Source: an uncultured bacterium
Lineage (GTDB): Bacteria; Auribacterota; JACPWU01
Length of the DNA: 32,000 bases
Direction: 5' to 3'
Assembly: GCA_964640155.1 (NCBI GenBank)
Contig: CAZXEQ010000001.1
Coordinates: 546,403-578,402, forward strand
The translations under genes were made by a program, and so were the position numbers. The notes below the pieces were generated by a model, which had not been told where the DNA came from, did no database searches, and saw nothing but the letters and a program-made list of their open reading frames with translations. Below are positions 1 through 32,000 of the stretch, one piece after another (within the stretch, counting starts at the first letter, position 1; every line of letters begins with the position of its first letter).

Positions 1-34
1 TTTAAAAATCAAAACTTCTAATCTTTAATTTTAT

Positions 35-826
35 TTAGCCCACCAATGTCTTTAAATATTCGCCACTATCCCTACGCAAAGGAATCGGTCCTTCTGCAGA
101 ACCATTGATAAATTGCTGAACTATTGGATTTTTAGAATTTCGTATCTCATCCGGTGTTCCAGACTCAATGATTTTACCTCCATGCATCATCACCATTTGA
201 TCTGCAATGCGAAAACCGGATGTCATTTCATGTGTTACCACAATAGAAGTAATTCCTAATTTTTTACTCAAGTCCAAAATCATTTGATCAATAGAAGCTA
301 AAGTAACAGGATCTAAACCTGCTCCCGGTTCATCATAAAAAACCAATTCTGGATCAAGCGCTAAAGCTCGGGCAATCCCTACCCTCTTTTTCATTCCTCC
401 ACTGATTTGAGAAGGCATCAAGTTTTCAAATCCACTTAAACCTACCAGTTCTAATTTAATGCGAACCATGATTTGAATAATTTTATCATTTAAAGAAGCA
501 TGCTCTCTTAAAGGGAAGGCCACATTTTCTCCCACCGTCATTGAATTAAAAAGAGCAGCACTTTGATAAAGAATCCCTATTTTTCTTCGAATCTTGTCAA
601 GTTCACCTTGATTCATTTGCGTAATATCTTCATTAAAAAGAAGAATGTTTCCACTATCTGGACGCAAAGTCCCCACCAAATGTTTAAGGAAAGTACTTTT
701 TCCACAACCACTCATTCCCATAATCACGAGAATAGACCCTTTTTTAACGGTGAGATTGAGCTGATCCAACACTCGTCTTGGACCAAAACTTTTCACCAAA
801 TTTTTAACTTCGATAATTGCGTCCAT
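35..826 (-). CDS. mlaF: ABC transporter ATP-binding protein, MlaF/Mkl-type
   Basis: 263-aa ORF. Walker A GMSGCGKST, signature ISGGMKKRVGIARAL, Walker B LVFYDEPGAGLDP, H-loop VVTHE. Lies downstream of an MlaE-type permease on the same strand. Confidence 0.85.
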   Translation of the reverse strand: MDAIIEVKNLVKSFGPRRVLDQLNLTVKKGSILVIMGMSGCGKSTFLKHLVGTLRPDSGNILLFNEDITQMNQGELDKIRRKIGILYQSAALFNSMTVGENVAFPLREHASLNDKIIQIMVRIKLELVGLSGFENLMPSQISGGMKKRVGIARALALDPELVFYDEPGAGLDPVTLASIDQMILDLSKKLGITSIVVTHEMTSGFRIADQMVMMHGGKIIESGTPDEIRNSKNPIVQQFINGSAEGPIPLRRDSGEYLKTLVG

Positions 827-866
827 AAATTATCCACTCTATCTTCAAAACTATTCTGGTTAATAG

Positions 867-1004
867 ACCTCTCAAAAAGGTTTAGCTGCAAGGCATCTGC
901 AAGCGACTGCGGTGATCCCGATATATCGGGACCGCACAAAGAAGCGCAGCGGACAGCGAAGCAGTCCTTTAGGGCAACACAGCAGATGAGCCTTTTTCAG
1001 AGGT
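867..1004 (-). promoter_or_regulatory. GC-rich nested-helix element in the mlaE-mlaF spacer
   Basis: Closing helix 867-880 with 991-1004 (13 of 14). Inner helices 894-900 with 982-988, 905-910 with 961-966, 909-913 with 931-935. Apical palindrome CCCGATA/TATCGGG at 917-930. Confidence 0.5.
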
Positions 1005-1005
1005 T

Positions 1006-1788
1006 TTACAAAAAATAAAAGTATGCATTCCAAATACAGTCCACAATAATAACGAGAATCATTGAGGCAACTACAGAAAGTGTCGTTGCTTTTCCTACCC
1101 CTTCCGCCCCTCCTTGTACAATCAAACCTTGATAACATCCCATAAAGCTAATAATGGCACCAAAGGAAAAACTTTTAATCAACCCCGTCTGAATATCCTT
1201 TAAAACCAACGATTCAAATGTGCGTGAAATATAATAGGTTGTATCAATGTCTAAAGTAAGATGCCCTATGATATAGCCGCCTATAATTCCAATGAGATTG
1301 GCCAAAATAGTGAGGCAAGGAACCATCAAAAAAAGAGCTAAAAAACGTGGAGCCACCAAATAACGAACAGGATCCACTCCCATGGTTTCAAGAGCATCAA
1401 TTTCTTCAGAAACTTTCATGGTACCAATTTCAGCCGCAATTCCAGCTCCAACGCGACCTGAAACAACAATGGCTGTTACAAGAGGTCCCAATTCACGGGT
1501 AAAAGAAATTCCTACCAAGCCTGCAATTAAAATTTCTCCCCCTAATTTTTTAAGCTGATACGCAGTGAGCATAGCAAGCGTCAGCCCTAAAAAAAACGAG
1601 ACAAGAGAAACAATGGTTAAAGAACGAACTCCTCCATCCAACATTTGCTTCACTGTTTCTTTAAGACTCACGGGTTTACGCCTGACAAAACCCATCACAA
1701 GCCAAACAAAAGTTTGCCCCATCAAAAAAAGAAAGCTTTCCAAATGACAAAGAGCCGGTTTAACCCAAAGCTGCCAAGATTTGATCAA
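1006..1788 (-). CDS. mlaE: ABC transporter permease, MlaE/YrbE-type
   Basis: 260-aa polytopic ORF with the family block EIGTMKVSEEIDALETMGVDPVRYLVAPRFLA. Its start lies 1 nt after the stop of the STAS gene. Confidence 0.8.
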   Translation of the reverse strand: MIKSWQLWVKPALCHLESFLFLMGQTFVWLVMGFVRRKPVSLKETVKQMLDGGVRSLTIVSLVSFFLGLTLAMLTAYQLKKLGGEILIAGLVGISFTRELGPLVTAIVVSGRVGAGIAAEIGTMKVSEEIDALETMGVDPVRYLVAPRFLALFLMVPCLTILANLIGIIGGYIIGHLTLDIDTTYYISRTFESLVLKDIQTGLIKSFSFGAIISFMGCYQGLIVQGGAEGVGKATTLSVVASMILVIIVDCIWNAYFYFL

Positions 1789-1789
1789 T

Positions 1790-2140
1790 TTACATTCCTT
1801 TCAGTGCTTCAACTTCATCTTTGTAAATTTGAAAAACCTTCTCCAGGCGTGTGATTTCAAACAGCCCTTGTAAACCCGCACTCACAGCAAAAAGAGCAAA
1901 GAAGACATTGCGCTTCTTTGCAATTTGAAAAGCCTCAATAAGCGTGGCAAGCCCTGAGCTATCCATATACGAGACTTGCTTTAAATTGATCAAGAGTTTG
2001 CGAGGATTTTTATGCAAAAGTTCTTCAAATCGTTTTCGAACGATAGGAGAGCGATAAAGATCGATTTCACCCCCCAAATCGACAATACAAGATCCGTCTA
2101 TCTCACGAACTAAAATCTCAATTTCATTTTTCTTCGGCAT
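1790..2140 (-). CDS. STAS-domain anti-sigma-factor antagonist (RsbV/SpoIIAA-like)
   Basis: 116-aa ORF. The motif YMDSSGLATLIE matches the phosphorylatable DSSGL serine motif of SpoIIAA/RsbV. Overlaps the kinase gene by 17 nt. Confidence 0.8.
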   Translation of the reverse strand: MPKKNEIEILVREIDGSCIVDLGGEIDLYRSPIVRKRFEELLHKNPRKLLINLKQVSYMDSSGLATLIEAFQIAKKRNVFFALFAVSAGLQGLFEITRLEKVFQIYKDEVEALKGM

Positions 2141-2531
2141 ATTTTTTCATCCTCAAAATATTCATTCCTCTTGATCTTGCGTACTCCACTTCATCCATCA
2201 TTTTTTTAATAAAGAAAACGCCCAACCCTCCGGGTCTCACTTTATTCAAAGGACGATGTTTAATTTTTTTACAATCCATGGGACGTCCCTGATCCTTTAA
2301 AATAAATTCTAGCGCCTTCTTTTTTTCTTTGCACTCCAAGGTAATCAAACCTTCTTCGCAACCACAATAGCTATGACGAATGATGTTGGCACAAGCTTCA
2401 TCTACGGCCAACACCAATCCTTGGATTTGAGTTTTAGAAAATCCAAAATTGGAAGCAACTTCCTTGACTAACAATCGAATATATTGAAGCCAACGCGGAT
2501 GGCTTTGAAAAGAAATTTTAACTTTACGCAT
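2124..2531 (-). CDS. Anti-sigma regulatory factor, serine protein kinase (RsbW/SpoIIAB-like HATPase)
   Basis: 135-aa ORF. N-box-like DEACANIIRH, then DQG and GGLG G-box-like motifs. Located between the PP2C phosphatase and STAS genes. Confidence 0.75.
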   Translation of the reverse strand: MRKVKISFQSHPRWLQYIRLLVKEVASNFGFSKTQIQGLVLAVDEACANIIRHSYCGCEEGLITLECKEKKKALEFILKDQGRPMDCKKIKHRPLNKVRPGGLGVFFIKKMMDEVEYARSRGMNILRMKKYAEEK

Positions 2532-2538
2532 CGCTCTC

Positions 2539-3822
2539 CTACCCTTTGTATTTGACAGCCATCATTGTAACATCATCTGGAATCGCAAATGACCCAGAAA
2601 AATGATTTATTTCATCTAAAACTGAAGTAACAATTTCTTTTGGCAAAGAGTTTGAAGGCAATTGGCTTAAGCATTTTTCGAAACGCTTCCAGCCAAATTC
2701 TTCACCTTCAGGATTTCGTGCTTCAATCGTACCATCTGTTAGGAAAATAAGGGTATCCCCTTTTTTAATGGGGATCTCCTTTGTTGGAAATTGTGTTCGA
2801 GATAAAATTCCAAGAGGAAGAGCATCTCCTCCAGAAATTTTTTCAAAACCTTTTTTATTTTCTCGATAAACATAAAGAGGTAAATGCCCCGCATTTGCAA
2901 TTTCTATCTTAGATTGATAGGTATCCACAACGACATAACATAAGGTAACAAACATTCCCATCGTAGATCTTTTCACCAAGCGGTTATTTAGCTTCTCAAG
3001 CATTTTAGACATATTCTGATCTGAAAAAGCTTCTAGACGAAATTCACTTAAAGTTCGAATCATATAAAGAGAGGCTGGTATTCCTCTACCCGAAACATCA
3101 CCAATCAAAGCTCCCCATCGACCTTTACCTAAAGTTAAAAAATCGTAAAAATCTCCTCCTATCTCTTGCGCAGCTTTTGTTTTAACAAAAGCTTCTATAG
3201 TTTTAAAAAGAGGAAATTCTTTTTTAAGGAAATTGTCTTGAATTTGTTTTGCAATCAAAAGACTTTGTTCTAAAGCTTGTTGTTCAAGCTTTGCTTGGGT
3301 AAGGCGAGCATTCTCAACAGCAATCGCGGCAAGACTAGAGAAAGCACTTAACAACTCTAAATCAGAAGAAACAAAAACATCCTTATGAATAGAATTAATC
3401 GCTTCTAAAACACCAATAATTTTTCCATGAACACACATCGGAACACATAAAATAGATTTGGTTTTAAAACCGGTGGTTTGATCAAAACCAGAAAAAAACC
3501 TTTTGTCTTTTTGGGCATCCGGAACCAAAAGTGGTTTACCTTTTTCGGCAACCCATCCTGCTATTCCTTGTCCAACTTTGAGAGAAAACTTTTTCTTAAC
3601 CTCTTCGCCTTTGTCTCCCAAAGCGACTTGGCAATCTAAAAGACCGGTTTTGGGATTAAGAATAAGAAGACTTGAAGCCTGAGCATCCACAACTCGTTTG
3701 GCAATTTCCATCACCAAATCAAGGACTTCGTCAATCTGTAAAGATGAAATCACAAGCGTACTTGCTTCAATGAGACCATAGAGTTTCTGAATCTGCTGCT
3801 CAAGCTCTTGAATGCGATTCAT
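2539..3822 (-). CDS. GAF-domain PP2C (SpoIIE/RsbU-like) serine phosphatase
   Basis: 427-aa ORF. N-terminal coiled coil plus GAF-like region, C-terminal PP2C motifs GGDFYDF and FLTDGTIEA. Confidence 0.8.
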   Translation of the reverse strand: MNRIQELEQQIQKLYGLIEASTLVISSLQIDEVLDLVMEIAKRVVDAQASSLLILNPKTGLLDCQVALGDKGEEVKKKFSLKVGQGIAGWVAEKGKPLLVPDAQKDKRFFSGFDQTTGFKTKSILCVPMCVHGKIIGVLEAINSIHKDVFVSSDLELLSAFSSLAAIAVENARLTQAKLEQQALEQSLLIAKQIQDNFLKKEFPLFKTIEAFVKTKAAQEIGGDFYDFLTLGKGRWGALIGDVSGRGIPASLYMIRTLSEFRLEAFSDQNMSKMLEKLNNRLVKRSTMGMFVTLCYVVVDTYQSKIEIANAGHLPLYVYRENKKGFEKISGGDALPLGILSRTQFPTKEIPIKKGDTLIFLTDGTIEARNPEGEEFGWKRFEKCLSQLPSNSLPKEIVTSVLDEINHFSGSFAIPDDVTMMAVKYKG

Positions 3823-3853
3823 GCATGTTCCTAAGAGGGTTTGACTTCAATTT

Positions 3854-3882
3854 ATTATAGAGATCTACAATTAAAGGAGCAA
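3854..3882 (-). promoter_or_regulatory. Candidate sigma70 promoter for the partner-switching/mla operon
   Basis: On the minus strand: TTGCTC, 17 nt, TATAAT. The -10 hexamer ends about 32 nt upstream of the ATG at 3822, with an AGGAA RBS between them. Confidence 0.35.
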
Positions 3883-3900
3883 AGGAAAAGAAAAGTGATT

Positions 3901-3973
3901 AAGGGCTAAGAGTTAAGGGCTATGGGCTAAAAAACATCGAATTTTTCTAGCCCTTCCCTCTTAGCCCCTAGCC
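3901..3973. repeat. Imperfect 73-bp palindrome built from GGGCTA/TAGCCC units
   Basis: GGGCTAAGAG (3903-3912) is perfectly complementary to CTCTTAGCCC (3958-3967). AAGGGCTA (3915-3922) pairs with TAGCCCTT (3948-3955). AAAAA pairs with TTTTT around the loop CATCGAA. Confidence 0.6.
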
Positions 3974-4121
3974 GATAGCATGTATAAAAGTGTGTACTTT
4001 ATGTATGCGGGTGACACTCGGCGGGGAGCCCCGCCGCGCGCAATTTTTCATGAGCACGGTGGGGCTGACGAGTGTCAGGCCCTGCTACTTTTCTAAAAGT
4101 ACACACTTTTATGTACAACAT
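3974..4121 (+). mobile_element. 148-bp MITE-like element, copy 1 (GC-rich structured core, inverted arms)
   Basis: Perfect 17-bp inverted arms at 3984-4000 and 4096-4112. GC-rich core at about 4007-4085. Exact 9-bp direct repeat CCCCTAGCC at 3965-3973 and 4122-4130. Homologous to the copies at 23644-23791 and 29081-29228. Confidence 0.7.
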
Positions 4122-4150
4122 CCCCTAGCCCTGTTTTTCTAAGTAATCTT

Positions 4151-4179
4151 TTGACACCATCGATTCACTGTTATAAAAT
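4151..4179 (+). promoter_or_regulatory. Near-consensus sigma70 promoter of the pilus-like cluster
   Basis: TTGACA (4151-4156), 17-nt spacer, TAAAAT (4174-4179). The predicted start site falls within a few nt of the ATG at 4188. Confidence 0.5.
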
Positions 4180-4187
4180 TCGAGCTC

Positions 4188-4757
4188 ATGAGACAAAAGA
4201 TATTCCTGGGGGTTGTCTTTATCATCTTTTCATTAAGCTCTGGCTTTTTAGAATCTGCCAGCAAAACCAAGCATCCTCTTGTTTTAGATAAAATCAATGT
4301 GGATTACCGCTCTAAGGGAGGCTCTGGTTTTGAAGGATTTGAATCCAAAGGCCTCTCCTCACTCAATCAAGCCAATCAGAATCTTGGCAAATGGGCTCAA
4401 ATAGAAGTTCAGTATCGAAGTTCTTTAGCATGGACAGATGAACTCGTTCTTAAATTTTATGTTTTAACAGATCGCACCGTTCTTCAAGACAGTATCACGC
4501 AAATCAATGTTCCCCAGGGCCGCCGACATTTTGCTGTTGTCTATCTTCATCCCACCACATTACAACGCTATGGAGAAATAAAAAGAGCGGCTGTTCAAAT
4601 TTTTCACAGAGGGGAATTAATAGACACCGATCAATGGCCTCAAAGAACAAAAAAAGAATGGTGGAAAGAATATCCTGGCAGAGAAGGTCTTTTAAAAAAG
4701 GAATTTCAAACCCCTTTTATTTTAGATCACCCCAGTCGATATGAAGATACGAAATAA
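4188..4757 (+). CDS. Secreted hypothetical protein, first gene of the pilus-like cluster
   Basis: 189-aa ORF with an N-terminal signal-like segment MRQKIFLGVVFIIFSLSSGFLESA. I recognise no motif. Confidence 0.6.
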   Translation: MRQKIFLGVVFIIFSLSSGFLESASKTKHPLVLDKINVDYRSKGGSGFEGFESKGLSSLNQANQNLGKWAQIEVQYRSSLAWTDELVLKFYVLTDRTVLQDSITQINVPQGRRHFAVVYLHPTTLQRYGEIKRAAVQIFHRGELIDTDQWPQRTKKEWWKEYPGREGLLKKEFQTPFILDHPSRYEDTK

Positions 4758-4817
4758 GCATAAAATCGGGGCAACCGGTTAATTGGAAAACCGGTGAACA
4801 ATGTTATTAGGAGCATC

Positions 4818-6416
4818 ATGGCTCAAAAATCTTTTGTTTGTATTGATATCGGCAGTTATCATCTCAAAGTCGCTCTTTTTACCAAACAAGGCAAAAAGCT
4901 AAGTTTAGTAAAATTTTTGTTCGAGAAGATTAATCTGCCCTCAGGAGATGCATTCAAAGAGGCTATTCCTTCCGTTCTTACTACTTTGAGCTCGATGCTC
5001 TTAAAAATGAATATCGAACCAAAATCAAACCTTTTTTATCTTTCATTGCCAGGGCAGCTTACATTCTGCAGGCTTTTAAAATTACCCTTGGTAGATCGAA
5101 GCAAGATTCATCAAATGGTTCAATACGAAGCCCAGCAGCAAGTCCCGTTTTCTTTAGATGAAGTCACTTGGGATTATGAAGTACTGGGTAATCCTGATCC
5201 GGAACATCTACATGTTTTGCTTACAGCTCTGCGTAAAGAATGGGGGCATGAGCTCCTAAAATATCTTAGATCTCGAGGGATTGAAGTCGAATTAATTGCA
5301 GCATCTCCGCTTGCTTCCTATCATTGTTTATCACAAATAGCTCCTGCAAAGACAGATCCTATTGTCCTTATGAATATTGGGCACAAAGCAACCAATCTCA
5401 TTATTTACAACTCATCGACTGTATGGGTTAGAACGATCCCCATCGGAGGAGATGACTTTACAAAAGAAGTTCAAAAAGAAACAAGGCCTGATTCAACCCC
5501 TTCAGATCAAAGCGAAAATTCTTCAGCATCAACAGAACAAAAAATGATGGCCGCCCTTGAAACGGCCTCTAAACGTTTGAGTACGGAGTTAGCCAGATCG
5601 ATCGGATTCTACAACACTCAATTTGGTTCAAGCAAAATTTCAGCAGCATACTTGACTGGAGGAGCATCTCAAATCTCAAGCCTAGAAGAAAATTTAAATC
5701 GAAGACTCTCAGTTAAAATTTCTCCTCTTAACCCTTTTGAGGGACTTCCAATCGAAAATTTATCAGGAGAATCCCCTTTTCTTTTAAGTGAAATTGCTGG
5801 CCTTGCCTTAAGAGCAGATAACATTATCCCCAGCCAAATCAATCTTCTTCCTAAGTCTTATCTCTCTGAAAGAAAGCTGGCCAAAAAGAAAGAATATTTT
5901 TTTTATTCAGCCATCACTCTTCTTTTGATTCTGCTTGTTCAAATTCTTTCTTATCGCCAACTTGCATCTATTAAAAAAACCAAATTAGAAAATATTCAGA
6001 AAATCTCTCAAGATATTAAGATTTACTCTCAAGAGATAAAAACTGCTGTTGATCAAACCCAAAACTATTCGCTTCAAATACTAGAGATTGAACGAATGAC
6101 GAAAGAGCGAGCCTTTTGGGTTTACTTTTTTCAAGAAATCGAAAAGGCAACTCCTCCTAACATCTGGCTTACAAAATTTACAACTTCTTATCTTCAAGAA
6201 CCCAATCGTGTCCTTCCAGAACGATCCAAAGGATCTCCTCCTGGGATTATTCTCTTCACTTTTTACTGTAAAACAAACGGGACTTACAAAGATGTTTCAG
6301 ATTTTCGCGAAAAACTTGAGAAGCTCTCCCTTTTTCAAACCGTACAAATTCGATCGGCGAATCCCCCTATCAATAATATTCGTGATTTTGTGATACAAGC
6401 AGAGGTTAAAGAATGA
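4818..6416 (+). CDS. pilM: Type IV pilus assembly protein, PilM-PilN fusion
   Basis: N-terminal actin-like PilM start FVCIDIGSYHLKVAL. A PilN-type INLLPKSYL motif plus TM helix follows after about 345 aa. Start at ATG 4818 is preferred (AGGAG 5 nt upstream) over GTG 4794. Confidence 0.75.
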   Translation: MAQKSFVCIDIGSYHLKVALFTKQGKKLSLVKFLFEKINLPSGDAFKEAIPSVLTTLSSMLLKMNIEPKSNLFYLSLPGQLTFCRLLKLPLVDRSKIHQMVQYEAQQQVPFSLDEVTWDYEVLGNPDPEHLHVLLTALRKEWGHELLKYLRSRGIEVELIAASPLASYHCLSQIAPAKTDPIVLMNIGHKATNLIIYNSSTVWVRTIPIGGDDFTKEVQKETRPDSTPSDQSENSSASTEQKMMAALETASKRLSTELARSIGFYNTQFGSSKISAAYLTGGASQISSLEENLNRRLSVKISPLNPFEGLPIENLSGESPFLLSEIAGLALRADNIIPSQINLLPKSYLSERKLAKKKEYFFYSAITLLLILLVQILSYRQLASIKKTKLENIQKISQDIKIYSQEIKTAVDQTQNYSLQILEIERMTKERAFWVYFFQEIEKATPPNIWLTKFTTSYLQEPNRVLPERSKGSPPGIILFTFYCKTNGTYKDVSDFREKLEKLSLFQTVQIRSANPPINNIRDFVIQAEVKE

Positions 6417-7165
6417 ACATTTCTTTTCGTATAAAAACACTTTTTGGAATCATCATGACCGTCGTGGCAGTACTGATTATCTTATCTTCTTTTTTTCTAA
6501 AACGCTCCGTGTCTAAAAAAATAGAACTCGACAAAACCTATGAAAGTGCTCTTCAAGAAGCAAAATCTATTCTGGCCTCTAGTAAAGTGATCCCCACCCA
6601 TAACCGCGTTGCAAAATTCCAACTACAACAGACTCAAATTCAAAAGCAATACGAAGATTTACTCACACTGCTCGACACCGCAAGTGTTCCTCAAATCAAC
6701 TTTACTCCTTTGGAATTTAAAGAGGATCTGTTAAAAACACATCGTCTCTTAGTAGAACGCGCAAATCTTTGGAACATTAAACTTCCTATTTCATTGGGAT
6801 TCCCTGAATTTGAAGGAGGAAACATTCCTTCTCAAGAAGACATCCCTCCTCTGGCGCTTCAATTAAATGCATTAAGAACTTTAATTAATCTCCTCATCGA
6901 ATCTCGGGTGCAAGAAGTGGGACTGCTTTCTAAAAAAGAAATTAGAAGCGTCAGCCTCATTGCGAATCAAACCATGTATAAGATTTTACCTTTCGAACTT
7001 GCTTTTAAAGCTACAACGGAAGGCTTAAGAACCTTTCTCTATAAAATCTCTTCCTCCGGTCATCTTTTTATTATTCGAAAAATTAATTTGGAATCTGAAA
7101 AAGGAGATGGAGTTGCTGTTAACATGACTGTTGAAGCCATTAAACTTAAGAGGAGCTCCGAATAA
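6413..7165 (+). CDS. PilO-like bitopic membrane protein
   Basis: 250-aa ORF with an N-terminal TM helix followed by a coiled-coil-like region. ATGA overlap with pilMN. The call rests on position and architecture only. Confidence 0.45.
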   Translation: MNISFRIKTLFGIIMTVVAVLIILSSFFLKRSVSKKIELDKTYESALQEAKSILASSKVIPTHNRVAKFQLQQTQIQKQYEDLLTLLDTASVPQINFTPLEFKEDLLKTHRLLVERANLWNIKLPISLGFPEFEGGNIPSQEDIPPLALQLNALRTLINLLIESRVQEVGLLSKKEIRSVSLIANQTMYKILPFELAFKATTEGLRTFLYKISSSGHLFIIRKINLESEKGDGVAVNMTVEAIKLKRSSE

Positions 7166-7171
7166 ACGCTC

Positions 7172-8131
7172 ATGAATATCTATACAGTTCTTGATCCCAT
7201 CAAAAAATTCATGACGGACTATATCGAAAAAATCATTTTGTTTATTTTGATTTTCTTCTTAATTGCAACCCTTTTTAAATCAGTTGGAGAAGTAGTGAAA
7301 GAGGTTTCACATCAAGACGAAGTTCTAAGTCATCCTTTCACAAAAGAAAATTTGGAGGTTGTTGAAAATATTATTTCCGAAGAGCAATATGCCCAAATCA
7401 TCAAGACCCTTCAGATATCGTTTGATAAACGACAAGGCACTCGCAACCTTTTTATCCCTAAATCCGAAGAAGTTGCCATTAAAGAAGAACCCGTTACATT
7501 AAAAGTTGATTCCGACAATGATGGCATGCCCAACGAATGGGAAACGCGTTATGAATTAAATCCTTCAGACCCTTCAGATGCTTCAAAAGATTTTGATCAG
7601 GATCAATATAATAATCTAAACGAGTTTACAGGAGGCTCTGATCCAACCGATGCAAATAGTTTTCCAGGCATATTAAAACTTGAAATTCTTAGGATTTATC
7701 GCATTGGGATTCGTGTTAATTTTTTTGGTTATATCAAACTCCCTGATGGAACTTTTCAAATTCAAATCAATTGGGGCAAACGCACCGCTTTTCTAAAAAC
7801 AGGAGAAGAAATTCGCGGATATAAAATTATTGAATTCACTCAAGCAAGTGAAAAAAAATTTATTCCTCAAATCAATGCAGAAGAAATCATAGATACTTCT
7901 TTTATTAAAATACAAAGAGGAAATGATACTCCCATTACACTTGTTTTGGGGAACCCCTCTTTTGAGAAGGAGCTTTACGCTACTGTTAAAGACACTGTTA
8001 AAGGCAAGATTTATCGTGTTCATTCAGGAAGCAAAATAAAATCTTATAAAGTCCTTGACATCACCCCTTCAAAAGTTATAATTTCCCGGAAAAGCAAAAG
8101 CTACACTTTAATTTTCGAACCGAATCGGTGA
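7172..8131 (+). CDS. Membrane-anchored protein with thrombospondin type-3-like Ca-binding repeats, possible PilP analogue
   Basis: 319-aa ORF with an N-terminal TM helix. DSDNDGMPNEWETRYELNPSDPSDASKDFDQDQYNNLNEFTGGSDPTDANSFP matches TSP3-type D-rich repeats. Located between the PilO-like and secretin genes. Confidence 0.5.
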   Translation: MNIYTVLDPIKKFMTDYIEKIILFILIFFLIATLFKSVGEVVKEVSHQDEVLSHPFTKENLEVVENIISEEQYAQIIKTLQISFDKRQGTRNLFIPKSEEVAIKEEPVTLKVDSDNDGMPNEWETRYELNPSDPSDASKDFDQDQYNNLNEFTGGSDPTDANSFPGILKLEILRIYRIGIRVNFFGYIKLPDGTFQIQINWGKRTAFLKTGEEIRGYKIIEFTQASEKKFIPQINAEEIIDTSFIKIQRGNDTPITLVLGNPSFEKELYATVKDTVKGKIYRVHSGSKIKSYKVLDITPSKVIISRKSKSYTLIFEPNR

Positions 8132-8140
8132 GGAGTTGGC

Positions 8141-10678
8141 ATGGGGGCGCTCAAGAAGTTTTTCACCTTGGTTGTTTTATTCTTTTTTTCCTTATCTCTT
8201 CTTCCTATCCTCAATGCAGAATCTGGCGACGACTCTTCAGAATCACAAACTGTTACCCAGCAAGCACAAGATTTAGAAAAACAGGGGCAATCAGAAGAAG
8301 CTCTTAAACTCTTAGACCAAAGTTTAATTGAAAATCCTGATTCGCAGTCGCTTAAAAAAGCTCAAAGCTCTCTTCGATCACGTCTTGCAAAAAAATATTT
8401 TAATGAAGGATTGAAAGTTTACAAAAAACATCACTACAAAGAAGCGCTGGCTCTGTTTGACCAATCTCTTCTAAAAGATCCTCATTTTCATCGGGCCACT
8501 CAATATAAAGCTTCCTGTATTAAACGATTGAGCCCACCTGTGCGGGAATCAAAACCCAAAGAAAAGCGTTCAAGATATCCCAAAACCATCGCGGATGGCC
8601 GTGGGAAAAATCCGAACCTTTTAAAAGCGAGAATTCTTTTTGATGAAGGTCGTGATCTTTTAAACCAAGGTAAATTCGATGAAGCTCAGGAAAAATTTGA
8701 AGAAGTTCTTGAGCTCAATCCACATCATGTCGTCGCCAGAAAATACGTTCTTCTTCTGCAAAACAGGGAACATACCAAGCAAATCGAGAATCAAGCCATC
8801 AGCGAGCAAGCCCGTATGATTGAAGTAAGAAAGGAATGGCTTCCTCCTCCTAGAAAAAAAATCGTCCAAGAAGTTGAACTTCCATGGAAAATACCTGTTG
8901 GAGTTTCAGAAGCAAGAAAAAGGATAGAAGCTCAATCCCAACAAATCATTCCTGCGATCAACTTCAACAATGCCCATCTTTCAGATGTTGTGAAATATCT
9001 TTCAAAAATTTCAGGAATTAACATCATCATTGATGAATCTGTTTTTGAAGTTCTTTCCTCAACGGAAATTCCTCAAGAACGAACTCCTATACAACAAGCT
9101 CAGCAACCACTTCCTGCTGAGGGAACAAATTCTGGAGCAGAATCTACTCCAACAGCTGCACCAATTCCTCCTCCACCCCCTGCACCTACCACAAAACCTG
9201 ATCGTATCACTATCGCTTTAAAGGATGTCCCACTCATTGAAGCATTAAAATATGTTCTTAAAGCCAAAGGGCTTCGTCATATCATTGAAGATTATGCCAT
9301 TATCATTGTTGCAGCAGACTATGTGCCCGCCGAAGAATTAGAAACTCGATACTATCACCTTTCAAGTGGCGTGGGAGCTTTTACCTCTTTTGATCTTAAC
9401 TCCTCTATGGAAGCCAAAGAAAAAAGCCTATCTCCCGAAGGAGAGGCAGAAGCACAATCCGCAGAAACGATTACGATTAAAGATATTTTAGAGCAAAGCG
9501 GTGTTCCTTGGCCTGATGGAAGCAAAATCTTTCTTGATCAACGAACTGGAACCTTGATTGTCAGAAACACGCCAACAAATTTAAAGATTGTGGAAGACAT
9601 TTTAAGAACGCTTGATGTCGCTCCCTATCAAGTTGCTATCACTGCTCGCTTTATTGAACTTGAAAACACAGATGCTGAAGAGTTGGGACTTGAATGGCTT
9701 TTAAATGATAATTTAAAATTTTTCCTACACGAAAATTCTAACGCAGGGCTTACCCCCGTCAGCGCTTTACAACGAACTCAATTTGACAAATTGACTAAAA
9801 CGATTGGAACGACCACTACCAATCAATCCCTCTCGGGGAATCAACGTTTTTTTACCACTGATTCTCTGACAGGACAAGTCACTTCAAGCCTAACAGGAGT
9901 CGCAAACCCTATTGTTTCTTTTTCAGGGATTTTAACACGCCCAGAATTTTCAATCGTACTTCATGCCATCAACCAAAAAACAAAAAGCAATCTCTTATCC
10001 AGTCCACGTGTAACGACAGTCAACGGCCAAAGAGCTCAAATCAAAATCGTGCAAGAATTTATTTATCCTACAGAGTATGAAATTACAGCTGCAACGACTA
10101 ACAGCAATGGAAACGTTATTACACCTCCTGTTGTTACTCCTGGAAGTTTTGAAACACGAGATATCGGTATTATTCTAGATGTGACCCCTAATGTCGGAGC
10201 AGATCGAAAAACCATTAACTTAACAATTATTCCAGAGGTCAGTGAATTGGTAACTTGGATTGATTATGGTGTAAAAACCGTTACTGATGTAGGGGGAGCT
10301 ATTAAATTACCCGGATATCCTATTTTGCAACCTCTCTTTTCTACTCAAAATGTGACAACCAGTGTGATTGTGAACGATGGAGATACCGTTATTTTGGGAG
10401 GATTGATTCGAGATGAAGTAACTGCTTACAATGATAAAATTCCGTTCTTGGGTGATATTCCAGGAATTGGACTTCTTTTTAGAAAAAAAGGAGAGATCAG
10501 CATCAAGAAAAATTTAATTATCTTTGTCACAGCGGAACTCATTACGCCAACAGGTGAACCCTATGCTCCTACGCAAGTTGAAACAGGTGAGACTTTAGTT
10601 CCAAATACTACACCTGAAACAGGGCAACCTTCTGTTGAAGCTCCCATTGAAGCACCAGCTCCTCCAATGGTTTCGTAA
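8141..10678 (+). CDS. pilQ: Secretin (PilQ/GspD family) with N-terminal TPR region and proline-rich linker
   Basis: 845-aa ORF with a signal peptide and TPR-like repeats. Pro-rich linker PIPPPPPAPTTKP. C-terminal secretin blocks LSSPRVTTVNGQRAQIKIVQE, VIVNDGDTVILGGLIRD and IPFLGDIPGIGLLFRKK. Confidence 0.85.
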   Translation: MGALKKFFTLVVLFFFSLSLLPILNAESGDDSSESQTVTQQAQDLEKQGQSEEALKLLDQSLIENPDSQSLKKAQSSLRSRLAKKYFNEGLKVYKKHHYKEALALFDQSLLKDPHFHRATQYKASCIKRLSPPVRESKPKEKRSRYPKTIADGRGKNPNLLKARILFDEGRDLLNQGKFDEAQEKFEEVLELNPHHVVARKYVLLLQNREHTKQIENQAISEQARMIEVRKEWLPPPRKKIVQEVELPWKIPVGVSEARKRIEAQSQQIIPAINFNNAHLSDVVKYLSKISGINIIIDESVFEVLSSTEIPQERTPIQQAQQPLPAEGTNSGAESTPTAAPIPPPPPAPTTKPDRITIALKDVPLIEALKYVLKAKGLRHIIEDYAIIIVAADYVPAEELETRYYHLSSGVGAFTSFDLNSSMEAKEKSLSPEGEAEAQSAETITIKDILEQSGVPWPDGSKIFLDQRTGTLIVRNTPTNLKIVEDILRTLDVAPYQVAITARFIELENTDAEELGLEWLLNDNLKFFLHENSNAGLTPVSALQRTQFDKLTKTIGTTTTNQSLSGNQRFFTTDSLTGQVTSSLTGVANPIVSFSGILTRPEFSIVLHAINQKTKSNLLSSPRVTTVNGQRAQIKIVQEFIYPTEYEITAATTNSNGNVITPPVVTPGSFETRDIGIILDVTPNVGADRKTINLTIIPEVSELVTWIDYGVKTVTDVGGAIKLPGYPILQPLFSTQNVTTSVIVNDGDTVILGGLIRDEVTAYNDKIPFLGDIPGIGLLFRKKGEISIKKNLIIFVTAELITPTGEPYAPTQVETGETLVPNTTPETGQPSVEAPIEAPAPPMVS

Positions 10679-10768
10679 AGACCTCGTTTTTTCAAAACCT
10701 GTGGTATTCTGTTAACCGGTAAGAACACCTAAAAATTAATTTTAATCCCTGACAAAAGTAAATTTATC

Positions 10769-13339
10769 ATGAATCAAAATACTCGTGAAAATTTTTTCAT
10801 CCTTGATGGAACCAGTCTGGTCTATCGAGCTTTTTATGCAATTCAAAACCTAAAAAATTCCAGCGGATTTCCTACCAATGCTATTTTCGGATTCATTAAA
10901 ATTCTTCAAAAACTGATTAGAGATAAGAAACCCGATCATTTGGTGATTGTCCTAGATGCAAAAGGCCCTACCTTTCGTCATGTTGAATATGAAGAATATA
11001 AAGCACATCGAAAACCCATGCCCGACGAACTTGTCATGCAACTTCCCTTCATTAAAGAAGTGGTGCAAGCTTATGGATTCCCCCTCTTTGAGATTTCTGG
11101 ATTTGAAGCTGACGACGTCATAGGAACCCTTGCTCAAAAAGCCAAAGAAAAGTTCAATGTTTTCATTGTGAGTCCTGATAAAGATATTTTGCAATTGGTA
11201 GAATCTTCTATCGAAGTCATCCCTAACCCCAGTGAAGAACTTATTCTCGATGAAGAAGGAGTTCATAAACTTTATGGCATCCCTGCAAAAAAAATGACAG
11301 ATTTTCTAGGCCTAGTCGGAGATAGCTCTGACAATATTCCAGGAGTTTCAGGCATTGGCGCTAAAACAGCGACTCTTCTTTTAAATGAATTTGATAGTTT
11401 AGAAAAAATCTTTGAGGAATCATGGACTCAAAAAGGTCGCATTAAGAAAGAAACTTTGGTTGAACATGAAAAAATTGCAAAATTTAGCAAAATGCTGGCC
11501 ACCATTCGCCTGGATGTCCCTATTGAATTACCTGAAAACAAAAAACCTGACTCGAATCGAGAAAAGCTCACAGAACTTTTTCAAAAATTTGAATTTCGAG
11601 ATCTCTTAAGAGAATTTCTTCCCATGTCATCCACACTTGTCTGGGAGAAAATTAAAGATCTAAAAAAATGCGAATCTATTTTCAAACGTGTTGAGAAAGA
11701 ACGTGCAATCAGTTTTGCTCTTCACGTCCAAGATCTTCTATCCTCCAAACAAATTTTGGGTCTAGCCATCACTCTTTCAGAAGAAGAAACCTATTATTTT
11801 TCTTTCTTAGATCATTCGCAGATGATTTTTAATATTCTCAAAAATCCTGATATAAAAAAAGCAGGGTATGATTTAAAAACTTCGAAACAGCTTCTTGAAG
11901 CTCAAAAACAAACACTTTCTTCCTTAAGCTTTGACATCATGATTGCCTGTTTCTTGGTGAATCCTTCTCTTCATTTAGAAAACATTAAAGATATCTCTGC
12001 CCATTTTTTAAGCCTTTCACTCCCCTCAGCATCAGATTTAACAGAAGAAAGCGTATGTCTGACATCTTTAGCCATTTTTCGTCTCAAAAATATTTTACAA
12101 GAGATGCTTGAGAAATCAGGCCAAAAAGAGCTTTTCGAAACAATAGAAACACCTTTGCTTGAAGTTATTTCAGACATGGAAACAGAAGGCATTCCTCTGC
12201 ATATTCCATATCTCCAAGCCATGTCCAAAGAGTTAGAAAAAACTCTAAACCTTCTGATCAAAGATATTCATCAATTATCAGGAGAAGTTTTTAATATCAA
12301 TTCTCCGAAAGAGCTTTCTCGAATTCTATTTGAAAAATTAAAACTTCCCACACTTAAGAAAACAAAAACAGGTTTTTCAACAAATGCGGAAGTCCTTGAA
12401 AGCTTATCTGAAAAGCATGAAATCATTCCTAAAATTTTAGAATATCGTCAGTTGGGTAAACTTAAATCGACTTATATTGATGCACTTCCTCAGCTTGTAA
12501 ATCCTCAGACAGGAAGACTTCACACAACCTTTAGCCAGACAACGGCAGAAACAGGTCGTTTAGCTAGCACCAATCCTAATCTTCAAAATATCCCTATTCG
12601 CAGTTCCATCGGCAAAAAAATTCGCGAAGCTTTTATCGCCCCTACAGGAACAGTCCTTCTTTCAGCAGACTATTCTCAGATTGAACTCAGAATTTTAGCG
12701 CATCTTTCTGAAGATCCAGGCCTTATTCAAGCTTTTGAGAAAAACGAGGACATTCATCGTTCTACCGCAAGCGCCATTTTTAACACACCTCCTGAGGAAG
12801 TCTCAGAATCGCAGAGATCCAAAGCCAAAGCCATTAATTTTGGAATTGTTTACGGCATGGGCTCTTTTGGACTTGCAAAAGGATTAAAAATCTCTATTAA
12901 AGAAGCTGAAGATTTTATTCATTATTACTATGAAAGATTTCAAAGCGTAAAAAGTTTTATTCAACAGACACTTAAGAAAGCAAGAGAATGCGGTTATGTC
13001 ACAACCTTATTTAACCGTCGACGCTATCTTCCTGATATCAATAGTCCCAATGCTCAAATCCGCCAAATGGCTGAACGCATGGCTATGAATACACCTATTC
13101 AAGGCACAGCTGCAGATTTAATTAAATTAGCTATGATTCGTATTCATGAAGATCTTAAAAGTCACCATCTGAAAAGTCGCCTTGTACTTCAGATTCATGA
13201 TGAACTTATTCTTATTGTCCCTCAGGACGAATTATCCAAAGCTGAAACTGTCCTTAAAGAGGGAATGGAAAACATTGCTGATCTCAAGGTCAAGCTCAAG
13301 GTCGACATTCACTCAGGGAAAAATTGGATGGAACTTTAA
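10769..13339 (+). CDS. polA: DNA polymerase I
   Basis: 856-aa ORF. 5'-3' exonuclease N-terminus (LILDGTSLVYRAF, GDSSDNIPGV). Polymerase motifs DYSQIELRILAH, RSKAKAINFGIVYG and QIHDELI. Confidence 0.95.
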   Translation: MNQNTRENFFILDGTSLVYRAFYAIQNLKNSSGFPTNAIFGFIKILQKLIRDKKPDHLVIVLDAKGPTFRHVEYEEYKAHRKPMPDELVMQLPFIKEVVQAYGFPLFEISGFEADDVIGTLAQKAKEKFNVFIVSPDKDILQLVESSIEVIPNPSEELILDEEGVHKLYGIPAKKMTDFLGLVGDSSDNIPGVSGIGAKTATLLLNEFDSLEKIFEESWTQKGRIKKETLVEHEKIAKFSKMLATIRLDVPIELPENKKPDSNREKLTELFQKFEFRDLLREFLPMSSTLVWEKIKDLKKCESIFKRVEKERAISFALHVQDLLSSKQILGLAITLSEEETYYFSFLDHSQMIFNILKNPDIKKAGYDLKTSKQLLEAQKQTLSSLSFDIMIACFLVNPSLHLENIKDISAHFLSLSLPSASDLTEESVCLTSLAIFRLKNILQEMLEKSGQKELFETIETPLLEVISDMETEGIPLHIPYLQAMSKELEKTLNLLIKDIHQLSGEVFNINSPKELSRILFEKLKLPTLKKTKTGFSTNAEVLESLSEKHEIIPKILEYRQLGKLKSTYIDALPQLVNPQTGRLHTTFSQTTAETGRLASTNPNLQNIPIRSSIGKKIREAFIAPTGTVLLSADYSQIELRILAHLSEDPGLIQAFEKNEDIHRSTASAIFNTPPEEVSESQRSKAKAINFGIVYGMGSFGLAKGLKISIKEAEDFIHYYYERFQSVKSFIQQTLKKARECGYVTTLFNRRRYLPDINSPNAQIRQMAERMAMNTPIQGTAADLIKLAMIRIHEDLKSHHLKSRLVLQIHDELILIVPQDELSKAETVLKEGMENIADLKVKLKVDIHSGKNWMEL

Positions 13340-13343
13340 AACA

Positions 13344-13401
13344 GTCATAAGTTATAAGTAAAAAATCGAAACAATTCATTTAAAACTTACGACTGATGAC
13401 T
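13344..13401 (+). terminator. AT-rich imperfect hairpin after polA (possible terminator or processing site)
   Basis: AGTCATAAGTTATAAGT (13344-13360) pairs with ACTTACGACTGATGACT (13385-13401), 14 of 17 plus one G.U. There is no clear U-tract. Confidence 0.25.
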
Positions 13402-13414
13402 TACAACTATTATC

Positions 13415-15421
13415 ATGAAACGTTCTCAAATCTTATTTACAGTAGTCAGCCTCATCACCATCTATATTCTCAGTGTAGCAATACGTGTTGGCATTCGTAA
13501 AATTGTACAAGATCGCCAAAGCGAATTGCCTTTCACCATGGAAAGTGCTTATCTTTATCATTTTTCAAATATGCTGGCGGAAAGCAAACCTGTTTCTACC
13601 ATTGAGCAAAAGGCCCAATATCCTGAAGGCATCAACCCCGAAGCAAAACTTTCTTTGACCATTGATCATATTCTAGCTTGGAATTATCGACTCTTTTTTC
13701 AAAAAATTTCTTACACTGAATTTTTAAGAATGGCACAGCCGCTGATTCTATGCCTCTCTCTTTTTATTGTATTTTGGATTGCCTATCAAATCTCTCATCA
13801 TCCTATCCATGGCCTTTGGGCAAGCTTGCTTTATGCTCTAAGCACCAGTTCTATTTTACGTTCAACGGGCATCGAATACTCTCGAGAGAATTTTGCGCTA
13901 CCCTTTTTATTTTTACATTTTGCTTTGCTTCTTTCAAAACCTCACTATTTGAAATATATTTTGCAAGCCCTAACACTTGCGTTGGCTCTCACCATTTGGG
14001 ATGGATCACAAGTCTATTTTATCTTATGGGTGATGTATGAAATTTTAAACAAACTCCTCTGTAAAAACGACAAAACATTAAACATCAAAGATCAAACAGT
14101 GCATCAAAAAACAGAGCAAAATTCAAACTTTAGAATCCAAATTTTGATTCACCTCGTTGTTCTCCTACCCCTGTGTCTTTTGCATCCCTATCTCAAAGAT
14201 CATCGTTTTATAGCCTCCCCTGGCATGGCGGGCCTTTATGTCCTTGCCCTTAGTTCTTTCTTCCCTAAATATCTCAAGCAAGTACTTTGTATCGTACTCC
14301 CATTTGGATTTGCGTTATGGATTTTTTCAGGTTTTCTAAATTCATACCATCACATGATAGAGCTTCTATTTTACAAAATTAAATTTTTGAATATCAAACC
14401 TCAAGATCCTTCTCTTCTACCTTTTGACGTTCGTATTCTTTGGACACCTGCACTTCATGCGGTTGCATGGGATCATCTTCAAAATATTCTTTCTCTCTTT
14501 TTTCTAGCTGTTTTGGGAATGTATCACCTTTGGAAGCTACAAAAAGACAGATTCTTTTTTTTCTTGTTTTTTATAATCTCATCATTTATAGTAAGTTTAT
14601 TATTTGTGAGGTTAGAAGTTTATTCGGTCTTCTTCCTTGCTTGCCTCATAGGTTCATTACCCTTAAGTTCTCAGGGGCATAAACGAAATTTCTTCTGGAA
14701 TTCTTTTATTTTCCTGGCTTTACTCATTGAGGCAGAAAGCATAACAAAGGATTTTTCTCGATTTGAACGGCCTGTTCCCTATCCTTATGTAAATGGTGTG
14801 GTTGATTGGATAGGAGAACATACACCCAGACAAGCGATTATCTTGGCAAATTTCGGACTTTCACCTTCATTTCTCGCTTATAGCCAGAGAGGAATTGTTT
14901 TACATCCGAAATATGAATCTGCCGACATGCGCCGAAAAACAGAAGAATTTGCCAAAACGCTCTTTGAAACATCCGAAGAACCCTTTTACAACTTTTGTTT
15001 AAAAAATGGGGCAAGTTACTACGTGCATGCCATAGGCACTTTTCAAGATCGATCTGTTTTTTCTTGGGCGTATATGGTTGATCAACTGAATGCCTCAAAA
15101 GATCTTTTAGCTGCACAATTTGAATATGGAGGTCGTCTCGATCGATTCTATCCTATTTATAACAATGGGAAATATCGAGTTTATCGTGTGATTTGGCCTG
15201 AAGAATTTCGTCAAGCCAAACAATTAAAAGAAAATGCAGATCTGTTGTTTGAACAAAATCGATGGCTCGAAGCTCAAAGCAAGTATGAAGAAGCCTTAAG
15301 ATTAACTCCAAATGATGCCATGATTTATTTTCGTCTGGCAAAAGTTTTTAAAGCCCTGGATTTATCCAAACAAGCTATTCAAATGACTAAAGAAGGACTA
15401 AAAAGAGCTAAAGCACAATGA
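13415..15421 (+). CDS. Polytopic membrane protein with C-terminal TPR repeats (GT-C glycosyltransferase-like)
   Basis: 668-aa ORF with many predicted TM helices. An STT3/ArnT-reminiscent first loop (ESAYLYHF, QYPEGINP). C-terminal TPR (WLEAQSKYEEALRLTPNDAMIYFRLAKVF). The function is inferred. Confidence 0.5.
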   Translation: MKRSQILFTVVSLITIYILSVAIRVGIRKIVQDRQSELPFTMESAYLYHFSNMLAESKPVSTIEQKAQYPEGINPEAKLSLTIDHILAWNYRLFFQKISYTEFLRMAQPLILCLSLFIVFWIAYQISHHPIHGLWASLLYALSTSSILRSTGIEYSRENFALPFLFLHFALLLSKPHYLKYILQALTLALALTIWDGSQVYFILWVMYEILNKLLCKNDKTLNIKDQTVHQKTEQNSNFRIQILIHLVVLLPLCLLHPYLKDHRFIASPGMAGLYVLALSSFFPKYLKQVLCIVLPFGFALWIFSGFLNSYHHMIELLFYKIKFLNIKPQDPSLLPFDVRILWTPALHAVAWDHLQNILSLFFLAVLGMYHLWKLQKDRFFFFLFFIISSFIVSLLFVRLEVYSVFFLACLIGSLPLSSQGHKRNFFWNSFIFLALLIEAESITKDFSRFERPVPYPYVNGVVDWIGEHTPRQAIILANFGLSPSFLAYSQRGIVLHPKYESADMRRKTEEFAKTLFETSEEPFYNFCLKNGASYYVHAIGTFQDRSVFSWAYMVDQLNASKDLLAAQFEYGGRLDRFYPIYNNGKYRVYRVIWPEEFRQAKQLKENADLLFEQNRWLEAQSKYEEALRLTPNDAMIYFRLAKVFKALDLSKQAIQMTKEGLKRAKAQ

Positions 15422-16011
15422 TCATAGGTTTAACAGGAGGCATCGGATCTGGTAAAAGCACTTTTGCTCAATATTTAAAATCGCAAGGAGCAAAAATCTT
15501 TGAAGCTGATGATGAAGCCAAAAAATTTCTAAAGCATTCACTTGTAAAAGCAAAAATTGTCAGAAGATTTGGAAAAGAATTTTTAGATAAGAATCATCAA
15601 ATTGATGCTAAAAAATTAGGAGCCTTTGTTTTTCAAGAGAAGTCCAGATTACGTACGTTAGAAAATATTTTGCATCCTTACGTCATCAAAAATATTAAGA
15701 AAACTATTTTCTTTCTAAAAAAGAGAAAAAGCAAAGGGATATACGTTTTTGTCATTCCCCTTCTGTTCGAGAAAAAACTCGAAAAACTTTTTGATGTTGT
15801 AATTGTTCTTCAAGCGTCTGAGAAACAAAGGATTCAAAGGGCTTCACATCGCCTCAAAATTAGTACAGAGGAAGTTAAACAAAGGATAAAACATCAACTA
15901 AAGCCTCATCTACAAACTCGCAAGGCTTGTATTGTGGTTCAAAACAACAAATCGAAAAAAGAATTAAAAAATAAATCGAAACAAATTTTTAAACAATGGA
16001 TGAATAGTTAA
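15418..16011 (+). CDS. coaE: Dephospho-CoA kinase
   Basis: 197-aa ORF with the P-loop IGLTGGIGSGKST at the N-terminus. ATGA overlap with the upstream gene. Confidence 0.85.
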   Translation: MIIGLTGGIGSGKSTFAQYLKSQGAKIFEADDEAKKFLKHSLVKAKIVRRFGKEFLDKNHQIDAKKLGAFVFQEKSRLRTLENILHPYVIKNIKKTIFFLKKRKSKGIYVFVIPLLFEKKLEKLFDVVIVLQASEKQRIQRASHRLKISTEEVKQRIKHQLKPHLQTRKACIVVQNNKSKKELKNKSKQIFKQWMNS

Positions 16012-16032
16012 ACTCAAGGAGGAAAAAGTATC

Positions 16033-17385
16033 ATGGTTCGCTTAGGAAAAACATCTCATAACCCGAATGAAAAAGAAGAGAAGGAAATGCTCGACGACGA
16101 TATTGTGACACGCGACACTACATCTGGAGAAACAACCGATATTGCAAAACTACAAGCTATGACGGTTACAGAGCTGAATCGTATTGCCAAAGAACTCAAC
16201 ATCGTCAATATGAGCGGTCTCAAAAAACATGAACTGATTTTTGAGATTTTGAAGGGTAAAGCCGAAAAAAGTGGGCTCATGTTTGGAGAAGGAGTCTTGG
16301 AGATATTACCGGATGGATTTGGGTTTTTAAGATCTCCCAATTATAATTATCTTCCTTGTCCTGAAGATATTTATGTTTCCCCTTCTCAAATCAGAAAATT
16401 TAATCTTAAAACAGGTGATACCGTTTCTGGACAAATCCGTCCACCCAAAGATAAAGAGCGTTATTTTGCGCTTTTAAAAGTTGAAGCGATCAACTTTGAA
16501 AGTCCTTCCAGAGCTAGAGAAAAAATACTTTTTGATAATTTAACCCCTCTCTACCCACAATCACGTTTTATCTTGGAGACAACGCCTCAAGATATGACCA
16601 CACGTGTTATGGATCTTTTAACGCCTTTGGGCCGAGGGCAAAGAGGTTTGATTGTAGCTCCGCCTAGAACAGGGAAAACTATTATTTTGCAAAAAATAGC
16701 TCAGAGCATTGCTCAAAATGCGCCGGAAGCAAAATTGATTGTTCTTCTCATCGATGAAAGACCTGAAGAAGTCACAGACATGAAAAGAACTGTTAAAGGC
16801 GAAGTCGTCAGTTCCACCTTTGATGAACCACCTGAACGTCATGTTCAAGTTGCAGAAATTGTCATTGAAAAAGCCAAGCGCTTGGTTGAACACGGCAATC
16901 ACGTTGTGATTCTTTTGGACAGCATCACTCGATTAGCCCGAGCTTACAACACGCTTGAGCCTCACAGCGGTAAAATTCTTTCAGGTGGTATTGACGCAAA
17001 TGCGCTTCATAAACCCCGTCGTTTTTTTGCCGCTGCCCGTAATATTGAAGAAGGCGGCAGTATTACCATCATCGCAACAGCCTTGGTGGATACAGGCAGC
17101 CGTATGGATGAAGTTATTTTTGAAGAGTTTAAGGGAACAGGTAATATGGAAATTAATTTAGATCGTCGCTTGGTGGAGAAGAGAATTTTCCCTGCCATCG
17201 ATATTGAAAAATCAGGGACAAGAAAAGAAGAGCTTCTTTTCCATCCTGATGAACTTCAAAAGGTATGGGTTCTACGTAGAGCCCTTAACACCATGAATCC
17301 TGTGGAAGCCATGGAACTTTTGGTAGAAAAATTGAAGAAAACTAAATCAAATCCAGAATTTCTAATGACCTTACATCAACAATAG
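16033..17385 (+). CDS. rho: Transcription termination factor Rho
   Basis: 450-aa ORF. Rho N-terminal and RNA-binding blocks ([34 protein letters not shown]) and Walker A APPRTGKT. Short acidic N-terminal extension. Confidence 0.95.
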
Positions 17386-17421
17386 AAGGCCTTGCAAAGC
17401 CATAGGCTTTGTGATAGCCTT
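17386..17421 (+). terminator. Stem-loop immediately after the rho stop codon
   Basis: AAGGC (17386-17390) pairs with GCCTT (17417-17421). CAAAGCC (17395-17401) pairs with GGCTTTG (17405-17411). The U-tract is not adjacent. Confidence 0.3.
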
Positions 17422-17510
17422 GGCAACCTTTGGTCTTTAAAAAGTTGAAGTTATCATTGCTCTATGTCTATCATGGAGATTTAGAAACTGACTGGAATTA
17501 GGAGAAATTT

Positions 17511-17720
17511 ATGAAAGAAGGAATACATCCAACATACGTTGAAACAACCATCTCTTGTGCGTGTGGAGAAGTGATTCACACCAAGTCCACCAAAGAAAAT
17601 CTTAAAGTGGGTATTTGTTCTAAATGCCATCCCTTTTTTACTGGGAAGCAAAAGTTCATCGATACCGCTGGCCGTGTTGAACGCTTCCAGAAGCGCTTCG
17701 CAAAGAAAAAAGCAGGATAA
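17511..17720 (+). CDS. rpmE: 50S ribosomal protein L31 (Cys-containing, zinc-type)
   Basis: 69-aa [10 protein letters not shown] start, CAC and [10 protein letters not shown] motifs. Confidence 0.95.
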
Positions 17721-17728
17721 TTCTAAGA

Positions 17729-18796
17729 ATGCTTGAGAAGTATGCACCCCTTTGTGCTCGCTTGAAAGAACTTGAAGTGGCTTTAAGTGATCCCAAAGTT
17801 CATTCGGATCGCTCTAAGTTTCAAACCATCGCCAAAGAGCATGCCTCTCTAACCCAAACCCTTCAGAAATTTGATCGTTATCAGAAAATCCTCAAGGAAA
17901 CGGAAGAGGTTTCCCATCTTTTGAAAGAGCAAAAAGAAGACACAGATCTTGCCATTCTAATGAAAGAAGAATACGACCAACTTCAACAAGAAAAAATAAA
18001 ATTAGAAAGAAATATTCAAGCAGATCTCCTTCCCAAAGATAAAAATGAAGGACGTAATATCTTGATGGAAGTACGCTCCGGCGCTGGAGGTGATGAAGCT
18101 TCTATTTTTGTAGCAGATCTCTATCGCATGTATCATCGTTATGCAGAAAAACAAGGCTGGAAAGTTGAAACTTTATCCAGCAGTGCCTCAGGGCCCAAAG
18201 GACTCAAAGAAATTATTTTTTCTGTTGAAGGCCCTGAAGCTTATCAAAAACTACATTTTGAGAGTGGTGTCCATCGTGTTCAAAGAGTTCCCGTAACTGA
18301 AGCCAACGGCCGTATTCATACTTCTACTGTAACCGTGGCTGTCCTTGCTGAAGCTGAAGATGTTGAAGTTGAAATTAAACCTGAAGAATTAAGAATTGAT
18401 GTGTTTCGATCTTCAGGACCAGGAGGACAAAGTGTTAACACAACAGACTCCGCTGTTCGAATCCTTCACCTTCCAACAGGACTTATTGTTTCTTGCCAAG
18501 ACGAAAAATCTCAACATAAAAATAAGGCAAAAGCACTTCGTGTTTTGCGCGCCAGATTAAAAGAAAGACAAGAGCAAGAAGAAATGGCCAAGCTTTCTCA
18601 AGAAAGAAAATCTCAGATTGGAACAGGCGAACGCAGCGAAAAAATCAGAACTTATAATTTCCCACAAAACCGCATCACAGACCATCGCATTGGCTATTCT
18701 CTACACAACTTACCACAAGTCATGGAAGGGGAGATTGAACCTTTGATTCAAGCCCTTATTGATGACTATATTCAAACTCAATTAAAATCAGCCTAA
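17729..18796 (+). CDS. prfA: Peptide chain release factor 1
   Basis: 355-aa ORF. GGQ motif in SGPGGQSVNTT and an RF1-type PVT tripeptide (RVPVTE). Confidence 0.95.
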   Translation: MLEKYAPLCARLKELEVALSDPKVHSDRSKFQTIAKEHASLTQTLQKFDRYQKILKETEEVSHLLKEQKEDTDLAILMKEEYDQLQQEKIKLERNIQADLLPKDKNEGRNILMEVRSGAGGDEASIFVADLYRMYHRYAEKQGWKVETLSSSASGPKGLKEIIFSVEGPEAYQKLHFESGVHRVQRVPVTEANGRIHTSTVTVAVLAEAEDVEVEIKPEELRIDVFRSSGPGGQSVNTTDSAVRILHLPTGLIVSCQDEKSQHKNKAKALRVLRARLKERQEQEEMAKLSQERKSQIGTGERSEKIRTYNFPQNRITDHRIGYSLHNLPQVMEGEIEPLIQALIDDYIQTQLKSA

Positions 18797-18809
18797 TGGA
18801 GTTTTATTC

Positions 18810-19676
18810 ATGCAATTGGGCAATATTTTTCATTATGTATTTCAAATGTTTCAGAATGCTCAATTGGATGAAGCCACTCAAAACACTGAACTCATCTTAT
18901 GGAATATTTTGAGATTAAAAAACAGAGCCGAAGTTTATTTAAATCGGGGAATAGAAATATCTGAAGCAAAAGCTTTTCAAATTCTTCAAGCTGCACAAGA
19001 ACGACTGAAGGGCAAACCCATTCAATATATTTTAAAACAAACTGACTTTTTTTCTCTCCCTCTGGAAGTTTCTGAGAATTGTCTTATACCTCGTCCAGAA
19101 ACAGAACAATTGGTAGAACAAGCCATTGGCTGGTTACACAAACAAAACCTACCCTCTCCAAAAATTTTAGATATTGGGACAGGATCTGGAAACATCGCCA
19201 TTGCCATTGCAAAAAATATTCCTTCAGCCAAAATTTTGGCTCTCGACATTTCAAAAGATGCACTCGAAATTGCGCATAAAAATATTCAAAACCATCAAGT
19301 TGAACATAGGATTAATTTAATCGCCTCTGATCTCACACAAGGACTCAAATCTAAAGCTTCATTTGACATGATCATTTCCAATCCTCCTTATATTGATGAA
19401 AAAGACTGGGCTACTTTGCCCAAAGAAGTCCGTCTGTTTGAACCTTATCTTGCCTTATGCACAAAGCAAGAGGGATTGAACATTATTTTTAAAATCATTG
19501 AAGCTGCTTCACAATTTTTAAAACCTCAAGGACTTCTTCTTGTCGAATTTGGAACTTCTGATCAAATCATCATGATTCAAGAAGCTCTAGAAAAAACTCA
19601 AAAATTTGATTCGATTGAATTCTTGAAGGATCTCGCACTCAAAGATAGAATGGTGAAAGCTTTGAGGAGGGAATAA
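18810..19676 (+). CDS. prmC: Release-factor glutamine N5-methyltransferase
   Basis: 288-aa ORF. SAM motif LDIGTGSGNIAI and catalytic NPPY (ISNPPYI). Follows prfA. Confidence 0.9.
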   Translation: MQLGNIFHYVFQMFQNAQLDEATQNTELILWNILRLKNRAEVYLNRGIEISEAKAFQILQAAQERLKGKPIQYILKQTDFFSLPLEVSENCLIPRPETEQLVEQAIGWLHKQNLPSPKILDIGTGSGNIAIAIAKNIPSAKILALDISKDALEIAHKNIQNHQVEHRINLIASDLTQGLKSKASFDMIISNPPYIDEKDWATLPKEVRLFEPYLALCTKQEGLNIIFKIIEAASQFLKPQGLLLVEFGTSDQIIMIQEALEKTQKFDSIEFLKDLALKDRMVKALRRE

Positions 19677-20983
19677 TGGATAAAATTGTCATTGAAGGAG
19701 GCCATCGCCTCTCAGGAACCATTCAAGTCAGTGGAGCCAAAAACTCTGCCCTTCCCATTTTAGCCGCTACACTCATGGCTAATACACCTTCTATCATTCA
19801 CTCCGTTCCTCGTCTGAGAGATATTGATACCATGCTAGAGATTCTCCATTTCTTGGGAGTAACTTCTGAGTGGATTGGACCTAATAGCGTAAAAATTAAT
19901 CCTACAGGATTATGCGAGACCAAAGCTCCTTATGAACTTGTTCGAAAGATGCGAGCTTCCATTTGTCTGCTCGGCCCTCTTTTGGGAAAATCAAAAAAAG
20001 CAACTGCCAGTATGCCAGGAGGATGCATTATTGGACCTCGTCCTATTGACTTGCATTTGAAAGGGTTTAAAGCTCTTCAGGCTCAGATTCAAATTGAACA
20101 TGGTTATGTGGTTGCAGATGGAACACACATGCAAGGAGGAGAAGTTTTTTTAGGAGGCCGCTTCGGTTCTAGTGTTTTAGCGACAGCCAATATGATAATG
20201 GCGGCTTGCCTCATCCCAGGCAATACAATCATTGAAAGCGCAGCTTGTGAGCCTGAAATTGTAGATTTAGCAGAATTTTTAAACAAAATGGGGGCTAAAA
20301 TTGAAGGAGCAGGTTCCCATGTCATTCATATTGAAGGACAAACCCAACTTCAAGGAGCTGAACACACCATTATTCCAGATCGTATTGAAGCGGGAACATT
20401 TTTAATGGCTGGAGCGATGATCGGGAGTTCTCTTCGTGTTGAAAAAATTCGTCCCAAACACCTGATTGCTGTCATCGATAAACTTCGAGAAATCGGGGTA
20501 CGCATTGAAGTAGAAGCATCCGCTATCACCATTCATAAGACCGCTTCTTTAGAAGTGGTCGATGTCATCACACTTCCCTATCCGGGATTTCCAACCGACA
20601 TGCAAGCTCAAATGATGGCCCTCATGTCCATTACCCCCGGCATCAGCGTTATCACAGAAAAAATATATCCTGAGCGTTTCATGCATATCAGTGAGCTTAA
20701 TCGACTCGGGGCAAAAATTTCTTTGGAAGGATCTAGTGCCGTGATTGTCGGCAAAGAAAAATTAAGTGGGGCTCCGGTAATGGCTTCTGATTTAAGGGCC
20801 AGTGCAGCACTTGTCTTAGCAGGCCTTGTTGCAGATGGGAAAACAGAAATTCATCGTATTTATCATTTAGATCGTGGGTATGAACACATCGAAGAAAAGC
20901 TTCGTAAATTGGGGGCTCATATTGAACGTATTCCAGAAAGCCAAGACGAAGAAAGTGGATTGATTCAAGAAGTACAGCTGTAA
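19676..20983 (+). CDS. murA: UDP-N-acetylglucosamine 1-carboxyvinyltransferase
   Basis: 435-aa ORF. VSGAKNSALPILAA start block. Active-site loop MPGGCIIGPRPIDLH retains the catalytic Cys. Confidence 0.95.
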   Translation: MDKIVIEGGHRLSGTIQVSGAKNSALPILAATLMANTPSIIHSVPRLRDIDTMLEILHFLGVTSEWIGPNSVKINPTGLCETKAPYELVRKMRASICLLGPLLGKSKKATASMPGGCIIGPRPIDLHLKGFKALQAQIQIEHGYVVADGTHMQGGEVFLGGRFGSSVLATANMIMAACLIPGNTIIESAACEPEIVDLAEFLNKMGAKIEGAGSHVIHIEGQTQLQGAEHTIIPDRIEAGTFLMAGAMIGSSLRVEKIRPKHLIAVIDKLREIGVRIEVEASAITIHKTASLEVVDVITLPYPGFPTDMQAQMMALMSITPGISVITEKIYPERFMHISELNRLGAKISLEGSSAVIVGKEKLSGAPVMASDLRASAALVLAGLVADGKTEIHRIYHLDRGYEHIEEKLRKLGAHIERIPESQDEESGLIQEVQL

Positions 20984-21058
20984 AAATCTATACTTCTTAT
21001 TGAATCGTTTATATTTTTAAAGTCCCTCACCCCCTGCTATAGCCTATTTATTAAGGAC

Positions 21059-21087
21059 TTGCAACTTTTACTCTAAATCTCTATAGT
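21059..21087 (+). promoter_or_regulatory. Candidate sigma70 promoter upstream of rpsP
   Basis: TTGCAA (21059-21064), 17-nt spacer, TATAGT (21082-21087). Confidence 0.4.
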
Positions 21088-21091
21088 AATG

Positions 21092-21142
21092 GGTCTTTAT
21101 ACTTTATTAAAGAGACAAAGCCTCTTTAATGAGACCTTTTTT
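21092..21142 (+). terminator. Intrinsic-terminator-like compound hairpin with U6 tract
   Basis: GGTCT (21092-21096) pairs with AGACC (21132-21136). It encloses TTAAAGAG (21107-21114) paired with CTCTTTAA (21122-21129). TTTTTT follows at 21137-21142. Confidence 0.45.
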
Positions 21143-21208
21143 ATTACTTAATAAGTACGTAACTATTTTGTTATTAATAAGTTAGGAATAACGTAACAAG
21201 GAGGAATC

Positions 21209-21454
21209 ATGTCGGTTAAATTACGTTTGAGAAGGATGGGGACTTTAAAAAAACCTTTCTTTCGAATTGTAGCAACAGATATTCGAAGTCCAAGAGATGG
21301 AAAATTTTTGGAAGCACTGGGAACTTATGATCCTAAAAAAACAAGTGATAATATCACTTTGGATCAAGACAGAGCTAACCATTGGTTAAAACAAGGCGCT
21401 AAACCTTCCGAAACTGTCAAAGCACTCTTAAAAAAAATCGGAATCAAAGCTTAA
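21209..21454 (+). CDS. rpsP: 30S ribosomal protein S16
   Basis: 81-aa ORF, MSVKLRLRRMGTLKKPFFRIVA. Strong RBS AAGGAGG upstream. Confidence 0.95.
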   Translation: MSVKLRLRRMGTLKKPFFRIVATDIRSPRDGKFLEALGTYDPKKTSDNITLDQDRANHWLKQGAKPSETVKALLKKIGIKA

Positions 21455-21524
21455 GGAGTCGTTCAAAATCTAAAAGTCTCCCCCTTATCTTAAAGCGAGG
21501 AGGTTTTTAAGTTTTCAATTTTTT

Positions 21525-22190
21525 ATGCAAATTGACGTTATCACTCTATTTCCAGAAATTTTGTCCAGTTTAACTTCCGCCAGTATTTTGAAAAAGGCGC
21601 AAGAGCATGGGCTTGTGAAAATTCAGACCACCAATCCAAGAGACTTCACAGCTGACAAGCATAAAACATGCGATGATAAACCTTTTGGCGGCGGATCAGG
21701 CATGGTGATGAAACCAGAGCCTATTTTCAAAGCAGTTGAATCTGTCAATTCACCAAAAGCTAAAATTATTTTAATGAGTCCTCAAGGGCAAAAATTTGAC
21801 CAGAAAAAAGCTGTAGAACTTTCCAAAGAAAATCATCTCATTTTAATCTGTGGCCATTATGAAGGCATCGATGAACGCGTCCGTCTTCTTCTAGCACATG
21901 AGGAACTTTCAATTGGAGATTATGTTTTAACCAATGGAGCGCTTGCTGCAGCAGTTGTCATCGATGCTGTTTCAAGGTTACTTCCTGGAGTACTTGGGAA
22001 TCCAGATTCACCTACTCAAGATTCTTTTTCAGCAGGACTTCTTGAATATCCCCAGTACACGCGCCCAAGGAATTTTCAGGGAATAGATGTCCCGAATATT
22101 CTACTTACAGGCGATCATCAGAAAATTGAAGAATGGCGCAAAGAGCAATCACTTGAAAAAACTAGAAAAACAAGACCAGATTTGATATAA
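21525..22190 (+). CDS. trmD: tRNA (guanine37-N1)-methyltransferase
   Basis: 221-aa [12 protein letters not shown] start, [19 protein letters not shown]. Confidence 0.95.
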
Positions 22191-22200
22191 GGGAGGCTGT

Positions 22201-22650
22201 ATGAAGACAAATCGCATTACAAAACCAAATAAAAGTTTACTTAAGAAAATCGAGGCCGAAGGGCTTAAAAGTAATATCCCAAGCTTTCGAGTCGGGGACG
22301 AACTTAAAATCTATTATAAAATAGTTGAAGGCGATAAGGAACGTGTACAGCCTTTTGAAGGAACTTTCATCAGCGAAAAAGGAAGCGGTCTTTCTCATAA
22401 CATTACCATCCGTAGAATTTCCTTCGGAGAAGGTGTTGAGAGAACTTTTCCTCTTCACTCTCCCAGAATTGACAAAATTGAAGTCGTGCGTCGAGGTGAA
22501 GTTAGAAGAGCTAAGCTTTACTACCTGAGAGATAAAGTAGGTAAACAAGCTAAGATCAAAGAGAAAAAAGCAAGTTCAGAAAAATCAGCTCCTACTTCAG
22601 AACCTGTTCTTGCAGAAACTTCAAAAGAAAGCGCAAATAAAAGCGCCTAA
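22201..22650 (+). CDS. rplS: 50S ribosomal protein L19 with Lys/Ser-rich C-terminal tail
   Basis: 149-aa [36 protein letters not shown]. About 30 extra C-terminal residues. Confidence 0.9.
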
Positions 22651-22653
22651 AGA

Positions 22654-23277
22654 GTGAATCATCCACTCCATCAATTTGAAAAAGAAGCTTTTCAAAAAGG
22701 ATACACCCTTGTTGCAGGCGTAGACGAAGTGGGTCGAGGCCCTTTAGCAGGACCTGTCCTTGCAGCTGCTGTTATTTTTTCAAATCCTTCTTCAGCTCCT
22801 TTGGGAATTCGAGACTCTAAAAAGCTTTCCCATACTCAGCGTGAAAAACTCTACGAAATCATGATGAATGACACTTCCATTCTGAAGGGATTTGGCATTT
22901 GTGATGAAAGAACCATTGATCAAGTCAACATTCGACAAGCCAGTCTTCAAGCTATGCGTATAGCCCTCTCCCAGCTTCAAACTTCTCCCGAATTTGTCCT
23001 TGTGGATGGTTTTGAAATTCCAGATCTTTCATGGCCGCAGAAAGGGATTATCAAAGGAGATTCTTTAAGCTATTCCATTGGAGCAGCCTCTATTCTTGCT
23101 AAAGTCACACGGGATCGTTTGATGGACGAATATGAAAAGAATTATCCTGGCTATGGCTTCAAACAACATAAAGGCTATGGGACTAAATTACATTTAGAAA
23201 AATTAAAAGAATTGGGCCCCTGCCCTGCTCATCGACAAAGCTTCGAACCTGTTTACCAACTCTCTCTTACAGTATGA
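22654..23277 (+). CDS. rnhB: Ribonuclease HII
   Basis: 207-aa ORF, GTG start. GVDEVGRGPLAGPV active-site block and DSKKLS. Confidence 0.9.
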   Translation: MNHPLHQFEKEAFQKGYTLVAGVDEVGRGPLAGPVLAAAVIFSNPSSAPLGIRDSKKLSHTQREKLYEIMMNDTSILKGFGICDERTIDQVNIRQASLQAMRIALSQLQTSPEFVLVDGFEIPDLSWPQKGIIKGDSLSYSIGAASILAKVTRDRLMDEYEKNYPGYGFKQHKGYGTKLHLEKLKELGPCPAHRQSFEPVYQLSLTV

Positions 23278-23642
23278 ATATTCTTACAGGCAAAAAAGGA
23301 GAGCAAATAGCAGAGCAATTTTTAAAGAAGAAAGGATATTCCATCCTTAAGAGAAATTATCGAACACCTGTTGGAGAAATTGATCTTATCTGTTTAGAAA
23401 AAGAAACTCTGATTTTTGTAGAGGTCAAAACCAACCAAACTAATGAATTTGGGCTGGCTCAAGAACGCGTTCATCCCAAAAAACAAAAGCAAATCATTAA
23501 AACAGCTTGGATGTTTTTAAAAGAGAAAGAAATGTTAGATATAGACTTTCGTTTTGATGTGATAGGCGTTGATCTTTCAAATCCTACTTGTGATAAAATT
23601 GAACATATTGAAAATGCATTTGATGGGAATCAATACTCATAA
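23274..23642 (+). CDS. yraN: YraN-family (UPF0102) endonuclease-like protein
   Basis: 122-aa ORF. GEIDLI and FVEVK motifs. Conserved position between rnhB and comM. Confidence 0.8.
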   Translation: MNILTGKKGEQIAEQFLKKKGYSILKRNYRTPVGEIDLICLEKETLIFVEVKTNQTNEFGLAQERVHPKKQKQIIKTAWMFLKEKEMLDIDFRFDVIGVDLSNPTCDKIEHIENAFDGNQYS

Positions 23643-23643
23643 T

Positions 23644-23791
23644 ATACCTGCACATAAAAGTGTGCATCTTTATGGATGCGGGTGACACTTAGCGGGGAAC
23701 CCCGCCGCGCGCAACTAATACTCGAGCACGGTGGGGGGCCAAGTGGCAGGACCCGCTACTTTGTAAAAGACCACATTTTTATATACACAGT
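23644..23791 (+). mobile_element. 148-bp MITE-like element, copy 2 (most divergent)
   Basis: Boundaries set by homology to copies 1 and 3. Core GCGGGTGACACTTAGCGGGGAACCCCGCCGCGCGC ... CACGGTGGGGGGCCAAGTGGCAGGACCCGCTAC. Begins 2 nt after the yraN stop. No convincing flanking duplication. Confidence 0.6.
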
Positions 23792-23887
23792 GCAATGGAT
23801 TAATATCATTTTTTCTATGACTGACAAAGGGTAAATTACGATATACTTACATTTCTAACATTCAAGTGATTTGGGGAATTCACTAAA

Positions 23888-25420
23888 ATGCTCGCGAAAG
23901 TCTATTCAAGCGCAGTACAAGGAGTCGAAGCTTATACATTAGAAATTGAAGTAGATATTAATCGAGGCCTCCCTGCTACTATTCTTGTAGGGCTCCCCGA
24001 CACTTCCGTCAAAGAAGCACGTGATCGTGTCAAAGCAGCGCTTGAAAATTCTGGATTTAATCATCCTCCTAAAAGAATTACGATTAATCTTGCTCCTGCT
24101 GATACCAAAAAAGAAGGCCCCAGCTCAGATCTTCCTATAGCACTTGGCATTCTCATGGCTTCAGGACAACTCAATACCACAAAAACTGAAGATTATCTTA
24201 TCATGGGAGAATTGGCTCTGAATGGTCAAGTTCGTCCCGTCAAAGGCGTTCTTCCCATGGCCCTTAGAGCTTTAAAAGAGGGAAAACGCGGCGTGTTGGT
24301 TCCTGTAGAAAATATCGAAGAAGCTGCTGTGGTCAAAGGGATTGAAGCTCGGCCCATTCGCAGTCTACAAGAAGCTGTTCAATTTCTTGCCGATCAAAAA
24401 GAATTAGCCATACATGAAATAAACTTTCAAGAAATTTTTAACCAAGATGGTCACGCTGAAGTTGATCTTTCTGAAATTAAGGGACAAGGTTTGGCAAAAA
24501 GAGCGCTTGAGATTGCAGCTGCGGGTGCACATCATATGCTGATGATCGGCCCTCCGGGTTCAGGAAAGACACTATTGTCCAAAGCCTTATCTAGTCTGCT
24601 TCCTCTTTTAAGTTTAGAAGAAGCCCTGGAAACAACAAAAATCCATAGCGTCGCAGGCACCCTCCCTCTTCAAAAAGCACTCATCACCCGACGACCCTTT
24701 AGATCACCCCATCATACCATCAGCGATATCGGACTCATTGGAGGAGGAAGTTATCCCAAACCTGGAGAAGTCAGCCTCGCCCATTATGGCGTTCTTTTTC
24801 TAGATGAATTGCCTGAATTCAAACGAAGCGTTCTTGAAGTCCTTCGCCAACCTTTGGAAGACGGGAAAGTCACCATCACACGTGCAGCAGGTTCCCTCAC
24901 CTACCCAGCAAAATTTATGCTCGTCAGTGCGATGAACCCTTGTCCATGCGGTTATTTCACAGATCCTACTCGAGAATGTCGCTGCACCCCTTTACAGATA
25001 CAACGCTATCGCTCCAAAATCTCTGGACCTCTTCTTGATCGAATTGACATTCATATGGAAGTTTCAGCTGTTAAATATCAAGAGCTTTCTGGAGAAGGCC
25101 CAGCCGAAAGTTCAAAAGAAGTTCGAAAGCGTGCTGAAAAAGCCAGACAAATTCAAAAAGAAAGATTTTCTGGAAAAGGGCTTTATGCCAACGGACAAAT
25201 GGGGCTTAAAGAAATTCGAAAATATTGTTCTATAAAGTCAGAGGGTAAAGATCTTCTCAAAATGGCTATCACTGAACTGGGAATGAGTGCTCGAGCCTAT
25301 GATCGTATTCTCAAAGTGGCTAGAACCATTGCGGATATGGCCGAAAGCGAAACCATTGAAGCTCAGCATATTTCTGAAGCCATTCAATACCGTTCTCTAG
25401 ATCGAACGCTGTGGGTATAA
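23888..25420 (+). CDS. comM: ComM/YifB-family Mg-chelatase-like AAA+ ATPase
   Basis: 510-aa ORF. Lon-like N-domain, Walker A GPPGSGKT, Walker [12 protein letters not shown]-terminal Mg-chelatase-like domain. Confidence 0.9.
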
Positions 25421-25791
25421 AGTTAAAAAACTTTGTATCCGTTGTCCTATTTTTCTTTTTCCAGATTTCCTCCTTCGTGTTTCACGTCAAAAATGATACA
25501 TTACTTTCCAGAAGGAATATTCATCGAATGAACTTAGCCCATATTGAATCACTCAAGGCCCTTATTTTTAAAACGTCCGACTTGAATTCTTTGCGAGCAG
25601 AAATTCTCAAAGAGTTTGATCATGTCATTCACTTCCTGAAAGATCGTCTTGAAAAAGATGTTCATCATCTTGCAAAAGAGGTTCAAGAACTTCAACGCAC
25701 CCCTCTTGAAAATCCAAAAATACGCGAAATTATCGGCCATATTGTTATGGATTTTGGCGAACTTCGTAAAGACCTTGAAACTGAAATCTAG
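25411..25791 (+). CDS. Hypothetical small helical protein (start uncertain)
   Basis: 126-aa ORF overlapping the comM stop by 10 nt. An 87-aa version from ATG 25528 ([12 protein letters not shown]) with an upstream AAGGAA looks more plausible. No motif recognised. Confidence 0.4.
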
Positions 25792-27724
25792 CTTCCTTCC
25801 ATTCTTTCTTTTTTCTATTACTCTGTTTGTGATGAGCTTTAGTACATTGACATCTCAGGATTTGGGCTGGCATCTCAAAACAGGTGAATGGATTGTCAAA
25901 AATCTACAAATCCCACACTATGATTTTTATACAAGCCCTGCTCCTAAAAATTTATGGATTGATCTTCATTGGGGGTTTCAAGCATTCATTTACACTATAG
26001 GTAGCATCGGCGGGCTTTTAGGGCTCAATCTTTTCCGTAGCTTTCTTCTCCTACTGATTTATTTTTTCGTTTACAAGGCCTCTCAACGCAAAGAAAACCC
26101 CTGGTTTATTTCTAGCATTGCTCTTTTATCCATACTTTGCGCCCAAGAAAGATTTCAGATGCGTCCCGAACTTTTAACCTTTCTTTTTATGACACTCTAT
26201 CTAACTATTCTGGAATCCCAAAGGGACAAAGAAAGTAAATGGCTATGGGCCATTCCCATCATTCAAATTTTTTGGACGAATGTGGAAGGTCTTTTCATGA
26301 TTGGACCCGCTCTTGTCTTTTTTTATGCTCTTGGAAATCTTTGGGAAGGGGAAGGCAAAAACTCCTGGAAACTCTGGATTGTTTTTATCGTGACACTTCT
26401 GGCCTGTTTTATCAATCCTTATGGACTTGAGGGCTTTCTTTTTCCATTTACGTTACTCAAAGAAATTCTTTTTAAAGGGACCAATCCCTTTATGGGAGTC
26501 GGAGAATTCCATCCTCCTACAGAGCTTCCTGTCACGAAAATTCCAACTCAAGCCTTCCTACTCCTCTTTGGGCTCACCGTTTTTACCTGCATAACAAAGA
26601 TAAAGCAAATCAATCGAACCCATATTATCCTTTTCATCGTTTTTGCTTCACTGGCCTTTGTTGCTCAAAGAAACCTAGGACTTTTCTCCTTTTTTGGTTT
26701 ATTCATCATTCTTAAATATGCCCATTTCCCTAAACTTTTCTCGAAAAAGATATTTTCTAAAATTGGTATTTTTATCTATTTTCTTTTTTCGAGTACTCTT
26801 GTTTTTTCAACTGTATCAAATCATTTTTATGTAAGGGACTTAAGACCCGAAAGATTTGGGCTGGGCATTTCTCCCGAGATTTTTCCTCCTCAAGCTATTT
26901 CTTATTTCCGCCAGAATCAAATCAAAGGTAGAATTTTTGGCAGCATTGATTTAGCACCTACCATCATTTATTGTCTTTGGCCTAATCTTCAACCCTTTAT
27001 TGACACACGACTTGAATTACATGGTCCCGAGCGGTTTCGTGAATATCAACAGGCTTTAGGTCAAGAATCCAAATGGAAACAATTTCAGCAAAAATATAAT
27101 ATTCAGATGGTTTTTGCAGATCATATTCAAAAAGACTCTCTAAGACTTATTTCCTTTCTTGCCCATGATTCCAACTGGAAATTAGTCTATTTCGATGAGA
27201 TCAGCGTCATCTTTCTCAAACAAGAGATCTCAAAAGATTTGGCACTTACTAATGGCTGTGGAAATATTCCCTCTCCTGTTTCTTTTTATCCAAAATTAAG
27301 AGAATGTTTCCCCTGGCTTATACCGGAAGCAACACTTCCCAATGAAATTAACATGTCCCGACTTTATCTTGCTTTAGGGGAAAATAAAGAAGCAAAACTT
27401 CAATATTTAAAACTTCTAAAAGTTTTACCTAAATGGACAGAGGGCTGGATTAATCTCGCATATTTTTCAGAAAAAGAAGGGAAAATATCCAAAGCCATTT
27501 CACTTCTTGAGCAGGCTTTATACTATAACCCTAGATCGTATCAAGCACATTTTAACATGGGAAATCTTTTTCTTAAAACAGGACGTTATCAAGACGCTTT
27601 CAAAGCTCTTGATAAAGCCATCCAAATTAAAAAAACGCCTCAAGCTATTCATAATAGAGAGATAGCAAAAAAGTTTGATCAAGAGCAGAAAAGAAATATA
27701 CAGACCAAAGCTATTGAAAACTAA
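25775..27724 (+). CDS. Polytopic membrane protein with C-terminal TPR repeats (second GT-C-like/TPR protein)
   Basis: The track ORF starts at 25649 and overlaps the upstream ORF. TTG 25775 ([14 protein letters not shown]) or ATG 25832 are more plausible starts. Many TM helices. C-terminal TPR (EGWINLAYFSEKEGKISKAISLLEQALYYNPRSYQAHFNMGNLFLKTGRYQDA). Confidence 0.55.
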   Translation: MKLKSSFLPFFLFSITLFVMSFSTLTSQDLGWHLKTGEWIVKNLQIPHYDFYTSPAPKNLWIDLHWGFQAFIYTIGSIGGLLGLNLFRSFLLLLIYFFVYKASQRKENPWFISSIALLSILCAQERFQMRPELLTFLFMTLYLTILESQRDKESKWLWAIPIIQIFWTNVEGLFMIGPALVFFYALGNLWEGEGKNSWKLWIVFIVTLLACFINPYGLEGFLFPFTLLKEILFKGTNPFMGVGEFHPPTELPVTKIPTQAFLLLFGLTVFTCITKIKQINRTHIILFIVFASLAFVAQRNLGLFSFFGLFIILKYAHFPKLFSKKIFSKIGIFIYFLFSSTLVFSTVSNHFYVRDLRPERFGLGISPEIFPPQAISYFRQNQIKGRIFGSIDLAPTIIYCLWPNLQPFIDTRLELHGPERFREYQQALGQESKWKQFQQKYNIQMVFADHIQKDSLRLISFLAHDSNWKLVYFDEISVIFLKQEISKDLALTNGCGNIPSPVSFYPKLRECFPWLIPEATLPNEINMSRLYLALGENKEAKLQYLKLLKVLPKWTEGWINLAYFSEKEGKISKAISLLEQALYYNPRSYQAHFNMGNLFLKTGRYQDAFKALDKAIQIKKTPQAIHNREIAKKFDQEQKRNIQTKAIEN

Positions 27725-27766
27725 AAATCTCTCAACTAAAATAATCTCAAATCTTGGAAGGAGGAA

Positions 27767-27937
27767 ATGATGAAAAAGATATTTCTATCAGGGGTTATTC
27801 TGATGTTACTGATTCTTAGTTTTGGTTGTGAAACCCCAGAAAGCACCCTTCATGAAGCAAGCCAAGACTTGCAAAGAGGAATTTCAGGACAGGGACATCT
27901 TGAAGAGCGCAGTTGGGATGAGGTTGAAGCTTTTTAG
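27767..27937 (+). CDS. Small lipoprotein (56 aa), absent from the ORF track
   Basis: GGAAGGAGGA RBS at 27757-27766, immediately abutting the ATG at 27767. MMKKIFLSGVILMLLILSFGC has a lipobox (LSFGC), followed by an acidic 35-aa mature part. Confidence 0.55.
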   Translation: MMKKIFLSGVILMLLILSFGCETPESTLHEASQDLQRGISGQGHLEERSWDEVEAF

Positions 27938-27950
27938 TCTATCTTAAAAA

Positions 27951-28502
27951 TTAAAGAGACTCATCAAACTGAAGTGTATTATTAACCAATTCAATGGATC
28001 CCGATCGATTTGTTGAATCCACATAGGTTCCAACAAGACCTTTCACAAAGATCGCATTTTGCACATTGGTTTCCTGAACAGGTAATGCCGTTACAGTCAC
28101 TCCCGTGGCACTCGTCGGAGTTGTAAACCCAAGAGTTGCTGAAGTCAGAGCAAGCGTAATCACTCTCCCACTTGCATCTGTTCCTTGAATGGTAATGGCT
28201 GTCGCAATCATCTTTGTTGCAGAAGTTGTTTGCGCAGTAATCGTACTGATATCCCCTGTTCCTGTTCCTGTATAAACTGTTCCTTGATTGTCTACACCTC
28301 GAACACGATTTCCAGTTTGAGTCAGAGTAATATTTCTGAGGCCAGAATTAGGCGTTGTAACAACATTATAATTGCCTGTCACATTCAATGTAGCTGCGAC
28401 ATTCCCACTGAAATTGACGTCATTATTCCCGCTATTACAACCCATGTAGAAAACAGGTAAACTTAAGAAAAGCAGAGCGGTTAGTAATCGAAGTTTGTTC
28501 AT
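27951..28502 (-). CDS. Thr/Asn/Gly-rich lipoprotein, unknown function
   Basis: 183-aa ORF. Signal peptide with lipobox FYMGC. RBS AGGGGGAAG upstream on the minus strand. Beta-rich T/N/G-biased composition. Confidence 0.6.
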   Translation of the reverse strand: MNKLRLLTALLFLSLPVFYMGCNSGNNDVNFSGNVAATLNVTGNYNVVTTPNSGLRNITLTQTGNRVRGVDNQGTVYTGTGTGDISTITAQTTSATKMIATAITIQGTDASGRVITLALTSATLGFTTPTSATGVTVTALPVQETNVQNAIFVKGLVGTYVDSTNRSGSIELVNNTLQFDESL

Positions 28503-28671
28503 TCTTCCCCCTTAAAATTGGAATATTGGGGTCATTATAGACCTCTCTAAAAATCAAAGTCAATACAAATTGGTCTATATCTTGTCATACAAATTCATCG
28601 TGTATTGATTTGTGTCTATTGCTTTGCATATTTACTATTTTTTTATTTGCATCTCTTCTAGAATAGCAGCC

Positions 28672-29058
28672 ATGAAAAGAATAGTGTGTATCGTTATAAA
28701 TTTTATCCTCCTCTTTAATCTTCCCCCATTTGTTTTTTCTGATTTTGGATATCGAGACCGAGTCGAGTATCACAACAAAATCAAAAAACAAAAAACCATA
28801 CAAACTCAAAAAAGAGAAATAGCAGAAGGGATAACTACCTCAGGGATCATTTCAAACATCAATCTTGTTAAAAATATTTTTACTCTTATTGACTCTAATG
28901 AAAAACCTTTAGTGATTTTAATACCTGAAGTCTCCATTTGGAAAGAAGGAAAGGAAACAACTGTTCAGACTTTAAAAGTAAATCAGAAAGTCAAAGTCAC
29001 TTACTACACTTTCAACCAAGAAAACTCAGCCCAATTTATTGAAATTCTGTCTGACTAA
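28672..29058 (+). CDS. Small secreted hypothetical protein
   Basis: The track ORF starts at 28612. ATG 28672 gives a signal-like N-terminus, MKRIVCIVINFILLFNLPPFVFS. There is no obvious RBS. Confidence 0.45.
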   Translation: MKRIVCIVINFILLFNLPPFVFSDFGYRDRVEYHNKIKKQKTIQTQKREIAEGITTSGIISNINLVKNIFTLIDSNEKPLVILIPEVSIWKEGKETTVQTLKVNQKVKVTYYTFNQENSAQFIEILSD

Positions 29059-29080
29059 ATCTACTCTTTTTAAAGCGTTG

Positions 29081-29228
29081 GATATTGCAATTAGAAGTGT
29101 GTCCTTTATAATACGGGTGACACTCGACGGGGAGCCCCGCCGCACGCAATTTTTAATAAGCACGGTGGGGCTGACGAGTAGCAGGACCCGCTACTTTTTT
29201 CAAAGTACACACTTTTATGTACACCGCC
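29081..29228 (+). mobile_element. 148-bp MITE-like element, copy 3
   Basis: Core is about 90 percent identical to copy 1 by eye. Exact 8-bp direct repeat AAGCGTTG at 29073-29080 and 29229-29236. Starts with GATA, like copy 1. Confidence 0.7.
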
Positions 29229-29254
29229 AAGCGTTGAATCTAAAAACAATCTGT

Positions 29255-29283
29255 TTGCTTCATCTGATGTGATTTGATACAGT
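29255..29283 (+). promoter_or_regulatory. Candidate sigma70 promoter upstream of tatA
   Basis: TTGCTT (29255-29260), 17-nt spacer, TACAGT (29278-29283). Confidence 0.3.
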
Positions 29284-29339
29284 TCTCTCATTGTATGGGC
29301 TCCTAAGCCTGATTGTATCAGCAATTTAAAGGGGTTATT

Positions 29340-29516
29340 ATGATGCCAGGATGGTCTGAGTGGATTGTCATTCTTCTTATTATTCTTCTTCTTTTTGGGG
29401 CCAAAAGGCTTCCTGAAATTGCCAAATCCTTGGGCAAAGGAATTCAAGAATTTAAAAAGGCCATGAAAGGTGAAGACGAGGGAAAGCCCAAAGATTCTAA
29501 TGAAGAGCGAAAATAA
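29340..29516 (+). CDS. tatA: Twin-arginine translocase subunit TatA/E
   Basis: From ATG 29340: [41 protein letters not shown], a TM helix plus the FG-K-LPE amphipathic motif. The track start TTG 29313 is less likely. Confidence 0.85.
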
Positions 29517-30267
29517 TCTTCTGGATTCTTCTTCAGAAGTAAAACCTTTTTTAGGTCACTTGGAAGATCTTCGTGGGACTATCCTTAAAATTGCTGGAAC
29601 TGTTCTTTTAAGCACCCTTCTCTGCTTCATCTTCGCAAGAAAAATTTTAGAAATTTTGAAATGGCCACTTTCTGAAGTCCTTCACATGCTTGGGCAAGAG
29701 GCCATGCAAAAAGAAATTTTAAGAAGTCTTACACCCGCAGGCGGTTTCATTTTAAGCGTGAAATTAGCATTTTTTTCTGGGCTTATTCTTGCTCTGCCTT
29801 TTTGTCTTTATTTTTTTACACAATTTATTTCTCCAGGATTAACCCTTAAAGAAAAAAATTATCTTCTCCCTATTTTTCTTTCAGGATCAATTTTATTTCT
29901 CTTAGGGGCACTCCTTTGCTATGGAGTAGCATTACCTCAATGTCTAAAATTTTTCTGGCATTACAATGAAAATCTTGGCATCGTGCCCCTTTGGACCATT
30001 GAAAACTATATTTCTTTTTCTGTCTTTTTAATTCTTTCCTTCGGTCTAGCATTTGAAATACCTCTTATCATCCTAGCGCTTGTAAAATTTGGAGTTTTAT
30101 CGCATACCACCCTTCGTACGAAAAGGCGTTTGGCAATTGTATTTATTTTCATTACAGCTGCCCTGCTTACTCCCTCGCCTGATGCTTTTAGTCAAATTTT
30201 GCTCGCTATTCCAATGATACTTCTTTATGAAATGTGTGTTTGGCTCAGTGCCAAAATAAAAAGATGA
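29500..30267 (+). CDS. tatC: Twin-arginine translocase subunit TatC
   Basis: Polytopic ORF with the [12 protein letters not shown]-terminal motif. Start is ATG 29500 or GTG 29470. Overlaps the tatA end. Confidence 0.85.
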
Positions 30268-30423
30268 TCCCACCACCTCCTGCTGACCCAAAGGGCCATG
30301 CTTTGTGAAATCGGAGACAAGATAAAAATAATGCAAAATATTAGAACGTCAAAAACATATGGATCATTGCAGATAAGAGACCAAAGCATGTCATGCTTAC
30401 GCATGATGCAGGAGGTAGTGGGA
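30268..30423 (+). promoter_or_regulatory. Long-range helix sequestering the RBS of the MFS gene
   Basis: TCCCACCACCTCCTGC (30268-30283) is complementary at 15 of 16 positions to GCAGGAGGTAGTGGGA (30408-30423). The second arm contains the AGGAGG RBS and the first base of the ATG. Confidence 0.45.
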
Positions 30424-31673
30424 TGAGACTCTCCTCTCTTCGCATAGGGGCTTGGTGTTTTTATGATTTTGCTAATTCTTCCTTTTCAACGATTATACTT
30501 ACTGTTGCCTATGGTATTTATTTTAAGAGTATCCTTTGTGAAGGAAAGTATGGAGATTTCCTATGGGGATTAAGCCTTGCCATTGCCTATTTTTTGTCCG
30601 CTTTTATGGCCCCTATTCTCGGGGCTTTCTCTGATCAAACAGGCCACAAAAAACCTTTTCTGATTATCCTGACTCTTGTTTCAGTTGTAACCACTCTGGG
30701 GCTTGGTTTTCTGAGTCAAGGCATGGTTCTGACAGGGATGATTCTTTTTATTATGGGATTCTTCGGATTTGCCACAGCTAATATCTTTTACAATGCATTT
30801 CTTTTAGAAATTTCCACTCCTAAAAATATCGGACGCATCTCTGGATTTGGATGGGGGTTAGGTTATCTGGGAGGACTTGGTACACTTGCTCTTTGTTATC
30901 CATGGCTTGTTCAAGAAAAATTTCCTATCACTTTTATGATCACCTCTCTTTTCTTTTTTATTTTCTCTCTACCTGCTTCTTTATTTCTCAAATCAAGCCT
31001 AAGAACTTTGCCCAAACAAAGTTTAAAATTAACACTCTTACAAACATTTTCAAGATTAAATGAAACAAGAAAAAATATTCGTCAATATCGAACCCTAACT
31101 CAATTTCTCATCGCCTATTTTTTCTACAATGACGGCCTAAGTACCATCATCACCTTTTCAAGCATTTATGCGCATGACACCTTCTCCATGACGATGAAAG
31201 AAGTCACACTTCTTTTTGCCATGCTTCAAATCACCGCTTTTTTAGGAGCATTTATTTCTGGATTCATCGTGGACAAAATAGGAGCCAAAAGAACTATTTT
31301 GATCACTCTTTTTTTATGGATGGGAACTACTTTAGGAGCTTATTTTGCTCAAAGCAAAATGACTTTTTGGATTGTATCCCTACTTGCAGGGTTAGGACTT
31401 GGATCTTGCCAGTCTGCATCTAGATGTTTCATTGGACTTTTGACTCCTAAAGAAAAATCAGGAGAATTCTTTGGCTTTTTTGCTGTTTTCACCAAATGTT
31501 CCTCCATGTTAGGACCTTTACTTTTCGGCCTAACCTCTCAACTATTTGCAAGTCAGAGAAAAGCAATACTAACCGTTCTTGTCTTCTTTATTCTAGGAAC
31601 TTTCTTCCTTTTGAGAATAAAGACGGAAAAAGTTGAAAATGGAAATCAATCGTGGGATAATAAATTGATTTGA
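30423..31673 (+). CDS. MFS transporter, UMF1 (Atg22-like) family
   Basis: About 12 TM helices. N-terminal WCFYDFANSSF matches the UMF1-family signature. ATG 30423 has an AGGAGG RBS, whereas the track start 30393 has none. Confidence 0.75.
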   Translation: MRLSSLRIGAWCFYDFANSSFSTIILTVAYGIYFKSILCEGKYGDFLWGLSLAIAYFLSAFMAPILGAFSDQTGHKKPFLIILTLVSVVTTLGLGFLSQGMVLTGMILFIMGFFGFATANIFYNAFLLEISTPKNIGRISGFGWGLGYLGGLGTLALCYPWLVQEKFPITFMITSLFFFIFSLPASLFLKSSLRTLPKQSLKLTLLQTFSRLNETRKNIRQYRTLTQFLIAYFFYNDGLSTIITFSSIYAHDTFSMTMKEVTLLFAMLQITAFLGAFISGFIVDKIGAKRTILITLFLWMGTTLGAYFAQSKMTFWIVSLLAGLGLGSCQSASRCFIGLLTPKEKSGEFFGFFAVFTKCSSMLGPLLFGLTSQLFASQRKAILTVLVFFILGTFFLLRIKTEKVENGNQSWDNKLI

Positions 31674-31696
31674 TCCCTAATGGATAGGAGTCTTGT

Positions 31697-31876
31697 GTGA
31701 AAAAAATCTTCCTTTTGCTCTTCTTAATCATCCCTTCTTTCATTTTTGTGTCAGGCTGTGGATCTCGCGATATTATCAAAGAACATGAACCTTGCGGATG
31801 CATCAGCACCTGTGCTTGCATGCACTGTGTTCTGGCCTCACGAATTTGCACTTGTGAGAAAAAGGGAGAATCTTAA
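31697..31876 (+). CDS. Cysteine-rich small lipoprotein (59 aa), absent from the ORF track
   Basis: AGGAG (31686-31690) 6 nt before GTG 31697. VKKIFLLLFLIIPSFIFVSGC has a lipobox. The mature part CGSRDIIKEHEPCGCISTCACMHCVLASRICTCEKKGES has 8 Cys, including three CxC pairs. Confidence 0.5.
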   Translation: MKKIFLLLFLIIPSFIFVSGCGSRDIIKEHEPCGCISTCACMHCVLASRICTCEKKGES

Positions 31877-32000
31877 GAACCTCGGTTAATCATGATTTGA
31901 GATTGAAGATTTTGATTCTCTGGATTACAATCCAACCAGATTCGGCATTCCAGTGTCACACACTTTTTTAAATACTTTAAATAACTTGTCCCCTATCGAG

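Follow-up and report, generated by a model that had tools for sequence, protein, structure and literature searches.

A family of GC-rich imperfect palindromes, probably mobile, in Auribacterota and other, mostly uncultured bacteria

Three copies in a housekeeping region

The DNA analysed here, referred to as the window, is a 32,000-nucleotide stretch from an uncultured member of the Auribacterota. It is housekeeping DNA, with genes for a SpoIIE/GAF phosphatase and a PilM pilus-like operon along with rho, prfA, trmD, rplS, rnhB, yraN, comM and tatC. Three copies of a repeated element are found in this setting, all of them intergenic and all on the plus strand. Copy 1 (3974-4121) is 148 bp long, forms one long imperfect hairpin and scores 90.8 bits with the covariance model R1 at 3998-4094; its neighbours are divergent genes, and a strong promoter-like TTGACA-17-TAAAAT follows 30 nt downstream. 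Copy 2 (23644-23791, core at 23678-23756, 81.1 bits with R1) starts 1-2 nt past the stop codon of yraN and is the most diverged, and copy 3 (29081-29228, core at 29113-29191, 77.2 bits) starts 22 nt past the preceding stop codon. Copies 2 and 3 had been described as homologues of copy 1 in the same orientation, which direct reading of the sequence bears out, with pairwise identity among the three of 74-84%.

The copies consist of a GC-rich core set between AT-rich arms, the GC fraction being 0.63-0.70 in the cores, 0.26-0.32 in the arms and 0.383 in the window, so the preliminary description was right to see a GC-rich core in AT-rich surroundings. In the window the core pattern is found three times, where shuffles give an expectation of 0, and the arm motif six times, where the expectation is 0.15. 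Copy 1 folds at -69.7 kcal/mol (z = -8 against shuffles) and does carry the perfect 17-bp inverted arms that had been claimed for it, with ATAAAAGTGTGTACTTT at 3984-4000 and its exact reverse complement at 4096-4112, both of them specific to this lineage. The arms are subterminal, they begin 10 nt inside the ends that the flanking repeats define, and of the terminal 9-10 nt of copy 1 only about 3 are complementary (about 5 of 12 in copy 3), with termini that differ among the copies and are not inverted repeats. No solo arms were found in the window or in the fetched loci checked for them. The idea that the arms are pre-existing palindromes targeted by the core was rejected, as 0 core-less long palindromes were found in 23 kb of relevant loci.

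The ends of copy 1 are set by the exact 9-bp direct repeat noticed earlier, CCCCTAGCC, which is confirmed at 3965-3973 and 4122-4130 and is taken as a target-site duplication; it is the longest flanking repeat of this copy and was equalled in 10 of 300 shuffles. Copy 3 is likewise delimited to 148 bp by an 8-bp repeat, AAGCGTTG (29073-29080 and 29229-29236), found in a flanking-repeat scan that returned no repeat for copy 2. The repeats of copy 1, copy 3 and L001, a copy from a second Auribacterota genome with a repeat of 8 bp, all begin 35-36 nt from the core, and a rough estimate puts the probability of this shared offset arising by chance below 1e-4. Insertions of the element bear short flanking duplications, of 8-9 bp in the Auribacterota. 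When copy 1 and one CCCCTAGCC are deleted in silico the result is ...TTAGCCCCTAGCCCTG..., in which a GGGCTA/TAGCCC palindrome is complete, and the suggestion that copy 1 interrupts the edge of this palindrome therefore holds.

The palindrome belongs to an older GGGCTA/TAGCCC repeat hairpin at 3900-3970, which is context and not part of the element, copy 1 having been inserted at its 3' edge. It has three or four GGGCTA/TAGCCC units and stands upstream of the conserved promoter of the Amuc_1102-like/PilM operon. The closest relative has a hairpin in the same place (L056 8240-8345) that is built from CCGGTT/AACCGG units, with the same architecture and another repeat word. These swapped words suggest an operator or other regulatory structure that may co-evolve with its binding factor. 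The TTGACA-17-TAAAAT site (4151-4179) stops 9 nt short of the ATG at 4188, so that the transcript would have a very short leader or none, and the motif TTGACACC...TGTTATAAAATTCG at this site is kept in the relative. At the other end of the window a minus-strand ORF of 113 aa (29106-29447) overlaps copy 3; it is probably spurious, most frames of the GC-rich core having few stops or none, and ORFs arising in this way could be mis-annotated as genes.

The core hairpin and the breadth of the family

The conserved core of copy 1 (4007-4085, plus strand) was delineated from its fold, the family alignment and pair counts. It begins with P1 (4007-4011 with 4081-4085), a 3-nt bulge, GGC (4078-4080), and P2 (4012-4020 with 4069-4077), which a G-run junction (4021-4028) connects to P3 (4029-4036 with 4057-4064, including a G.U pair), with a mismatch-bearing extension and apical loop on top (4037-4056). 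Read from its base, the hairpin of the family as a whole has a variable outer stem and then P1, closing in GGG/CCC, followed on the 3' strand by a 3-nt bulge that is GGA or GGC. Above the bulge come two fixed pairs (U-A and G-C) and a purine-purine mismatch, beyond which P2 has 5-7 pairs of free sequence. A G-run on the 5' strand lies between P2 and P3, the latter is usually CCCCGCCG/CGGUGGGG with a G.U pair, and beyond P3 there are conserved C-A and G-A oppositions and a variable cap that is often a tetraloop hairpin. The core measures 73-79 nt and the element 95-148 bp.

Conservation of this structure is seen in the pairing of 25 family members, where 94.6% of cells are paired compared with about 40% when the partners are slid, and where covariation scores 0.214, with shuffles giving 0.099 and none of 500 reaching the observed value. 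Each of positions 5-9 of P2 is occupied by 4-6 pair types, the pair that closes the cap (P4) switches from G-C to A-U, and in L057-L061 the G.U of P3 is replaced by A-U. That P3 looks invariant is in part an effect of ascertainment, the metagenome search pattern having included its sequence. It is apparent that the apex is not obligatory, given a mini variant in L023 of 48 nt that consists only of P1, the bulge and P2 with the cap UGGGGGAUA, and a copy in L065 whose apex is AT-rich where others have the GC-rich P3. What marks a member of the family is the basal module. An extra hairpin of 6-40 nt lies between P3 and the 3' strand of P2 in L004 (141-219), L013 (1865-1976) and L029 (224-334), which shows modular expansion of the structure. 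As both strands fold about equally well, folding energy is uninformative as to strand preference. A reading of the bulge as a kink-turn was rejected, there being no tandem G-A pairs after it.

Strong covariation, together with conserved non-canonical G.U, C-A and G-A oppositions, a bulge and a G-run, is typical of functional RNA, and this raises the alternative of a structured non-coding RNA, be it the product of a small RNA gene or a cis-acting element such as a protein-binding hairpin, a stabiliser of mRNA 3' ends or a terminator. The core would then act as RNA, the copies would have arisen by duplication and any mobility would be secondary. We regard this as unlikely, and the absence of a matching Rfam family is one point against it. 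The earlier statement that no named RNA family matches agrees with a search of Rfam 15 with the window and 17 loci, in which the element had no match at gathering thresholds and, with E up to 10, only chance matches to microRNA, snoRNA and antisense families. Several likenesses of shorter reach were also set aside. A hammerhead reading of CUGACGAG in copy 1 was rejected because the motif lies within P2, is missing in the other copies and has no ribozyme match in Rfam, and the resemblances to 5S rRNA (GCGCCGAUGG) and to a Tn3 inverted repeat (GGGGTCTGACG) are short word matches in the variable part without Rfam support, as is the short word match to 4.5S RNA (CAGGNCCC).

The family is common to at least three distant bacterial groups. 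In the species collection the sole carrier of the core variant seen in the window lineage is a Candidatus Auribacterota MAG with four copies (L001-L004), whose cores are nearly identical to those of the window and whose AT-rich arms are replaced or degraded, still tending to pair. A metagenome scan with a pattern from the hairpin apex gave 44 hits, 23 of which are full-length relatives scoring 46-96 bits with the covariance model, the remaining 21 (20 bits or less) being chance matches to the pattern alone in GC-rich DNA. Outside the search pattern all relatives keep GGGTGRC at the 5' end, the G-run, GAG before CACGG, and the same CAGGNCCC at the 3' end. The hosts are Auribacterota, 'Deltaproteobacteria bacterium' MAGs, Candidatus Saccharibacteria and other metagenome contigs, with contigs that span 36-70% GC. 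In other phyla the arms are of unrelated yet pairing sequence, and the core is conserved with compensatory changes across these distant hosts. As the core is kept across groups while the arms vary, the element is not an orphan private to one lineage, and further copies are found beyond the window, both in the second Auribacterota MAG and in the relatives elsewhere. No BLAST match for the element or for a GC-rich relative was found in plasmids and phages, and the pattern scan of viral contigs found none. In the literature, full-text matches to the core sequence were only to primers, and keyword searching gave no description of the family.

Orientation bears on the RNA alternative in two ways. 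Each of the seven Auribacterota copies for which the downstream gene is known runs in the same direction as that gene, which suits a transcribed RNA, counts against mobile DNA and keeps the RNA alternative alive, as does the position of many copies directly past stop codons. Outside the Auribacterota the orientation to neighbouring genes is mixed, and across the family the copies have no common gene context; both points count against the RNA alternative. A promoter-like TTGCAA-16-TATAAT in the left arm of copy 3, ending 4 nt before the core, is a point in its favour, but copies 1 and 2 do not conserve it, and copy 1 is itself upstream of the nearest promoter and between divergent genes. An own promoter was rejected as a general feature, a good -35/-10 pair being present in copy 3 only.

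Gain and loss of copies between relatives

The closest relative of the window is represented by a 37-kb Logan contig, fetched as L056 and L050, with a ComM 87% and a PilM 66% identical to those of the window and with synteny that spans all of the window. Empty sites in relatives had been named in the preliminary description as a check on insertion, and in this relative all three sites are empty. The yraN-comM spacer, which is the site of copy 2, is 84 nt in L050 compared with 245 nt in the window, the spacer before tatA (copy 3) is 79 nt compared with 254 nt, and the phosphatase/Amuc_1102 spacer (copy 1) is element-free with the downstream promoter kept; the spacers are too diverged for a single copy of the duplicated bases to be legible. 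The covariance model finds no copy anywhere in the 37-kb contig. That the closest relative does without all three copies and has no visible replacement for them argues against the structured-RNA alternative.

The yraN-comM spacer is an insertion hot spot in its own right. The window has the hairpin element there (23643-23887), one relative has a DUF559 endonuclease-like gene, and in others the place is taken by a DUF2204 nucleotidyltransferase-like gene, in some cases together with a 90-aa ORF (relatives' spacers: L051 9597-9995, L053 9303-9869, L054 5031-5841). Two Logan assemblies of the window's own genome end in or just after a copy, one of them inside copy 1, as is expected for a dispersed repeat, and the element is in practice a cause of breaks when these MAGs are assembled.

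Presence and absence can be followed more closely in Candidatus Saccharibacteria, to which L023 is assigned from RecJ homologues so named at 70-73% identity. L065 is a relative of L023, with a RecJ that is 88% identical, and three sites differ reciprocally in occupancy between the two. Within priA L023 has a full copy flanked by the 11-bp repeat AAAACCGAACA, which is single in L065, where PriA has no insert. Upstream of priA L023 has the 48-nt mini variant, missing in L065. At the 3' end of recJ it is L065 that has a copy, L023 having only 7 nt between the genes there. In L065 (7604-7696) the recJ frame enters the element and stops at the TGA of GGGTGAC, so that the insertion has rewritten the last residues of RecJ and supplies its stop codon. 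Together with the empty sites of the Auribacterota, copies have been gained or lost between close relatives in two phyla.

The copy in priA is antisense to the gene and is read through in frame, and the residence of an intact copy in this position is evidence against the RNA alternative. Two other low-GC contigs have copies that are sense and in frame, inside the genes for a RumA-like methyltransferase and an RluB-like pseudouridine synthase. The in-frame copies add roughly 25-30 residues each to PriA and to the RluB-like and RumA-like proteins, and alignments of the latter two to solved structures break exactly at the insertion of about 25 residues. Either orientation, and residence in frame within coding sequence, is tolerated. 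It would appear that priA and the rluB-like and rumA-like genes are essential genes that tolerate an insert of this size, its translation being predicted. An antisense coding copy combined with mixed orientation argues against an obligatory RNA role.

Two further loci concern the behaviour of the arms. In 'Deltaproteobacteria bacterium' MAGs an element lies between bipA and the gene for a fatty-acid hydroxylase, and at least five assemblies retain it with unchanged arms. Because of this stability the idea that arms hypermutate in general was rejected, and retention of the element at the locus is a point in favour of the RNA alternative. At a recR/mglA-like locus L042 and L045 are about 98% identical in their flanks (the mglA-like gene and its promoter) and agree at 69 of 70 core positions, and they are almost fully different over 62 nt of 3' arm and tail (L042 2743-2805 compared with the reverse strand of L045), a difference that is read as replacement by another family member.

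Mobilisation and kinship with known small repeats

Taken as a whole, copy 1 and its siblings are probably non-autonomous, selfish mobile DNA elements of about 148 bp, within a family of GC-rich imperfect palindromes that has no name as yet. The structured core is best read as the functional unit, the part that is acted on in cis. Action at the level of DNA is indicated by copies that lie in frame in coding sequence, in sense and in antisense, and by mixed orientation outside the Auribacterota. An enzyme acting in trans, be it a transposase or another recombinase, may recognise the folded single strand, of DNA or of an RNA copy; it would be encoded elsewhere and would insert the element at a staggered break. 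The lineage-specific arms might merely lengthen the hairpin, needing only to pair and hence being free to drift or be exchanged, and the inserted element would be largely neutral cargo, although when transcribed it would form a very stable hairpin that could affect mRNA ends. The window encodes no transposase among its listed ORFs or the ten scanned against Pfam, as had been stated, and neither the window nor the fetched loci showed a transposase or any other gene that might be a candidate for mobilisation. Some features count against mobile DNA. The ends set by the flanking repeats show no inverted repeat and no conservation, unusual features for a product of DDE transposition, and the flanking repeats range from 6 to 11 bp across lineages and are missing for copy 2, L024, L042 and the L006/L017/L036 subfamily. 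A 12-bp repeat flanking L013 was rejected as a target duplication, as it belongs to another dispersed repeat.

The element is best filed as a new variant among the small palindromic mobile repeats, which include MITE, REP and RPE sequences, and each of these is like it in part. It had been called a non-autonomous MITE-like element, and this stands in that it is repeated and non-coding, has 8-9-bp repeats on two of the three window copies and has empty sites. It does not stand as to terminal inverted repeats, which are missing because the arms lie 10 nt inside the element and the termini are neither inverted nor conserved. Like the MITEs Correia/NEMIS, ERIC, RUP and Nezha, the element is small, non-coding and multi-copy, with target duplications, presence or absence among relatives and a stable hairpin when transcribed. 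In MITEs the terminal inverted repeats match those of an IS and are conserved whilst the middle varies; here it is the middle that is conserved and the arms that vary, and no partner IS was seen in the window or in the fetched loci. The MITE label fits the behaviour of the element, not its anatomy.

A parallel for the coding copies is given by the Rickettsia palindromic elements (RPE), palindromic and non-coding sequences of 100-150 bp that are dispersed between genes or in frame in housekeeping genes, where the short added peptide is tolerated by the protein, as in PriA and the RluB-like and RumA-like proteins here. In-frame coding insertion, a trait of RPEs, is seen for these three members, the window copies being intergenic. 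To our knowledge RPEs are confined to Rickettsia, unlike the present family with its GC-rich covarying core in at least three distant groups, although the two are set apart by description and not by sequence. Mobile GC clusters of yeast mitochondrial DNA are likewise palindromic, GC-rich islands, able to spread through an AT-rich genome and to reside in coding sequence, but they are much shorter, belong to a eukaryotic organelle and are unrelated in sequence, so that the likeness is in behaviour only.

A further possibility is that the element is of REP type and is moved by a HUH tyrosine transposase (RAYT, of the IS200/IS605 family) that reads a single-stranded hairpin and a GTAG tag, and this we consider quite improbable. 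The element does resemble REP/BIME sequences in being an imperfect GC-rich palindrome with bulges, found mostly downstream of genes and at times inside replication or RNA-modification genes. GTAG adjoins the stem in Auribacterota copies, standing directly 5' of P1 on the minus strand in six of the seven, but it is absent in all other lineages. The bulge and mismatches would suit strand-specific recognition of a single-stranded DNA hairpin, and the 48-nt mini variant is REP-sized, whereas REPs are 20-40 bp, species-specific and without target duplications and the present element is 95-148 bp (core 73-79 nt, 48 in the mini variant), crosses phyla and has flanking repeats of 8-11 bp. Transposition of the IS200/IS605 type yields no flanking duplications. 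No RAYT was found in the scanned window ORFs or in the pre-computed Pfam hits of genes at the protein-look-up loci, and none was seen in any fetched locus. REP/BIME sequences with RAYT transposases include GTAG- and CGTC-tagged REPs, and REPs are documented inside replication, repair and RNA-modification genes (PMC3733652), classes of gene that match those hit here.

The variable length of the duplications and the lack of conserved termini would also be consistent with a small RNA mobilised in the manner of a SINE, in which a resident reverse transcriptase would copy a hairpin RNA into DNA for insertion at nicks, and the strongly structured core is RNA-like. However, none of the loci showed a reverse transcriptase, neither a 3' tail nor an internal promoter signature is present, and we know of no bacterial precedent; such an origin is thus very improbable. 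Antisense and coding-sequence copies do not discriminate this route from DNA models.

As a rule, a small palindromic repeat is restricted to a single genus and is defined by its ends. In the present family it is instead an internal hairpin, covarying and mismatch-bearing, that is conserved, and it is common to Auribacterota, Saccharibacteria and 'Deltaproteobacteria' MAGs. Such a core points to recognition by the same machinery, or else to horizontal transfer between lineages that are uncultured. It is conceivable, if rather unlikely, that the basal module (the GGG/CCC helix, GGA bulge, U-A and G-C pairs, purine-purine mismatch and G-run) is the recognition site of an as yet unrecognised trans enzyme that mobilises hairpins across phyla, is neither classical DDE nor of IS200/IS605 type, and accepts a folded single strand with any arms, leaving duplications of variable length. 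If true, the family would represent a new class of mobile element, one that is structured and can colonise coding sequence, and the replacement of arm and tail between L042 and L045 would reflect element turnover. The family is a tractable marker of recent insertion events, and it is a candidate for RNA and repeat libraries, the current ones of which miss it.

Another repeated sequence accompanies the element in the RCNC01 metagenome, where L028 (about 1180-1400) and L036 (about 750-970) share a conserved segment, about 200 nt long, that lies upstream of the element copy in each. The segment reads GGCACGG.TCCCCTGCG.CCCCCTCA...GACCCTCTTAT..TAGCTCGCCTCCAAACG and looks like a second dispersed repeat or RNA, and a related motif, CCCGCGTATCCGCACGCC, recurs in L013 and L036.

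Follow-up and report, generated by a model that had tools for sequence, protein, structure and literature searches.

The third of three copies of a short repeat in the window (the whole 32,000-nt stretch of DNA analysed here) is a genuine insertion of a small non-coding element, accompanied by an 8-bp duplication of its target in the spacer between a gene for a 148-aa protein and tatA. This copy is probably a MITE-like insertion, a member of a non-autonomous family that is moved in trans and built on a conserved hairpin domain. Members of the family have moved recently in two or more distant lineages.

An exact 8-bp repeat at shared boundaries

A repeat finder detected the central part of the element three times in the window, at 4005-4117, 23676-23788 and 29111-29223, always on the + strand, and a covariance model run over the window recovered these three copies only (Table 1). 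Copy 3 begins GATATTGC and finishes TTTTATGTACACCGCC. Read directly, the sequence runs ...TTTTTAA-AGCGTTG up to the left boundary, GATATTGCAATTAGAAGTGTGTCC...CACACTTTTATGTACACCGCC between the boundaries and AAGCGTTG-AATCT... beyond the right one. Since the bases around the two occurrences of AAGCGTTG differ (A versus C before, G versus A after), the repeat of copy 3 is exactly 8 nt. Copy 1 begins GATAGC, finishes TTTTATGTACAACATC and has CCCCTAGCC on either flank; taken as the 8-mer CCCTAGCC, its repeat places both boundaries precisely where copy 3 has them, 14 nt 5' of a conserved AAGTGTG at the left end and 10 nt 3' of a conserved TTTTAT at the right end. Copy 2 had no repeat at the homologous boundaries (CTCATAAT versus CAATGGAT). 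Over the whole element copies 1 and 3 are 85% identical, with an exact 22-mer in common in their right arms, while copy 2 is 75–78% identical to either; its status as the most diverged copy fits a greater age.

The chance of an exact flanking 8-mer at fixed spacing is 4.8e-5 per position in the window. With the boundaries left free within 40 nt on each side, shuffling gave p values of 0.018 for copy 3 and 0.005 for copy 1. Repeats at identical boundaries in two copies are far beyond chance. These results bear out most of a preliminary description of this DNA, which had reported an exact 8-bp repeat around copy 3 at boundaries homologous to those of copy 1, had noted that both copies begin GATA (GATAT in copy 3) and had judged such a match unlikely by chance. 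Its degenerate left arm in copy 3 was seen again, and its estimate of a core about 90% identical to copy 1 agrees with the 90% measured over 113 nt. Of the 8–9 bp that it allowed for the duplication, 8 bp stands and 9 bp does not, the ninth matching C of copy 1 being a chance extension. Its central proposal, a MITE-like insertion by transposition, is supported by the homologous duplications together with the empty orthologous site and the second filled/empty pair described below.

Table 1. Positions of the three element copies and their flanking duplications in the window.
Feature	Positions	Strand	Evidence or remark
Left target-site duplication, copy 1, CCCTAGCC	3966-3973		
Element copy 1, 149 nt, best preserved, tips GATAG...ACATC, core 4009-4082	3974-4122	+	Fold -69.7 kcal/mol, z -7.05; covariance model 88.8 bits
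Right target-site duplication, copy 1, CCCTAGCC	4123-4130		
Element copy 2, 149 nt (homologous boundaries), most diverged, core 23680-23753, without duplication	23644-23792	+	Covariance model 81.7 bits
Left target-site duplication, copy 3, AAGCGTTG	29073-29080		Direct reading and statistics
Element copy 3, 148 nt, tips GATAT / CACCGCC	29081-29228	+	Covariance model 75.6 bits; without counterpart in the orthologous site of L003/L004
A+T-rich left arm, copy 3, degenerate, pairs with right arm	29081-29114	+	Fold
G+C-rich core, copy 3, GGGTGAC...CCCCGCCGCACGCAA...AAGCACGGTGGGG...CAGGACC, helices P1, P2 and P3	29115-29188	+	62% G+C versus 38% for the window
Right arm, copy 3: CGCTAC (closes P1), T run 29195-29200, 22-mer AAAGTACACACTTTTATGTACA 29202-29223, tip CCGCC	29189-29228	+	
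Right target-site duplication, copy 3, AAGCGTTG	29229-29236		Direct reading and statistics

The cores of the three copies are 62–69% G+C and their arms 31–36%, against 38% for the window, and their fold z-scores range from -4 to -7. The arms, of ~25–35 nt, pair with each other, and the tips of copy 1 read GAT...ATC. The T run after the P1 helix (GTAGCGGG...CCCGCTAC) reads TTTTTT in copy 3, TTTTCT in copy 1 and TTTGT in copy 2; each copy has the orientation of its neighbouring genes. Reading frames over the copies are short and are not kept from one copy to the next.

Several other features of these loci were recorded. First, two open reading frames, 29039-29272 (+) and 29106-29447 (-), of 77 and 113 aa, traverse copy 3, the second of them overlapping the start of tatA; as artefacts of the repeat, both risk being annotated wrongly as genes. 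Second, a promoter scan found a promoter-like TTGCAA-N16-TATAAT (10/12 matches) within the left arm of copy 3 at 29085-29112, which would place a transcription start at the core; copies 1 and 2 do not conserve it, and it is therefore probably a chance match. Lastly, an imperfect palindrome of TAAGGGCTA / TAGCCC units (TTAAGGGCTAAGAGTTAAGGGCTATGGGCTAA ... TAGCCCTTCCCTCTTAGCCCCTAGCC) lies 5' of copy 1 at 3900-3973. It is followed by TGTTTTT in the reconstructed empty site, copy 1 having inserted at its 3' edge, and an arm related to it occurs at 25534-25564.

Empty orthologous sites in relatives

Syntenic loci were located via TatC homologues; the genome of the window itself was present in the searched collection as short Logan contigs from run SRR8893623. 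The closest relative found was MAG GCA_041906865.1, titled Candidatus Auribacterota (L003 and L004, 85% TatC identity), followed by Logan SRR22387960 (L005, 71%), a MAG labelled 'Chlamydiae bacterium' (L006 and L007, 63%), and Logan and JGI contigs (L043, L044 and L045, 57–61%). The spacer from the homologue of the 148-aa gene to tatA measures 127 nt in L003/L004 versus 282 nt in the window, and the additional 155 nt correspond, within 1 nt, to the element plus one repeat. The flanks of L003/L004 align with the window on the left up to TTTTAAAG and on the right from AAAAACAATCT. The empty site reads AAAGTGACTTATTACGT and lacks an exact AAGCGTTG, indicating that the 8-mer itself has diverged. 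The preliminary description had anticipated an empty site with a single AAGCGTTG in relatives: the site is empty in the closest relative, but AAAGTGACTT is read there instead of the 8-mer, and the comparison is clean only in the UBA10199 pair below. With the closest relative ~15% diverged in TatC protein, the missing AAGCGTTG is not decisive. The syntenic loci of the seven relatives, 67 kb in all, gave no match to the covariance model of the element.

At the site of copy 2, the UPF0102 gene and comM are 245 nt apart in the window, 84 nt in L005 and 11 nt in L043, the two relatives having no element there; the flanks of copy 2 were too diverged to align with L005 or L006. A concatenated query of the RsbU-like phosphatase and ComM, aimed at where copies 1 and 2 would lie in the closest MAG, yielded no homologue above 58% identity. 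The empty sites in relatives make insertion in the lineage of the window the parsimonious reading. In L006 (4700-5200) the same UPF0102–comM spacer is taken up by a gene for a Vsr-like endonuclease (DUF559) that has G/C-rich inverted repeats on its two sides (CCCCTCCCCTTGTGGGAGGGG... / ...CCCTCCCCACAAAGGGGGAGGG); it is a further insertion at this spot, unrelated to the element.

A second filled/empty pair in UBA10199

Six contigs (L008, L010, L030, L032, L036 and L039) carry an identical core. Proteins of L008, L010 and L030 fall into 90%-identity clusters with proteins of the NCBI entry 'Deltaproteobacteria bacterium PRO3', a lineage that the label of an ENA bin places in phylum UBA10199. The obg–proB spacer is filled in L010 and empty, at 2–15 nt, in 15 other assemblies of the lineage. 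The filled site reads ...TTTTG-CAAGTATG, then the element (AATAGATC, a 24-bp stem, the core, the stem, GCACCGAA), then TAAGTATG-CGGTCGG..., and the empty sites read ...TTTTG-CAAATATG-CGGTCC... or ...TTTT-TAAGTATG-CGAGCGG.... The target 8-mer, which includes the proB start codon, occurs twice around the element in L010 but a single time in each empty assembly. The duplication in L010 is 8 bp with 7/8 positions matching, and the inserted unit amounts to 136 nt plus 8, long stem included. At the boundaries defined by the duplication, the tips of L010 match those of the window copies as 5'-RATAG...CACCGNN-3': the 5' tips are GATAG in copy 1, GATAT in copy 3 and AATAG in L010, and the 3' tips are CACCGCC in copy 3, CACCGAA in L010 and L030, and CACCGCT in L039. 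For the mutS–glnD spacer of L030, no alignment with L055 could be obtained.

Orthologous loci within this lineage (L008 versus L052; L036 versus L039) are 96–99% identical in flanking coding and promoter DNA, and their cores differ by 1–2 nt. Within the element (L008:322-445 versus L052:1291-1410; L036:2645-2770 versus L039:959-1053), the middle 12–17 bp of the stem are unrelated between strains and perfectly paired in each, and immediately beyond the element there are patches of 27–45 nt that are likewise unrelated. Compared by eye, the L008 arm is ~75% like that of its paralogue L032 and ~60% like that of its orthologue. Plain cut-and-paste does not account for these differences between strains. 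Judged from the sequences, it is plausible that the stems would be replaced through ectopic conversion by paralogous copies, followed by correction of one arm against the other.

A 74-nt domain conserved across lineages

Searches beyond these lineages showed how widely the core is distributed. A strict core pattern matched one genome contig (L001, from MAG GCA_041906865.1) and no metagenome contig; a relaxed pattern matched 35 metagenome contigs, ~31 of them real, and no viral contig. BLAST of the core and of the whole element against plasmid and phage collections gave no match. The family consensus can be written GGGTGG-C(P2)-GGGGG-n-CCCCGCCGCGCGCAG-(variable loop)-CGAGCACGGTGGGG-g..-(P2')-GACAGGACCC, and the element is divided into a left half of RATAG, arm and GGGTGG... 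and a right half of ...CAGGACCC, arm and CACCGNN. The apical domain of 74 nt comprises helices P1, P2 and P3, a GGA bulge, a G·A mismatch, a G-run junction and an invariant G·U pair. Some 45 positions are invariant across contigs of 44–80% G+C, and P1 reaches 25–32 perfectly paired bp in several genomes with entirely different sequence. The inverted-repeat arms are the extended basal helix of the conserved hairpin, and their sequence differs in other genomes; the tips of the hairpin, RATAG and CACCGNN, do not form an inverted repeat.

Base pairing was assessed in a model-based alignment of 37 copies. Standard pairs made up 90% of pair cells versus ~40% when the partner was slid, and the covariation score was 0.30 versus 0.04–0.06 in the slid controls. 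P1 and P2 co-vary strongly; P3 is almost invariant, and a diverged copy in L042 (1429-1529, +) shows a compensatory change in it from CCG/CGG to CGG/CCG. Variable pairs included 44 G·U versus 24 A·C, and the + strand folds on average 3.5 ± 1.2 kcal/mol better than the minus strand, which together identify the + strand as the folding strand. A mutual-information scan for pseudoknot or ligand-pocket-like pairs returned the hairpin helices only. Rfam 15 at the gathering threshold gave no relevant family in the window and 20 related loci and, at E values up to 10, generic miRNA-like hairpins only. ARAGORN called no tRNA or tmRNA, and our literature search found no description of this element.

Flanking 8-mers with at most one mismatch were found for 20 of 32 copies, versus 9.6 expected. 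L028 has an exact flanking repeat immediately next to P1 (TCTTCCGC), L032 has one as well, and that of L013 is the 12-mer CCCGCGTATCCG; several family members have no flanking duplication. The neighbours are unrelated housekeeping genes (obg/proB, mutS/glnD, sucC/sucD, recR, bioB, coaBC, mraY), members occur in both orientations with ~40% antisense to adjacent genes, and clustering of neighbour proteins across all loci revealed no recurrent partner gene. A Pfam scan of ten previously unannotated ORFs of the window detected ordinary genes (MlaE/F, secretin, Pol I, CoaE, Rho) and no transposase, as did precomputed Pfam annotation of genes at the syntenic loci (PrmC, TrmD, RNase HII, ComM, TatAC, MFS). 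Such a distribution is that of a non-autonomous element scattered through the genome; a cis-regulator or an RNA gene present once would not show it.

Individual members showed further variation. First, the core of L001 (7408-7551, -) starts 2 nt after the stop of a porin-like ORF, and its P1 uses the stop codon (GTAA/TTAC); A+T-rich arms are absent, and a weak outer pairing, GGAGTAAAAAT / ATTTTTAATCC, extends into the coding sequence. This copy is oriented like its neighbouring genes. Second, L018 carries at 3764-3849 (-) a miniature second copy that keeps P1, the internal loop and P2 without P3 and lies ~320 nt away from a full copy whose P1 sequence is the same, and L042 carries two copies in inverted orientation ~130 nt apart. 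Third, an additional hairpin of ~40 nt stands between the 3' strands of P3 and P2 in L013:1840-2001 and L026:199-359. Fourth, a member in L034 (3832-3934), with an 8-bp P1 and no arms, fills the space from the stop of sucC to the start of sucD within the operon. Lastly, L025, L038, L039, L053 and L054, all public metagenome or Logan contigs, have an end within the element, which indicates that the repeats fragment short-read assemblies.

Mechanism and alternative explanations

Under the favoured explanation, copy 3 is a MITE-like insertion: a staggered cut in the spacer between the 148-aa gene and tatA duplicated 8 bp of target, and the mobilising enzyme would act in trans, its gene lying at another place in the genome. 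The fixed 8-bp duplication makes a DDE-type transposase the simplest candidate. This machinery would recognise the conserved tips and probably the apical domain too, whereas the arms would need only to pair; the basal helix is free in sequence yet keeps its pairing, being A+T-rich in the genome of the window, and the short conserved tips are single-stranded. P1 followed by a T run, together with co-orientation with genes, suggests that transcripts probably form a very stable hairpin, which in the window copies could end or stabilise the upstream mRNA. Several features speak against this explanation. The loci examined yielded no transposase or autonomous partner, copy 2 and several other members carry no duplication, the closest relative has diverged too far at its empty site to show a single AAGCGTTG, and the stems differ between UBA10199 strains at one locus. 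For a DDE-type MITE it is also unusual that the extreme tips do not form an inverted repeat. Moreover, a 74-nt interior conserved across phyla, combined with stems of free sequence, is not predicted by internal deletion of an insertion sequence (IS). We also entertain, tentatively, the idea of an undescribed kind of mobile element spread across phyla, in which the structured 74-nt domain and not terminal inverted repeats would be the functional heart, as a transposition handle or an RNA module, and the arms would be rewritten in concert.

The alternative that survives best, a possible though not a favoured one, overlaps in part with the MITE-like explanation. It holds that the host profits from the core and retains it as a functional module of structured RNA, which might serve in processing, protein binding, termination or stabilisation, and that mobility is only its mode of spread. 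The ~45 invariant positions, the covariation in P1 and P2, the G·U excess and the strand energy bias are in line with it, as are the UBA10199 orthologues, whose cores differ by 1–2 nt while parts of the adjoining spacer cannot be aligned, and the co-orientation of the window copies and L001 with genes, with a T run after P1 in the window subfamily. However, ~40% of members are antisense to adjacent genes, no gene association is conserved, G+C-rich members lack the T run, no Rfam family matches, and the covariation reveals no pseudoknot or ligand pocket beyond the hairpin; gene conversion among copies could also hold the core uniform without host selection. Several specific RNA roles were considered and set aside. 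A hammerhead-like CUGANGA has no GAAA and no Rfam match, a K-turn would have the wrong bulge polarity, and a CsrA site and an SRP Alu-like domain were dropped for want of support. An intrinsic terminator as a family-wide role was rejected as well, there being no T run in the G+C-rich members and no call by the scanner.

Movement as a folded single strand, in which a structure-specific recombinase of the HUH/Y1 or integron-integrase style reads the hairpin base and the apical domain, is unlikely. Such a route would suit arms that are free in sequence but conserved in pairing, the conserved non-palindromic single-stranded tips at the hairpin foot, and the strand-asymmetric core with its conserved bulges, but an 8-bp duplication in two independent filled/empty pairs argues against it, and neither neighbour clustering nor the Pfam scan of the window placed a gene for such an enzyme near the copies.

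Still less probable is a SINE-like retroposon, a hairpin RNA inserted by a trans-acting reverse transcriptase through target-primed reverse transcription. The conserved part is indeed a structured, strand-specific RNA-like domain, target duplications are present and the element is non-autonomous. Target-primed insertions usually vary in duplication length, though, and here the duplication is a constant 8 bp in both lineages; the copies form no 5' truncation series and have no A-rich tail, both ends are intact in either orientation, and the examined loci contained no reverse transcriptase.

An immobile element, with old paralogous RNA genes or repeats, a chance repeat of AAGCGTTG and loss from relatives by deletion between short direct repeats, is strongly disfavoured and very improbable: the lack of an exact AAGCGTTG in the empty site of L003 and of a duplication around copy 2 would agree with it, but 8-mers at identical boundaries in two copies (set against 4.8e-5 per position), at least seven relatives without the element at two different sites, and 15 empty versus one filled site in UBA10199, with the target 8-mer once in the empty ones, all contradict it.

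Significance

Copy 3 provides a clean, statistically sound case of recent transposition in uncultivated PVC-type (Auribacterota-like) bacteria, whose mobile elements are, to our knowledge, essentially unstudied. It also introduces a family of mobile hairpins with a strongly conserved, covarying core that is common to Auribacterota-like bacteria and UBA10199 and absent from Rfam 15. Should the core prove to be a recognition handle, an uncharacterised transposase or mechanism would be implied; should it prove to be an RNA module, it would represent a new structured RNA spreading by transposition. In practical terms, such elements break metagenome assemblies and produce spurious ORF calls.

Comparison with known systems

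As far as we know, REP/RAYT, IS200/IS605 and attC recombination leave no target duplication; the 8-bp duplication thus excludes REP/RAYT, IS200/IS605 derivatives and attC-type sites as families; recognition could still be structure-specific. The element resembles attC sites, IS200/IS605 and PATE in conserving stem pairing over sequence, in its conserved unpaired bases and in its strand asymmetry. In attC, however, the base is conserved and the centre variable, the reverse of the arrangement here, and neither neighbour clustering nor the Pfam scan of the window revealed an integrase or TnpA nearby. PATE derived from IS200/IS605 carry a subterminal hairpin at each end and insert 3' of a fixed tetra- or pentanucleotide without duplication. 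Here, a single hairpin spans the whole element, and the targets (AAGCGTTG, CCCTAGCC and NAAGTATG) differ and are duplicated.

REP/REPIN sequences, mobilised by RAYT tyrosine transposases, are described in PMC3733652 as GTAG- and CGTC-tagged palindromes, dispersed in extragenic DNA of many phyla. The likeness extends to hairpins that are scattered outside genes in many phyla, lie for the most part 3' of genes and are probably transcribed, and to an unpaired conserved tag at the foot of the palindrome, the window copies beginning GTAGCGGG on the minus strand. GTAG at the helix foot is nevertheless found only on the minus strand and only in the window subfamily. A REP is a simple palindrome of 20–40 bp, whereas the element has an asymmetric three-helix core of 74 nt plus arms, and no RAYT gene was seen with it in the examined loci.

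Its covarying helices and invariant junction nucleotides are reminiscent of Rfam-type RNAs such as riboswitches, ribozymes and protein-binding RNAs, but the element scores below the gathering threshold of every family across the window and 20 loci. SINE-like elements differ from it in that it has no A-rich or simple-repeat 3' tail and its duplication is fixed at 8 bp.

The closest likeness that we draw is to the prokaryotic MITEs, of which Correia/CREE in Neisseria, ERIC/IRU in enterobacteria, Nezha and Chunjie are examples, all <500 bp and non-coding (PMC10969869). Measured by the MITE definition given there, the element agrees in size, non-coding nature, direct repeats, copy number and stem-loop, and has inverted repeats only in the form of arm pairing. 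Like MITEs, it is short (148–149 nt), non-coding, intergenic, multi-copy (three in 32 kb) and present or absent between strains, its transcripts are predicted to form stable stem-loops, and its flanking direct repeats are found in younger copies and fade in older ones. It differs in that the part conserved in distant lineages is the asymmetric apical domain of 74 nt and not terminal repeats, in that its arms vary freely between copies and genomes and its extreme tips are not inverted repeats, and in that its core is G+C-rich, not A+T-rich. Correia elements duplicate TA, in contrast to the 8 bp observed here, and we know of no parent IS for the element. As a MITE-like insertion the element is ordinary; it goes beyond that in having a core that is shared across phyla and lies outside Rfam 15, conserved but asymmetric tips, and arms that evolve in concert.
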